A stretch of DNA of 59,398 nt from a virus (IMGVR_UViG_3300005254_000005:1-59398); one strand, 5' to 3'. Counted from the stretch's first letter, positions 1-59,398 are shown. Numbers and translations: made by a program. Notes: generated by a model not told the origin, from the sequence alone.

Positions 1-2436
1 ATATGTAGTATCAGCGCCATCGGCTGTTGGAGCACGAATTGCTCCTTGGCCAATAGCAGAGGATAGCGCGATATTCCCCATGATGTGAAGCCTTTCCAAA
101 GGGCTGCTCGTTCCGATGCCAACGTTGCCGTTATCCAACATCGTAACCAATGCGGTCCCGGAACTGTTTTGAGTTTGGAATGTGGGATCTGTGCCTGTTC
201 CATCTCCCTTGACGACCAATTTTGCATCAAATGATTCGGTCCCAATGCCTACCTTTTCAGTATCCCAATCAAACGCAATAACCGGGCTGATGGTGCCGTG
301 GGAGTAAAGGCCTGGGCCATAGGATTCTGTGCCGTATTGCTGTGTCTCGATCCTGAATATTCGATCCGCCCCATTTCGGATCTGTACCCGCGTTCCGCCG
401 GTCCCCTCTTCCGGAGCCATGCGGATAACAGTATCGCAGTTTCCGGGCGCCCGCATGTGGAGCATTTGGGGAGCATGATTATAGCTCGCACCGTCATAAA
501 AAAAATAGTCGCTTCCGGAGTTCCAGTCGGGTACAGTTCCAGCGTCCTCTGCCCCCTTGGCGAAATTGATTTCAAACGTGTTGCCGCCCACGCCCCCCTC
601 CGCGAGATTGAATCCCATGTAAGCGCACATATCCGAAGCGTCATTCCCACTGTCTCGTCCGGACCAGGTGTTATCTGGATAATTAAATTTCGTGTTATAG
701 GAGAGCACCCAACTCCTCTCCCATCCGTTAAATGTCTGGTACCAATTTCCGTATTTGGTTTCGCCTCCCTTCCACGTAATCACCGGGGCCTGGGTATATC
801 CAGCGTCTGGAAGGGATGCTACGCTCGGAATTTCAAAGATCAAGCCTTCGTCATAATCCGCTGTTTTAATGTGCAGGTGCCCGGTAGGCGAGGATTGACC
901 GATGCCCACATTTCCTTCGATAATCGCCCCGTTTGAAGGTGCGGCCGTGGTGCCTGAATACGTTGCGCCAATGGCGACGCCGCCCTCAACGTCGAGCTTT
1001 GAGGCTGGGGTAGCGGTCCCGATCCCCACTACTCCATTAACGATCAACCCATCGGCGGGCGGAGTGTTTGACCCGGCGAAAGTGCTTCCAATAGCCATAC
1101 CGCCGTTATTGACGATGGCGGTTACTACTGCACCTTCCCACAGCTTGACGGGATCTCCATAAACTCCAAACTCTTTATATGTGGAAGTTCCGTGGTCGTA
1201 AGCCCCTACATATCCGACGTTGCTGCCATAAGTCAAAGTCGCACCTGCTCCGGATGCAGGAGCACTTGATCCTGTGGCCCGGATCATGCCACTAACGTCG
1301 AGCTTTGATTGAGGAGAGGATGTGCCAATCCCAGTATTCCCACCGTCCGCTATAAGCATTCCCGCAGCGCCTGAGTCATCATAGAGCTTGAGGCCCCCTG
1401 AATCCCGGGCGCGAATCTCGTCTGTGCCGATATACATACTGTCATTTTGCGTCCACGATTGTTCTCGTACTGCTGCGGTCAGCCCGTCCGGCGTTACGCA
1501 CCGGCCTGTATCGGTCCCGGTTTGGCATTCAGCATTGGTGGCAAGTTCAACCACGCCGGTGGCTGACGTGGTGGCATCCTGTTTGAGTGCCCCGAATGCT
1601 GCCGAGGCCGTGGTTTGACCTGTACCACCCTGGTCAACAGGGACGGTGCCGGAAGAAGTGAGGTTTTTAGATGCATCCGTGAAAACAGGCTTGGAGGCGG
1701 TAAGGGAGGTAAGTCTCACAGCTGACCCATCCGTGTAAAGAGGACTACTTGCCATTGTATCCGCATCAAGGTAATAGGCCAGATATCCAGCCGTGCCGTT
1801 GCCGTCCAGTAAAGTGCCAGGCGTCCACACGTCCGGGTCTATCTCGTCGGTCTTGAAATACCCGGATGAGTCAAGGACCATGACGCTGTTGCCTGTACCT
1901 GCGCCGATGCTTGGGGCATAAATTGTCGAGGAAAACTTTGCTGTTCCGACAACATCCAGGTATGCGGTAGGGCTACTTGTACCTATCCCCACATAGCCGC
2001 CGTATGGATTTAAATACAAATTCCGAGCAACATCGCTGCCATCAATAGCCTGAATAACAGCGCCATTTGCATCGGCAGCTAACACGATCTTTCTATTTGG
2101 GTTGCCTATTCGCAGACGATCATCAACATCGCTAAGGCCACCGTAATAATTTGTCAGGATATCCAGCTTCCCTATCGGACTCATCCCAATCCCGACTTTT
2201 CCTTCTTTTAGATACAGCGTATTGGCGACAGCGCCACTCTCGACGCTTGTAAAAGGCGCGACGGAATTTTGATTCAGCGAAAAATTTGCTCCCGGAGTTA
2301 TGCTTGGAACAACAAGACCTGCAAACTCCGGCGAATCCTTCGGCCCCAGGTCCTGGCCGAAATACGCCCCGGACCGGAACGGAATGACGAAAGTGCTCAA
2401 TAAAACCGCTATGTAAAGCCACTTGCTGCGTTTCAT
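1..2436 (-). CDS. Tail fibre/adhesin-like protein with signal-peptide-like N-terminus (3' end outside window)
   Basis: Not in ORF track because no stop in window. ATG 2436 with AAGGAG RBS; reads MKRSKWLYIAVLLSTFVIPF..., repeated G(N/K/Y)VGIG(T/M)xxP units; spot-checked in frame down to about position 100. Confidence 0.75.
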   Translation of the reverse strand, partial: MKRSKWLYIAVLLSTFVIPFRSGAYFGQDLGPKDSPEFAGLVVPSITPGANFSLNQNSVAPFTSVESGAVANTLYLKEGKVGIGMSPIGKLDILTNYYGGLSDVDDRLRIGNPNRKIVLAADANGAVIQAIDGSDVARNLYLNPYGGYVGIGTSSPTAYLDVVGTAKFSSTIYAPSIGAGTGNSVMVLDSSGYFKTDEIDPDVWTPGTLLDGNGTAGYLAYYLDADTMASSPLYTDGSAVRLTSLTASKPVFTDASKNLTSSGTVPVDQGGTGQTTASAAFGALKQDATTSATGVVELATNAECQTGTDTGRCVTPDGLTAAVREQSWTQNDSMYIGTDEIRARDSGGLKLYDDSGAAGMLIADGGNTGIGTSSPQSKLDVSGMIRATGSSAPASGAGATLTYGSNVGYVGAYDHGTSTYKEFGVYGDPVKLWEGAVVTAIVNNGGMAIGSTFAGSNTPPADGLIVNGVVGIGTATPASKLDVEGGVAIGATYSGTTAAPSNGAIIEGNVGIGQSSPTGHLHIKTADYDEGLIFEIPSVASLPDAGYTQAPVITWKGGETKYGNWYQTFNGWERSWVLSYNTKFNYPDNTWSGRDSGNDASDMCAYMGFNLAEGGVGGNTFEINFAKGAEDAGTVPDWNSGSDYFFYDGASYNHAPQMLHMRAPGNCDTVIRMAPEEGTGGTRVQIRNGADRIFRIETQQYGTESYGPGLYSHGTISPVIAFDWDTEKVGIGTESFDAKLVVKGDGTGTDPTFQTQNSSGTALVTMLDNGNVGIGTSSPLERLHIMGNIALSSAIGQGAIRAPTADGADTTY

Positions 2437-2450
2437 GGCTGATCTCTCCT

Positions 2451-3602
2451 TTAAATGATCGATAGATTCGTTCCGTTGCTATATAGAGTCCGCGCCCCGT
2501 TGTCGTTGTGAATCGTGATGGACGCTGCGCCATCGATGGTTTCAACTCCTTCGGTCGAGATGGTAATGTTATACGTTCCGGCACTGCCTGATTCATCCTT
2601 GATGATAAATCGCCGCCCGGCCACGGCGATATCCGCAGAACTAATCTGATATTCTCTTGGCGCATTAAGAATGGTGAACGCTACGATAAAATCCGTGGTC
2701 AGCTCTGTGTTGATCCGGTCTTCGTCAACGACAGCCACATAGCCGCGATCGCTTTCCATCACCGCGCCCGCTGCGGCGACATTGGCAGCGTCGGTTACGT
2801 CGGCGCCCTCTTCGATGCCCGCTAATTTGCTCTTCTCCGCATCCGTATAGGCGTTTGTATCCTCTTCCGCCTCATACAGTGACTTAATCTCAGCCCCGGT
2901 CTGATCGGCCGTGGCGCCCTCTTCGATGCCGTCAAGCTTGGCGATCTGTGTTGCAGTGGCCAGGCCTTTCTGCGCAGCGGTGGCATCCTGGATATCGTCC
3001 GTGCCGTCGGTATGATTTGACGCATGAGCCTCAAGGACATATAAATTATACAGCGTGTCAAAATACGTCTTGAGCGTTGCCTTGAGATTCGCCCACGTCA
3101 GCTTCTTGAGGACATTGCTGGCCGCACTATCGATCAAGCCAACTTCATCCGCATCAACCGGAGTGGTCTTTCCTGATACGCCATGGATGCTTGATGCTAT
3201 ATTTACGGCATCTGTGACATCAGCCCCTGTCTCAATTCCAGAGAGCTTGCTCTTTTCAGCGTCTGTGAAAGCATTCGTATTGGCTTCTGCTTCGTAGAGA
3301 GCCTTTATCTCTGCCCCGGTAGGCAAGGGCCGAATGTTGGTCAGTATCCACCTGAGCGCTCCATCGTAGGCCACGCCCTCGCTTTGCCAATCCGGCTTGA
3401 TTACATCCGGCGAGTCTTCATCCAGTCCCGAATCCGCATCGGCAATGTAATGGTAAACCGCGTCGCCCTGCACAAACACGATGGCAACGTACCTGTCAGC
3501 AATGCCCGGATCGTCTCCAACGGCATCCACATAGACCGCATCCAGGGCACCCGAGCCACCCCCCGTGAGAGCCGTAGCGCCTATGGCGTAGATATCAGCC
3601 AT
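2451..3602 (-). CDS. Tail fibre/tail-associated protein
   Basis: Repeated AEKSKLxGIExGADVTDA and TGAEIKxLYEAE units typical of fibre shafts; position in tail module. Confidence 0.7.
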   Translation of the reverse strand: MADIYAIGATALTGGGSGALDAVYVDAVGDDPGIADRYVAIVFVQGDAVYHYIADADSGLDEDSPDVIKPDWQSEGVAYDGALRWILTNIRPLPTGAEIKALYEAEANTNAFTDAEKSKLSGIETGADVTDAVNIASSIHGVSGKTTPVDADEVGLIDSAASNVLKKLTWANLKATLKTYFDTLYNLYVLEAHASNHTDGTDDIQDATAAQKGLATATQIAKLDGIEEGATADQTGAEIKSLYEAEEDTNAYTDAEKSKLAGIEEGADVTDAANVAAAGAVMESDRGYVAVVDEDRINTELTTDFIVAFTILNAPREYQISSADIAVAGRRFIIKDESGSAGTYNITISTEGVETIDGAASITIHNDNGARTLYSNGTNLSII

Positions 3603-3605
3603 CGG

Positions 3606-3965
3606 CTACGACACCGCTACCAGGGCTTCAATGGTGAATTCTGCACGGGCCTTCAAGGGAAGGCCGATTCCATAATCTGAAGTATAGATTGCCTCGACGG
3701 TTAAAATTCGCTTATTGGTCACGCCCGATATGATTGCGAGGTCGTCACCCGAAAGAACGATGTTGATCGAAGCGGCAGGTATGGCTACGCTCACGTCCTC
3801 CCGGGAATTAACGACGGTTCCGGACACATCGGTCAGCGTCCACGTAATCGTCGTAGGAATAAGATCGTCGCCATCCTCGTCAGTAAAAGCAACCGTCACA
3901 ATATAGGTAGATTTTTCAATCGCATTTTCAAGAGCTGTGGCAGCCATCGAAGCACCTCGCATCAA
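3606..3965 (-). CDS. Putative baseplate/tail-associated beta-rich protein
   Basis: Acidic beta-strand-rich 119 aa ORF between tail genes. Confidence 0.5.
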   Translation of the reverse strand: MMRGASMAATALENAIEKSTYIVTVAFTDEDGDDLIPTTITWTLTDVSGTVVNSREDVSVAIPAASINIVLSGDDLAIISGVTNKRILTVEAIYTSDYGIGLPLKARAEFTIEALVAVS

Positions 3966-4380
3966 ATGTCATGGTTGGTTGAAGGATTGAAATTTCGCAT
4001 CCGGCACATATTCGAGAAAAAGTCATGGAAGAGAGTGATGAATTAAGAAAGCTCATAGTCGCTTGCTTGGCTGATAGGGCCGCAGAAGCCTTAAGTTCCG
4101 ATGGCGTACTTGCTGCAATTGAATGAGCCGTAAACACCATGGCCGCCTGAACATTGCCGAATGCCATGTCCGCTGCTACTGTGCTTATCGCTACTCCTGC
4201 CAAGGCATGCAAAGCCATGCTGACAACGGGATAGGCTGCGCTGAACGCCATGGCAGGCTGCGAGGCCGCAAAGCACATAGCGCCGACGACCGCGGCATAA
4301 AGGTTTAAATCGTGCCAGGTAAAGGCGTTTCGATCATGCCAGGTGAATGCATTTCGATCATGCCAATTAAAGAGAGACAT
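3928..4380 (-). CDS. Hypothetical tail-module protein with N-terminal WHDRNAFT repeats
   Basis: Co-oriented ORF; three WHD-containing 8-aa units at N-terminus. Confidence 0.5.
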   Translation of the reverse strand: MSLFNWHDRNAFTWHDRNAFTWHDLNLYAAVVGAMCFAASQPAMAFSAAYPVVSMALHALAGVAISTVAADMAFGNVQAAMVFTAHSIAASTPSELKASAALSAKQATMSFLNSSLSSMTFSRICAGCEISILQPTMTFDARCFDGCHSS

Positions 4381-4397
4381 TCAGGCTGCTCCCGAGT

Positions 4398-4583
4398 TCA
4401 CTTTCTCAATCGCAATAAGCCCTTCGATGCAGACCACCACTCAATCAAGAGCGTCACGATCCGGTCGTCGTGGACTGTTTTTGTTTTTTTGGCGATAACT
4501 TTCAGGGCACCGAATATTGCAGGGATAATCAGCAAATTCAGCACCCATGAAAGCCACCACCAGTTTGCAGCGAGCCAGATCAT
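4398..4583 (-). CDS. Holin-like small membrane protein
   Basis: MIWLAANWWWLSWVLNLLIIPAIFGAL hydrophobic helix then basic KKTKTVHDD; ATG overlaps upstream TGA; in lysis cluster. Confidence 0.5.
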   Translation of the reverse strand: MIWLAANWWWLSWVLNLLIIPAIFGALKVIAKKTKTVHDDRIVTLLIEWWSASKGLLRLRK

Positions 4584-4780
4584 CAGTCGCCGCTGTAGGG
4601 CTGGATCAGCCCGGCTGCCCCGTCGCACGCTGCGAGGATCCGGTCGTCATAGATGTGGGTCGGATCGTCGATCTTTTCGATCAGCAAGGACCGAAGATAC
4701 GATTTGTAAAGCATGCCAAGGGCCGATGCACCCATGGATTCCATGCTGCCTACATTGGTGTTAGGGGTTAGTTGCGCCAT
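4583..4780 (-). CDS. Small hypothetical protein (lysis region)
   Basis: AGGAG RBS, stop coupled to next start. Confidence 0.5.
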   Translation of the reverse strand: MAQLTPNTNVGSMESMGASALGMLYKSYLRSLLIEKIDDPTHIYDDRILAACDGAAGLIQPYSGD

Positions 4781-4783
4781 GAT

Positions 4784-4993
4784 TTATTCTCCTTTGTGAT
4801 GGGTTGGGTTTGAAAACCAGGCCTCATATTCGGCCTGTCGTTTGCGTGCTTCGGCCAGGCGTTGGTCGATATCGCTTTTGCGCGGCCCCCGGATCTTGCG
4901 CCACAGGCGAAGGCATGCTGTGATGTTGATTTTAAAATGCCATCCGTCGCGCGGGCCGTAGCCGTATTCGTCAAGCATCGGTCGGTGCCTCAA
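4784..4993 (-). CDS. Small hypothetical protein
   Basis: Fills gap between co-oriented genes. Confidence 0.4.
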   Translation of the reverse strand: MRHRPMLDEYGYGPRDGWHFKINITACLRLWRKIRGPRKSDIDQRLAEARKRQAEYEAWFSNPTHHKGE

Positions 4994-5271
4994 TTACCAT
5001 CAGTGGTCCACATTCCACCATGCGTTTTTACAGGGTCTACTGTAAACATCGTATCGTCGTCCACGACGATACCTAAATCAGATGATTCTTCTTTCACAAC
5101 CAACTCCGATGGAAACGGCTTCCCTTCCATCACGCTTTTTACGATGTAGTCAACATCGATTTTGGAAAGTCCATTGAATTTGATGGTCACTAAATACGTT
5201 TTGTCTTCTGCCATTGCGTTCGGTAAACAAAAACACAACACGATTGCCGCGATAATCAATACTTTATTCAT
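4990..5271 (-). CDS. Exported hypothetical protein
   Basis: MNKVLIIAAIVLCFCLPNAMA signal peptide; AAGGAG RBS. Confidence 0.6.
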   Translation of the reverse strand: MNKVLIIAAIVLCFCLPNAMAEDKTYLVTIKFNGLSKIDVDYIVKSVMEGKPFPSELVVKEESSDLGIVVDDDTMFTVDPVKTHGGMWTTDGN

Positions 5272-5737
5272 GATATTCTCCTTCCTTTGCAAACTGGTGA
5301 TCTCCCACTTTTTTCAGCCAGGTGAGCTTCGGTGCCCACTTTGGAGTTGCAATGTCCGGGTTCCAGTAATGCGTGGCGCCGCCGGTGATATCGCCGATAT
5401 AGTTATCCAGCACGCCCCAGGCGGCATAGTAGCACTCTCGCCAGTAGAGGTGATGCCGGCGGGTGAAGAAGATCTCATGCCGGAACAGGGCCTGGTTAAA
5501 GCAACTGAAGTGCGCCCGCTTGCAAAGGACGCCCTCATATGTGTTGGGCCATCTCCTTGGATCGTTAACCCGGTTGCGGACCACGCAAGCCACGGCCTGC
5601 TTCCCCTCAAGCGGCTGTTGGGCCGCCTCGCCCACGACGCAAGCTGTGAGAGATGCCAGCGGACCCATGGCCTTGATGCAGGCATAGATCTCGGCCTGGG
5701 TCCAGGGAGTGTCTTTAGTAAGTAGGGTCTGGATCAT
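5264..5737 (-). CDS. Endolysin, SleB/Hydrolase_2-type cell wall hydrolase
   Basis: GEA...GKQAVACVVRNRV...HFSCFN...GGATHYWNP...PKWA...GDHQF motif series. Confidence 0.88.
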   Translation of the reverse strand: MIQTLLTKDTPWTQAEIYACIKAMGPLASLTACVVGEAAQQPLEGKQAVACVVRNRVNDPRRWPNTYEGVLCKRAHFSCFNQALFRHEIFFTRRHHLYWRECYYAAWGVLDNYIGDITGGATHYWNPDIATPKWAPKLTWLKKVGDHQFAKEGEYHE

Positions 5738-6102
5738 GATCCACCCCCACTGTCGTTACATCGAGAACCGGTTTGTTGCCGCAACTGCTGCTTGATGATC
5801 TCCACGTCCAGCTTGATATCGCCCATCTTTTCAGTGATGTTTTCCTGGGACCGCATCAAGGCCGAAAGTAAATGGTCCTGATTGTAAAACAGCACCCCGA
5901 TTACCAGGCTGATCACTGCAATGGATATGCTCAAGGCCGAGACAAACGCCTTTGTGGAGATCCTGCATTCAATGGCCCTCCACATCCGCGTGATTGTTTT
6001 TTCTCGTTCGTACTGGGTGATTTTGATGTGGTCCACAGCTTCCATGAGTCCGGCGTGGCCTTTACATATTCCGTTTGGCGGGGGTGTGTTTTCGGGTGGC
6101 AT
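5734..6102 (-). CDS. Single-TM coiled-coil protein, putative holin/lysis accessory
   Basis: One TM helix (AFVSALSISIAVISLVIGVLFY) directly upstream of endolysin. Confidence 0.5.
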   Translation of the reverse strand: MPPENTPPPNGICKGHAGLMEAVDHIKITQYEREKTITRMWRAIECRISTKAFVSALSISIAVISLVIGVLFYNQDHLLSALMRSQENITEKMGDIKLDVEIIKQQLRQQTGSRCNDSGGGS

Positions 6103-6122
6103 GGGGTCTCCTGGATACGTCC

Positions 6123-7310
6123 TTATTTCTTATAGAAATGGATATAATCAAGAACCATTTTACCGGCATTTCTGATTGCCAGGGTTATGCCTCCAAGTGG
6201 CAAAACAACCCCGGCAGCAGCTAAGTCGATGTCATGAGTGCCAGGTCCAAGGTCTATTATCAACGGGTTTTCAAGGGTCCCACTGAATTTGTATAAAATT
6301 GCATCATCATCCGTAAGAAATGAAATTCCAACAAAACCATCTGATTCATAGGTGGAACAATAGCCGCCACCTGTAGCCACGTCGCATTTCACGATCGCAT
6401 GATCTACGTCCAATCGTGGATCAAGTGGGCATACAATATTTGTTTGAAGACACTGATCTAAGTGTTCATATGTTAGCAACCCGTCTTCTACCGAGACATT
6501 TGTAATTGAGAACGGATCATATAAAACCCATGGATTTTTCGAGTTTATGTCCGGCCCATCCCACGGTTCCCACCAACACGCCTTCGGCTCCTCCTTGAAC
6601 CCGATCACCTTCGCCCCGCTCCATTCATTCCCTTCAAACTCGACTAACACCTCATCGCCCACCTCGAAGGCTGCGCTGTTGCAGCTCATGTATTCGATGG
6701 GGACAGATGAGAGAGAACCGGACTGATTCACGCTCGTCCCATCCACATCCACCGCATATTCATCCTCAAGACTCACACCACATGTATCGAGTTCGTAATC
6801 AATCTCGGTAATCGTTCCCCACCGGTACGTCGGCATCCACTTCTGCCAACCACTCCTCATGGCCCAATTCCAAAAGACATGCGGAGCGCCCGTGGCAATG
6901 GCGGGGACCAGCTTACCGTCCCGGGTCTCATCGTAGACGGCGTTGTCCTCATAACCCGGCTGGATGTTGTATCCGTTCTCCCGCTGGCCTGCCACTTCGC
7001 AAATGCCTACGTTTCCGGAAAGATCTTCGGTAAGATCCGCGCACCATATGCTAACGGTTGGATTTTCCGGAACGTTCGAGGGATCTTGAAGATATTCGAT
7101 TCTCTTTTGCACCGCGGTTGCCTTGAGCTCGACAATACTCCTTTCAAGCCCTGCATCCATGCCGGCGGCCTGGGCATCGAGGGCAGCCTTTTGGGCTTGC
7201 AGGCGTGCGATCTCCGTGTCGACCGATCCAGTTTCGAGTTGGATCTCGACAGAGTATAGCCCGTCCGGCCCACCGCCACTGATAATGCCTTTGCCCATAA
7301 GACTTTCCAT
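6123..7310 (-). CDS. Tail tip/baseplate protein
   Basis: MGKG..GPDGLYSV start, WQKWMPTYRWGTI and IEYMSCNSAAFEVGDEVLVEF...VIGF OB-like segment; synteny. Confidence 0.65.
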   Translation of the reverse strand: MESLMGKGIISGGGPDGLYSVEIQLETGSVDTEIARLQAQKAALDAQAAGMDAGLERSIVELKATAVQKRIEYLQDPSNVPENPTVSIWCADLTEDLSGNVGICEVAGQRENGYNIQPGYEDNAVYDETRDGKLVPAIATGAPHVFWNWAMRSGWQKWMPTYRWGTITEIDYELDTCGVSLEDEYAVDVDGTSVNQSGSLSSVPIEYMSCNSAAFEVGDEVLVEFEGNEWSGAKVIGFKEEPKACWWEPWDGPDINSKNPWVLYDPFSITNVSVEDGLLTYEHLDQCLQTNIVCPLDPRLDVDHAIVKCDVATGGGYCSTYESDGFVGISFLTDDDAILYKFSGTLENPLIIDLGPGTHDIDLAAAGVVLPLGGITLAIRNAGKMVLDYIHFYKK

Positions 7311-7328
7311 TCTCTACGTTATCATTGT

Positions 7329-9206
7329 TTACGGATTCAACGTCCCTGCTATAGCGCCAGATGGAGTTATCGATACGGAAATCGTCATATCAGTTGTCGG
7401 ATCAATGGCTCCAAGCACATACTCTGACGCAAAATATCTTCCCAATGGATCGCTAAACGTTAGATACGAATAGTAGTAAGCTTTCTCGATAGCGCCCAAC
7501 GAAAAAGCTCCAGATACATCCGTTCTTGCAGTAAATAATAATTCCGTATCGGCTCCTATATATTCCTTCGCGTACAATTTTACGATAATGCCTAAAAGAT
7601 CAGTCACGTCAGGATCCTCCTCTTCATCCGGTTCTTCAGGTTCCGCTGCAAGACCCCTTACTTCCATAGTCTGCTGAAGAACGTCAACGATATATTGAAT
7701 TTCATCGACAACAAATGTCGTTTCACCATCAACTACCGTATCGCCGGGGTTAAGATAGAGGCTTGGAATGGAGCAGCGATAACGGTATTGACCATTTAAA
7801 AATTGCGTGTAAACCAAATCCTGCATGGTGAGGCTTTTGGCTGCACCTGACGCGACTTGCTGATAGCCAACCAAAGTGATGGATGAATTTAAAGGCCCTT
7901 CATCAATGCGGGGATCTTCAAGGTGAACCGAAATCAATGTGTTCCGGTAGGCGACTTCGCCATTCAGCTCGTAAATCATATCCACTTTAATATCGCCATT
8001 CGACCGGGCGTTAATGGCATCCGTGTACGTGAGGTCTTTAATGACAACGCTGAGATAACTTGGAGATCCGGATCGACGACGACACTGAAAAGACTTAATA
8101 GGAATTTCAATATCGGTTTCTCCGTCTGCATCACCTGTGAGGGTAAAGAGGTATCGGCGAACTGTCTTTGAATAATTGGCGAGCAGCCAAAGCGACCATG
8201 CGGCCCCATCCCAGATGGCGGCGTCATAGGTGGCCAGGGTAAAGGCCTTGGCTTCGGCTTCAACGTCAATATCATAGCTGATGAGGGCATCGGGCGCAGT
8301 CAGGGTTAAAGACGCACAAGTGCAGCGGATGATATACTCCCAAGTCACCTCAGCATTATGAACCGCGATGGTTAAGGGCACTACCGCGGCGTCGACTTCG
8401 ATCAAAAACACAACAGAAGCCGCATTGGGAGTCAGAGTCAGGGATGCGCAGGCAGCTAAGAGATTGACATTATGAACGATTACGGCTGCATTTGAGGTAA
8501 TTGTCAGGGAAACACATGCAGCGTTGACTTGAGCACCGAATCCAACTTGAGCAGCCTGGGCGGCAATGGATAGGGAAACGCAAGTGGCTTGAATGTCAAG
8601 ATCATAGCTGATCGTTGCAGCATTTGGAGTGAGGGTGAGGGATACGCAGTCGGCAGAGACTTCAACGGATTCGGACCATTCCACATATAGCCCCGGCGGG
8701 TCCGATCCTCCATTGTAATCGATTGAATTTAACGACCGGTCAGCGTTTGCCGTGCTGCCGTCATCCTTCACCACTACCATGACAGCCTGGCCGCTGGCCC
8801 ATCCTACGCGGTCGATAATGTCTTGCAGGATAGATGTCAGATCCGGGCTGTCATAATCGGTCCCGGCGGTCCAGGCAGCGACAGAATCCCATGCGACGGC
8901 TGCGGTCAGGGCCAGGGCGCCCGCTTCCGTGTTGTCGGTTGGAGCTACGGCATCGTCAACATCGTTAAAATAGGCATTGGCATAGACCGTCGTTCCACTT
9001 TCATCTAAAGCGGCCCGGCCTGTCAGGTATGCATTTGTAATTATTGACCCTGCAGGGATGGTTACGTTGGGGAATCGAATAAAGCAATGGCGTGCGGTTC
9101 CTCCAGGTGCGCCAAACGTAAAATAGGCGACGTTGTTATCGAAACCTCCATTGCCGAAAGCTCCGTCGTCTCCCGATACGCCTGGGTAAAAAGTTGTGGT
9201 AGGCAT
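7329..9206 (-). CDS. Tail/baseplate hub-like protein with N-terminal carbohydrate-binding-like domain and Ala/Val/Thr repeats
   Basis: FIRFPNVTIPAGSIITNAYL domain; about 20-aa CxSLTLTxxAAxI repeats; tail module. Confidence 0.6.
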   Translation of the reverse strand: MPTTTFYPGVSGDDGAFGNGGFDNNVAYFTFGAPGGTARHCFIRFPNVTIPAGSIITNAYLTGRAALDESGTTVYANAYFNDVDDAVAPTDNTEAGALALTAAVAWDSVAAWTAGTDYDSPDLTSILQDIIDRVGWASGQAVMVVVKDDGSTANADRSLNSIDYNGGSDPPGLYVEWSESVEVSADCVSLTLTPNAATISYDLDIQATCVSLSIAAQAAQVGFGAQVNAACVSLTITSNAAVIVHNVNLLAACASLTLTPNAASVVFLIEVDAAVVPLTIAVHNAEVTWEYIIRCTCASLTLTAPDALISYDIDVEAEAKAFTLATYDAAIWDGAAWSLWLLANYSKTVRRYLFTLTGDADGETDIEIPIKSFQCRRRSGSPSYLSVVIKDLTYTDAINARSNGDIKVDMIYELNGEVAYRNTLISVHLEDPRIDEGPLNSSITLVGYQQVASGAAKSLTMQDLVYTQFLNGQYRYRCSIPSLYLNPGDTVVDGETTFVVDEIQYIVDVLQQTMEVRGLAAEPEEPDEEEDPDVTDLLGIIVKLYAKEYIGADTELLFTARTDVSGAFSLGAIEKAYYYSYLTFSDPLGRYFASEYVLGAIDPTTDMTISVSITPSGAIAGTLNP

Positions 9207-9234
9207 TTCACCCTACTCCCCACCCTTACGCCAT

Positions 9235-9672
9235 TTATGAAATGGTAAGGATCCCGCTGGCATTCCAAGTTATCGTGAGGTCCCCACCACTCATATCCAC
9301 CGGGCCACCCAGGTCTACGAAAGCAAGCGCATCATGCCCCGCATCCGTGTAGTTATAGATAATCCCCCAGTAGGCGTCCACATCGTTTCCCACGTCCTGC
9401 GCCCATGTAGGATTTGTGGCACTGTCGAAGGTCATAACGCCTGCGGCTTCAGTTACGAGATCGGCCAATGTACCGAGGTCTATTCCGCCGGCCACGTAAG
9501 TTCCCCCAGCGCCGACTTCCGTAAAATCACCCAGAGTAGGCGTTGCGGTATCCGCTGCAGGGGTTGTCGTATCGTCACAGATTGCGCAGTAAAAATGGTC
9601 CGTGCTGGCCCAGTCGCCGTCCAGCATTTTGGCCAGGGCCTCTTCAAAAACCGTTACATCGCCTCGTGCCAT
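9235..9672 (-). CDS. Conserved phage tail/baseplate protein
   Basis: EV..GGTYVAGG and GGDLTITWNASGILT motifs common in phage structural proteins. Confidence 0.65.
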   Translation of the reverse strand: MARGDVTVFEEALAKMLDGDWASTDHFYCAICDDTTTPAADTATPTLGDFTEVGAGGTYVAGGIDLGTLADLVTEAAGVMTFDSATNPTWAQDVGNDVDAYWGIIYNYTDAGHDALAFVDLGGPVDMSGGDLTITWNASGILTIS

Positions 9673-9684
9673 GATCTTCTCTCC

Positions 9685-10035
9685 TTATGCTGAAAGTTTT
9701 TCCTTGATTCCCAAGTTGAACGTTGCGATTCCGCTGCCCCTGACCCTTAAACTCAGAGGTGAAACTAAAAACACCCCTTCCCAAATGGCGAGGGTCAATT
9801 CCGTGTTGTTTTCAAGCAAATTCTTCAAGGTTGCCGCTACGGTTTCGGACACGATTGCTTTAACCTGGTATTGCCGGTCTGAAGCCGTGAATCCCTGGTC
9901 TGAAAAAGTCACGCCCTGGTCCAGCGTCTTGGCGATGGACACCCTTCGCTCGCCCGAATAAAGGGCCGGGTCAATGAGTTCAAGGACTACCGGCATGTTT
10001 GCGTCGGACGTAGTTTTTGAAAGAATTGCAATCAT
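9685..10035 (-). CDS. Putative distal tail (Dit-like) protein
   Basis: RRVSIAKTLDQGVTFSDQGFTASDR motif; position after tape-measure slot. Confidence 0.55.
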   Translation of the reverse strand: MIAILSKTTSDANMPVVLELIDPALYSGERRVSIAKTLDQGVTFSDQGFTASDRQYQVKAIVSETVAATLKNLLENNTELTLAIWEGVFLVSPLSLRVRGSGIATFNLGIKEKLSA

Positions 10036-10053
10036 GATTTATCGCCTTGCACG

Positions 10054-10296
10054 TTAAACATTGAGAAGAAATTCAGCTTGGTCTTGAACGGCCCGCGTCT
10101 TGATCTTATCGAGAATATCCCACATGACTTGTTCGATGTCGGGCTCCGCCTGGTCTGCGCTGATATTGATGGTTGTATCCTGGTACTCCTCGTCGGCGGC
10201 CCCTGAAGCGAGGTCTTCTATCTCCTCCTTCAGGTCTTCAAGGATTGTAGAAACCTCATCGATACCACGAAAAGTTATGTCTATGCTTTCAGCCAT
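10054..10296 (-). CDS. Mini tape-measure-like protein A (80 aa)
   Basis: N-term IDITFRGIDEVS and C-term EPDIEQVMWDILDKIKTRAVQDQAEFLL resemble tape-measure termini; syntenic slot. Confidence 0.55.
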   Translation of the reverse strand: MAESIDITFRGIDEVSTILEDLKEEIEDLASGAADEEYQDTTINISADQAEPDIEQVMWDILDKIKTRAVQDQAEFLLNV

Positions 10297-10310
10297 GATT
10301 CTTTAAACCC

Positions 10311-10526
10311 CTACCCTGATTTCTGAAATACATATTCGGCGCCGCCATTGATCGATTTCATTTCCAGGCACGAAAGAATGCGAATCAAGATAGCCTGGAG
10401 TGCCATGTCGAGGGATCCGGTTTCCACCTTGATTTCCGGAAACGTATCTTCATTGTCCGGATCCGAAGCCAACGGCGTCGGCGGCATTAAAAAAGTGAAT
10501 TCGATATTTTTTGCGTATTTAGCCAT
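10311..10526 (-). CDS. Mini tape-measure-like paralogue B (71 aa)
   Basis: Same pattern: IEFTF, acidic linker, PEIKV, amphipathic helix, GAEYVF. Confidence 0.5.
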   Translation of the reverse strand: MAKYAKNIEFTFLMPPTPLASDPDNEDTFPEIKVETGSLDMALQAILIRILSCLEMKSINGGAEYVFQKSG

Positions 10527-10533
10527 TGATCAA

Positions 10534-10782
10534 TTAAACGTGCCCGGTAAAATCACTTTCGCTGTCTGAGGCCTGCGCCTGAATCTCCTCTAAAGCATCC
10601 ATCAAAAATTCTTCGATGGCATTCTCGGCTCCAAATGAAGATATGATAATCTCAGGAGGTCGATCTGAGCGATCTTCTTCCTCGCCTTCTCTCTTGAGAT
10701 CGTCTATCTTGTCTTCAATATCGGAAATCATTGTTGAGATTGCGTCACCACCTTGAAAAGAGATCGTAAACGTCTCGCTCAT
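10534..10782 (-). CDS. Mini tape-measure-like paralogue C (82 aa)
   Basis: MSETFTISFQGGDAIST...PEIIISSFGAENAIEEFLMDALEEIQ, aligns with A; GAGG RBS. Confidence 0.55.
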   Translation of the reverse strand: MSETFTISFQGGDAISTMISDIEDKIDDLKREGEEEDRSDRPPEIIISSFGAENAIEEFLMDALEEIQAQASDSESDFTGHV

Positions 10783-10786
10783 GAAA

Positions 10787-10996
10787 TCAACCCACCTCAA
10801 AGGTATATCTGGCCCCGCGTGCGATGGACTCGGCTCGAAGGATCGACATCAACCTCAAGACAAGCGGCTGAATAATCGTCTCGACCTCTGAGATATTCAG
10901 CTTAACGACCGGCCACGTGGATTCGTCGTCTTCACCGTCCTCTTCGGGCTCGGCTTCGACGAAGGATAATTCAATTTCCAAAGGCTCTAAGGCCAT
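10787..10996 (-). CDS. Mini tape-measure-like paralogue D (69 aa)
   Basis: MALEPLEIELSF...PVVKL...ARGARYTF, aligns with B; AAGGAG RBS. Confidence 0.5.
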   Translation of the reverse strand: MALEPLEIELSFVEAEPEEDGEDDESTWPVVKLNISEVETIIQPLVLRLMSILRAESIARGARYTFEVG

Positions 10997-11007
10997 TCGC
11001 TGTCTCC

Positions 11008-12015
11008 TTATGAAGCAAACCGTACCGATGGAAATTTCGCAATTACTACGCATCCAATGGAAATCGGCCCCGTTTGAGGGAATGAAGACAGGAACCGAAG
11101 TGTTCCCAGGGTCAATATGTATGGGGCACCTGCCGCATCCGGATAGAATTTGAAAATCAGATTCTGTCCATTTAAGGCAATCAGGGCATCACTGATGCCG
11201 TCCACCAGTTCAGCCTTGAATGTTGAAGATTGAAGGCTTTCAGTTTTATAGCCGAGCATTTTGTCGAATCGCTGAGCATGCTTTTGTAAAGATTGCGTAT
11301 CCGCCGGAACAAACCCGTTAGACTCGATTGCGGTGAAGGTCGGCGTGTAATACTTAATGTAGACCCCCTTGCAGACCCCTCCGGTGTGGGAGGCGTCCAG
11401 GGCGCTGTAGAATTCAATGTGCGCATACTTCCGGGACGTCGTGGAAGCCAGGATCCCATAGCCAAGGTTGTTCGGTCGCCGGTAAAGGGGATAGTCCGCG
11501 CGTTCCTGGTGTGTGCCGGTAGTTTGGAAGATCTCGGATGATGTGATGGCGGCGCTTACCTGGCTGTCCGTTTTAACCTGGCCAATTTCAATAGACCCAA
11601 TGGGAATATAGGGAGGGCCCCCTGCCGCGCCGCGGGTCGTTGAAAAACTGGTTCCCTCCGTCCCCTTGACGGCTGAGACCGTGGTGCCGGTCAGGATAAT
11701 GGAGTTGATCGCGTGGGTGGAAACAGTGGCCCGGGTGATGGTCGTAGTCGTTGCGGAAACTGATTTAAGCACCCCTGCAAGCCATGCAGTGAAGGCGATA
11801 CTGTCCACCTCGTCGCTGCCGGACCCTGCCGTAAGGATATCCACGCCGGTAATAATGCCGTCCGGCCGCACATCCGGCGCGTAGCCCGATCTATCGCTCC
11901 AGACGTTACCGGTTACGGTGAAGACCGTGTGGTCCCCCGAATCCGTCATGGCTGCAAAGTCAACCAGGGCCTGAGCGCTTTCGTATTCAATTTTGGCGTT
12001 TGGCGAATGTCCCAT
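11008..12015 (-). CDS. Putative major tail (tube) protein
   Basis: 335 aa Thr/Ser/Gly-rich; follows tail terminator-like gene. Confidence 0.6.
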   Translation of the reverse strand: MGHSPNAKIEYESAQALVDFAAMTDSGDHTVFTVTGNVWSDRSGYAPDVRPDGIITGVDILTAGSGSDEVDSIAFTAWLAGVLKSVSATTTTITRATVSTHAINSIILTGTTVSAVKGTEGTSFSTTRGAAGGPPYIPIGSIEIGQVKTDSQVSAAITSSEIFQTTGTHQERADYPLYRRPNNLGYGILASTTSRKYAHIEFYSALDASHTGGVCKGVYIKYYTPTFTAIESNGFVPADTQSLQKHAQRFDKMLGYKTESLQSSTFKAELVDGISDALIALNGQNLIFKFYPDAAGAPYILTLGTLRFLSSFPQTGPISIGCVVIAKFPSVRFAS

Positions 12016-12476
12016 CAGATATTGTCCGTATCATGAATGTATTCAACGTTGTAGACCATATCAAACCGATAAAATGGTTCAAAGAATAGAGTTTCCCTCA
12101 TTGGAATGACTGTCACAGCTTCTGCAAGGCCGTTGACCGTTGGATCGGCATAGAGCCCATCCCAAATATCCTCGGCGACAGATGAAAGAGCCGTATCCGG
12201 ATTGGATTTGTCGAGACCGTAGGTGCGGAGATTGATTGACAGGATCGAACGGACCTTGCTCGACTGGCCTGACTCTCTTAAAGTGATATATCCTCCATCC
12301 TTCGGGACCGGGAGGCCCGCTGTCATAAAGACAACGGGGAAGGAAGGGAAAGGGGTCCCCTTAAGCTCTGTGAAGGAAGCGATTACCTTGCGCTTAACGG
12401 ACCCAACTGCGGTTACCGCTTCGAGGATTGCCTTGACCTGAACGAGGATTTGCTCCCTGGTACTATTGACTGCCAT
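12015..12476 (-). CDS. Tail terminator-like protein
   Basis: STREQIL start, LYADPTVNGLA motif, about 150 aa, synteny. Confidence 0.65.
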   Translation of the reverse strand: MAVNSTREQILVQVKAILEAVTAVGSVKRKVIASFTELKGTPFPSFPVVFMTAGLPVPKDGGYITLRESGQSSKVRSILSINLRTYGLDKSNPDTALSSVAEDIWDGLYADPTVNGLAEAVTVIPMRETLFFEPFYRFDMVYNVEYIHDTDNI

Positions 12477-12850
12477 CAGTAGCTGTAATCCCCCGTGATG
12501 ATTTCGACCAAATTCTGTTTACCGCCGAACACCTTCACTGCCGTTTCAAGGGAGTAGCCTCGCTTTCGCGCCCAGTCTGTCATGATCTCATCGGCGGTCT
12601 TTCCGGTTTTCTCTTGAAGCTCCTTCATTTTTTGCCTTGCCTTATCCCGCTGCTGTTTCTCTTCTTCCTTACGGATGGCCTCTAATGCCTTTAAAATCAA
12701 CTCTCTCCGGTAAGCCCCAAAAACACTTGATTCTCGTAGCTGCTTATTGATGTTGGCAACCTTTGCATGCATTTGCTGCGCAGCTGCCAAAAACGAACCC
12801 TTGTTTGACGTGTAGGTGACACTGACAACCGGTCTGACGCTTCCAGCCAT
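12476..12850 (-). CDS. Hypothetical basic coiled-coil protein in neck module
   Basis: Coupled stop/start with neighbour. Confidence 0.55.
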   Translation of the reverse strand: MAGSVRPVVSVTYTSNKGSFLAAAQQMHAKVANINKQLRESSVFGAYRRELILKALEAIRKEEEKQQRDKARQKMKELQEKTGKTADEIMTDWARKRGYSLETAVKVFGGKQNLVEIITGDYSY

Positions 12851-12856
12851 GCCCGC

Positions 12857-13273
12857 TCACCCTACCAGGCTGTTGATGACGTCAAAGACAATTTCCTTCA
12901 CCATGTCATTCACGTCCGTTTCAGAAAGCCCCATGAATTTACGCACAGGATTGTTTCCCTGTCCTTGCTGATGATAAGACGCCTTTCCCGATGAACACGT
13001 GATGGTGGCTGAATCACCCGAAGCGCTGTATTCAATCGATCCAAGCATCTCCCCTGTGTCGTACAGGTTGACATTTCCGCTTTTCCGATAAGAGTCGCTG
13101 TAAGGAGCAAAGGGCGAACCGTACATATCCTTACCAAGCAAGGTCCGATTCACAATCCGATTAGCCGCAAATGCCCCCGCAGCGTCAGAAAGATTCCCTG
13201 AATCAAGCACGGCATCTACCGCCTCCAATACATCCACGGTTTCTTGAGCGTCTATGTTGACTCTTACGATCAT
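12857..13273 (-). CDS. Virion morphogenesis/tail completion protein (Mu gpG/P2 gpS-like)
   Basis: FAPYSDSY, LYDTGEMLGSI, ASYHQQG, PVRKFMGLS motifs. Confidence 0.8.
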   Translation of the reverse strand: MIVRVNIDAQETVDVLEAVDAVLDSGNLSDAAGAFAANRIVNRTLLGKDMYGSPFAPYSDSYRKSGNVNLYDTGEMLGSIEYSASGDSATITCSSGKASYHQQGQGNNPVRKFMGLSETDVNDMVKEIVFDVINSLVG

Positions 13274-13276
13274 CCG

Positions 13277-13738
13277 TCACACCCGCTTCACACGCCTGCC
13301 GGTTATTGAGTGAGACTTCTCCCATGTGTCGATTGCAGCGCTTTCATCCCAATCGTAATCAAGGCCCTTTTCAATGACCCGCTTAAACTCCTGATCATAC
13401 ATTGCCTCCCAGTAGTTACGCTGCTGACCATAGGCGTCCTGCTCCATGGTGGTATCCTGGGCAAGGTAACGATAGATTAGAAAGAGGGTTTTGTAGCAGG
13501 AGAGATCTAAGAGCTGCGTGGCGGAGTTCAAGAGAAGTGTTACGTCGAAAGGAGTATATCGCCAATCGTACCCGGCGCTCGCCGCGGCCTGGCGATACCA
13601 TTTCACTTCAAGGTCTTCATCGATTTTGGTCTTTGCTGTATCATGGAAATCGGACCAGTCATCGACGCCAAGACTCATGATTGTGGAACGGACCTTCAGG
13701 AGATCCGCGTCCGTACTGTAGGCCATAATGTCCTCCAA
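13277..13738 (-). CDS. Head-tail adaptor protein
   Basis: MAYSTDADL start, helical, downstream of capsid. Confidence 0.6.
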   Translation of the reverse strand: MEDIMAYSTDADLLKVRSTIMSLGVDDWSDFHDTAKTKIDEDLEVKWYRQAAASAGYDWRYTPFDVTLLLNSATQLLDLSCYKTLFLIYRYLAQDTTMEQDAYGQQRNYWEAMYDQEFKRVIEKGLDYDWDESAAIDTWEKSHSITGRRVKRV

Positions 13739-13763
13739 TTCTCAACATTTGACAGGCGAATCC

Positions 13764-14018
13764 TTATCCTTTATCGGTTTTTGGAGGACGGCCGCGCCTC
13801 GACTGCCTTGCATTTTCAGGCTCAGTTTCTCCGGATTCCGACTGCTGCCCTTCATCCTCGGATTCAATTTCTTCCGGTTCTGATTGTTCCGGCCGGGAAA
13901 TGCTTTCTTGCGCAGCTTCGACAAAAACCCGGTGAACGCCTTCCTTGAAATCACCTTCATTGATGATCATGTAGCCGAGCTTGGTATCGGCTTTGATTTT
14001 GATGGTCGGAAGTCGCAT
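13764..14018 (-). CDS. Small head-module protein
   Basis: LPTIKIK..GYMIINEGDF...H motif, C-terminal RRGRPPK; GGAG RBS. Confidence 0.6.
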   Translation of the reverse strand: MRLPTIKIKADTKLGYMIINEGDFKEGVHRVFVEAAQESISRPEQSEPEEIESEDEGQQSESGETEPENARQSRRGRPPKTDKG

Positions 14019-14146
14019 GGATCATTCTCCTTTTTTAAGTTCCAGGCCCGCCTTGGCGGAAGACAGGCCCGGAGGGAAAAAGGTTGATGTTGAGGAGGAG
14101 GAAAAGATGAAGCCCGCATGGGGGCGCAAGTTAATCGTTATGAAAC

Positions 14147-15778
14147 CTACGGTAGCACGGCCACAATGCCTGAATAGTTCTCGGCCCAGCCGTTGGTTGA
14201 TCCAGCGTCCACAAAAGGATTATTTCCCGGAGCGTCTTGGCCATCATTGGCCCAATTACCAGCAATCCATCCGTCATCCACACTGGCCCCTAAAGTAATA
14301 GCAGAGCCGGTCCCGGTATCAGTGTCAAACTTGATCCGGTTGTTTTCGATTTGTGGATTCGTAACGGCTCCATCCAGCCAAATGGCGGGGGTCGCCGTCC
14401 GGCCTACGTCCTGGATAAAGTTGCCTGAGATATTACAATGGGTAGCATTACCGGCTATCCTAATCGCGGAACCAGCTGCAGCGATACCCGCACCATCGGA
14501 GCCATAGAAACGGTTATTCTTGACAACCAGGTAAGGAGCTGCGCCGCCGGATGCAACATAAATGCCCTCAAGACAAGGAGCGTCAGCATCGCGGCCAATA
14601 ACGCAATCATGGATATTAACTCCATAGGCACCGGCTGCAGTGGCAACCGGGAAAGAAATGGCAGGGACGGTCTGATCACCACCGCCGATAACAAGGTTTG
14701 CAATTTCAACCCTGTCACCAGTTGCGGCAAACGTAATCCCAGCAACAGCAGTTGAAGGAAAGATTCTGGGATATGCCATTGCACCATTGGTCGAGTTACC
14801 AATCAAGTGAACAAAAGACTTGTCCATGGTGATAGTGGTGGCCCCACTGTCTGAGAGGTCAAAGACAAACACCCAATCATCCACAGAATTGCTGCATGCG
14901 GCTATTGCTTCCTGAATCGTCTTGAAAGCAGTAGCTGGAGTTGTACCATCACCACTTGAGGTAATATTACCGTCTACCCACCAGAATGCCGCTGGCATAC
15001 CCTGTGCAGAACCTTCAACGGAACCCATCTGATAAGCCATCTGTGTCCATGCAATGTTGAGAAGGTCTGCGCCGCCGGTCGTTGACCCGGTCACTAATGC
15101 CTGCACTTCGGCGGACGTATCCATTGCAGCGGTATCAAGCAGAATGGCATCAATATCGGTATGCGCCAGATCCAACGACGCCTTGATATTGTCATCCTGA
15201 GCTGCTCCGCCATATGGTCCAGTAAAATCACCAATGATATCAACCAACGATGTGCTGGCAGGCAAAGGCTGACCTAAAGCCGTACTACCCCCCGAAACAA
15301 ACGTAGCCAGGGATCCGGCAGTCGGGGTAGCTGGCAACGTCGCACCACTAATGGTGTCAGTATCGGCTAAAGTCGCATCGATGGAAGCTTGAGTGGCCGT
15401 AAGGAGATTGACTCCGGTCGCACCCGTGATAATGTCCAAATCATTTTGCAGGGTAGTAATCGTTCCCGGGATGGTGGTTCCGGTATCAACAAGGATCGCA
15501 TCAATATTGCCATCGTTGACAATCTGCCCGGTCACGAGCTGCTTAATGTAACCCATGATTGAAGTCGTGGTGCCTACGGCTCCGGTTGCGGCTGCATCCG
15601 ATTTACTGCCAACCACATCGCTCGACGTGTTGTTCGCCGTCGAATCAGCGGTCGGCACATTGGTCCCATAAAGGACCGGAGTGGTAGTTGTGGAAAAAAC
15701 AGAGACAGGGATGAAACACATGGCCCCGATCAGCATTAGAACAAACGCTGCGGACCCGATCCAAAGCTTTTTCTTCAT
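14147..15778 (-). CDS. Signal-peptide-bearing protein with C-terminal right-handed beta-helix
   Basis: AGGAGG RBS before ATG 15778 (MKKKLWIGSAAFVLMLIGAMCF); GDGTTPATAFKTIQEAI and repeated IxxNxI turns. Confidence 0.7.
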   Translation of the reverse strand: MKKKLWIGSAAFVLMLIGAMCFIPVSVFSTTTTPVLYGTNVPTADSTANNTSSDVVGSKSDAAATGAVGTTTSIMGYIKQLVTGQIVNDGNIDAILVDTGTTIPGTITTLQNDLDIITGATGVNLLTATQASIDATLADTDTISGATLPATPTAGSLATFVSGGSTALGQPLPASTSLVDIIGDFTGPYGGAAQDDNIKASLDLAHTDIDAILLDTAAMDTSAEVQALVTGSTTGGADLLNIAWTQMAYQMGSVEGSAQGMPAAFWWVDGNITSSGDGTTPATAFKTIQEAIAACSNSVDDWVFVFDLSDSGATTITMDKSFVHLIGNSTNGAMAYPRIFPSTAVAGITFAATGDRVEIANLVIGGGDQTVPAISFPVATAAGAYGVNIHDCVIGRDADAPCLEGIYVASGGAAPYLVVKNNRFYGSDGAGIAAAGSAIRIAGNATHCNISGNFIQDVGRTATPAIWLDGAVTNPQIENNRIKFDTDTGTGSAITLGASVDDGWIAGNWANDGQDAPGNNPFVDAGSTNGWAENYSGIVAVLP

Positions 15779-15852
15779 GTCGATCCTCCTTATTTTCATA
15801 GCCGTCCCCGGGTTAAAGGGCGGCCATGAAAAAAGAAAAGTTGAGTTGCCGA

Positions 15853-17016
15853 TTACCCCGCGATCCGGACAGCGTACTGTGGACGAACCAGTTTGGCGCC
15901 CCAGAGGGCGTCCAGTTCCCACATGATTTGTTTGTACATCCTGATCACTTCCAGGCGGAAGATCAGCCCCGTAACGGGATCCATCATGGTGTAGCTGTTA
16001 TTGGGATCGAAGACTTCCTTGAGGGCCTCGTCCGGTGCCCGCATGGCAAGCGCGAATGCGTCCCGATGAAAGGCGAGGTTGACGACGTGGGAATCGACTG
16101 TGGTAATGGCCTCTCCGCCAGTCGTTGCAGCTGCAAGGACGGGAGAAATAGGAACCGATGTGTTGGTATTGTGAACGACCGTGGTATCCTCTGTGACGAC
16201 GTACTGCTGATCGTCTCCGGCGATGGTAAGAATGTCTCCTTCAACGGCCTCCCATGAAGCGCCGACAGCCTTGGCAATGGAAAGGGTAGATGCGCCGGCT
16301 GCATTGACGCCATTGACCGTCATGGCTCCGTCGCCGATTGCGCCCCGGGTGTGGGTCGGCACACCATCGTCTGCTGCCCATAGAAACCCAAATTTCATGC
16401 CGATCTCGCCAGTCATTTTTTCGTCGCCCGAACCGGTCTTCTCGGCATCAGAGAACTGTGAAAGCCCAAGGGCATTCGCCTCGGCCGTAAAATCCAGCAC
16501 GCCCCGGCGATTGACCTTGGGACATTTTTGAATGTTGAGAAGTTTTCGTGCCAGGGTCGCGGAAGCAACTTCTACGCCCGCACCGAAGGGTGTGGTTCCA
16601 GCCGTCCCAATCAGACCGTAAACGCCAACATATTCGGCAAACACCGTTGTGTTGATGGCCACTGCGAGGGCCTCGAAGGCCGCACTCATTTCCAGAGGGA
16701 TGAAATCCTTTTGTGCCTCAATCTGGCCGAGTTCCTTGTCGGTCAACCCGAAGCTGGCTTTCTTCCAGTTGCTCAAGGAAATCTGAACGGTCGGAACGGT
16801 TACATTCCCGGGGGCTTCAGGATATGCAGCCGGCGCGACATCGGAGGCGCTCAGCTCGGCAGCTACGGGGACATCGATGGTGGCCCCCTTCTTTTTGGTT
16901 TCCATTTCATAGTCTGTATTGACGAGACGGGTCATGAGGACCCGCGAACGAAGGGCCAAGAGGCCCCGGGCCAGAATCATCGGAAGAATTGCGGTAAGGG
17001 TATTGGAAATGGCCAT
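15853..17016 (-). CDS. Major capsid protein (P22 coat-like, HK97 fold)
   Basis: KKGATIDVP, NLAFHRDAFALAMR, LDALWGAKLVRPQYAVRI motifs; AGGAGG RBS. Confidence 0.88.
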   Translation of the reverse strand: MAISNTLTAILPMILARGLLALRSRVLMTRLVNTDYEMETKKKGATIDVPVAAELSASDVAPAAYPEAPGNVTVPTVQISLSNWKKASFGLTDKELGQIEAQKDFIPLEMSAAFEALAVAINTTVFAEYVGVYGLIGTAGTTPFGAGVEVASATLARKLLNIQKCPKVNRRGVLDFTAEANALGLSQFSDAEKTGSGDEKMTGEIGMKFGFLWAADDGVPTHTRGAIGDGAMTVNGVNAAGASTLSIAKAVGASWEAVEGDILTIAGDDQQYVVTEDTTVVHNTNTSVPISPVLAAATTGGEAITTVDSHVVNLAFHRDAFALAMRAPDEALKEVFDPNNSYTMMDPVTGLIFRLEVIRMYKQIMWELDALWGAKLVRPQYAVRIAG

Positions 17017-17095
17017 GTCTATGCCTCCTTTTAATTAAATAGGGTTAATTGATAACGCCTACGTAACTGAGGCATAAACATTGCGTAACTGAATG

Positions 17096-17917
17096 TTATT
17101 GAGAAACTACTACCACTTCTCCTTTTGCGATTTTGTCAATATTCCGAGACGCCGCCGCTTTATCTGAGGAGGCAATGGTTTTCCCGGTAAAAGGTTTGCC
17201 TTCCTGGCCACCTCCCGCGCCCGACCCGCCGGGCGTTGTCCTCAGCATTTGATTGGCCTTGGGATGTGAACGAACCAGGATTTCGATGGCCTCCTGCGGA
17301 TCGGCATACTTGGATCCCTGCAAAGAAAAAATCTTTTCACCGGAATTGTCAACAGCGTAAACAACAGGATCCTCGCCTGGTTTCTCCTCGACGATGAAAT
17401 TTTTTCCAAATGTGTTGTATCCCATTTCAGGAATGACATACGTCTTTTCGCGAAGGAATTCGCTTTGCTCGAATTGACTTTTTACCATCATGCGATGGAG
17501 CTGGTTTTTACTGGCGGCGATGGCCTGATCCCGCGTCTCAACTTCCCTCTGGTGAGCCTTATCCTTCTCCTTAATTCGGCCCTCAAAAAGCTCCGCAACG
17601 CCCTGCTTGATCCTTTCGATCTCCTCTGCACTCGGACTCCCCTTCTCCTTGTAACTCTTGACCAACTTCATGGCCTCCTGGGCCTCGGTCAGGAACTCGC
17701 CAACGTCCTCGATATCGGAGGCGTCTAAAATGGGTTGCACCTTCTTTTTCAGCTCCGAGTATTTTTGCCGGTGTGTCTTGGCCTCGTTTTTCAACTCACC
17801 CAATCTGATGAGGGCCGAATCTCCATTAAAGGGTTCTTCGCGGCCATCCGGATGGGTAAAGACGGGATTTCCATCCTGGATGATAACCTGGCCAGCTTCA
17901 TCTAACTTCCAAGGCAT
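17096..17917 (-). CDS. Capsid scaffolding protein
   Basis: DGNPVFTHPDGRE, EAKTHR, coiled coil, Gly-rich GGSGAGGG near C-terminus; directly upstream of capsid. Confidence 0.8.
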   Translation of the reverse strand: MPWKLDEAGQVIIQDGNPVFTHPDGREEPFNGDSALIRLGELKNEAKTHRQKYSELKKKVQPILDASDIEDVGEFLTEAQEAMKLVKSYKEKGSPSAEEIERIKQGVAELFEGRIKEKDKAHQREVETRDQAIAASKNQLHRMMVKSQFEQSEFLREKTYVIPEMGYNTFGKNFIVEEKPGEDPVVYAVDNSGEKIFSLQGSKYADPQEAIEILVRSHPKANQMLRTTPGGSGAGGGQEGKPFTGKTIASSDKAAASRNIDKIAKGEVVVVSQ

Positions 17918-18040
17918 AACTACCTCTCTTTCTTTGGGATTATCATCCCGAATTTCGTTATTTTTTATACCCGCTTAACACTATTTGAAATTTCTGCTTG
18001 CTAATTATGTTGAATATTTTTTATGATTGTCAAGAAAAAA

Positions 18041-18057
18041 ATAATGAATTTCATTAT
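18041..18057. promoter_or_regulatory. Palindromic operator ATAATGAA-T-TTCATTAT between divergent late units
   Basis: Perfect 8-1-8 palindrome; same motif recurs at 34743, 34775, 35221, 49167, 49829, 49863. Confidence 0.7.
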
Positions 18058-18070
18058 TAAAGGGGAAAAG

Positions 18071-19051
18071 ATGGCGAGAAAACTTGAAGGGAAAATTGAA
18101 ACAGACACACCACAAGGTGATGTTGAAGGTAAAGATTCTGCAATACTGTTCAAGGGTTACGCCAAAACAGTCAAGATGAAAAAGGAGTTTTTGGCTGAGT
18201 ATCCTAAGCAGAAATACAAGATGAAAAAAACCGCATACGCCCTTGGCATGACACCCGGGACGGTTACGTCATGGTGCCTGGATGACCAAAAATTCAAGGA
18301 TGCGTATCTTGAATTGAAAGCGAAGCGTTTCAGGCTGCCACCAAAAGAACTAAGTAGCCGTAATTATGCCAAATATAGCCCCACCACACCCCTGTCCCCT
18401 GAAGAAGTTGCCGACCTTAAGGAAGAATTTATAAAGCTCTTCGATCAAAAACAATTTTCCCTCGCGCAATGCTGTAAACAAATCGGCCTGTCTATGGGTT
18501 TGGCCCGGAATTGGTTGGCAGGCGATCCAATCTTTAGGAAAGTATATCAGCAAATCGCCAATGAAAAGCGAGGGTTCACTGATGAGGACGGCAACTTTAA
18601 GCCAGAAATTAGAGACAAAGCCCAGGCTGGAATACAGGCAGCGCTAGCGGAACGGCAAAACCTATTCCTGAAAACTTACCTGGATACGGCATTCAATATC
18701 ACCGAAGCATGTAAAGTAACGGGCGTCATGAGATCCACATTCAGATTGTGGCTCAAAAAATATCCCGAATTCGAAGAGCGGTTTTCCGAAGCCTTTGAAT
18801 CTAAAAAAGATTTCATTGAAGACAAGCTCCTTGAAAACATCAAGGCCAACGATTCCGCCTGCATCATTCATGCATCCAAAACACTCCTGAGAGACAGGGG
18901 TTATGGGGAAAAACAGGAAATTGAGATCTCCGGAAAATTCGGCGTGATGGTAGTCCCGGGGAAGGTTGAAGATGTGGCATCCTGGGCCGCCAAGGCGGTC
19001 ACTCAGCAACGAAGACTAAGGGAAGCGTCTGTCCATGAATTGCATGAATGA
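18071..19051 (+). CDS. terS: Terminase small subunit with three tandem HTH-like modules
   Basis: Upstream of TerL; LLRDRGYGEKQEIEISG C-terminal motif; three FL..AC..G....W....PxF repeats. Confidence 0.75.
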   Translation: MARKLEGKIETDTPQGDVEGKDSAILFKGYAKTVKMKKEFLAEYPKQKYKMKKTAYALGMTPGTVTSWCLDDQKFKDAYLELKAKRFRLPPKELSSRNYAKYSPTTPLSPEEVADLKEEFIKLFDQKQFSLAQCCKQIGLSMGLARNWLAGDPIFRKVYQQIANEKRGFTDEDGNFKPEIRDKAQAGIQAALAERQNLFLKTYLDTAFNITEACKVTGVMRSTFRLWLKKYPEFEERFSEAFESKKDFIEDKLLENIKANDSACIIHASKTLLRDRGYGEKQEIEISGKFGVMVVPGKVEDVASWAAKAVTQQRRLREASVHELHE

Positions 19052-22000
19052 CGAAAACCAGCCTGAAATCATCTGGGCGCCACAGGAAGGAAGCCAGGAG
19101 CTTTTCCTTTCCTGCCCGGTTTATGAGGTCCTCTATGAGGGGACTCGCGGGTGCCAGAAAACCGATTCGCTCCTGATGGATTTCGCCCAGGACACCGGTC
19201 AGGGATACGGAAGGGCGTGGCGGGGGATCATTTTCAGGAGGACCTACAAACAACTTGACGACCTTATCGAACGCGCGAAACACTGGTTTTACAGAATATT
19301 TCCGGGAATCCGATACAACGAAGCGAAATATGTATGGACCTGGCCGGATGGGGAACAGCTGCTGTTTAGGCATATGCTCAATATTTCGGACTATGAAAAC
19401 TATCACGGGCATGAATATTCAAGCTATCATAAATGTTTGGTTGAATATTCAAACGGAAAAAAGGTGGAAGCAAGACATGTTAAGGTTGGGGATGTGATCC
19501 AAACGCTTGATGGTCCGCATCGCGTCCTAAAGGTATTCCATTATAAGAAGCACGCGATTGAACTTTCATTGTTCGATTCGCATTCGAATTTAATCGGTCG
19601 GCAGCTTCAGGGGATATTGCACCCTGTTTTGACCACCGCCGGATGGCAGCGTTTAGGCTTGTCCTGTTTGTCTCAAATTTCGCCGCAATCTTCGTCATGG
19701 GAACCCCTATCGAAAGAAGTTGAAAAATTTCTCCTTGGAATTCATCGAGAAATAATAGCTTCTTTCTATTTGATGCTGCAGAATCCTCTGGACGGTTCCA
19801 TCTCGCGATTGAATCAAGTACAGTTTTCATCCTTACGCCAAATTTTGAACCAATTGCGCGATACGTCATACCGTTATGACGCATTTCCAGGATCTGTTCT
19901 CTGTAGGGGTCAAGATAATGAGCAGGTTTTTGCTTCCGAGCCAAATACGGAAAACGCCTTCTCATCGTCCCAATCGAACAGCCAAAATGTTCAGCAACTT
20001 GCTTCATTGTGTGCGTCTTCAACAAATCTCTTACTATGGATTCATCAAGTTCGTGCTCGTCTGATCCAATCCATTTTATCTCGTGGTTTTGGCAGATGTT
20101 CTTCACGGTTGAGACTGAAATCCCTGTTCGGTCCGCAATCATTTTTCGAGATACAGAGTAATTTTTTGCAGCCTTTCTTATCGTCTCTATCAATGCAGGG
20201 TCAAATTGCTTGGAATGATACCTTCTCATGTGCTCAGTTTTTGAGGCAAGAAGCGCTAAGTTCTCTGGACAATTGTCAGCACGAATATGATTCAAATGAT
20301 GGCATTCTTCTTCGGGTTTTAGGAACCGACCAATTTTCTTTTCCATCAAGAAACGATGTTCAAGAACCTTCCCGTGCGAGTCTGCGTAAGGATGTTCACG
20401 ACACAAAACAGACCTGTAACCATCGTGGAAATAATTCGAACGCCTATACCCATCCTTACACCCATGAATTTTGTCAAACAACTGTGCCATTGAAACCATA
20501 TTGTTTTTCTGTTCGAGCATTGCCTGGATCTCCTATACCAATGGTTGACTTCATGATTGAAAAATCCAACCATTATATAACACACTTAATGCCCAATAAT
20601 CAAGGGCAAAATGGTAGTAATTCTATTCAAGTAGTAAACAGTAATTCTTATATCGCCTTCGAAGAACTCACCAACTGGCCCGACGACAAATGCTACGAAA
20701 CCATGAAGGCCTGCTGCCGATCCAGCCGCCCCAATATGCCCCGAAAATATCGCGCAAATACAAATCCTTGGGGGGTGGGACGATGCGTTCCTTTCGGTGA
20801 AGTTTTAACGCCTGACGGATGGAAAGATATTCGAGATTTCTCAGTAGGAGACGAAGTGTTCACGGTCACCGAAGGAAGGTGGCTAAAAAAAACTAAAGTC
20901 GACCAGATGCATGCTGAAGACTTTGAAGGCTATCTTTGCAATGTTGGCATTAGAGGCCTTTCAATGCATTGCACCGAGGATCATAGCGTGGTTGCCCTGC
21001 CTACGCCAAAAAAACATCCAGATCACATTAAGCTTTATCCTTTCAGTGAACTTCCTGGCCAAGCATACATTTTGAAATGCGTTAGATATATGCCCGAAGT
21101 AACTCTTGATTACTTCGTAGTCCCCACAATAAAAACTCGAAAAAGAAGGATCAAGCAACCAAGCCAAATTCCCTACAAATACTATGCGGAACTCATGGGA
21201 TGGTGGCTTAGCGAAGGCTGTTGCGTAGATCGAGACAAGGCTTTCGTTATCACTCAAGTAAACATCGAAGGCCAACGGCAAATCGAAAATCTCCTGCAAC
21301 GTTGTGGATTTAAATATTCTAAAGTAGGCAAAAACTTTACTTGCTATGCTCCGGATTGGTGGGCTTACTTAAAACAATTTGGAAAATGTTATGCCAAATT
21401 CATCCCCAAGCCACTAAAGGAAAGCCATTGCTTGAAGCCCCTGTTTAATGCCTTGGTAGATGGGGATGGACACTGGGTTATCCCTGGACGATCGGGACAT
21501 TTCTATTCTACTTCCCTTAAACTTATTGATGATTTTTCGGAAATTGCCATTAAACTTGGTTTTGCTGTGTCCCACACTTCTCGCCTGAGGAGCGATAGGA
21601 CAAGAAGGGGCTATTGCGTTCTTTTCAAAACTTTAAAAACTAATTCATGCCAAGTTCTCACGGGAAATCATCGATATAACGTTGCTACGAAAAACGCAAG
21701 AAATGCAAATACACAAAAATATTGGTTTAGGGGTAAAATTTATTGCCTTGGGATTAAAGACACCAATACCTTTCTTTTAAGGCAGAATGGTTCGGTTTGG
21801 GTTAGTGGAAACTCGTGGGTCAAACGCTACTTCATCGATCCGGCGCCTCCCGGCGCCATTATGACGAACAAACAAGGCGAGCAACGCGTGCGTATCCACG
21901 GCACGATCTATGAGAACAAGGCCCTCATGCAGGCCGATCCCGATTACGTCAAGCGCCTCGAATCCATCAAAGACGTCAATAAACGCAAAGCCTGGCTGTT

Positions 22001-22718
22001 CGGCGACTGGAACGTCGCATCCGGAGGCCCGCTTGAGGATTATTGGGACGAAGCGACCCATGTTGTCGAGCCATTTAAGATCCCCTTTTCCTGGTACGTG
22101 GATCGATCCTTTGATTGGGGGTCTGCAAAGCCCTTTTCGGTCGGTTGGTGGGCGCAAAGCGATGGATGTGAGGTAACCCTTACGGGTGGGACAAAGAGAA
22201 CATTTCCGCGGGGTACGCTGTTTCATATCTATGAGATGTATGGGTGGAACGGGAATGAAAATGAGGGATGCAACAAGCTGGCCACCAAAATTGCCGAGGA
22301 GATCAAGGAGGCCGAAGCATCGGAGGATTTCAAGAAGATTGCTGGAGACAACATTGTCCATATCGGACCCGCGGATTCTGCCATCTTCGACGAAGTAAAT
22401 GGCATGTGTATTGCCAAAGACATGAAGCGAAAAGGAGTGACTTGGGCAAAGGCAAAAAAAGGGCCTGGCAGCCGGAGACAGGGCCTTGAAAAGCTGCGTC
22501 GCTACCTGGACAATGCCACCAAATTTCCCATGGAGGAGCCCGGCCTGTTCATATTCTCCAATTGCAGGCATTTTATCCGGACAGTTCCTTCCCTGCCGAG
22601 GAGTATAACCAATGTCGAGGATGTCGATACCAATGCCGAAGATCACGCATATGATAGTTGCCGTTATCGCCTGACCGCTAAACGTTACATAAATCGTCAA
22701 CAGGAAAAATATAGATGA
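19035..22718 (+). CDS. terL: Terminase large subunit precursor with two inteins (about 475 aa after splicing)
   Basis: Walker A-like YEGTRGCQKT, spliced Walker B YHGHEY/SYIAFEELT, ANTNPWGVGR/SWVKRYF, nuclease DRSFDWG and EDHAYDSCRY. Confidence 0.93.
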   Translation: MNCMNDENQPEIIWAPQEGSQELFLSCPVYEVLYEGTRGCQKTDSLLMDFAQDTGQGYGRAWRGIIFRRTYKQLDDLIERAKHWFYRIFPGIRYNEAKYVWTWPDGEQLLFRHMLNISDYENYHGHEYSSYHKCLVEYSNGKKVEARHVKVGDVIQTLDGPHRVLKVFHYKKHAIELSLFDSHSNLIGRQLQGILHPVLTTAGWQRLGLSCLSQISPQSSSWEPLSKEVEKFLLGIHREIIASFYLMLQNPLDGSISRLNQVQFSSLRQILNQLRDTSYRYDAFPGSVLCRGQDNEQVFASEPNTENAFSSSQSNSQNVQQLASLCASSTNLLLWIHQVRARLIQSILSRGFGRCSSRLRLKSLFGPQSFFEIQSNFLQPFLSSLSMQGQIAWNDTFSCAQFLRQEALSSLDNCQHEYDSNDGILLRVLGTDQFSFPSRNDVQEPSRASLRKDVHDTKQTCNHRGNNSNAYTHPYTHEFCQTTVPLKPYCFSVRALPGSPIPMVDFMIEKSNHYITHLMPNNQGQNGSNSIQVVNSNSYIAFEELTNWPDDKCYETMKACCRSSRPNMPRKYRANTNPWGVGRCVPFGEVLTPDGWKDIRDFSVGDEVFTVTEGRWLKKTKVDQMHAEDFEGYLCNVGIRGLSMHCTEDHSVVALPTPKKHPDHIKLYPFSELPGQAYILKCVRYMPEVTLDYFVVPTIKTRKRRIKQPSQIPYKYYAELMGWWLSEGCCVDRDKAFVITQVNIEGQRQIENLLQRCGFKYSKVGKNFTCYAPDWWAYLKQFGKCYAKFIPKPLKESHCLKPLFNALVDGDGHWVIPGRSGHFYSTSLKLIDDFSEIAIKLGFAVSHTSRLRSDRTRRGYCVLFKTLKTNSCQVLTGNHRYNVATKNARNANTQKYWFRGKIYCLGIKDTNTFLLRQNGSVWVSGNSWVKRYFIDPAPPGAIMTNKQGEQRVRIHGTIYENKALMQADPDYVKRLESIKDVNKRKAWLFGDWNVASGGPLEDYWDEATHVVEPFKIPFSWYVDRSFDWGSAKPFSVGWWAQSDGCEVTLTGGTKRTFPRGTLFHIYEMYGWNGNENEGCNKLATKIAEEIKEAEASEDFKKIAGDNIVHIGPADSAIFDEVNGMCIAKDMKRKGVTWAKAKKGPGSRRQGLEKLRRYLDNATKFPMEEPGLFIFSNCRHFIRTVPSLPRSITNVEDVDTNAEDHAYDSCRYRLTAKRYINRQQEKYR
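19419..20645 (+). mobile_element. Intein 1 (409 aa) in TerL, hosting an antisense HNH gene
   Basis: Block A SSYHKCLVEYSNG, VKVGDVIQT, block B LHPVLTTAGW, block F MVDFMIEKSNHYIT, end VVNSN/S; removal restores the Walker B region. Confidence 0.85.
19480..20520 (-). CDS. HNH endonuclease with four C-terminal HTH-like modules, nested antisense inside intein 1
   Basis: GKVLEHRFLMEKKIGRFLKPEEECHHLNHIRADNCPENL HNH signature; AGGAGA 8 nt before ATG. Confidence 0.88.
   Translation of the reverse strand: MLEQKNNMVSMAQLFDKIHGCKDGYRRSNYFHDGYRSVLCREHPYADSHGKVLEHRFLMEKKIGRFLKPEEECHHLNHIRADNCPENLALLASKTEHMRRYHSKQFDPALIETIRKAAKNYSVSRKMIADRTGISVSTVKNICQNHEIKWIGSDEHELDESIVRDLLKTHTMKQVAEHFGCSIGTMRRRFPYLARKQKPAHYLDPYREQILEMRHNGMTYRAIGSKFGVRMKTVLDSIARWNRPEDSAASNRKKLLFLDEFQGEIFQLLSIGVPMTKIAAKFETNRTSLNAAIRRWSKQGAISPEAADRLNSNANRTMKVQSRASYNGIPLGRDADHQAFGSHPQP
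20784..21812 (+). mobile_element. Intein 2 (343 aa) with LAGLIDADG endonuclease
   Basis: CVPFGEVLTPDGW start, CTEDH block B, LMGWWLSEG and FNALVDGDG helices, IYCL...VWVSGN/S end. Confidence 0.92.
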
Positions 22719-22729
22719 GGAGAGATGCC

Positions 22730-24142
22730 ATGGCTATGACAAAAGAAGAGCTGCTCAAAACGAACAAGGTTTACGACGGCATGAAAGAACACTGGGAATT
22801 CTACAAAGCGGCCTACGAGGGCACAAAGGCCCTGATTGAATGGGGCGTCCTCCGTCAATTCGAAGACGACGTTGAAAATTACAAGGCGAGGAAAAAAGCG
22901 GCCTTCGGCTTCAATTATTCCCGCAGGATCATTAATGTCATTTCGGACTTTCTGAGCGAGGTGCCTTTCCTTGAAGACCATGGTCCGATTAAGAATTCTG
23001 AATCATGGATATTGTTTCTGTCGGATTGCGATTTGTTCGGAACAAATTGGAATAACTATTGGAGCCACAAGAGACGGTGGGTCAGCATTTTCGGCAGCTA
23101 CGGAATCCTTGTGGATAAGGCAAAGTCTGCATATGATAACGTGGATGAGGAAATCAAACGCGGAATTTACCCCTACATGGCCTCCTACTCTCCACTCCAC
23201 ATCCTTGACTGGAAGTATCAAAGAAACCAGGTGACAAATCGGCCGGAACTCACTTATTTAAAACTGTATGATGATGATGGCACGGTTCGAATATGGACAC
23301 CAAAAAATTGGGAGGCCTGGAAGATTCCTGAAAAAGAAGATGAGGAACCGTCTCGAGTAGGTGGAGCGTCGCATTCCTTGAGCGGCATACCGTTCGTGTG
23401 GATGGGGAATGGCGGCAACAAGGCAAACGTAGCGATGAATCTATCCGGTATCTCAGATATCGCCATGATTGACGCCTCTATGATAAGGGACGCAAGCAAT
23501 TCCGATGAAATCATCACGAATGCGGCATTCCCGATGCTGGCCCTGCCGAAAGAAGCGGAAACTGAGAGTGGAAACAATAGGGAAGTTAAGGTCGGCGCAT
23601 CCCGCATTATTGATTTTGATCCCGATAACAGTGGAGCAAAGCCCTTTTGGATGGAATCGAAAGTCCTCGATTCCATCACGGCCATCATCAAGCTTTGGGA
23701 GAAAAAAAGTGATGAGATGTACGCCATGGCCAACCTCAGCACCTTGAGGGAGATCGCCAAATCCAAGGAGAGGCGAAGCGGAGATTCGATGAAAGAAACC
23801 TTCCGTTTCCTGAATGCTGCGCTGGCTGAAAAGGTGGACAACGAAATAGAGGCGAGGCTTCTTTGCATTAAATATTGGATGGAATGGCAGGGCCTGGAAA
23901 ATCAATTCAGGGAAGTCACCGTATCCCACGAGAAAAAATTCAACGTGGAGAAGCTGATCCTCACCATTAAAGACGCCATGGAGGCAGGAGAGGCGGTTGA
24001 TTCAGATACGTTTAAGGCCGAGATCCAGAAGCTGGTCACCAAAAGGACCCTGCCAAACCTGACGGGCAATAAAATGGTTGAGATAGAAAATGAGATAAAT
24101 CAGAAATTGGGCGTTAAGGAAAAGAACGCCGCTGAAGGATAA
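22730..24142 (+). CDS. Portal protein
   Basis: About 470 aa after TerL; FNYSRRII, YSPLHILDW, GIPFVW, AAFPMLALP motifs. Confidence 0.85.
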   Translation: MAMTKEELLKTNKVYDGMKEHWEFYKAAYEGTKALIEWGVLRQFEDDVENYKARKKAAFGFNYSRRIINVISDFLSEVPFLEDHGPIKNSESWILFLSDCDLFGTNWNNYWSHKRRWVSIFGSYGILVDKAKSAYDNVDEEIKRGIYPYMASYSPLHILDWKYQRNQVTNRPELTYLKLYDDDGTVRIWTPKNWEAWKIPEKEDEEPSRVGGASHSLSGIPFVWMGNGGNKANVAMNLSGISDIAMIDASMIRDASNSDEIITNAAFPMLALPKEAETESGNNREVKVGASRIIDFDPDNSGAKPFWMESKVLDSITAIIKLWEKKSDEMYAMANLSTLREIAKSKERRSGDSMKETFRFLNAALAEKVDNEIEARLLCIKYWMEWQGLENQFREVTVSHEKKFNVEKLILTIKDAMEAGEAVDSDTFKAEIQKLVTKRTLPNLTGNKMVEIENEINQKLGVKEKNAAEG

Positions 24143-24166
24143 TCGGATCCGGGTACGGCAAATCAA

Positions 24167-24613
24167 TCAGCAGTCATGAAAACCCGTCTCAGGCATCTCC
24201 ATCCACGGCTTTAAACAGGGAATTTCCTCCACCTTCCTGCATTTGAGAGGGAATTCCCGTTTTTTATGACCACGCACCCACAGGGCTAAGGTCCAATCCT
24301 CCTCCCCGCCCGGCAACATGTCGCATTGCTGAATCGTCATATGGATGGCGTAGGGGGAATCGGAGAAATCCTCAAATAGAAGCTCGACGGCGTCCGATAC
24401 GTCTCTTTTAATCCACGGACCCCGGGAGAGGATCACGTAGGCGACGCCGTTCAGCTCTTTCAAGATCCCTTGTTGGCTGTCGGGGATGAGGAGGCGGGCG
24501 CAGCCGGCATCGGTGGAAAGATAAAAATAGCCGTTTTTGGCGTATTCTGAGTCAAAGAAGTTCGTTTTTGCGATACCAGGACCTTTATTTATTATTTCGA
24601 GAATGGGGGTCAT
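24167..24613 (-). CDS. Hypothetical phage protein
   Basis: 148 aa ORF with AAGGA RBS. Confidence 0.65.
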   Translation of the reverse strand: MTPILEIINKGPGIAKTNFFDSEYAKNGYFYLSTDAGCARLLIPDSQQGILKELNGVAYVILSRGPWIKRDVSDAVELLFEDFSDSPYAIHMTIQQCDMLPGGEEDWTLALWVRGHKKREFPLKCRKVEEIPCLKPWMEMPETGFHDC

Positions 24614-24878
24614 TCCTTAACCTTTCATGTAAATGCCGGCCCAAATGCCTTTCAATAATATCCGCTAGGTTCAACCGTTCATTCCAATCATTATCGCCGA
24701 AATGATCACAGACGTCACGCAGGCTTGTTATCGCCGCTTCGCGCTCGATAATCCATGAAGCTTTTTTCGCTTCAGGGTCTTCGTAACCTAAATTTTTCAG
24801 ACACTCCAACAGCATTAATCTCCATGCGGACCGAGATCCGTCAATATACTTCTGTTCTTCTTGTTCGATCGCGTCCAT
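24585..24878 (-). CDS. Hypothetical protein
   Basis: Co-oriented ORF in early operon. Confidence 0.55.
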   Translation of the reverse strand: MDAIEQEEQKYIDGSRSAWRLMLLECLKNLGYEDPEAKKASWIIEREAAITSLRDVCDHFGDNDWNERLNLADIIERHLGRHLHERLRNDPHSRNNK

Positions 24879-25186
24879 CCTTATTTCCTCGAATCATTGT
24901 GTATTTTATGGTCTTCCTCGTTGAGTACTTATCCCGAGATTGATTAGATTGATCGGTCAACAATAATCACAGCTTTCGCCGCAATCAGCGCAAAACCCTT
25001 TCCCGTCTTCCGCCGGCTTTCCTGATAGTTTTCTAAGATTTTCAGTGAAAACTATGATTGCAATTTGTATTTCATCGGTCCAATGGGGTGCGCCATCTAT
25101 TCCATGCACTGAAAATTGCGCTTGTGCCTCACCTTCCTCGTAAACTTCAATACATAAGCGTCCGATCATCGTATTTCCCTTCCGAG

Positions 25187-25633
25187 CTATTTCTCATCTA
25201 AAGCACGGCACACAATCGTTTTAATTCTCTCCTTAAATTCCTGAGACATAATCTTATCATCCGGCATTTCAGCAATCAACTGAAAAAACGACAACATGGC
25301 GAACGATGCCGAAATAATCCTTGCCGTCACCACATCCGGCACATACGCAATCGTGCTGCCGTCCTCTTCAAATACCCGATACCAGCCTTGCATGGGCTTG
25401 TGCTGGAATTTCTCGATTTGTTTTATTTCGATGATTTCGCCGGTATTGGGGTTGATGAGTTGAGTTGTTTCAGGCTGATTCTCGCAATACTCTGCAATCC
25501 ATTTCTCACTTCGCGGTTCTGGACAACCACAATGCTCCTCGCAAGTTATACACCAAAAAGGACATTTCTCGTTTTCGCAATTATTTGGCATGGTAGGATA
25601 TTTCCTAAAATGATTTTCGGTTTGCTTAAGCAT
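25187..25633 (-). CDS. Hypothetical Cys-rich protein
   Basis: GGAGG RBS; Cys cluster. Confidence 0.55.
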   Translation of the reverse strand: MLKQTENHFRKYPTMPNNCENEKCPFWCITCEEHCGCPEPRSEKWIAEYCENQPETTQLINPNTGEIIEIKQIEKFQHKPMQGWYRVFEEDGSTIAYVPDVVTARIISASFAMLSFFQLIAEMPDDKIMSQEFKERIKTIVCRALDEK

Positions 25634-25655
25634 GGATATCCTCCTTTGTAAGTTT

Positions 25656-25985
25656 TCAAACCCCCGGACAATAAGCTATTCTCTTCCCCAACAGTCTAGC
25701 CTTTTCAACCTCCCATTTGATGCCGACGCTTTGATCCCATCCTTCTATCATCCCTACCCAAAGTTCATCCGCCCATTCCAGCCACGCGGCATTTTGTTCC
25801 TGCCAAAAATCATGCTTACCGGGCAGGCTGCAGCGAGTGGCAATAGGATGAGAATGGGCAATCGGCGAGAACACGATGTGGCCCTGGAGCATGATTTCTC
25901 CTGCGAGTCGACAGGCTTTTTGAAAGCGGCGATGTTGAATTGTGGGTTGGGTGTGAGTGTATGGCGTGGCGAGATAAATTTTCAT
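25656..25985 (-). CDS. DUF1937 / nucleoside deoxyribosyltransferase-like protein
   Basis: IYLATPY, VFSPIAHSH, GWDQSVGIKWE motifs. Confidence 0.8.
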   Translation of the reverse strand: MKIYLATPYTHTQPTIQHRRFQKACRLAGEIMLQGHIVFSPIAHSHPIATRCSLPGKHDFWQEQNAAWLEWADELWVGMIEGWDQSVGIKWEVEKARLLGKRIAYCPGV

Positions 25986-26443
25986 GGCAGGTCCTCCGGG
26001 GAAACCCTCAAATTATCCATTTCAAGATGCCCCCGGAAGATGCCTAATGGAGCAAAGTCGCATTTCGGAATGAACCGGTTGGCCTCCTTTTCAGCGGCTT
26101 CATCCCGGGCAAGCCGTAGGGCCTCCTCAGCATCGCGTGCGTAGACATGGGCGAGATACGTCTCATTGTCCTTGCCCGTGATATAGCCAGGATAAAGAAG
26201 TAGCACGGAGAACGGCAGGATCCTTTCACCCGGCTCCAGGACCTCCCATGTGCCGATCCTGAGATTAAGACCGCACTCGCCACAAATAACATTTCCATGA
26301 GGGTCCGTGTCTCCGCATTCCTCCCGGAGACTTTCCTCCCGGGTGATCTCGCCGGCATCGTTGATGGTGACCAGGTATGAACAGAGATCGTGAGTATCGG
26401 ATTTGAGCTCGAAGGTATCGCAACCACATTGTGAGCAGTTCAT
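25982..26443 (-). CDS. Zn-ribbon hypothetical protein
   Basis: CxxC...CxxC; FSVLLLYP..ETYLAHV. Confidence 0.6.
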   Translation of the reverse strand: MNCSQCGCDTFELKSDTHDLCSYLVTINDAGEITREESLREECGDTDPHGNVICGECGLNLRIGTWEVLEPGERILPFSVLLLYPGYITGKDNETYLAHVYARDAEEALRLARDEAAEKEANRFIPKCDFAPLGIFRGHLEMDNLRVSPEDLP

Positions 26444-26670
26444 GATTTCCCTCCTTTTGCGCTTTTAAGGGCCCGCTCCAATTCAACCAATCGATGGGCC
26501 ACGTTCGCCGCCCCTTTCAAGTACATGAACACGGCGACCAATGAACCGTCGCGATCGTACAAGGCGAACGCACGGCTATCATGTGGCTCTACTGTGTATC
26601 CTGTTCCCTCTGTCGCCTGTTGCTGCCGCTTGGTTTGCCGTCTCGGGTAAAATTTATAACGATGGTTCAT
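26440..26670 (-). CDS. Small hypothetical protein
   Basis: Coupled to neighbours; AGGAG RBS. Confidence 0.55.
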   Translation of the reverse strand: MNHRYKFYPRRQTKRQQQATEGTGYTVEPHDSRAFALYDRDGSLVAVFMYLKGAANVAHRLVELERALKSAKGGKS

Positions 26671-28102
26671 CGCAAATCTCCTTTACGTGCAGATTTCAAA
26701 GATCAGAGTCGTATCAATTCCATACCTGTATTGACCATGACTCGTATTAACCCGGATTTGAGTTTCCCGGTAGATGAAAACCTCCTTGACCATCAGGCCG
26801 TTGAGGTAAACCATGGCCTTGTCGTTCGATGCGATCAGGGGAAGGAGGGCTTCAGGGATATCGCTGAATTTAATGGATTGGCACATGAGGTTGTCCTTTC
26901 TTCCCTATACAATCGTTCTGGTTCCGCACTCCGAGCACTCAACTCTATAGGCTCCCAGTAGACCTGTAACCCGGCAGTCCCTGCTCAATTGCGTGTCCGA
27001 GTGTATTGTTTCTTTCTTGCAGTATTCGCAGTAGCTTGGGAAAAACTCATCGAGGCGATCATATTCAACTTCGTTATTACCCAATTTTATCATAGTTCTT
27101 TTCCTTGAGTATAATTTCGTCAAGTAGATCAACCCCGTATCGCCCAAGGATCCTCTCCAAATTCTGCTTTTGATGGATCGCAATCCAGAGGGGATCCTTT
27201 GGTCGTGAAGAAAACCTTTCGGGGTAATCAACGTCTTCTGCAACCGGCTTAAATGGCATAGGGGCTCCTTTCACCAAAGAGATTTCCCTTCCTCATCACA
27301 TTCCACGATTTCAAACCTGTCTTCCGGAGACATGAATCGACACTGACGAAGCTCTGCCTCTGCGTCTGCAATATTATGGTGTATCTCAACCTCCTCGGAC
27401 TCGATGTGCATCCAGCTGTCGATTTGGTAATGCTTTTCATTGCTGTTTCGATTCATTGTTCGCTTCCCTTGCTCTTCTTTTCAAGGTCTTTGGTATCCTG
27501 GACAGCCTTCAAAGCCGAACAGACATCATCACATTGTACGACCGCGACTGTCGGCAGGTACTGGAGGCCGTGGCCCTTTTTCTGGCCGCGCACGAGGACC
27601 TGCGCCCTGAGCCCTGGTTGAATCTCAATCTCGTCTTGGTTTGTGGTGTAATCCTGAAGACAGAGATAAATAGAACGCTGGTTTGAGTTGAGGCATTTGT
27701 TGAGTGCATCTCTTATCCTATCTTCCATTCAATTCGGCTCCATTTATTAATATTTATTTCGCGCACCCCGTTTCTGTCCCTTCCTCCTGCTTTTACGGTA
27801 GGGTTGATTCCCCTTCCCGTCGGGTCCTGGCAGCGAACCCACACTCTCCCTGCCAGAGGAGAATTATGGGTTTAGATCTCGACCACGGCGACAGGCAGTC
27901 ATTCACTGACGGATGCGCGAAATTTAAAATATTGTTGACCATGACCCCGGAGTTGCTTTAAATGCCAAGCTGCAATTTTTCTATAAAAAGCCTTACACGT
28001 AGAACCTTGCCCGTTAAATGGAATCCTTCGAAACCTTTCACCAATGCAAAGATCATAAATTTCAGCAGCAACCTTGTTGATTTCGGAATTATTCATGCAT
28101 CC

Positions 28103-29020
28103 TCAATTTGCCTGTTGTTTGGTCGCCGCCGATTCCCGATCCATTAACCGACAAGCCTCAACCACCTCACAGAAACCATCACATCGACGCCCATCCCAGG
28201 ATTCCCACGCATCGCATCGAGGCGCCCAATCGTTGGCGAAGGCCTCGTCCACGGCCTGCTGGAGCTGGTCGTAATAATAGAGGACCTCCACGTCATCCAT
28301 GCGAGGGATGGGAATGAGATAGAGATTCTTGGTAATGCCGCGATTTTTGGCAGTGTAGAGGCCGCCGTCGCGCACCATGACCTGGAGGCGCATTTTTGAA
28401 ATAGGGAAGCCAGAGTCTTCGAAAAAACAACGGTATCTGTTTAGTTGCAATGCCTCAGCTTTGATATCCGCTCTCTCCGGATTGTATGTGATCACCGTCG
28501 TCGTTTTCGGTTTGCCCTTGTTTTTGCCGGATTTCAGTAGAATCGGCGAACCATCCTGGTTTAAGAGCGGTTCCTCCTTCTGGACGAGGCCGAGGCATTT
28601 GGCGACTTTGAAACTGCCAAACGTCTTATAGTCCGTAAGTAGATGAAACCGCGGATTCTCCTCGTCAATTTCAAGGAGGTCGGCAGTCCCCTCCATCTGT
28701 TCGTCGGATAATTTTTCCTCCGAAAGAACATTCGAGACATAACGCATCGCAGACAGCTTCTGATGCACCGCGGTGCCAAGGATCGACCAGGTGCGGCCCA
28801 TCGGATCAATGGTATAATCGGTAACTGCTTTTAAATAGATCTGGCGAACTCCGTTGCCGGCAGAAGACGGACTGACTCCATTAAATTCCCTGTCAAAACT
28901 GACGGCCTTAAGGTAAGGAATGGCGGCGCAGCGCTTCTTCATGCGGCAGCCATTCAGTTTCAGGCAGTCTGCTATCGGAATGGTTTGTCGATCGGGGCAG
29001 ATGAAATATTTTGCGGGCAT
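28103..29020 (-). CDS. PD-(D/E)XK (Cas4-like) nuclease
   Basis: LGTAVH, GTADLL, LTDYKT, QLNRY, terminal C..C.V...C. Confidence 0.75.
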   Translation of the reverse strand: MPAKYFICPDRQTIPIADCLKLNGCRMKKRCAAIPYLKAVSFDREFNGVSPSSAGNGVRQIYLKAVTDYTIDPMGRTWSILGTAVHQKLSAMRYVSNVLSEEKLSDEQMEGTADLLEIDEENPRFHLLTDYKTFGSFKVAKCLGLVQKEEPLLNQDGSPILLKSGKNKGKPKTTTVITYNPERADIKAEALQLNRYRCFFEDSGFPISKMRLQVMVRDGGLYTAKNRGITKNLYLIPIPRMDDVEVLYYYDQLQQAVDEAFANDWAPRCDAWESWDGRRCDGFCEVVEACRLMDRESAATKQQAN

Positions 29021-29034
29021 GTTAAATTCTCCTT

Positions 29035-29433
29035 TCAACTCTGCTTTTTTCGCCATTGCGCCACGACACGATATACATAGTCTCGCGCGATCCTTGTTAC
29101 CTCAGGATAAGCAACCTCCCGAAGCTGTTTGCCGTTATAATAGAGTGCAAGATCTTCCCTGTCGTAACGAGTTTTCATTGACGCGACAATCTCGGGGAGA
29201 TCGTGGATCTCCTTCTCGCGCGTGGTCATCCCAAAGAGATACGGATAAGGCTCCTCGGGATAATCTTCAGCTGGTCGAAGAAAAACGATATGCGTTCCAG
29301 TTTCCCCGGTGAAATGGAGAAACGGAATGCCTGGATTTTTGTTGAGTGCGTTCAGGTCGTGGACAAGCAGATCATCCCTGTAATATTTGATGAATGGATC
29401 CGCTTTTTGTTTGAGTTGTTCGTAGATCTTCAT
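29035..29433 (-). CDS. Hypothetical protein
   Basis: YYRDDLLVHD...FLH...ETGTH; co-oriented. Confidence 0.55.
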   Translation of the reverse strand: MKIYEQLKQKADPFIKYYRDDLLVHDLNALNKNPGIPFLHFTGETGTHIVFLRPAEDYPEEPYPYLFGMTTREKEIHDLPEIVASMKTRYDREDLALYYNGKQLREVAYPEVTRIARDYVYRVVAQWRKKQS

Positions 29434-29568
29434 TTTCAATTCCCCGCTCCTCATCGCTTTCCAATTCCAAGAACACGTTTGCTTTGCATTTTTCACAAAT
29501 TCCATGGGTGACAGGCTCGTCATCCCCATTTGCAAGAACCTTCTTGCACCAAGCGCATACCACTTTCA

Positions 29569-30435
29569 TTAGCTTGCTCGATCTCCTTTTTTTGGATACT
29601 CATTCCACTCACGACCATCCAGCAGGCGACCAGCACGTTTTTTCCCGACATGAAAAAAACCACGAGCGTCGTCTGGTTGTATTGACGCAGCATCCAGTTC
29701 ACGAGCCAAATCATCCATCTCGTATAGCTGCGATTCGTGAATATAGTCCCCCCAACTTTTAAAGAAGAATGGCACGCCTGCAGCTTGACACTGATCCCGC
29801 AGCGAGAGGACCTTGTAGGGGTTCATCGGCCGCGCTCCGGGGCCGGTCTCGCCCCCGACAATCGCCCAATGGATACCTTGGAGCCGGACGTTGCCGATTT
29901 CAGATAAAAGCGGTTCAAAACTGACGAAGCGGACGGCGGCCGGGATACTTCTCAGGGTATCAATGCGATGTCGCTCTTTGTCGTTTTCGACGGTGACCCC
30001 AAGCCAACAGTTGTCTGGCATATTGCCACCATAGCGTTGTCTGTAAAATTCGACCACTTCAAGCATTTTTTGCGGACGCTTAGTCAAAAACATAAAAATA
30101 TCCGGTTGTCTTTTTACCATAAACTTGCCGTATCCACTCATGCGAGCTGCGTCAAAAATCCTCCCGTACGTTTTATAGTTTGGAACATCTTCGTGGAACA
30201 AGTCGCCCATAGAGCAAACAAAAATCATTTTACCTCCGCGCCACTTCGGCGGATTATCCATTTTGTCAGGATGTACGGTTCCAGGTCGAAACGGATCATC
30301 TGCCGGATACCCATACCGCCCCAGAAGCCGCTGCGCCATGCGCTTGGCATAACAATGTGCGCACCCTTCCGAAATCGGAGAGCATCCGGTTATCGGGTTC
30401 CACGTCTCTTCGGCCCATTCAATTTTGGTCGGCAT
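29569..30435 (-). CDS. Phage Gp37/Gp68 (DUF5131) protein
   Basis: TKIEWAEETWNPITGCSPISEGCAHCYA, CSMGDLFH, LTKRP, SFEPLL, VGGETGPGARP. Confidence 0.92.
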   Translation of the reverse strand: MPTKIEWAEETWNPITGCSPISEGCAHCYAKRMAQRLLGRYGYPADDPFRPGTVHPDKMDNPPKWRGGKMIFVCSMGDLFHEDVPNYKTYGRIFDAARMSGYGKFMVKRQPDIFMFLTKRPQKMLEVVEFYRQRYGGNMPDNCWLGVTVENDKERHRIDTLRSIPAAVRFVSFEPLLSEIGNVRLQGIHWAIVGGETGPGARPMNPYKVLSLRDQCQAAGVPFFFKSWGDYIHESQLYEMDDLARELDAASIQPDDARGFFHVGKKRAGRLLDGREWNEYPKKGDRAS

Positions 30436-31301
30436 TCAATTATCTCCTTCCTCCGCGACATCTAAAACAATGTCATCCCCTGTCGCATGTAAGGTGTAGA
30501 CTTTTTCAATCTGGATATGAGGAATGTTCCGATACCTTCTTTCGATTTCAGCCTTGACCTCCGCACGGATAACTTGACGCAAAGATTGATTTTCCATGTT
30601 CCGTTCGTGAACAACGAAGAACGTCAAAATCAATATCAATGCCAAAACGGAGATTGTAATAATATCCGAGCTTTTCATGTCTCATCCTCATACGCCTCAA
30701 TGCCGGCCTTTTCAGCCAGCCAGTAGGGCATGTCGATCAGCTTGCTGTCGAGGTCGATGACACACTCGCTTCTTGGCGCATAGACCACTTTGCGATCGAT
30801 CTGGAGGTGCCAGGACAATACGGTTATCTTTTTGATGAAATCGTACTTAACCGTTATCCTCTGCATCAGCATACCCTCCCGCCCTAATCATTTCGCAGTG
30901 GTGCCGTATTACTTGAAGTGCTGATTCCATGTCGGATCTTGGCGCGTAGGCAAATGCACAGGCTATAAGAACTCCTGTGATAAATGGTTTCGCAAAATCC
31001 ATTTCGGTCGGAAATTCCAACTTGAGCAGGTCGCATGCCCGATCAAAATCAGGAACCAAAAACTCCAATTTTTCGCTGTCATTCATGGTTGGCGCCCTCC
31101 TCCTCCCTGTATTTGCCGGTAGGCTTGAATATGGTTCCGGGACCTTTGTCCCAATCCATTCGATGCTCATGGCCGGGGCAATAGTTGATGGGGACAAGCA
31201 TATTATAGTGTTTGCTGTAATACGAGGAACCGCTATGCGATCCGAACGAGCAACCGCAGTTCTCGCATATCTCATCAAGAAAACGAGGCAATTTCTCCAT
31301 C

Positions 31302-31892
31302 TCAATGCCCTCCACCCGCGCTGATAAAAACCAGCCCGTCAATGTGATTCCCAAGCTCCCTTAATGCCCGATAACACAACTTCATAGTTGTACAGGAGGT
31401 GATACAATCGTCGATCAGTAAGATGGAATGCTGTCGCGGATACCAGGTCAAAGCGGGCGGATCCTGAACCATGGACGCGAACCGACCATGGTTCTTTTTG
31501 GATTCGCGCTGTTGGAATACAGGAAGAAACCGGATGGATGTGCGGACTGAAATTGCCTCAGCAAGACGATAGGCGCAATAATTCAAGGTGTTCCGCTTCG
31601 CTGAAGGCGGAGGCGTCGTGATGAACGAATAGCTGTTTTGAATGACCTTAATGAATTGGTTTGCAATCAGGCCGGTCACCTTCGGCCTTGGGTTTTCCTT
31701 CCAGGCTTTATATTGCGCCCAATCGATATCCTTTGAGCGATACAGGGAGAAGCACCCAGTGAACGCCGCCTTGTGGTGTCGCAGGACAATAGACCGGTCA
31801 GGATCGATGAGGGGCTTCTCTTGAGGGGATCCCGCATGGGTCGAAATGGCCGGATTCATGCCGGAGGCGATGGAGAGAAGGTTGAAGTTCAT
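31302..31892 (-). CDS. Phosphoribosyltransferase-fold protein (ComF-like)
   Basis: PRPP-binding ILLIDDCITSCTT; TPPPS. Confidence 0.75.
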   Translation of the reverse strand: MNFNLLSIASGMNPAISTHAGSPQEKPLIDPDRSIVLRHHKAAFTGCFSLYRSKDIDWAQYKAWKENPRPKVTGLIANQFIKVIQNSYSFITTPPPSAKRNTLNYCAYRLAEAISVRTSIRFLPVFQQRESKKNHGRFASMVQDPPALTWYPRQHSILLIDDCITSCTTMKLCYRALRELGNHIDGLVFISAGGGH

Positions 31893-32505
31893 GGGATTTC
31901 CTTTTTCACAATTTCGCATCTTTTGGGTAAACAACTAGATCAAACTCCTTTGCCAGGGCAACCACATCTTCCTTGTTAATGATTAAAGACCCTTCATTGC
32001 TACTTTTTAGAAAAATTCTCCTATTGTTTTTGTGAGCACAAAAATGAACACTTTCTACATCCTCGTCGAACCATTTATGCAATGTCATCACTTCCATATT
32101 TCACCTGCGATGCTTAAACCTGAGCCGCCGCGAGAATCGCCGCCTACCCCGCCGCTTCCCGCCGTGCCTTGGTCTGCAATAGACCTGCTCCAACCGCACG
32201 CTTCTCGCAGGCTACTCAAGATAGGTTGAAACCTATGCTTTCTCCCAATAGATTGATTCGACATATCTAGGATTGTGCCGCGCAAATTCCTTAAACTCAT
32301 CGGAATCCGGGATATCTTTTCTATATTCTACAATCCAGAATTCATTTCGATCTCCATGAAATGCTGCACTCATTTCAATTTTGATCATAGGACCTGAATC
32401 GATATGGCGCCCACGTTCAACTTCAGTATCTGGCCACCATACTGACGCAATCGATTTTTCGTTTAATCTCATGTCCATAAGTATTTCTCCCGATCTAGAA
32501 CAGCC

Positions 32506-32970
32506 CTACTCCTCGCAAATCACTTCCATAACCTCTTTGAATTTGCCCGTTCCTACTTTTTTGCATTTCGTAGATTGTTCAAACCATGCCCTAACAAGCA
32601 ACCGGGCCCCATTATCACGACGTCTAAAATCCCATCCCTTCCAACCCATTTCAAGATATTCAGTATCTTCCAGGAATTTTAATTGGGGATGTTCTTTCAG
32701 GTCTTCAATGATTGGCCCAACGTCCTTAATGATTGAGTCGTCTTCCCCGAGATATAGATCGAGGGCAACCGCGTCAATCGTTATGCCCCCACAAGCAAAT
32801 GTGATGCTTGAAGCACGTTTGATGTGCGGATAAGAATCATCATGATTTTTCGAAAACATACACCCGTATTCCATGGCTGTTCTGAATAGCGGTTTGTGTT
32901 TTTCAAGGAAGGCTCGCTCCTTTTGGAACCTTTCTTCTTGCTCTTTAACTGCATCTTCAAATCGCAACAT
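32506..32970 (-). CDS. Hypothetical protein
   Basis: GAGGAG RBS; C-terminal CKKVGTG...EVIC. Confidence 0.65.
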   Translation of the reverse strand: MLRFEDAVKEQEERFQKERAFLEKHKPLFRTAMEYGCMFSKNHDDSYPHIKRASSITFACGGITIDAVALDLYLGEDDSIIKDVGPIIEDLKEHPQLKFLEDTEYLEMGWKGWDFRRRDNGARLLVRAWFEQSTKCKKVGTGKFKEVMEVICEE

Positions 32971-33194
32971 TGGTGCTCTCCTCCTCGCAAGTTAGAATTA
33001 TGAGCCATACCCCATTTCTTCCGCGTTCCAGCCTGTGATCCTGTAATCGTTCAAAAATGCGTCGACCACCTCGCAGATTTCAGCGAGTTTCTCTGGAGGC
33101 AATGCCGCCATGTCCTTCTGGTATGGCCTGATTATTTCATCCAAGTCTTTGTCTTTGCTCGGGGATTGATTATGCATACGAGGCCTCCTTTTCT

Positions 33195-33542
33195 TTAATG
33201 GCACTCACACAGCCCGCCATTGTAAGCGTATGGACCGTTAGGCCCTGGTAGATCATCGCTGTCGTAGTGTTCCCCTGGTGTTCCGTACCAACGATAGCCG
33301 TTTCCGCAGCAATCGCATATCTGAACGTCATGTTGAAGCTCACATACGCTGCATGGTGCTCGAGTCGCTCCGCAAAAGCATTGGCCATTGTTGATGCTTC
33401 GTATCTCAGCGTCCCTGTCCGATATCCAATTGAGGATTAAGTTGTGATCTCCGGTCTCATCGAATTTTTTCAGGGTTTCATCGTCAACCTGATCAATATT
33501 CAGGAACCCTGTCCCCTTACATCTTGTGCATGTGATTCCCAT
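33195..33542 (-). CDS. Cys-rich Zn-finger protein
   Basis: CTRCKGTG and CDCCGNG motifs. Confidence 0.6.
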   Translation of the reverse strand: MGITCTRCKGTGFLNIDQVDDETLKKFDETGDHNLILNWISDRDAEIRSINNGQCFCGATRAPCSVCELQHDVQICDCCGNGYRWYGTPGEHYDSDDLPGPNGPYAYNGGLCECH

Positions 33543-33900
33543 CCTCTGCCTCCAGCTTCTGCAACTTTTCTTGCGCTTGAGCTATTTCATGCCGTAAGAC
33601 TTCGATTTCTTGTTTTCGCTTATCGGCTGCTTCGCGTTTCAGCCGTTCTTCCCTTTGACTTTCAGTCTCAGTCGGGACAGCAGAGAAAAACCGATCTCCC
33701 TTGCCGGGAATAGGCTGAACAGTCATGGAATCGAAGCCCATCTTTTCGCCCAACGCCCTCCATGCCCGGTTTGCATTTTCTTGAGGGCTTGCCGGAATAT
33801 AACTGCCTATCTTCATGACGGGTGTTGGTCTGCATACCTCCAAAAGCTCGTTGAGGTCCTTTTCAGTCATTTCATAATTGACTCGTGGGTACATAGACAT
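33517..33900 (-). CDS. Hypothetical protein
   Basis: AAGGAG RBS; QENANRAWRALGEKMGFD. Confidence 0.65.
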   Translation of the reverse strand: MSMYPRVNYEMTEKDLNELLEVCRPTPVMKIGSYIPASPQENANRAWRALGEKMGFDSMTVQPIPGKGDRFFSAVPTETESQREERLKREAADKRKQEIEVLRHEIAQAQEKLQKLEAEDGNHMHKM

Positions 33901-34163
33901 GACGATTTTCTCCTTTCAAATAAAATGTGGCGCTATACGCCTGAAACGGTTCATATTACTTCACCTATTTCAAGCTTATTTCGTTTCGCCCATTTTTTGG
34001 CGTCCTGAAATGATTTGAATGATTTAACTGGTTTTGGTGGCCATGTTATCGTTTCAATTTCATAACTCCGTTTCGACGGATGAATCTTTCCGAACTCTCC
34101 ATCATCGCGGCCTATCAAAAAAACTGTTTTTCTGCGCTCAGCTATTCTATATCTCATCTACCC

Positions 34164-34715
34164 TCACCCAGTCGTAATCTCAGGGAGAGCAGGAAGAGCA
34201 TGCATCGCCGGCAGCCTGTCCGGAATTTCGCCTGCGACCTCCGGCGCCTTGAAATTGGTCGGCAGCGACAAAGCGACCGTTCCTTTCAGTTCGCTGTCGA
34301 GGATCGTAATGGATTCCTTGTAATGGTCTTCGGCCTCCAGCTCGGCAGACACGCCGTGTGAGACGCTCCAGGAGCAAAAATTCTTGCCGATCTTTTTTGA
34401 GATCAGCACCGACACTTGATTCGGTTTCATATGCGTTACCTCTCTTTCATAATGGTAAGTGATGGGTTGGAGGAGCTCGATCCGCTCATGGTCGAATACC
34501 CTGGTATTGAACGGGCAGAGATCGCAGAGGGTCCGGTCTTTAAATTTGACGGGGGACGTGCGGTCTTTGCAGGTTTCGCAGACCTTGACCGGATCCAGGG
34601 TCTGCGCGTAGGCTTCGACGATCGCAGGCAGAACCCGATTCATGGGAAGCTTCAGGGCCCTCGAGATCCGGCGCAGTAGGAGTTTTGAGTCTTCAGGCGG
34701 TTTCTTGGTGCTCAT
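34164..34715 (-). CDS. Hypothetical DNA-binding/Zn protein
   Basis: RHH-like N-terminus, two CxxC; directly downstream of consensus promoter. Confidence 0.6.
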   Translation of the reverse strand: MSTKKPPEDSKLLLRRISRALKLPMNRVLPAIVEAYAQTLDPVKVCETCKDRTSPVKFKDRTLCDLCPFNTRVFDHERIELLQPITYHYEREVTHMKPNQVSVLISKKIGKNFCSWSVSHGVSAELEAEDHYKESITILDSELKGTVALSLPTNFKAPEVAGEIPDRLPAMHALPALPEITTG

Positions 34716-34739
34716 GGGTATCTCCCCCTTGATTGAGAA

Positions 34740-34791
34740 ATTATAACGAAATTCGTTATCATGTCAAGAAAATAATAACGAATTTCATTAC
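34740..34791 (-). promoter_or_regulatory. Sigma70 promoter TTGACA-N16-TATAAT with two operators
   Basis: -35 at 34767-34762, -10 at 34745-34740; operators 34743-34759 and 34775-34791. Confidence 0.8.
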
Positions 34792-34794
34792 GGC

Positions 34795-35187
34795 TTAAAA
34801 CGGCACGTCATCCATCTCGTCCGGGGTCGGAGGATGCGAAAGAGGTCCTGCGTCCTCAGCAGGCTCAGCGGCCCTTCTTGAACCCGAATCCAGGAAGTCC
34901 ACCCGGTTGGCGACGATCTCAACCGATGTCTGGGAATTGCCGTCGCGATCGACCCACCTGCGGGTTTGCAGGGATCCCTCAATGCCGATCTGCGCGCCTT
35001 TACTGAGATAATTACACACCGCCTCGGCTTGGCCGTTCCAGGCCACCACCGTGAACCAGTGCGTCTGTCGGTTGTCTCCGAAGCCCGTAACGTTGGCAAG
35101 GGATAGGTTTGTAACGGGTTTGCCGGATGTTGTGTAGCGAAGCTCCGGATCCTGACCCAAACGTCCTGTGATCGATGTTGAATTCAT
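34795..35187 (-). CDS. ssb: Single-stranded DNA-binding protein
   Basis: GRLGQDPELRYT, KGAQIGIEGSLQTR, acidic DDVPF tail. Confidence 0.95.
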   Translation of the reverse strand: MNSTSITGRLGQDPELRYTTSGKPVTNLSLANVTGFGDNRQTHWFTVVAWNGQAEAVCNYLSKGAQIGIEGSLQTRRWVDRDGNSQTSVEIVANRVDFLDSGSRRAAEPAEDAGPLSHPPTPDEMDDVPF

Positions 35188-35250
35188 GTGAAAATCTCCT
35201 TTTTAAATAATGAATTAATGATAATGAAATTCGTTATTGAACAGACAAAA

Positions 35251-35685
35251 TTAAACCCGTGTTTTACAAGCCTCCAGGATGCGGCCCATTTCATTGCGGC
35301 CTTCGATCTCCTTACACCGGAAACAGGAGCAGTCTCCCCAAAAATTGTCATGCCAATGATTCCCCTCGACGATCGGCTCACGGATAGCGCATAATCGCTC
35401 GGCAAGTTTTGGATGCTGCTGGAACTTGAGCCGCACAAATATAGTCATGAAGGGCACCTTTCTGTCTTCCCAGTCGGGGCGGAGAATCAGCAGCCTGCCT
35501 GCTCTCTTTGCCTGTCCAGGAGTTGGAAGGGAGCGAATCATCTCCCAGTCTGCCGGGTTCAGGCTTTTGGACGCCTGATACACATGCTCTACGGTCATCC
35601 AGGATGTCCCGCCCGGCGTGACAATTGGTGATGGATAAAAATTGCTTAAAAACGCATACTCATCTCGGAAATGCATAGCGATCAC
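35251..35685 (-). CDS. NADAR (YbiA-like) family protein
   Basis: FLSNFYPS, TVEHVYQA, AKRAGR, LKFQQHP, DNFWG, GRNEMGRIL. Confidence 0.9.
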   Translation of the reverse strand: MIAMHFRDEYAFLSNFYPSPIVTPGGTSWMTVEHVYQASKSLNPADWEMIRSLPTPGQAKRAGRLLILRPDWEDRKVPFMTIFVRLKFQQHPKLAERLCAIREPIVEGNHWHDNFWGDCSCFRCKEIEGRNEMGRILEACKTRV

Positions 35686-35691
35686 CTCCTT

Positions 35692-36321
35692 TCATGAATC
35701 AACAGGGTGAATCAAATCTATCCGGTAAATAATCTCATTGGAGGTATTGCGGACGACAAGACCGGTCACGCGGATGGAGGAGGGAGGCGAGGAGCTTGAC
35801 GTCGGCAAGGGGACTTCGCGGGCGGTGCGGAGTGGGTTGGATGGGAAGAGATTGTAGGGAAAAAGTACGAAAATCGATTTTCTGCTGGGCTGTATGAGAG
35901 TACCCTCCTCCGACTGGGTCACTTTCCCCCCCGCCAGGCTGATCGTCGCCGTCACGCGCTCACCGATCAACGCGCCCGGATCATGCGCAAATATCTTCGC
36001 CTTCATGGATGCGATGTAGTAATCCGTGCTCTTCGCATAGGCGCGATACGAAAGAAAGGCGAGTGGCTGCACCCACCCTATGGAGTAGTTGATGATCTTC
36101 ATGGTGCGATTCGCGGACTCAATGACGCGCAGGCCTTCACGCACGAGACGATAATCCTGCGCGTCCGACGCGGGCCAGGTGCCGAAGGTGGCCATTTGGA
36201 TACTCTCTTCAAGCAAAAATAGCGAAAAGGTGACCAGGCCTACCAGGGAGATGTAGGCCATGCCTGCGTAGAGGATGCGCCGCATGAAGCGCATGGGTGT
36301 TCGGAATGCCTGGGTATTCAT
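35692..36321 (-). CDS. Membrane-anchored hypothetical protein
   Basis: GGAGG RBS before ATG 36321; N-terminal TM helix. Confidence 0.6.
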   Translation of the reverse strand: MNTQAFRTPMRFMRRILYAGMAYISLVGLVTFSLFLLEESIQMATFGTWPASDAQDYRLVREGLRVIESANRTMKIINYSIGWVQPLAFLSYRAYAKSTDYYIASMKAKIFAHDPGALIGERVTATISLAGGKVTQSEEGTLIQPSRKSIFVLFPYNLFPSNPLRTAREVPLPTSSSSPPSSIRVTGLVVRNTSNEIIYRIDLIHPVDS

Positions 36322-36462
36322 GAATCCTCCGGTGTGATGCGGAAAACTTATTAACGTGAGTGAGGTGGACAATTTCGTTAACGTACAGGGTGAATCAAAT
36401 CGGCGGAGCGCTCTGTGTTCGAGGGGGCGTTCTGTGACTGAGGGGGTGTTTTGCATGGGGCT

Positions 36463-36596
36463 GAACTTCGCCTAGCAATCAATCTTCCTATGCTCCCGAA
36501 CTTCGCCCAGCAATCTGTCTTCCCAGGGTTTTGAACTTCGCCCAGCAATCTGTCTTCCCAGACTCCCGAACTTCGCCCAGCAATACATCTTCCCAG
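36463..36596. repeat. Four tandem 35-bp repeats (GAACTTCGCCCAGCAATCTGTCTTCCCA core)
   Basis: Units start at 36463, 36498, 36533, 36568. Confidence 0.9.
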
Positions 36597-36606
36597 CGAT
36601 CAGCAT

Positions 36607-36642
36607 AAAAAAAGCCCTGCCGGCACTATTACCGACAGAGCT
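36607..36642 (-). terminator. Intrinsic terminator
   Basis: AGCTCTGTCGG/CCGGCAGGGCT stem plus T7 on minus strand. Confidence 0.75.
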
Positions 36643-36684
36643 TCATCGTCACGCGCACGGAGGTTGATGCACGCGATCAAGGGT

Positions 36685-37011
36685 TTACGGGAGGACCTTG
36701 AGGATAGTGTAGCTCGCCCGGTCTTCGAAGACCCGGGATGAACAGATACCCTTAAACTTGTCGCCGGCCTTAAGACTCTTGGCGGGTGCAACCTGCGATC
36801 CGAACGCCATGACCGGGATCTCAGCCTCGTACTTCACGCCGTCCAGGGTGCGCGTCTCGGTGACGATCAGGCGCACATACTCATTGCCGTTCTTGTCGAG
36901 AACGACATCGGTCCTGGTAATTGGGGCCTGCAGCATCACGTCCTTGGCGAAGGCCGGAACAGCGAGGGCGATAAGCGACAGGGCCAGGATTAAAGCGAAA
37001 AACTTCTTCAT
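36685..37011 (-). CDS. Exported OB-fold-like protein
   Basis: MKKFFALILALSLIALAVPAFA signal peptide; AGGAG RBS; LKAGDK OB-like pattern. Confidence 0.7.
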   Translation of the reverse strand: MKKFFALILALSLIALAVPAFAKDVMLQAPITRTDVVLDKNGNEYVRLIVTETRTLDGVKYEAEIPVMAFGSQVAPAKSLKAGDKFKGICSSRVFEDRASYTILKVLP

Positions 37012-37299
37012 GGTAGAACTCCTTTCGAAAGGATTAGAAGGGTTGACGATTAATACTTTCACCTCCTTTCATCAAAGATTTTAAGGTCACAAATAAACAG
37101 GAAAGATTAAACCTTGATAACGCTCGCTTTGGCTGAAGAGAAAAGAAAGAACCAAAGAAAAGAGAATCGGCGCGGGCCTGGCTGTCCCGCAAGCCAGGGC
37201 CGCGCCTAGGGGGTCTGGGGGATGCACGCGACGCACACGCGGCGCAAGCGCCTGCTCTGCGCGAGTGCCTGCGCTGCGCGTGCCCCCAGGGTCTTGCTG

Positions 37300-37755
37300 T
37301 CAGCGCTCCCACTCATCATGGTCGATAAGTCGGCGCGTCCATTCGACAGTCATTGGATTTCTTGCAGACGGGATCCAATGGTCGGCGATACGATCTTCGC
37401 CTGAGTCTCGGTCTGGGCCTGATCCATTCCAGATAAGACGAGGCGTGAGGCGCGAGGCATGCAAGACAATCCTTGAGTCAAGGCTGCAGATCGCGTGAAA
37501 CACCCGGGCCGTACGATTACAGGTGTCGTCGTCCGGCTGAGCCATCGCGTCCGGGATTCGAAGAAGGACCTGGTCGCCTTCGATCTCAACCTGGCAGTCG
37601 GAGTTGAAGGCAATGGCCTTGATCTGCAGATTGCGAATCTGGGTAGCCGGATTGACGAGGACCTCCAGGGCATTGAGCCCGAGAGGGAAGAGGATTAGGG
37701 CCGCGGCGATGGTGGTTACGGGCCAGCCGATAATTTTAAAAAGGGATCGGATCAT
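37300..37755 (-). CDS. Membrane-anchored hypothetical protein
   Basis: GGAGG RBS; N-terminal TM helix. Confidence 0.55.
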   Translation of the reverse strand: MIRSLFKIIGWPVTTIAAALILFPLGLNALEVLVNPATQIRNLQIKAIAFNSDCQVEIEGDQVLLRIPDAMAQPDDDTCNRTARVFHAICSLDSRIVLHASRLTPRLIWNGSGPDRDSGEDRIADHWIPSARNPMTVEWTRRLIDHDEWER

Positions 37756-38532
37756 GGTAGGCGCCTCCTTCCTCGATTTGCGAGGTGTAGGCCTCGCAAG
37801 GGTCGTTGACTTTAAGGGCAGCCAGGATCTGGGAATCGATGCAGGCCGCGCAGACCGGATGCTCCGGATGGAAGTCTCCGGGGCACGTCTCGTGATTGCG
37901 AAAATTTCCGATGCAACTCATGGCCTTACCTCCTGCGTCAAAGTTTGTATTGCAAATCAACAGGCAAGATTAAATCAATGTAGTTGGCTTTAATGAAGGC
38001 TGGTAAAGTTTAAAGAGAAAGAAAGAACCAAAGAAAGAGAATGAGGCGAGCCCGGGCTGCCCCTCAAGCCCGGGCGAGCCAGCCGGGTATGCGCGGGGAG
38101 GAGTGTCGAGTTTCGCCTAGCAATTAATCTTCCCAGCTAGGGGGGGGTCTGGGGGCACTCCCCCAGGGTCTTGCCACGTCTTGGGCATGATTGCCGGCGG
38201 CGGGGATTCGCACGCTCCCCGCTCTGCGATTCCGACCGCGACCTTGCTGCCGGCGTGCAAGGCCGTGGAAGATGTGGTAGAAAACTGATTTCACAAAAGC
38301 ACAGAAAAGATTAAATCTCGATCTTGACGTAAGGTCTTCATTGGGGGGTTGCAGGGGGAGACCACCCCCTGCGAGGCGGAGCGGAATGGAGCGTAACGGA
38401 GTGGAGCGGAATGAAGCGGAGCCCTCCTTGCAAAAGTGGCGCTGCCCTTTGCGCCTGGTTACGGTTTCGTGCCAAACACGTCTTATCGTTTGGCGCGAAA
38501 TTTGCCTAGTGCCCTTTGTTGACGGTGAATAT

Positions 38533-38573
38533 AAAAAAAGGCGACAGGCCCGGATTGCTCCGAACCTGCCGCC
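38533..38573 (-). terminator. Intrinsic terminator after SLOG gene
   Basis: 15-bp stem, GCAA loop, T7. Confidence 0.8.
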
Positions 38574-38578
38574 GGAAG

Positions 38579-39892
38579 TTATTGAGCTGTGGGTTGTAGA
38601 GCCTCCTTGCGAGCCTTGTACCCGGCCCAAATGCAACTCCAGGTGGAAGGCGGAATTCGGGAGGCCTGCTGTTCCTGGTAGAGCTGCTTGCCAACCTTGG
38701 AGAGCTCGACAGGCCGCTTGCACCGGCCGATCTGTTGGATGATCGCCTCGGCCTTTGGAGAAACCTTCGGGGTGAGCCGAGCCTTCCGGATGTTATACTG
38801 AGTCCAGAAGACCCCCGCAAGCTCGCCCTTCAGGTGCTCATGAGCGAACCACGATTTGCCGAATGCAGACAGATCGGCAAGGGTTGCACAGGCGTCCATG
38901 GCCGCGAGGGCCTTGCGAAACCACTCAGGTGCTCGGTCGAAATAATCCGGGAGATCCCGGACGCCGATGGTGTGATACACGAATGGATCCGCGGGTGCCT
39001 CCGACTCGAACGGCTCGGGGCACGCCTCGGTTTCGGGCATGGCCTCCTGCTGCGCGAGATCCGCCGCGAGGTTCCCGAAATACCGGAGCGAGGCCTCGAT
39101 GCCTTCAGCTTTGATCCGGGAGACATAAAACTTAACAAGCTCCCTGCTATTGCCGATGACGCTGAACGCCGCCTGGAAATCGACGGCCTCCTGGTGCGAG
39201 CAACCGGTTTTGAAAACGAGGTATTCCGGCTGCTGATGATGCGGCCCTGCCCTGAAGGTCAGATACAGCGCCATGACGACGCTGCCGTCTACTGATGCGA
39301 CGCCGTCCTCGAAGATCATGCGATCGAGGCCCGTCATTTCGGAGACGTGGTTAGCCATGCCTTCCCAGGCTTCGCCGTATGCCGCCGGATCTGCCGTGAG
39401 ATACTCTTCGCGAGAGATCCAGGCATTGTCGAAGGCATCACGGAGTTGGTCCCGGGAGTCATGGATGAACAACAAGCTCTCAGAGCTGTGCGTTTCAGCC
39501 TCGGTCTCATCGTCAGGAGGCGACGGAGGCGAGGAACGCGGCCCGAACCGAACCACGCGAACGGAAAGACCCGCCGCCTGCGCAACCCGAAACATGTGAG
39601 CCGAACCGCGAGACTGGCCATCCCAAAACAAGACCAAGGCATCCGCGTGAGACGCCATGGCCTCATTGCGAACAAAACCGGCCTGCTTTCCGAGCCGATC
39701 CCAATCCGCGGGGAACTGCTTAAGGGCAAGACCACGCTCCTTGGCGTAACGCTCCCCAAGCCGATCCGCGCCTGGAGCTGTTCCAGAGACGATTTGAATT
39801 TCGGTTTTTGAAGCCAAAAAATGGTCCAACTTCCGAACCATCAACCCATAATCCCGAAACGACCTTGATCCTGCAATGATAACCTTAAACAT
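38579..39892 (-). CDS. YspA-like SLOG (DUF2493) domain fused to about 320 aa unknown region
   Basis: KVIIAGSRSF, IVSGTAPGADRLGERYA, FPADW, AGFVRN, FWDGQSRGS; AAGGAGG RBS. Confidence 0.85.
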   Translation of the reverse strand: MFKVIIAGSRSFRDYGLMVRKLDHFLASKTEIQIVSGTAPGADRLGERYAKERGLALKQFPADWDRLGKQAGFVRNEAMASHADALVLFWDGQSRGSAHMFRVAQAAGLSVRVVRFGPRSSPPSPPDDETEAETHSSESLLFIHDSRDQLRDAFDNAWISREEYLTADPAAYGEAWEGMANHVSEMTGLDRMIFEDGVASVDGSVVMALYLTFRAGPHHQQPEYLVFKTGCSHQEAVDFQAAFSVIGNSRELVKFYVSRIKAEGIEASLRYFGNLAADLAQQEAMPETEACPEPFESEAPADPFVYHTIGVRDLPDYFDRAPEWFRKALAAMDACATLADLSAFGKSWFAHEHLKGELAGVFWTQYNIRKARLTPKVSPKAEAIIQQIGRCKRPVELSKVGKQLYQEQQASRIPPSTWSCIWAGYKARKEALQPTAQ

Positions 39893-41824
39893 GACACACC
39901 TCCTTGAAATTTTAAAGATTAATGATAATGAAAAAATTTATGGCACAGATAGGCCAGAAGCCGAAGGGTTTGTCACCCGAAGAGAGCGGAGGGGAAATGC
40001 CCTTATTAAAACAGTCCCATAGGGGTATCCTTTAGTTTCCCCGTAGCGAACGCAGGGCCGTAACGTAGTGAAGGATTTTTTTGGTCTGCCATATGGAAAC
40101 CGTAAAAAATTCCTTAAATCTTTGTTTAAATGACTATTTTTTGCGGAGGGTCCATATGGCAAAAAAATTGACAAACACTGAGGCCCTGGCACAATGGAAA
40201 GACATGATGATGATTAGCGCTGCATCCTCTAGGGTGGGTGGGCGGGAGTTGAATGAAGGGGCTTGTTCAGGGCGCCCTTCCGATAGCGGCCCCCTGAGCG
40301 AGCGTCAAGGCCTTGTAAGCGAACCGAAGGGGGCCGCGGCGCCCTAAGCCCCACACGGAGCGAGCCATTTCCCCAGCAGGCGAGCGTAGTTCCATATCAG
40401 GGCATAAAGCATAGAAGCGAAATGAAGACAGGGCTTCCTTAAAGGTCTACATTAAATTGTGCCCTGGCTGAATGGGTTTCGCGTGAATGCTTTAGGTTTG
40501 CCCGTGCCTGAGCGGACGAGGGCTGCGAACGGTAAGGGACACGCTGCGGAGCCTGCAAGGCCGCGGGCGGGTGAGAACGCGGCCTGGTTTGCAGGCGGAG
40601 CAGGGTGAGCCCGAAGCGTAGCGGGAACGGCGGGGAGTGACCGCGAAGCTGGTTTCGGGCGGTTCCTCCGTAGCGAGATTAGCCCGAGGGAGCGAAGGCT
40701 TTTAAAAAAGGTCCCCATGAGGCGGCCTGAAAAAACCGACGCCTTATTGTTGCCGCCGAATGGGGTTCCTTATCCTGGTCATCGTCCCGGATAGATGGTA
40801 GATCCCGTCTCGCTTGAAGGTGAATGCAAGGAAAGACTTTATGCGGCCTCCGGACGCCACGCACGCCCCGCCAGGGCCGCCTCCGTGCGGAATAACCCGC
40901 TGGGGCATTGACGGCGGGCCGCGACAAGGGTAAACATCGCCTTACATTGAGAGCGGCCCGCCACACTATTAAACCTGAAGATCATGCCGTGGTTGCATCT
41001 ATATCCCGCCGCCTTACATTGTCCCCCTATTCACATTGAGGACCCCAAATCCAAACCCTTACATTGTAGGTAATAGCCTTCGCCGGCCTTTCAGCCAGGA
41101 GCTCACTCTATCCCCCAAAATCAATTTTCAAACACATGCCGCACTCTGAGAAAAGAAAACAAGTTATACCACAAGCGATCAGAGCCTCATATATTCATGG
41201 ATTGATCACGGCCCGAAGTAGTAGCGTTTTACCGGATGGATACTTCCGGGGGTTTACAGCCTTACCATGGAGGCCAGCATGCTTTTTCGTTGGGTGGATA
41301 TATCCCTCAGGCACGAGCTAGCTTAAAACGGGTGGTCGCAGATGGTCCTCTTTAAAATGAAACGGTCTTTTACCATTCATCCAACCCTACAACCGACTCC
41401 TATCCGATTAAACTGCGAGCGCCCGATCCCTGAGGTACTCACAAGCCAGCCATGAACCGGGGAGTCGCTGATGGTCTTCTTTAAAATGAAACGGTCTTTT
41501 ACCATTTGGCGGAGGGATGGCGCGAGGCCTGCGTGGCCGCGGTTCCCTACGCGGCCATACTATTGCAGGCCCCGTGACATCCCGGAGCCAGGGCGGAAGG
41601 CAGGCGCGGGGCTTGCGGGTATTGCAAGGGCCGTGCGTTGCCGTGTCTTGCAAGGCGCGGCCCTTGCGGCCATTGCAGGCCCCGTGACGGCCTGTAGCCC
41701 AGGAGAGTCTTTCAGGTGGTTTCTTGAAGTGTTAAGGGTGAATGAGTGTGATCAGTATATTTTCAGGGTGAGTATGTGCGCTATAGAGGTTTAGGTATTT
41801 CTCGGGAGTGAGCAAGCTTACCAT

Positions 41825-42036
41825 GGATGTCAGGGATGTCAGGGATGTCAGGGATGTCAGATAAGTATTCCCCCATAAGTGAGTATCTTCCCAGGAGTGA
41901 GTATCTTCCCAGGCCGGTGAGTATCTTTATGGGAATGAACAGGCCTATCAGGAGTGTCAGGAATGTCAGATAAGTATTCCCACGGGAGTGAGTATCTTCC
42001 CAGGGGTGAGTATCTTCCCAGGGGTGAGTATCTTCC
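41825..42036. repeat. Iteron-like array: (GGATGTCAG)x4 plus two blocks of three GTGAGTATCTT(CCCAGG) repeats
   Basis: Copies at 41879, 41897, 41917, 41988, 42006, 42024; blocks offset by 109 bp. Confidence 0.85.
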
Positions 42037-42257
42037 TATGTCAACGAATAAGTGTTTTTCCATTGTGTGTATATGTCGATGAGTTTAAATACATAGGTAG
42101 CACATGTATGATTTTAAATTAAAAACAACCATTTATGGTATTAGGGGACACCCATAAGAAACCTCAAATGTGCTTCTTTCTTAAAAAATGGCAAGCACTT
42201 AAAACACCCATAAATACTTGGTTTATTTGGGGAATGTGTGGTTTTTGATGTGTTTAA

Positions 42258-42608
42258 GGTACGGACGATTTTCTTTCGTACCTCCATTCGTTCCAGAGTT
42301 TCGTACCTCAATGTAACTCAATATGCCCCTATATATATATATTTTTCTTAATTAAATATATTATTATTATTACTTAGGTACAAAGGTACAGACGATTTCG
42401 ATATCACCCCTTATACGCGGGCGCGACATGTCCACAATTTTTGAGGCTCAGACTTTTCCCTTTTTCTTTCCTTTATATATACACGTGCAAACCACCATTT
42501 TCTTCGTACCTTCGTTCCCCGCCCAATAATTTCAGATACTTATCTTAATTTTTCGTGGTACGAAGCCAGGTACGGAAGGGGTACGAAGGCACGCAAACGG
42601 GGTACAAA
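42258..42608. other. Candidate replication origin (AT-rich with TTCGTACC/GGTACGAA repeats in both orientations)
   Basis: About 11 GGTAC/GGAAC-type motifs in both orientations around a (TA)n/AT-rich tract. Confidence 0.45.
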
Positions 42609-42896
42609 CATTGAATCTGTGAATTTTTCGCTAGCATTACAGATGTAAAACCCTCTGTTTTTAAGCTGTTCATATTTAATTTTTTACATGTTATACGTAT
42701 AAAACTGCATTGTTTTTTATGCATGCCGACAATACAATACATACTTATTCCACATGAATCACACCCCATAAACATGCTCACATAATATGTCATTCATTAA
42801 CAGCCAACACGTAATACATGTTTATGTTTTAGTGTTTCTTTAAATCCATCTAATACAACTCATCCATATTGCAAGGTATATATTTTATTTTTATCA

Positions 42897-42925
42897 TTGA
42901 CATTTAAATATTATGATGTTATCAT
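42897..42925 (+). promoter_or_regulatory. Sigma70 promoter TTGACA-N17-TATCAT
   Basis: Near-consensus with TG extension, upstream of 43029 ORF. Confidence 0.65.
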
Positions 42926-43028
42926 CGTGGCAACAACCATGAAGCATTGAATATGTCTTCAATTTACACGTATAGTTTTAAATAAACCATATGTTTTACT
43001 GTAAATCATTTAATAAAAGGAGTGTACC

Positions 43029-43268
43029 GTGGAAAAACGAGTGACAATCGGCGTGACCTTCAAGGAGAGTACCAAGAAAAACCTAACAGACCTTGCTAAG
43101 CGAAGATCCATGGAGGGTGAACAGATAGTTACGGTTTCAATGTTGATCCGCGATGCTATCGAAGGAGCCTATGGATCTATTTTTAAATCTCTTTCTGGGA
43201 TTAAGACGCAAATCAAAGCGAGCGACGATCCATTCGATGGAGGAGTGGATGATGATGAAGATGGTTAA
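43029..43268 (+). CDS. Ribbon-helix-helix-like regulator
   Basis: RVTIGVTF strand, helix, TVSMLIRDAI; AAGGAG RBS; own promoter and terminator. Confidence 0.65.
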   Translation: MEKRVTIGVTFKESTKKNLTDLAKRRSMEGEQIVTVSMLIRDAIEGAYGSIFKSLSGIKTQIKASDDPFDGGVDDDEDG

Positions 43269-43342
43269 GATAAGGATAGCGATAAGGGTCTGTTTTAACC
43301 CCTCCGCTCCTCTATCACCCCCTCTCGCCTCGATCTAAAGCA

Positions 43343-43374
43343 AAAGGCGGCCTACATAGCCGCCTTTCTGTTTT
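43343..43374 (+). terminator. Intrinsic (possibly bidirectional) terminator
   Basis: AAAGGCGGC/GCCGCCTTT stem with T-rich tail. Confidence 0.6.
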
Positions 43375-43983
43375 CGTCGATCTGAGGGCTTCTCAGCACG
43401 CTGCGCGAGCGCCTGCGCTGCGCGCACGTTTCATATTTTAAACCTCACTTCCTCTTTCTCCCTTTTGCGGCCATGCTGGCCATTCCGGAGCTTCCGTATT
43501 TCCTTCTTCCGATGTAAGCGCAGAGCGCCCGGCTCTTTCCGCTTGCGAGTCAGGCCCTGAATCTCCCGCCGCTCCCTGGCGGATCATTTGAAAATCCTCC
43601 TGACTTCTTTGACTTTGCCATGGTTTAAACCCTCCTTTTCCTTTTAAAAATCGAAGCCGCGCAGATTTTCCTTGCCGACTCCTTGCTTTTTCCCTTAGTC
43701 GAAACCTTCCTGATGCACCTCTCGAGCTTCGCTTTGCATCCCATTTTAGATCACACCTCCTTTCTTTTCGCTGTTTCTCATTCAACCTTTTTGGATGCGA
43801 TATATATCCGTCTTTCATCCACAGTAATAAATGGAAACATCCTTACGCCATCAATCACCTTGCTTTGATCAAATATTGCGTTGTACTTTGAATTAGTCAT
43901 TGATGGCAGCTCGTCCTCGTATTCCCATTCTAATAATACTATGACCATTATTTCCTCTCCGGCAATGAGAATTTATTCATGCG

Positions 43984-44328
43984 CTATTTCTCATTCGAAC
44001 TTTTCGATTTTCTTTCCCTGAAATCCAGCCCATTGACTCGAAGAACCTGGAATAGGCCTTCGGAAAGGACAGTCAGGTGTGTGTGGTGAATCTCCAGGCC
44101 GTTCTTAGCTTTGATACATTCAATGATTTCATGTAAAAAGCACTTGGCGAGCGAGCTCTCCGGGACGTCGCTATCATTTCGAAGCCGAATCAAATTGTAA
44201 TAATCTCTGTATTCGCCGCCGCCATCGATGCTTTCCTGTAGAACTTTATCCACCCTGATCGTATGGCCGTTTACCCTTATCTCGCCAGGTATCTTCATGC
44301 TTTTCTTTCTCCGGAAACTGTCTGACAA
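43984..44328 (-). CDS. Phage protein with metallopeptidase-like FLHEIIE motif
   Basis: MKIPGEIRVNG...FLHEIIE. Confidence 0.55.
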   Translation of the reverse strand: MSDSFRRKKSMKIPGEIRVNGHTIRVDKVLQESIDGGGEYRDYYNLIRLRNDSDVPESSLAKCFLHEIIECIKAKNGLEIHHTHLTVLSEGLFQVLRVNGLDFRERKSKSSNEK

Positions 44329-44337
44329 CTAAAGAGT

Positions 44338-44610
44338 TTATTTCTTTTTCGACGTTTTCGATCCCCTCTGCGAAACTTTCTGCGGCGCCTTCTTGGCGGT
44401 CTTTGCAATGCTCTGCATAGCCGCCGCTTCGACCGAAGCCTTTTTTGCCATATCCTTGGCCACCTTCGCGGCCGCGGTGAGCCGGCCCGGGGTCTTTTGG
44501 ATCACCTTGGCTTCCATTAAAGTCCTGGCGTCGTTTTCCGCCTGCCATCGTTTTTCCTGTGCTTCCGCTGAAGATATTGCTTTTGACATGGTAAATCTCT
44601 CCTTTCTCAT
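44338..44610 (-). CDS. Small basic protein
   Basis: WQAENDARTLMEA; Lys/Ala-rich. Confidence 0.6.
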   Translation of the reverse strand: MRKERFTMSKAISSAEAQEKRWQAENDARTLMEAKVIQKTPGRLTAAAKVAKDMAKKASVEAAAMQSIAKTAKKAPQKVSQRGSKTSKKK

Positions 44611-44969
44611 TATGATTTTACCGTTTCCAAAAACCTCTTAAAACTCTTGACCACATAAACCGGATGGCCTAACCAATTCAATTGCAGCTTCAACTCTCGC
44701 TGTTCTTTCCGCAATTTGCCGTCGGCGGATTTAAGCTCGATCAGGATTAATTTGCCGTCGGGCTTGAAAATAAAAAGATCCGGCCATCCGGCCGCGTTTT
44801 TCTTTCGGCTGAAATCATGATAAACGGGCCAACCGTGTTCCCTGCAGTGCCGAATACACCGGCCCTGGAGGTCTCCCTCAAGGCCCGGGTCGGGTACGTC
44901 CTCAACCTCGGGCGAGGGGTTGAATTTTGCCATGTACGCGGCGAGGTGATCTTTTGTCCAGTGAACCAT
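44610..44969 (-). CDS. VRR-NUC nuclease
   Basis: GWPDLFI...IELKSADGKLRKEQ. Confidence 0.85.
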   Translation of the reverse strand: MVHWTKDHLAAYMAKFNPSPEVEDVPDPGLEGDLQGRCIRHCREHGWPVYHDFSRKKNAAGWPDLFIFKPDGKLILIELKSADGKLRKEQRELKLQLNWLGHPVYVVKSFKRFLETVKS

Positions 44970-45522
44970 GGGTAAACTCCACAGATTTTAGATTTTAAAG
45001 CCTGTTCTTCCTTAAACCCATACCCTGGTATGCCTTGACCCTTTAATCGCTCTCAGATTTTTATTTGTCCCGCTTCTTCAAGTGACTTTCGACCTAATCG
45101 CAACCTTTCACCGGCTGCTTTCTTCTGCTCATCCGTCATCTTCTTTCCGACAAACGGATTCCGGCCTTGCCGAAAGTCAAACAAGGGACACAGCGGGTCG
45201 GTGCAATCCCGAATTAAATCAAGTCACTCTTGACTTTTCGGTTTCAACCTACTCTGGCCCATGCATTCCCGACAAAACAGTTTTATCGCCTGTAATGGTG
45301 ATCTTGCCTTTTTTGGATAAAATACCTGGCCGTATTTATCCTGCACCCTCCCCTTTCCCATTTCCACAAATCCCATCTCGGCATATTTTTCTTGCGTCCT
45401 CATTCCCTTTGTTCTCCTATGTTGATTTACCCTACAATCGACGTTCTCCACTAAACCCATACCTCCCTACCTTTATTCCTCGACACGCGTCAGATTTTTT
45501 TTCTTTCCCATTCAATAAGGCA

Positions 45523-45819
45523 TCATTTTTTCTTGCCCGGTTTTTCTTCCTTGAGGGCCGGAGGTTGTCCTTCTTGCGGCGCCGCCGGCTTATCCTTCTT
45601 GGCCTTCTTGTTTTTCAGGCTTTCGAAAGCCTTCTTGGCCACCTGGTACCGGCCCTTCTTGACGCACGCCGGGCACAGTTCAAAATCTTCGCAGAACTGG
45701 GGCGTATCGCTAACGTCGATAACCAGCCTGAAATTTCCCTCTGTAATCTCAAGGGGCTCTTTTTGTGAAGACATTCCCTCGATCACGTTTTTACACTCAT
45801 CACAAATTCTCGCTTGCAT
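45523..45819 (-). CDS. Zn-binding hypothetical protein
   Basis: CDEC...ELCPAC; AGGAG RBS. Confidence 0.6.
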   Translation of the reverse strand: MQARICDECKNVIEGMSSQKEPLEITEGNFRLVIDVSDTPQFCEDFELCPACVKKGRYQVAKKAFESLKNKKAKKDKPAAPQEGQPPALKEEKPGKKK

Positions 45820-45975
45820 TCTCTTTTCTCCTTATCCTTTTTAGGGTTGACGTTGAAGGGTTTCTGGTTGCCGATTTCCTGGGAGGATCCCGTCCGCCTG
45901 CCGCCCGGATGATAATCCACGTAACGATGGCAACGACCAGCAATCCCGCCGACGCTGCGATGCTTAAAAGCCCTT

Positions 45976-48699
45976 TCAACTCCGAGTATTTCCCCACAAC
46001 CCCCCCTCCCCTTCCTCCTCCGGACTCCGCCATCCGGACAGAAACACCTCCCGGACGCCTTCAGGCAATTTATTCAATGCCAGGTCAAAGGCCCGGCGTT
46101 TCTTCCCATTTAAAAGAATCGGCTTGGTATACCCATCCTTGTCGAGCGGCGGGGAAATGAAATACGGCTCATCCTTCAGGTAACTCAAGATATCATGGTA
46201 ATTCCAGACCTCTTCTCCCCTTTTGCGACGGCTTTCAGCCCATTTATTGTAAATTCCCCTCAGCCATATCCTGACTAGATCGTCTCCCTTTTCGTTTCCC
46301 TTGCCCGCGCCGTATCCAAACACCTTATCCCTCAGGATCTCGACGTGGTCCCCATTCAAAACATTCTCCGCCCGCAACGATTCGATATCGTAGAAAAATT
46401 CATTGAGGATAAACGACTCCTCCTTTTCCTTTTTCACCTCGAAGGCCTGGTATTTAAGCCAGTCCAGGAAATCGCCATGATCGTTGCATGCCTGGTGCGT
46501 GTCGTAGAGCTTGATGAAGCAGACGGCGAGGGAGGCGTAGATTTTGGCCAGCCTTGGGTCGATGTTCCCCGATTCAAGGACGCCGCTCAGGGTATCGATG
46601 GCTTCAAACAACTGTTTAACATTGGTCTTTGATTTTTGAATTATCAGCCGGTGGACGATCCCCGAAAAGTTGTGCCGGTGCGTCTCGAGCTGCTTGAACA
46701 CCTCGTCTTTCCGCCTCATTAAACTCAGCTGAATGCGAGCGCACCTGCTAGCTAAGGCTGAATCTTTCGAGAATCCCTCCCCTGTGATCAGGACCGGGGC
46801 CCTCACCCTCTGCCCGACAACCCCAAAGCCTAACCAGCCCCTGGTTCCTCCGCCGATCCTGTCGAAGGCCGACCTTAAAATCGATTCGCGTTTTATGACG
46901 GCGCTCGTGTTTCGATACTCATCCAGCCAAAGGGGAATGCCCGAGTAATAGGCCAACCAGCGGGTGAGGGCGGTATTTGAAATATCGGAGATGTTTTTGG
47001 CGATCTCCTCCTCAAGGCCGAAATGATTGACGATGATCCGGGCAAGGGTGTTTTTCCCGACCTCTTTTTTCCCGGAGATGAACAGGATGGGAAATTTGTA
47101 ACGGGAGAAGATCTCCGTTGAATAAACGCATGCTGCAATGAAGCCTAATGCGAGGTATGCCTCGTAACCGCCGATATTTTCCTTAATGAGCCTCACCACG
47201 GCGTCTTGAGTTTCATCAATGACCTTGTCCGGAATATCGTTTCGGATCAGGGGAAGGCATCCCGAGTTTGCGCCGGCGTCGACATTCAAGGAGAGAGGCT
47301 GGTAGCCATTATTGTCAATCCAGATAATTCCTTCCGAGTTGGGCGTGTAGACCTCGCCTTTTTTGACGGCATAGTCGCCTAACAGCCACATCCCCTCTTT
47401 TTCAATCTCCCCGATGTGGTCCGGCCGGTAGATGATCCGCGTGTCGCAGGCTGCGAGTTCGAGCGACCAAACGCTTTCGAGGTCGTACGGAGAGCCTTTC
47501 CATTGAAAATTGCCCTGGCCGAAACACCATTTGGCGAACAGGAACTTCCCAGCCATTTCTTCCGGCTTTATTTCCGCCTCTCTCGATACGGATCCATTTT
47601 CCGAAACAAGACGAATGCTTCGGATTGCGCCCTCAGGCGTATGGAATGTTTTGACGATTTCAAGCGTGAAGTTTGAAATCTTTGCCCTGACTAGGCTATA
47701 TTGAGTTTCCGTGATATTCCAGTAACAGCCATTCTCCTTTACAACATTGTTTCCGTTTGGGCTTGAATTGCCTTCGCTTTCGACGACGGCCTTTTCAACC
47801 TTGATTCTTGGCAGAGAAAGAAAGTCCTCTCTGGTCTTGCCGTACTTCACGAAAAAGTCGGTGAGGTCCTCCTTCTCCTCCATGAAGTCGGGCCACTGAA
47901 CGGCCTCCACCAGGGACGCGCTTTCAAGGAGACTCGCCCCGGCCCTTTGCCCCCCTTCCCTTCCCGGTTCATCATTGTCGTATGCCGTGATGACGTGCCG
48001 GCCCTTGAATTTCTGGTTAAACTCAGCCTTCCATGTGCCTGCGCCCGTGGTTTGAGTGATACACCAAAGCCCGTGCGACAGGCCGCACAGATCGTCAGGC
48101 TCCCCTTCGCACAAAATGATGGGCTCGCCTTCCGGCGCCTCTTTTAAAACCGAAACCGGGTAAAGCCGGGCCCGGCCGAACCCCTTTTTCCAGGACAGAA
48201 TTTTTTCTTCATCATCTCCGGCATTCGGCTTGTAGCGCCGGATGTTGACCAGCTTTTCTTTTCCATCGAAAACAGGAATGGAAATCCTTTTCTGCTTTGA
48301 AATGTATCCGATCCGATATTTTTCAATGACCTCGGCGGACCATCCCCTCTTTTCAGTCATGTAAGAAAGGGCGTCCGGCGTTATCGCCTTGACGAATCCG
48401 TCGACTACCTCAATGTCGATCTGCGCTTCTTTCTGTTTCAGCCCGTATTTTTCGAGGAGATCCTTATATGCCTCCTTGGTGCCCGTGCTATTTATCCGGG
48501 AATGAAAAGAGATGATGTTCCCTTCCCCGCATCCGGCATGGCATTTCCATTGGCTGGTCTTTAAATTTACCGAGAGAGAGCGATTTTTATCGTCATGGAA
48601 TGGGCAGAGCCCTACAAGACCATTACTGTCGGGCTTTACATCTTTGACGTGTATGCGGAAATAATCTTCGAGCGGAATCTGGCCGATGATATCTTCCAT
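45976..48699 (-). CDS. DNA primase-helicase (CHC2 Zn finger + TOPRIM + P-loop)
   Basis: CPFHDD...WKCHAGC, LCEGEPD, AYDND, SGKKEVGKNT, LWLDEY. Confidence 0.9.
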   Translation of the reverse strand: MEDIIGQIPLEDYFRIHVKDVKPDSNGLVGLCPFHDDKNRSLSVNLKTSQWKCHAGCGEGNIISFHSRINSTGTKEAYKDLLEKYGLKQKEAQIDIEVVDGFVKAITPDALSYMTEKRGWSAEVIEKYRIGYISKQKRISIPVFDGKEKLVNIRRYKPNAGDDEEKILSWKKGFGRARLYPVSVLKEAPEGEPIILCEGEPDDLCGLSHGLWCITQTTGAGTWKAEFNQKFKGRHVITAYDNDEPGREGGQRAGASLLESASLVEAVQWPDFMEEKEDLTDFFVKYGKTREDFLSLPRIKVEKAVVESEGNSSPNGNNVVKENGCYWNITETQYSLVRAKISNFTLEIVKTFHTPEGAIRSIRLVSENGSVSREAEIKPEEMAGKFLFAKWCFGQGNFQWKGSPYDLESVWSLELAACDTRIIYRPDHIGEIEKEGMWLLGDYAVKKGEVYTPNSEGIIWIDNNGYQPLSLNVDAGANSGCLPLIRNDIPDKVIDETQDAVVRLIKENIGGYEAYLALGFIAACVYSTEIFSRYKFPILFISGKKEVGKNTLARIIVNHFGLEEEIAKNISDISNTALTRWLAYYSGIPLWLDEYRNTSAVIKRESILRSAFDRIGGGTRGWLGFGVVGQRVRAPVLITGEGFSKDSALASRCARIQLSLMRRKDEVFKQLETHRHNFSGIVHRLIIQKSKTNVKQLFEAIDTLSGVLESGNIDPRLAKIYASLAVCFIKLYDTHQACNDHGDFLDWLKYQAFEVKKEKEESFILNEFFYDIESLRAENVLNGDHVEILRDKVFGYGAGKGNEKGDDLVRIWLRGIYNKWAESRRKRGEEVWNYHDILSYLKDEPYFISPPLDKDGYTKPILLNGKKRRAFDLALNKLPEGVREVFLSGWRSPEEEGEGGLWGNTRS

Positions 48700-48764
48700 T
48701 GAATCGGATTTTCTTTCTAAAATTTCATAGTATTCAATAATTTAAAAATTATTCCATATCATGA

Positions 48765-48965
48765 CTATTCGGATTGGTTTCGGTTATCGTAGCGTTGCTC
48801 CCATAATTCGACGGATTCGAGCTTATTCCATAAATATTTACGGACGGCCCTGGTCATGAATTTTGAGCGGGTATAATCGTGAAGTTCGCAGTAGGCGTCT
48901 ATCTCTTCAACAAGCCATGAAGGGACGGAAATGGAAATGCTTTCCGTGGTCTTTGGAAGCGACAT
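48765..48965 (-). CDS. CopG/RHH regulator
   Basis: ISISVPSWLVEEID...TRSKFMTRAV; GGAGG RBS. Confidence 0.75.
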   Translation of the reverse strand: MSLPKTTESISISVPSWLVEEIDAYCELHDYTRSKFMTRAVRKYLWNKLESVELWEQRYDNRNQSE

Positions 48966-48979
48966 GGAGGGCCTCCTTG

Positions 48980-49156
48980 CTATTTTTGAATGTCTTTGAC
49001 AACCAACTCAAGGAGCCTTCGGCCAGGGGTTGGAATGCTCTCAGGGCGCCATCTCCACTCGTTGTATCGCGTATAAGACATCCCGATAAATCTCGCCGCG
49101 GCCTTGTGAGAACCCGTGTGTTCCTTGAGGAGTTGAAATATGTTTTTTATTTCCAT
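48980..49156 (-). CDS. Cro-like HTH protein
   Basis: GSHKAAARFIGMSYTRYNEW; divergent from repressor-like gene. Confidence 0.65.
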   Translation of the reverse strand: MEIKNIFQLLKEHTGSHKAAARFIGMSYTRYNEWRWRPESIPTPGRRLLELVVKDIQK

Positions 49157-49163
49157 GGCGTCA

Positions 49164-49192
49164 AAAATAATGAATTTCGTTATTTTTGTCAA
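49164..49192 (-). promoter_or_regulatory. Promoter TTGACA-N17-TATTTT with operator 49167-49183
   Basis: Operator palindrome overlaps the spacer and -10. Confidence 0.65.
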
Positions 49193-49241
49193 GAAGAATT
49201 TCATGATTGCCTAAAATAGTCACCAAATTGATAATGGAGAA

Positions 49242-49562
49242 ATGGATATGTCGCAAAAATTCGAAAAGACATTCGTCGATGTAATAGAGAAAATCCTTGA
49301 CGAGTCCGGCATCAAGGCCAATGTTTTTGCTCAGAGGGCGTTTCCGGATCAGGCTAAGCCGGACAACAAATGGCTGCGCATGCGCAAAGGGTTTAACGAC
49401 GGAAAGCCACAGCGGGTTACCCTGGCGGAGGCCTATCGCATTGCCAAGGCGCTGAACCACGATCTTGCTACGCTAATGTGGAGGGTGCAGAAGGAGTTGG
49501 AATTAAAAGAAAACTTTGAGCAGCCGAGTACGGTTGAGATCAAAAAAAAAGTTCGTGCCTGA
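49242..49562 (+). CDS. CI-like HTH repressor
   Basis: Xre-like helices, VTLAEAYRIAKAL; divergent switch arrangement. Confidence 0.6.
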   Translation: MDMSQKFEKTFVDVIEKILDESGIKANVFAQRAFPDQAKPDNKWLRMRKGFNDGKPQRVTLAEAYRIAKALNHDLATLMWRVQKELELKENFEQPSTVEIKKKVRA

Positions 49563-49828
49563 CGCGAAATAAGACGAACGATGTAATCCAATTTAAAAAA
49601 ACCAACGCTATTTCCCCGAAAATTCTATTCATGCGATCACTGCCTTTACCCAAAAAGCCTTTATAAAAACTTCAAATGTCTGGGGTTGTAAAAACATGAT
49701 AGAGCTTTGAAAAACAAATCTTCCATCCCTTTCCCTCCCACACACATCAAATTAATTAAAAATTCCAAACACAAAAATGACGAATGGAATCGCCGGTAAG
49801 TGTACTTTGTTCCTTTTTTTTTGAAAAA

Positions 49829-49882
49829 ATAATGAAATTCGTTATTTTTTTGCTTGACAACAATAACGAAATTCGTTATCCT
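49829..49882 (+). promoter_or_regulatory. Promoter TTGACA-N17-TATCCT with operators at 49829 and 49863
   Basis: -35 at 49854, -10 at 49877; ATAACGAAATTCGTTAT at 49863-49879. Confidence 0.75.
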
Positions 49883-49889
49883 TCCCACC

Positions 49890-51041
49890 ATGAAACGGAC
49901 CTTCACCCAATCCGAACTCTCCACATTCAAGCTCTGCCGGTTTAAGCATTACCTGAAATATGAGCAGGGATTGCGCAGGCCCGGCAGGTCCATATCAGCC
50001 CTCCTTGGCCGCGCGGGGCATGCAGGCCTTGAATCCCTTTACCTGGACAGGGACCGTGAAAAGGCCATTCGAACGGTTGAGCGATACTTTGACGATTTTT
50101 ATGCCGAACAACTGAGCGTTTCCCGCTGCAGCTCCCCTATTTACGAAAAGTGGAAGGATACCCGCGATCTCACGGTGTCAATCCTTTCCCATTACTGCGA
50201 CGCCTACGGATTCGGCCAAGGCAAGACGCCGGATCCGGATCCATCCTTTAAGGTGTTGCCGGGGATGGTGGAGGTCCCCTTTCGGGTTCCGATCGTCACC
50301 AATTCCGGGCGGGCCTCCCGGTGTTTTGATTTGGCGGGCAAAATCGACCTCGGAGTTGATTTCGATCATCGTTATTGGGTGGTCGATCACAAATTCAAGC
50401 TGGACGTCAACGATTCCCTGCACGATGCGCTTCGGATCAGCTTTCAGATGAAATGCTACGTGCTGGCTCTGCGCATGTATACCGGCCTCAAGGTTGCCGG
50501 CGGATGCTGGAACGTGTTGCGGCGAAAGGCGGTAGGAAAGCCTGCCATCAATAAGAACGGCACGGTCTCCATGGCCAAGGTGGACACCACTCCCGACATT
50601 TACAGGGAGACGCTTGCGAGGCAAGACCGATTTCTCAGGGAGAAGACCGGGAAAGGGCTTGATTTCCAGAAATATGGAAAGGAGATGGACCGCCTGAAGG
50701 CCATTAAATGGTTCGGCCGTTATTTCTGCGAATACTCCGAGGAGGACCTTAAAGAAATCCAGCGCGAGATCTACGCCACGGCCCATATGATTCAAGACTG
50801 TGCCCGGTCGGAAGGCATGTTTTCTTTCAAGAACGACCTCGCCTGCACCATATTCGGATCCTGTCAGTACCGGAAATTGTGCCAGGGGATTTCTTCCGGA
50901 AACGAGTTTGTTTACGACGCCAATCCGCACACGGAGCTTCCCGAGGAAATAGGGAGAAAAAGGGTGTGGAACGGCTTTGCACTGGATTCCAAGAGCTCCC
51001 GGCTGATGAGTTTCGAAGATGCCTTTCAAGACATCCAATAG
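49890..51041 (+). CDS. PD-(D/E)XK (RecB/Cas4-like) exonuclease
   Basis: TQSELSTFKLC, GRAGH, AGKIDL, VVDHK, QMKCY, terminal C...C.Y..LC. Confidence 0.85.
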   Translation: MKRTFTQSELSTFKLCRFKHYLKYEQGLRRPGRSISALLGRAGHAGLESLYLDRDREKAIRTVERYFDDFYAEQLSVSRCSSPIYEKWKDTRDLTVSILSHYCDAYGFGQGKTPDPDPSFKVLPGMVEVPFRVPIVTNSGRASRCFDLAGKIDLGVDFDHRYWVVDHKFKLDVNDSLHDALRISFQMKCYVLALRMYTGLKVAGGCWNVLRRKAVGKPAINKNGTVSMAKVDTTPDIYRETLARQDRFLREKTGKGLDFQKYGKEMDRLKAIKWFGRYFCEYSEEDLKEIQREIYATAHMIQDCARSEGMFSFKNDLACTIFGSCQYRKLCQGISSGNEFVYDANPHTELPEEIGRKRVWNGFALDSKSSRLMSFEDAFQDIQ

Positions 51042-51272
51042 TTTCTATGAGAACTACATGGATGAAGCGATCAAGGCTTTAAATGTGGCAGGCGTCTTGA
51101 TGTTGGACGTGCCCGAAGCGATTCGCCGGGAAACATTTAACCTTGAACCTTTAATGACGGCTGCGGAGGGAAAAAAAGACGTCATTAAATACATGGCGGT
51201 TGTAAATAAATGGAGGGACTTGTTTTTAACCTGTAAATCGACAAACCCAACGAAAGAAAAGGAGAGAAAACC

Positions 51273-52058
51273 ATGGCAAAAGCAGCAGCAGCAGCAGAAA
51301 AAAATGGAGCAGTTGAATCTTTTGATGTAGCCATCCCCGTAGAGGCCGGCCTGCCGGTCGAGCTGGAGGACTACAGTGGATATGAGGGCTTCGATTCAAG
51401 CGACCTCATCATCCCGCGCGTAAAAATCGTTCAACCTACGTCGCGGAAAGGGACGCCCGGCAAGTTCAGTATGAATCTGACCGAGGAGGAATTCGAGGAA
51501 ATGAGCGTCGTGGTGATCAAGGCGAGTCGCAGCCGGGTCCTCTGGCCGCCTGTTGATTCAGACATTGAAGAGCCCATCTGTAAGAGTTCGGATTTTCTGA
51601 ATCCGGATCCGTCAATCCAAGCGCCCTTGAGCACCGTGTGCGCGGAATACGTGCAGAAGGGAGACCTGAAGGTCCTCGAAACGGTATGCAGCAAGGCAAA
51701 ATGGATCAACAACGAACGGCCTGACTGCAACCAGGTCTACAACCTCCTCTGCCTGACCGGCGAGAATGTTCCCTTTTGGATTGCCCTCTCCGGGTCCAGC
51801 ATCGGCCCTGTGAAGCGGTTCATTTCTTCAGTCGCGCTGCAGAGAAAAAAGCTGTGGCAGTTTGAAACGCAGATCACGACTGAGGAAAGAAACAAGCCGA
51901 GCCGTCATTATACGATCCGATTCAGCGCCCCGAGGCGCCTTGACGATGACCGGCTGAGCGTGGTTGCGGAACTGGTCGTCGCGCTGAAGAATCAGTCCGC
52001 ACAGGTGGCACGAGACCTTGAAGCTGCGCCGCCTGACACGGATGGCGCTCCTTTTTAA
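51273..52058 (+). CDS. Putative phage ssDNA-binding/annealing protein
   Basis: DLIIPRVKIVQ motif, acidic APF tail; between nuclease and helicase. Confidence 0.6.
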   Translation: MAKAAAAAEKNGAVESFDVAIPVEAGLPVELEDYSGYEGFDSSDLIIPRVKIVQPTSRKGTPGKFSMNLTEEEFEEMSVVVIKASRSRVLWPPVDSDIEEPICKSSDFLNPDPSIQAPLSTVCAEYVQKGDLKVLETVCSKAKWINNERPDCNQVYNLLCLTGENVPFWIALSGSSIGPVKRFISSVALQRKKLWQFETQITTEERNKPSRHYTIRFSAPRRLDDDRLSVVAELVVALKNQSAQVARDLEAAPPDTDGAPF

Positions 52059-52091
52059 TCATCCTTAATCCGTAGAGAGGATACTCCTGTC

Positions 52092-54200
52092 ATGAAGGCA
52101 ATGGAAACCCTTGAAGGAACGATAGAGAACATGAGTAAGGCATTTAGGGACGGTTGGCGCATCCTGTCCGTTTCGCCGGGAGCAACGGTTACTGGATGCA
52201 TTCCCGGCGGCGTCAACCCCGGCGACTATTGTTCCTTCAAGGGACGATGGCAGGAGCATCCCCGCTTCGGCAAACAGTTCAAGGCCGAGCAGATAGAGGT
52301 CAAGACGCCGAAAGACCTCCAGGGCATCCAGGATTATTTGATGTCCCATTTTAAATGGATTGGCCCCCAGACGGCGAAGAAGATCGTGGCCCACTTCGGT
52401 GAGGATCTTTTTGAAATCATCAAGACAAGCCCTGCGCGACTGTCTCAGGTGCCTGGAATCACGCCTGCCCGGGCTGCTGAGATCTCGAGTAAATACCAGG
52501 AGATCGAGGATAGCCGGCAGGTGGACATCTTTTTCAGCACGCACGGCATTACCCTGAACATGCAGGCGCGGCTTACTGAGGCGTATGGGTCCAAGGATGA
52601 AGCATACAAAAAGGTGCGCTCCGATCCCTATGCGCTCTCTGATGAGATTTGGGGCGTAGGCTTCAAAAAAGCGGACGCCATTGCCCTTTCCATGGGCGTC
52701 GAGAAGACGTCCCCGCGGCGGATCGAAGCGGGGATCTTCTACCTGCTCAAATCCGCTGAAAATGACGGCCACTGCTATCTTCCGGAAAAACAGTTGATTC
52801 GCCTCGCTGTCGATCAGTTGGGCGTAAATGGAAACGACTTTTTCCCCTGCCTTGAAAGACTCTATGAAAGGAGGGAATTGATCAAGGCAGGGCCTTCCAT
52901 TTACAGTGACGAGATGCACGAAAAGGAAATCGCAGTTGCCAAAAAATTGTCCGCCCTGGCCGGATCCGGAAAACAGAGAATACTGAAGGACCTCACCGAA
53001 GCAGACATCGAGGCCCTGGACCCGGATCAGCAGCAGGCCGTGGAAAACGCTATCAATGCCAATATCCAGATCATTACAGGTGGCCCTGGCGTTGGGAAAA
53101 CTCATTCTATCAAACAGATTATCAGGGCTCTTGGCAGCGACTGTAAGATAGCTTTGGCAGCCCCTACCGGCAAGGCCGCCAAGCGGATGGAAGAGGCGAC
53201 CGGGAAGGAGGCCAAAACTATTCATCGCCTCCTTGAATACAACCCGCAATGGAATGACTTTGCCCGGAATGAAGGCTATCCTTTGGGCTGTGACACGCTG
53301 ATTCTTGACGAGGTAAGTATGGTGGATGTGCATCTAATGCATAGCCTTCTTAAGGCGGTCACGCCTGAGATGCAACTCGTCTTCGTTGGCGATAAGGATC
53401 AATTACCGAGCGTAGGTCCTGGGGCCCTCCTGAGAGACATGATCCAGTCTCAAGCCATCCCAACGGTATTCCTGAAAACCATCCATCGCCAGGCCAAGGA
53501 TTCGGGGATCATCCTGAATGCCCACCGGATCAATAAAGGAGAGCCCCTCCTTGAAAATGGGGTAACGGAAGACTTTTATTTCATCGAGGAGCCGGATGCC
53601 GACAAAATCCCTGGCATCATCCATGATCTTTGCATCGATCTTTTCAAGAAATGGTCCCCGGCTGATGTTCAGATCCTGTGCCCCATGAAGAAATCTTCAA
53701 TAGGGACAAAGAATTTAAACGACGCTATTCGACCCGTCTTCAATCTGCGTTTCAATCAAAAAGAGAAAATCAGGGGAACCATATTCCACGTAGACGACAA
53801 GGTTATCCAAATCAAGAATAACTACAAAATCGGCATCTTTAATGGCGATATCGGATTTGTGGCAAGACCCCTGACAGACGAAACCTTCCTGGTGGACTTC
53901 GGCGGGAACCAGGTTGAATATCCGGTATCCATGGCGGACGAGCTTCAGCTGGCCTACGCGCTTACAATCCATAAGGGACAGGGTTCAGACTTCCCGGTCG
54001 TCATCATCCCGGTCCACACGGCCAACTACATCATGCTCAAAAGGAACCTCCTCTATACGGCGGTCACGAGGGGCAAGAAGCTGGTTTTCCTGGTAGGGAC
54101 TCAAAAAGCGGCGAACATGGCCATTCGGACCCTGGACAGCCATAAGCGGTACACTTCGCTGTGCGAGCTGCTTGCGAAAAGTGGAGAAACACAAGGATGA
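52092..54200 (+). CDS. recD2: RecD2-like SF1 helicase
   Basis: HPRFGKQF, TGGPGVGKT, APTGKAA, LDEVSM, GDKDQLPSVGPG, TIHKGQGS, LYTAVTR. Confidence 0.93.
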   Translation: MKAMETLEGTIENMSKAFRDGWRILSVSPGATVTGCIPGGVNPGDYCSFKGRWQEHPRFGKQFKAEQIEVKTPKDLQGIQDYLMSHFKWIGPQTAKKIVAHFGEDLFEIIKTSPARLSQVPGITPARAAEISSKYQEIEDSRQVDIFFSTHGITLNMQARLTEAYGSKDEAYKKVRSDPYALSDEIWGVGFKKADAIALSMGVEKTSPRRIEAGIFYLLKSAENDGHCYLPEKQLIRLAVDQLGVNGNDFFPCLERLYERRELIKAGPSIYSDEMHEKEIAVAKKLSALAGSGKQRILKDLTEADIEALDPDQQQAVENAINANIQIITGGPGVGKTHSIKQIIRALGSDCKIALAAPTGKAAKRMEEATGKEAKTIHRLLEYNPQWNDFARNEGYPLGCDTLILDEVSMVDVHLMHSLLKAVTPEMQLVFVGDKDQLPSVGPGALLRDMIQSQAIPTVFLKTIHRQAKDSGIILNAHRINKGEPLLENGVTEDFYFIEEPDADKIPGIIHDLCIDLFKKWSPADVQILCPMKKSSIGTKNLNDAIRPVFNLRFNQKEKIRGTIFHVDDKVIQIKNNYKIGIFNGDIGFVARPLTDETFLVDFGGNQVEYPVSMADELQLAYALTIHKGQGSDFPVVIIPVHTANYIMLKRNLLYTAVTRGKKLVFLVGTQKAANMAIRTLDSHKRYTSLCELLAKSGETQG

Positions 54201-55594
54201 TGCAGCTTGGCCTCTTCGAAAATAAATCCTGCGCCTTCTTCCAGGTCTCGCAAAAAACCCGAGCCATGCGCTATTGGTCCCGAGAATACGATATCCCGAT
54301 CATCAAAGATCCGGAGCTGATCCAGGATTTCAAAACCATATTCTTCAGCCTGCTTACCTGGCGGGATTTCTACCGGATCCCTAAGATCTACAAATTCAAA
54401 GGGAATACTGAATGGATCGCGGGCGGCAATGCCGTCTACAATCCTACGGCCATCATGTGGGCCATGGACCACATCGTTATCGGGGACGCCTTTGAGTCCT
54501 TTCCGCGAATCCTCTCCGGCGCCCGCAACGTGCCTGGTATGCTGAATTGCAAGCGGCCGGAGAACGTGGCCCCTGCATCCGAGCCCGTGTTTCCCTGTCC
54601 TATATCTGAAAGGGAGATCATCATCAGCACCGGATGCAAGCGGAAATGCCTATTCTGCATCAACCCCTGGCGCCGGCCATACCGGGAGGGCCGGAAAGAA
54701 GACGTTCTGCATTTCATTGCCAATGCCAAACACACCGGCCTCGCCCTGACCAGCAACAGCTTTGACGACGTGTCCTTTTCCATGGAGGCCATGAGGGCTC
54801 TGGTTCGTTGCGAGAAACAAAACCTCGCGGTATCCAACAGCTTTGCCGGCCTGACGGACGAGTTCCTCGACATGCACAATCACCAGGGCGTGATCTTCGT
54901 CGGCGTGGAGGGCTTCAGCGAGAGGCTCAGGAAGCTGGTAGGCAAGCCGATTCGGCAGGATGAGTACCGGGAAAAGATCATCAAGATGCTGAGACTAAAG
55001 AGGAACACGAAGCTGGTTTATCAGTTCAACCTCCCGACCGAGACCCTGGACGATTACGAGGAGTTCCTGGAGGACATGGATTGCATCACCGCAGGCGTAG
55101 GCTTCAGCTCTTTGGCCGTCACCTTCATCCCGCACCAGACCAGCCCGTTCACTCCGCTTCAATGGTGCGCCCCGCATTACAGCCTGGAGATGCTCGTTAC
55201 CATTTTAAAATTCAGGCAGAAGTACGGCCTGAACGGATACATGAACGGCGTCAAGCTGTACGTGCCCCAGCCGCTCTCGTCCGGGAAGTGGTTTATGCAG
55301 ATCGTAGGGGAATGGCTGCCGATCGATAAGGCTGCAACGAAGGCCCTTAATCGGATTTCCGAGAAGAATCTTTCCGTGGAGGAGATGGTTGGCATCCTGA
55401 AGCGCCGAGGCATCGACACGACTCACGTCTTTACGGAAAAGCCCGAGGATTACGCGTTTCCGTGGGACCGATACGTTGAATACTATTTTCCGAAACGACG
55501 GCTCTATGCCGCTTATCAATCGTCAGGGATCATGGAGGGGAATGAGAAAGGAGAGGGAAATGGAAGAGCAGGCGAATTACGGCAAGGAAGATGA
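54197..55594 (+). CDS. Radical SAM protein
   Basis: GCKRKCLFC CxxxCxxC; GVEGFSERLRK.VGKP; ATGA-coupled to recD2. Confidence 0.85.
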   Translation: MMQLGLFENKSCAFFQVSQKTRAMRYWSREYDIPIIKDPELIQDFKTIFFSLLTWRDFYRIPKIYKFKGNTEWIAGGNAVYNPTAIMWAMDHIVIGDAFESFPRILSGARNVPGMLNCKRPENVAPASEPVFPCPISEREIIISTGCKRKCLFCINPWRRPYREGRKEDVLHFIANAKHTGLALTSNSFDDVSFSMEAMRALVRCEKQNLAVSNSFAGLTDEFLDMHNHQGVIFVGVEGFSERLRKLVGKPIRQDEYREKIIKMLRLKRNTKLVYQFNLPTETLDDYEEFLEDMDCITAGVGFSSLAVTFIPHQTSPFTPLQWCAPHYSLEMLVTILKFRQKYGLNGYMNGVKLYVPQPLSSGKWFMQIVGEWLPIDKAATKALNRISEKNLSVEEMVGILKRRGIDTTHVFTEKPEDYAFPWDRYVEYYFPKRRLYAAYQSSGIMEGNEKGEGNGRAGELRQGR

Positions 55595-56149
55595 TGAAGA
55601 CGAAGAAGAGCAGGGGGAAAGACAAGTCAAGAGCGTAATGACTGTCGTTCACTATGAAAATGGAGATTTCTTCGTTACCTTCCCAGGCGATGCGGAAGAG
55701 GCAACCGATTTAATCCTGCATGGCATTAAGGCGATCATCGATGCCGTGATTGAGGGGAGATGCCAAAAACAAGAAAGGAAATTAGCTGAGCTTAGGACTC
55801 TACTGAGCAGCATATCCAAACTGAATTGAGAAGGGTACGCTTTATGATGCCAAATTCAACATATACGGATCTCTCAGATTATGATGAATCCTGCGTGGCA
55901 ATATGGATAACTCCTACCGACCTAAAGGTCAGAGAAATTGAAGGCAAGGAAAAAGAAGAAGATTTTGAATATTACGCTTGGAAAGCTGAAGAGATTCGGG
56001 TCTTAGCGAGACTGTCGCGCGGTCCTATCTTGCCGGCCTTTTTCTTCCTGGTATTTTTAAAGCCGTATCTGATTCGGAGGAAGATTCTCAGGTGTAATCG
56101 CCATGGAATAGGGCTACATATGGGAAAGAAATGAAACTGATAAAAGATA

Positions 56150-56417
56150 TCTCACACAGAGACACAGAGACACAGAGAGGGGATAAGAAATGTCCTGGCA
56201 AGATTTTCCAATGATTACTTGTCCGTTGTGTGGCAAAGAATCACAGATAGATGATTATTGCGACTTTAAAGCTGGAGACTCATTTTATTGTCTCCGGTGT
56301 GGGAAACAACTTTATTTGTGGGCGATAGATGCAACATTAAGTGGCGATATTCAGACAGGGCCTCCGAGATAACTGATAACCATTATTTCCTCTGTGCCTC
56401 TGTGTCTCTGTGTGAGA
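56150..56417. repeat. 28-bp inverted repeats (TCTCACACAGAGACACAGAGRCACAGAG) flanking a small gene
   Basis: 56150-56177 vs 56390-56417, 27/28 complementary. Confidence 0.85.
56190..56372 (+). CDS. Small Zn-ribbon protein
   Basis: CPLC...CLRC; GAGGGG RBS. Confidence 0.6.
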   Translation: MSWQDFPMITCPLCGKESQIDDYCDFKAGDSFYCLRCGKQLYLWAIDATLSGDIQTGPPR

Positions 56418-56453
56418 CAAATGCCCTACTGAATTAAAGCGGGAGCAAATCCC

Positions 56454-56786
56454 ATGAAAAAGCGCTTTTGCCTTTATTGCAAACAGGACATATCCGATCT
56501 CCATTACAGCGTGGTTGCCTGCTATCGCCCTGAATGCCGGGAGAAATTCGAGGCCGACAGGAGGCTTCGCATGAGAGAATCCCAGCAAAGATATTATGAA
56601 AAGCACCTGCGCCATTTTTCCAAGAAGCCTGGAAGCGATAATTCAGTTCCGAGGAAAACGAAATATCGCATTTGCAAAAGGTGTCAAGGCGAAATTAAAA
56701 ACGGCAATTGGTGGTTCTGCGAGGCCTGCGAAGGTGAATTATCCAGAATCAATCAACGAATCGACGGCGAGTGGCTTTATGTGTGA
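56454..56786 (+). CDS. Cys-rich hypothetical protein
   Basis: Several CxxC pairs. Confidence 0.55.
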   Translation: MKKRFCLYCKQDISDLHYSVVACYRPECREKFEADRRLRMRESQQRYYEKHLRHFSKKPGSDNSVPRKTKYRICKRCQGEIKNGNWWFCEACEGELSRINQRIDGEWLYV

Positions 56787-56807
56787 TCAAATAAGGAAGG
56801 ATTTTCC

Positions 56808-57032
56808 ATGGAACCAGAAGTAACGATGCATAAAATTTTCGATTTACAGGTTTGCATACCTGAAGATTGGACAGATGACCAAGTAAAAAAGTTTGCCGAT
56901 GCCAACGCACCTGCTGGGACGTGCAACGGCTGGACCATCATGAAGAAGGGCCATAAATACCTTGGCGGCGATCCAGAGCGCGTCGTCTGCAAAGACCGAA
57001 ACGGTTTCGTTCATGTGCGCCTTGAATGCTGA
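56808..57032 (+). CDS. Small hypothetical protein
   Basis: QVCIPEDWTDDQV..FA..PAGT.NGW. Confidence 0.6.
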   Translation: MEPEVTMHKIFDLQVCIPEDWTDDQVKKFADANAPAGTCNGWTIMKKGHKYLGGDPERVVCKDRNGFVHVRLEC

Positions 57033-57090
57033 TAGTTTCTCATCGGTAACATCTTCTAAAACTGCCTTTTAAATTAATGGGAGGATAAAA

Positions 57091-57321
57091 ATGCCATTAC
57101 CGAAAAAATTCTACCTGGATGGTGAAGAAACATCGCTTGACATGTTGTGTATCAAAGAGCCGTCATGGGCGGCAAGTAGGATTCGCGCCTTGCATAAACA
57201 GATAGATGGAGCACGCGAATCTCATCAAGCCAAGGTTGATTTTATGCGAAACCAGATCGCCGACCTACTTGCCTACATCAAAAAACTAAAAGCTCAGAAT
57301 GGGAAAACCCCCGACATATGA
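57091..57321 (+). CDS. Small coiled-coil protein
   Basis: GGAGG RBS. Confidence 0.55.
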   Translation: MPLPKKFYLDGEETSLDMLCIKEPSWAASRIRALHKQIDGARESHQAKVDFMRNQIADLLAYIKKLKAQNGKTPDI

Positions 57322-57464
57322 TTTTTGATCGTTCACACCTCCTCAGAACGGCGCCTGCACGCGCAGCGCAGGCGCTTGCGCCGCGTGCCCGCTTTAGCAT
57401 AGCAGGCGGGGCCCGCCCCCTCCCCTTGAGTGGGGGCTTTTAAAAAGCATTTGTAAGGAGCCAT

Positions 57465-57929
57465 ATGTCACGATACGCAGAAAACACCTCCGTATCAGTC
57501 GAAAAATCCAAGGCTGAAATTGAGCGAATCCTTCAGCGCTACGGCGCGGATCAATTCATTTCCGGATGGGACCAGGAAACAGCATATATTGGCTTTCGTA
57601 TGGCCGCCCGGATGGTGAAATTTACCTTGCCTTTACCGCCGAAAGATTCAGATGAGTTTTCAAAGACCCCTGGCAGGCGGACAAAGCGATCCCCCGACAA
57701 GGCCCTCGCAGCATGGGAGCAGGCCTGCCGCCAAAAATGGAGGGCCCTGGCCCTGGTCATCAAGGCGAAACTCGAAGCGGTAGAGGCCGGAATCACTCAA
57801 TTTGAGGATGAGTTTTTGGCACACATTCTTTTGCCGAACGGGCAGACGGCTGGAGAATTCTTGAGGCCGCAGATTGACATTGCATATGAAACTAAAGCAA
57901 TGCCTAAATTGTTGCCGTGGATAGCTTAA
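57465..57929 (+). CDS. Hypothetical phage protein
   Basis: YAENTSVSVEKS..EIERIL.RYGA, WRALALVIKAKLEAVE.GI..FEDEFLA; AAGGAG RBS. Confidence 0.75.
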   Translation: MSRYAENTSVSVEKSKAEIERILQRYGADQFISGWDQETAYIGFRMAARMVKFTLPLPPKDSDEFSKTPGRRTKRSPDKALAAWEQACRQKWRALALVIKAKLEAVEAGITQFEDEFLAHILLPNGQTAGEFLRPQIDIAYETKAMPKLLPWIA

Positions 57930-58206
57930 TTACAAGACAAGCTCAACGGGGAAATGCCTTGACGCCACAAATCGAATACCACAACCCGACTGATAGTCTC
58001 GGCAGATGTCATTTCACATTGTTCTGGATAGCCGATTATCACCCCGGGCACCCGGAGGGTGAATACCGCAACGCCCAACGGGGTCAATGTTATTTCGCAG
58101 ATCCGAAATCTTACCGATTTCCAAGGCCGGAGGACTCCAGAGAAACCCCTTGACAATTTCCTCCCAACATAATTTCATGATCCCCCGGAGAGGGGGTGAA
58201 ATATGC

Positions 58207-59277
58207 ATGATTGGCGGGATTTATGAAAACAAATCCGGTAAGGGATCGCGGTATATCCTTAGATTCAAGGAAATTACCCGGAGAGGCAATGATTATGGCA
58301 CGTTAGAACGAATGCTCACGGGATTGCGGTATAAACTGGACGAAGGATCCTTTGACCCTCGGGATTACCAAAAAAGCCAACCGTTATCTTTCTTCAAAAA
58401 GTCTGAAGAATTTCTCAAACACAAACGAAAGCGCCGAAGCTACGGACATATCCGAAAACACATCGAGTATGCCCAGGGGTTTTTCAGCGATGTCAATGTT
58501 AAGTCGATAACCGTTGGAAATGTTGAGGATTTCGAATTGCATCTCCGAGAAACAACCAAATTGTCAGATAAGACCATTGCCAATATCATGGCGGATCTGA
58601 GGTCTTTCTGGAGATGGCTGGTTCGGAGGGAAAAAGAGGTTGAACCCGTCGAGTTTCCCAAAATTGATTTTGAACTTGGCTGGCGCAACACAATCCCGAA
58701 AGAAACTCAACAGGACATTGTCAAGGAAGTCCATCGGATCTGCAGGCCTGTGGACGTCAAAGTAGGCATCGCTATTGAATGGCTGGCACGCTATTACAGC
58801 ATCCGGCCTGTGGAGCTCTTGCACATTCAGGAAGGAGACTTTGACTTCGAACTTGGCGGGGTGCGGATTCGGTATAACAAAGAGAAGAAACCGAAGTGGG
58901 TTCCAATGCTTAAGGAAGATCTCGAGCTTGTGCAATCGTTCCCCGAGGCCCTGGATAAGACCTTGCCATTTTTCCGATATAAAGGGAAGCCCTATGGCAG
59001 GAAGCGCCTTTACAAGTGGTGGAAACGTGCCTGCGATAACCTGAAGATTGAGGGGGTGGACCTCTATGGCGGCACCCGGCATTCAACTGTCAAGGCACTC
59101 AGAGCGCTGAGAACCCCCGAAGAAATAAAGCGGGGGTCCATGCACTCCACCAACAAGGCTTTCGATCGATATTATAAGGTCGAAGATGACGAAGCCCGCC
59201 AGATTTATGGTGATACGAAGGTGATCATATCTTCGGATCACTCCAAAAAAGCTAACTCGTCAAAATCCCTAAGATAA
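58207..59277 (+). CDS. int: Tyrosine recombinase (integrase)
   Basis: SIRPVEL (R), LYGGTRHS, SMHST, FDRYY (Y); adjacent to tRNA 3' end. Confidence 0.88.
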   Translation: MIGGIYENKSGKGSRYILRFKEITRRGNDYGTLERMLTGLRYKLDEGSFDPRDYQKSQPLSFFKKSEEFLKHKRKRRSYGHIRKHIEYAQGFFSDVNVKSITVGNVEDFELHLRETTKLSDKTIANIMADLRSFWRWLVRREKEVEPVEFPKIDFELGWRNTIPKETQQDIVKEVHRICRPVDVKVGIAIEWLARYYSIRPVELLHIQEGDFDFELGGVRIRYNKEKKPKWVPMLKEDLELVQSFPEALDKTLPFFRYKGKPYGRKRLYKWWKRACDNLKIEGVDLYGGTRHSTVKALRALRTPEEIKRGSMHSTNKAFDRYYKVEDDEARQIYGDTKVIISSDHSKKANSSKSLR

Positions 59278-59279
59278 GC

Positions 59280-59356
59280 TGGTCGGGACGCGGGGATTTG
59301 AACCCCGGACCCCCTGAACCCCATTCAGGTGCGCTTCCAGGCTGCGCCACGTCCCG
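59280..59356 (-). tRNA. tRNA-Pro(GGG), probable integration site
   Basis: CGGGACG...CCTGA-AT-GGG-GT-TCAGG...GGTTCAAATCC...CGTCCCG-A-CCA, 77 nt. Confidence 0.96.
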
Positions 59357-59369
59357 TATAATGGCTTCT

Positions 59370-59397
59370 ATTTTATAACACCCGCCCCCTTTGTCAA
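59370..59397 (-). promoter_or_regulatory. tRNA promoter TTGACA-N16-TAAAAT
   Basis: Immediately upstream of tRNA 5' end. Confidence 0.65.
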
Positions 59398-59398
59398 G

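Follow-up and report, generated by a model that had tools for sequence, protein, structure and literature searches.

Inteins with a nuclease gene on the opposite strand have already been published: a preprint by Gosselin et al. (2025, bioRxiv 10.1101/2025.01.02.630785) describes antisense LAGLIDADG and VSR-like nucleases in inteins, and its relevant sections, citing Gorbalenya 1998 and Gogarten 2002, give Synechocystis DnaX, Chloroflexus SpoVR-like and some actinophage inteins as antisense LAGLIDADG cases. These inteins share with the locus described here a nuclease ORF placed between the splicing blocks and read from the opposite strand, an open extein/intein frame, a proposed invasion by a free-standing nuclease and a patchy distribution. 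They differ in that the nuclease here is an HNH_3 domain with four HTH modules, and in that the carriers are uncultured phages of environmental metagenomes rather than actinophages or bacteria. The non-canonical TerL inteins of the same preprint also combine an intein in TerL with a nuclease in a separate reading frame, and their authors, in those sections, likewise argue that the essentiality of TerL implies working splicing; the nuclease family is different, and the likeness is not based on the insertion site. As far as those sections go, the survey lists HNH nucleases in frame only. Canonical HNH inteins (Dalgaard et al. 1997, via bioRxiv 10.1101/2025.01.02.630785) resemble this locus in pairing a Hint splicing domain with an HNH-type homing nuclease, but their HNH lies within the intein polypeptide; the HNH of this locus is encoded apart, by an antisense gene that has a start and a Shine-Dalgarno sequence of its own. 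Because the antisense ORF encodes HNH_3 plus HTH, and not the LAGLIDADG or VSR-like types that are the sole antisense nucleases in the sections of the preprint considered, the locus is a variant within the antisense-nuclease intein class. The original prediction had been unsure whether such an architecture was described; for LAGLIDADG and VSR-like nucleases it is, and relative to those sections the HNH type is new.

Fractured genes and split inteins (Dassa 2009, PMC2677866) also have a free-standing-type nuclease gene at the position of the endonuclease domain, with phage terminase among the hosts; the portion of that paper considered here models nuclease-gene invasion of inteins and includes gp41-1 among its split-intein loci. 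There the host gene is in two ORFs, splicing occurs in trans and the nucleases are GIY-YIG or Vsr-like, whereas here a single continuous 1227-aa ORF (cis-splicing) is combined with an antisense HNH. ShiLan (PMC11855218) carries an out-of-frame HNH in a phage methylase gene, with a GTG start 18 bp into the inserted DNA and a stop codon (TAA) in its last four bases. The wording of the abstract suggests, while not saying outright, that this HNH is on the same strand as its host gene. In both cases an HNH is hidden in the stop-free frame of another gene and overlooked by gene callers; according to that abstract no splicing domain was detected in ShiLan, whereas the antisense HNH here is flanked by Hint subdomains. 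Free-standing phage HNH_3 plus HTH endonucleases (PHROGs 7545, 10730, 20891 and 59; Atlas clusters) have the same domain make-up and sequence features and are the likely source of the nested gene, which differs from them in being antisense within another gene and shaped by the opposite frame (no Phe-[IMTNK]).

The window analysed is a 59,398-nt stretch of viral DNA (IMGVR_UViG_3300005254_000005:1-59398). An insertion in its terL gene (19419-20645) encloses, on the opposite strand (19480-20520, −), the whole of a 346-aa ORF with HNH and four HTH modules. The features of the locus are:

19035-22718, +: TerL ORF, 1227 aa, with two inteins
19035-19418, +: TerL N-extein, aa 1-128, last residues YHGHEY; phrog_979 terminase large subunit (E 3.9e-27, aa 8-130); colinear with intein-free TerLs
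19419-20645, +: intein 1, aa 129-537, 409 aa, Ser1...VVNSN; precisely absent from intein-free TerLs
19419-19649, +: predicted N-terminal Hint subdomain, aa 129-205, with the block A nucleophile and block B QGxxHPxLT (conservation, AF2, Foldseek)
19480-20520, −: antisense HNH-HTH gene, putative homing endonuclease, 346 aa plus stop, ATG start (Pfam, PHROGs)
19480-19554, −: non-conserved 24-aa tail plus stop of the HNH ORF, a read-through into the N-Hint coding region (alignment)
19560-19862, both strands: dual-constraint zone, TerL aa ~176-276 = HNH aa ~221-320 (codon-position variability)
19600-20187, −: four HTH DNA-binding modules, HNH aa ~112-307 (Pfam HTH_28, HTH_23, HTH_7, Sigma70_r4_2, HTH_Crp_2 and others)
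19863-20444, +: TerL-frame stretch, aa ~277-470, apparently in the main a by-product of the antisense gene; stop-free, Leu/Ser/Gln-rich, no family match
20203-20430, −: HNH nuclease domain, HNH aa ~31-106 (PHROG HNH families aa 31-106; Pfam HNH_3 aa 55-99)
20445-20645, +: predicted C-terminal Hint subdomain, aa 471-537, with YxHPYTxE, block F MVDFxxE..NHYIT, a variable F-G linker and block G VVNSN
20529-20534, −: Shine-Dalgarno AGGAGA, 8 nt upstream of the HNH ATG (sequence)
20646-20648, +: Ser538, the +1 nucleophile after intein 1 (sequence comparison)
20646-20783, +: TerL extein between the inteins, aa 538-583, Walker-B-like YIAFEE (aligned with relatives and empty alleles)
20784-21812, +: intein 2, aa 584-926, 343 aa, in-frame LAGLIDADG (LAGLIDADG_3, E 9.8e-6); +1 residue Ser927
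21813-22718, +: TerL C-extein, aa 927-1227, plus stop; 84 % identity to the intein-free 475-aa P0045

The Shine-Dalgarno AGGAGA is antisense to a Ser/Thr-Pro dipeptide preceding block F. Within the dual-constraint zone, the plus frame encodes block B and two confidently predicted helices, and the minus strand encodes the last two HTH modules and the C-terminal end of HNH.

Intein-free TerLs delimit intein 1 exactly. In colinear alignments, the site is spanned as YHGHAY-PWIGWEE in ZQG1 and as YHGHEY-PFIAFEE in P0045; P0046, P0048, P0051 and 78 of the 80 loci of a second TerL lineage are likewise empty and colinear, and the insertion site of intein 1 is the one filled in all carrier relatives aligned. 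The length of P0045, 475 aa, equals that of the TerL ORF minus its two inteins (1227-409-343), in agreement with the spliced product of about 475 aa that had been predicted. The predicted empty junction, YHGHEY/SYIAFEE, requires correction: in natural empty alleles the sequence is YHGHEY-P-[F/W/Y]I..., Pro occupying the position at which carriers have Ser or Cys. Cys134 was rejected as the start of intein 1 because the L001 lineage has Gly at that position. Intein 2 is missing from L001, ZQG1 and P0045 at GxGx|xWVK, and the LAGLIDADG_3 match is restricted to it, the intein originally noted as carrying its nuclease in frame.

The first residue of intein 1, Ser129, is C, S or T in 10/10 aligned inteins and in all loci. 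The last residue is Asn in nine of the ten aligned inteins and Gln in one, followed in all by C or S at the +1 position. His68 of the intein, in block B, is invariant in 48/48 rows of the alignment, as are P346 and Y347; D377, H385, Y386, N407 and N409 are conserved in at least 90 % of these rows. In canonical inteins, block B reads TxxH with Thr, and the penultimate residue is His. Here Gly replaces Thr in block B (QGxxHP), which makes the motif only partly canonical. The penultimate position is taken by Ser or Gln and not by His, the terminus in the window being VVNSN|S. AF2 modeling on the 48-row alignment yielded a pLDDT of 76.5 and a pTM of 0.71, with the insertion ends at 87-98: the N-Hint was predicted at 93-98 with beta strands, and the C-Hint at 87-96. 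This model supersedes the one built on a 2-row alignment (pLDDT 32.7). In a Foldseek search against PDB, nearly all of the ~45 top matches listed are inteins or Hint domains with a probability of ~1.0; the top-ranked one is the gp41-1 intein, at a probability of 1.00 and with the lowest E value obtained, 3.6e-4, and the alignments span ~70-100 columns, i.e. one subdomain. Pfam Vint matches five of the ten intein members (best E 2.8e-6, below the cut-off), and all Pfam Hint-type matches are under the curated cut-offs; the NCBIfam intein models matched neither the insertion ends nor the whole insertion. When PDB sequences were searched with a profile of the intein alignment, the gp41-1 intein was a weak match (E 0.036); the top match, a designed WD-repeat protein with repeats at ~7 bits each, was treated as spurious. 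The nucleophile, His and Asn pattern and the Hint-fold ends in the AF2 and Foldseek analyses agree with the N- and C-terminal splicing blocks claimed earlier, and support the assignment of insertion 1 of terL as a probable Hint-fold intein that would be removed by protein splicing.

The HNH signature and four HTH modules originally noticed in the antisense ORF were recovered by profile searches. Pfam HNH_3 matches aa 55-99 (E 1.5e-5; 24.9 bits, barely above the cut-off of 24.8), Pfam HTH families match at four places (about aa 114-145, 158-190, 203-243 and 265-307), and PHROGs assign the ORF to HNH endonuclease families with a best E of 4e-17. The residues H55, R56, H74, H75, N87, E96 and H97 are invariant in 9/9 sequences, down to 36 % identity, and the Atlas look-alikes of the protein are viral HNH_3(+HTH) clusters. 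AGGAGA was found 8 nt before the ATG as predicted, and AGGAG or AGGTG lies 6-10 nt upstream in 7/7 intact lineages examined. No promoter-like site emerged upstream of the HNH ATG in a sigma-70 scan, and hexamers resembling TTGAC/TTGAT, spotted by eye in the F-G linkers of several lineages, were not counted as evidence. A look-up of RNA runs containing the stretch returned none. The ORF lies wholly within the intein, and its predicted length of 346 aa is correct; the last 24 residues, by comparison, are a non-conserved read-through tail, since the seven HNH sequences other than those of the window and P0001 terminate 24 residues earlier with ...NSNxNRxQKV (or ...KQKL). These features support a putative homing endonuclease, which would be expressed from its own start and would drive homing. 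Searches for relatives returned little: two weak HTH matches only in PDB sequences with the HNH alignment, no relative in genome-contig scans with the HNH protein and intein alignment or in a viral scan with P0030, and the L001 lineage again and no other in a metagenome scan. A phage record collection held no full-length HNH relative and one partial match (21 % coverage), its TerL matches being short N-extein DNA only.

Both frames are stop-free over more than 1 kb, as reported previously, and chance does not explain this double open frame. The TerL frame contains 0 stops over the 346 HNH codons, versus a mean of ~11.5 in synonymous shuffles of the HNH ORF (n=20,000; range 3-22, 0/20,000 under 3), while the remaining two plus frames contain 17 stops each. 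In the reverse test, shuffling of the TerL-frame codons produced 1-19 HNH-frame stops versus 0 observed. The same holds in 7/7 intact lineages, with 0 TerL-frame stops against shuffle means of 12-18 (0/3000 shuffles each), and in L021 and L022, with 0 against 8-9 expected. In the HNH protein, a Phe with I, M, T, N or K after it would make a stop in the TerL frame unavoidable, and this dipeptide is avoided: 0 were observed versus 29.7 expected in 9/9 HNH proteins.

No nuclease was found by Pfam or NCBIfam in the plus frame of insertion 1, consistent with the earlier report that the middle of the TerL frame has no endonuclease motif; both frames were profile-searched. This middle had been described as Ser/Gln/Phe-rich, which is right for Ser and Gln (15 and 10 % versus 4 and 3 % in the exteins) and not for Phe (6 % versus 5 %); Leu is enriched too (12 % versus 5 %).

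A per-strand comparison of homologous terL alleles, as originally suggested, shows through codon-position variability that the frame under purifying selection switches along the element, from TerL at the ends to HNH in the middle, with ~100 codons constrained in both. Over the N-Hint, variability decreases in the order pos3, pos1, pos2 of the TerL frame, and at TerL aa 149-174, opposite the HNH tail, substitutions follow the TerL frame. At TerL aa 269-468, every 20-codon window has its highest variability at TerL pos2 (= HNH pos3) and its lowest at TerL pos3 (= HNH pos2), and plus-frame identity is low (68 % pairwise differences); TerL-frame selection resumes from aa ~489. The HNH nuclease domain has the order pos3>pos1>pos2 in its own frame, and over HNH aa 41-220 the variability is 0.46-0.65 at pos3 versus 0.25-0.32 at pos2 among lineages 36-63 % identical. 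In the dual-constraint zone, by contrast, the third position of the HNH codons varies no more than the first two (0.23-0.47, versus 0.46-0.65 further 5' in the HNH gene). In the AF2 model the by-product stretch is mostly at pLDDT 39-68, with segments <50 and one helix at about intein aa 181-220 (71-92). The proposal that the middle is antisense-derived filler thus seems to apply mainly to TerL aa ~277-470, and not to the ~100 codons at aa ~176-276, which are constrained in both frames and partly form confidently predicted helices.

The layout is common to 10 DNA lineages, all with an open TerL frame where 8-18 stops would be expected, and the antisense HNH is intact in eight of them (the window and seven others), these being counts of mutually related and hence not independent rows. 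Since the relatives came from searches that rely on an open TerL frame (protein databases, tblastn), alleles with a broken one would be under-sampled. Breakage of the antisense ORF in relatives, which the original prediction had named as evidence against itself, was seen in two of the ten lineages, one with a single TAA stop and one without the nuclease domain, and terL is open in both. An extein tree of 69 rows requires at least three gains or losses of the element; the sister of the window is an empty allele (support 100), the same is true of L009 (support 93), and a deep clade comprises 16 carriers. In the second TerL lineage, 2/80 loci are filled. Presence/absence polymorphism among close alleles is therefore observed, and, judged by sequence comparison, the layout is shown to be conserved across deep lineages. 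One DNA run yielded, besides the source contig, three unrelated small pieces; as that run contained no joint across the intein, it gave no sign of an empty allele existing alongside.

Based on these findings, intein 1 probably has its homing endonuclease not in the intein polypeptide but as a nested antisense gene for an HNH with four HTH modules. The junction, the Hint ends, the 10 lineages, the handover between frames and the patchy distribution support this core of the original prediction, an intein plus a separate antisense HNH gene with the frame held open for rescue by splicing. In the proposed mechanism, a free-standing-type HNH and HTH gene would sit antisense within the intein, flanked by its N- and C-terminal splicing subdomains, and terL would be translated straight through its antisense. 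Since terL must be translated through this region, selection would keep the TerL frame stop-free, even at the price of a restricted choice of HNH codons and dipeptides. Protein splicing via Ser129, the block-B His, Asn537 and Ser538 would then excise 409 residues, and removal of both inteins would restore a 475-aa TerL. The HNH protein would be made from its own antisense message with the conserved Shine-Dalgarno sequence, and is expected to cut or nick intein-free terL at the site coding for YHGHEY-P-x-I-x-x-EE in co-infections; in the repair that follows, the intein would be copied in along with the nuclease gene and the +1 Ser/Cys codon. An origin by HNH invasion of a mini-intein, as first suggested, is plausible.

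Several other readings of the locus were considered. The TerL-frame middle might be a functional folded module, such as a helical hairpin spacer joining the Hint halves or a DNA-binding or dimerisation arm, with both strands selected over much of the overlap. We regard this as rather unlikely, though it is compatible with the nested-nuclease explanation and would refine the term 'filler'. It draws on AF2 plus-frame helices at intein aa 94-154 (94-121 and 126-154, pLDDT ~85-96) and at 178-233 (66-92), on the residues E100, V101, F104, L105 and G107 of the intein, invariant in 10/10 plus-frame sequences, and on the HNH wobble position, which is not free over HNH aa 221-320; given the confident helices at aa 94-154, some of the filler could be a genuine structural element. 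However, the helices have no family or fold match beyond low-probability Foldseek matches to long-helix channel proteins, AF2 can score long amphipathic helices high without function, and invariance in one frame partly forces the other, while TerL aa 269-468 carries the signature of an unselected frame and little plus-frame identity. A less probable view, which we consider improbable, accepts the intein and takes the antisense HNH for a silent relic: a once free-standing gene, now inactive or unexpressed, vertically inherited and not yet decayed. The lack of a promoter-like site upstream of its ATG, the decay in 2/10 lineages, the non-conserved 24-aa tail in the window and the deep clade of 16 carriers, which could stem from long vertical descent, would fit such a relic. 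It is difficult to reconcile with variability that follows the HNH frame over aa 41-220 among lineages as little as 36-63 % identical, with catalytic residues invariant in 9/9 sequences, with a Shine-Dalgarno sequence kept in 7/7 lineages and with carriers that are sister to empty alleles.

That the insertion undergoes no protein splicing, being either a tolerated TerL loop (as proposed for ShiLan) or a self-splicing intron with an antisense nuclease gene, seems very improbable. The Hint profile matches are sub-threshold, and out-of-frame HNH insertions without splicing domains do exist, as the abstract of PMC11855218 indicates. Against this, the termini have the nucleophile, His and Asn/+1 pattern and a predicted Hint fold; Rfam gave no intron family at E up to 1 in 19200-22000, and an intron would not need the open frame that all ten lineages keep. 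Immediately after the site comes the Walker-B-like strand, and a 409-aa loop at this place would presumably be hard to tolerate. It is extremely improbable that the HNH is a packaging-associated, terminase-adjacent enzyme needed for cos cleavage and not a homing endonuclease: HNH genes adjoining terminase genes are common in phages, according to the part of PMC3592412 considered, but the whole insertion is missing from the closest TerL relatives (P0045, P0048 and 78/80 loci of the second lineage), and hence the HNH cannot be essential for packaging. The four HTH modules, the location inside an intein and the decay of the gene in two of ten lineages with intact terL also argue for the nested homing endonuclease.

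This nested HNH-HTH class joins the short list of inteins with a mobility enzyme on the opposite strand, and indicates that the antisense-nuclease arrangement can be old, widespread and selected on both strands. The frame-specific selection and the dual-constraint zone are additions to what is found in sections 8 and 15 of bioRxiv 10.1101/2025.01.02.630785. The locus is a clear example from nature of long antisense dual coding, in which each gene leaves measurable imprints on the other, and it lends support to free-standing genes as the source from which inteins gain their nucleases. It also provides new candidate site-specific nucleases and a candidate cis-splicing intein able to accommodate an unrelated insert of 260 residues. 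We speculate further, with more doubt than conviction, that at least 41 clusters (50 % identity), all inserted before Walker B, might form an old and large terminase intein superfamily hidden by gene callers, of which the present element would be the first to be recognised. The antisense HNH-HTH gene and the Hint domain might have co-evolved into a stable two-strand unit, with ~100 dual codons, a ribosome-binding site in the codons before block F and restricted HNH dipeptides, and the antisense translation might have been shaped into a helical spacer needed for intein folding. If true, this would contradict the expected quick decay of antisense nuclease ORFs in inteins, and the landing of a nuclease in an intein would be no transient accident.

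Fully nested antisense genes are missed by gene callers, an annotation blind spot through which the antisense nuclease is almost absent from protein databases: there were two matches among 5.8 billion clusters, both on short contigs. Another antisense ORF at the locus, of 307 aa in the C-extein (21777-22700), sits in the codon-complementary 'shadow' frame and was left out as a comparison because its frame geometry differs from that of the HNH frame.

The window is a complete genome, with the entire assembly in one contig of 59,398 bp, and the sole public run carrying its sequence is labelled as a sediment metagenome. DNA matches to named phages, mostly Pseudomonas phages, are short and weak (~66-73% identity) and lie in the first ~350 nt of terL. 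The terL features are as follows:

19035..22718 (+): TerL ORF, 1227 aa, whose ends are those of a terminase large subunit
19419-20645 (+): insertion 1 (intein 1), 409 aa, TerL aa 129-537
19480..20520 (-): HNH ORF, 346 aa, inside insertion 1
20784-21812 (+): insertion 2 (intein 2), 343 aa, TerL aa 584-926, carrying LAGLIDADG_3 in frame (E 9.8e-6)

TerL aa 8-130 match the PHROG family phrog_979 (terminase large subunit; E 3.9e-27). Comparison of the window junctions, YHGHEY[409 aa]SYIAFEELTNW and NPWGVGR[343 aa]SWVK, with those of the intein-free TerL of a Pseudomonas phage, ZQG1 (YHGHAY-PWIGWEELTNW and NPYGKGH-NWVK), places insertion 1 at exactly the limits that the original prediction had assigned to it. 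The TerL protein P0045, the closest extein relative of the window in the protein collection, has neither insertion; its C-extein identity is 84%, its junction reads YHGHEY-PFIAFEE, and its length of 475 aa equals 1227-409-343, a natural match to the ~475 aa expected for TerL without inteins. Ser129 is residue 1 of the intein; Cys134 was ruled out for this position, being Gly in the nearest intein-bearing relative.

Sequence-profile support for a Hint domain in insertion 1 is weak: Pfam Vint matched its N-end below the cut-off (E 0.001) and matched 5/10 members of the family, the strongest at E 2.8e-6, and NCBIfam gave no match. When the TerL-frame insertion was run by HMMER against all 1.84 billion representatives, 41 proteins were returned at E ≤1e-3 and 12 at E ≤1e-10, with ~10 matching nearly end-to-end; every relative inspected proved to be a TerL interrupted at this one site. 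Their inteins begin with C, S or T and are followed by C or S at +1, and 9/10 end in Asn. The Gln-ending member, the TerL P0007 (..VNSQ/C, the slash marking the junction), is atypical in this respect. The block-B His (intein H68), G24, T29, P346 and Y347 are invariant in a 48-row intein alignment, and conservation reaches ≥90% at D377, H385, Y386, N407 and N409. AlphaFold2 modeling on this alignment (mean pLDDT 76.5, pTM 0.71) yielded a beta-rich N-part (aa 1-77) and C-part (~aa 340-410) with pLDDT of 87-98. When the model was compared with the PDB by Foldseek, inteins and Hint domains made up nearly all of the ~45 top matches listed, including the gp41-1, PI-SceI domain I, DnaB, Prp8 and RecA inteins, hedgehog Hint, BIL and Vint (best E 3.6e-4, probability ~1.0, alignments spanning ~70-100 columns). 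Rfam found no intron family. Based on the terminal motifs, the conservation, the Hint-type structure matches and the Rfam result, we classify insertion 1 as an intein that is predicted to splice.

The F-G linker of the family is variable (15-45 residues) and rich in Asn, Gln, Ser and Asp; it occupies 20560-20630 in the window and the equivalent stretch in the relatives' loci L009-L020, and blocks F and G are adjacent in four distant relatives (P0016, P0024, P0030 and P0031). In the window and L009-L020, the stretch of 130 nt preceding the HNH ATG, which includes the linker DNA, is AT-rich (GC 0.23-0.38).

The HNH ORF matches Pfam HNH_3 at aa 55-99 (E 1.5e-5; 24.9 bits against a cut-off of 24.8), PHROG HNH endonuclease families (E down to 4e-17) and HTH families at four places, and AGGAGA lies 8 nt upstream of its ATG. 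From the coordinates, TerL codon positions 1, 2 and 3 pair with HNH positions 1, 3 and 2, respectively. Across the 346 HNH codons the TerL frame contains no stop, whereas 20,000 synonymous shuffles of the HNH ORF gave a mean of ~11.5 TerL-frame stops (range 3-22; 0/20,000 below 3), and the remaining two plus frames contain 17 stops apiece. Reciprocally, synonymous codon shuffles of the TerL frame produced 1-19 stops in the HNH frame, compared with 0 observed. Chance does not account for the double open frame. The observation of an opposite-strand HNH ORF inside the TerL intein is confirmed.

Relatives' DNA from nine further lineages was recovered by searching first with the HNH protein and afterwards with the intein alignment; seven of these lineages carry intact antisense HNH ORFs. 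The ORF comprises 320 aa in the L001 group (60% identity to the window's HNH by tblastn, 63% by alignment), 312-324 aa from the first ATG in L013, L014, L017, L018 and L020 (phmmer E 1e-57 to 1e-113), and 275 codons stop to stop in the more distant L021/L022 (E ~1e-47). In L015/L016 a lone TAA at residue 180 of 335 splits the ORF, and L019 has lost the nuclease part and retained the HTH part. The TerL frame is open in 10/10 lineages, although the relatives were found via open TerL frames and broken-frame alleles would be under-sampled. In the seven intact lineages tested, shuffles give means of 12-18 stops where the real frame has none (0/3000 each); for L021 and L022 the means are 8-9, again with none observed. 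Gene callers do not report nested antisense ORFs, which explains why a word-index search of 5.8 billion clusters yielded just 2 HNH relatives, each from a contig of <1.8 kb.

Variability by codon position follows different frames along the DNA.

Differences per site between the window and L001, by TerL codon position
N-extein: pos1 0.26, pos2 0.13, pos3 0.58
Intein aa 129-205: pos1 0.32, pos2 0.13, pos3 0.44
Middle, aa 206-470: pos1 0.34, pos2 0.42, pos3 0.27

In the middle region, variability peaks at TerL position 2, the HNH wobble position. In 20-codon windows over seven lineages, variability is TerL-type up to aa ~205 and from aa ~489 onwards, and HNH-type in each window from TerL aa 269 to 468. 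When the DNA was threaded on the HNH alignment, position 3 (0.46-0.65) exceeded position 1, which exceeded position 2 (0.25-0.32), over HNH aa 41-220; over HNH aa 221-320 (TerL aa ~176-276) the wobble position was no freer than the others (0.23-0.47). This latter zone contains block B and predicted plus-frame helices with pLDDT ~85-96 (intein aa 94-154), and its plus-frame residues E100, V101, F104, L105 and G107 are invariant in 10/10 sequences. Thus ~180 codons are HNH-selected, with the TerL frame there merely open, whereas constraint seems to act on both frames in ~100 codons and in ~40 more at the opposite end. The original view of the TerL-frame middle as filler does not hold for all of it. 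The HNH catalytic set (H74, H75, N87, E96 and H97) is the same in 9/9 sequences down to 36% identity, as are H55 and R56.

Each gene has also left an imprint on the other. By the genetic code, Phe followed by any A-starting codon in HNH forces a TerL-frame stop, and none of the 9 HNH proteins contains Phe-[I/M/T/N/K], where residue shuffles of these related rows predict 29.7 occurrences. The HNH Shine-Dalgarno sequence (AGGAG/AGGTG, 6-10 nt from the ATG in 7/7 lineages) corresponds on the opposite strand to the codons for the Ser/Thr-Pro dipeptide preceding block F. The window's HNH ORF extends 24 residues beyond the conserved end ...NSNxNRxQKV; we read this tail as read-through, since substitutions there track the TerL frame.

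An extein tree (69 rows: 18 carriers with intein 1 excised and 51 empty alleles; quick IQ-TREE, LG+G4) places the window as sister to empty P0045 (support 100) and L009 as sister to empty P0048 (support 93), with 16 carriers grouped in a deep clade of their own (support 100). At least three gains or losses of intein 1 are required for these rows, in which the empty alleles are the window's nearest relatives and those of the deep clade lie outside the sample. In the P0016 TerL lineage, intein 1 is present in 2/80 loci and the same site is empty in 78/80 (L021-L100; 80 kept of 141 found). The +1 residue at these empty sites is Pro in 76/78, with one Gln and one Gly, and Pro also in four parsed empty neighbours of the window (among P0045-P0051); carriers have Cys or Ser. 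This difference suggests that the +1 nucleophile codon travels with intein 1, whose insertion would thereby replace a codon in the extein.

The comparative evidence supports the proposed reading of an intein with a separate antisense HNH gene. We propose that terL is translated through the antisense of this gene, as the selected openness of the TerL frame implies. Splicing would involve Ser129, His196, Asn537 and Ser538, and excision of both inteins would leave a TerL of P0045 size. The HNH-HTH protein would be made from an antisense message bearing the Shine-Dalgarno sequence. A consensus scan upstream of the HNH ATG, including the F-G linker, found no promoter; the AT-rich linker DNA may hold one. 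The nuclease would then cut empty terL near the conserved pre-Walker-B codons, and repair would copy the unit in. Lineages that keep terL open while their nuclease gene has decayed are consistent with the life cycle typical of homing elements.

The architecture had been suspected of being near-unprecedented, a view that earlier work does not sustain. In the portions covered here, a preprint by Gosselin, Arsenault and Gogarten (2025; 10.1101/2025.01.02.630785) describes several non-canonical intein arrangements, among them inteins whose LAGLIDADG or VSR-like nuclease is encoded antisense, in contrast to the HNH-HTH nuclease here; it presents HNH nucleases in frame only and names Gorbalenya 1998 and Gogarten 2002 as the source for antisense LAGLIDADG inteins. 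Likewise, in the parts consulted, Dassa et al. 2009 (PMC2677866) report split inteins whose halves flank free-standing GIY-YIG or Vsr-like genes, and PMC11855218 an HNH out of frame and, apparently, in same-strand orientation, without a splicing domain. A full-text literature search returned no description of an intein containing an antisense HNH; the preprint's supplementary files, outside its coverage, could bear on this. What is new here is the antisense HNH-HTH nuclease in a large environmental TerL intein family, within an already known class of arrangement. Frame-specific selection, an apparently true dual-coding zone and reciprocal sequence imprints are added findings, relevant to specialists in inteins, homing elements and overlapping genes.

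Other long antisense ORFs lie in the TerL C-extein and portal gene (window 21777-22700 (-) and 23254-23868 (-), and L001:2374-3270; 307, 204 and 298 aa, respectively). The first, the one of the three checked, is in the codon-complementary frame; unlike the HNH ORF, they look like ordinary shadow ORFs. Upstream of terL, and overlapping its start by 17 nt, a 342-aa ORF (18023-19051 (+)) with repeated HTH-like segments has a small-terminase or DNA-binding look; its L001 counterpart (310 aa) occupies the same position.

Intein 2 occupies the site GxGx/xWVK (slashes mark insertion sites). Very similar inteins, starting CVPFGE(V/I)LTP, occur at this site in P0008, P0009 and P0012 of a distant TerL clade, and intein 2 is absent from the nearer relatives L001 and P0045, which suggests that it spread horizontally on its own. 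Three or four insertions per gene are found in P0007, P0008, P0012 and L017:2056-7128, with TerLs of 1474-1774 aa; their sites are the P-loop (GGGK/.../TD), the pre-Walker-B site of intein 1, the intein 2 site (GxGH/C) and a further site near the C-terminus (EDH/C...N/C).
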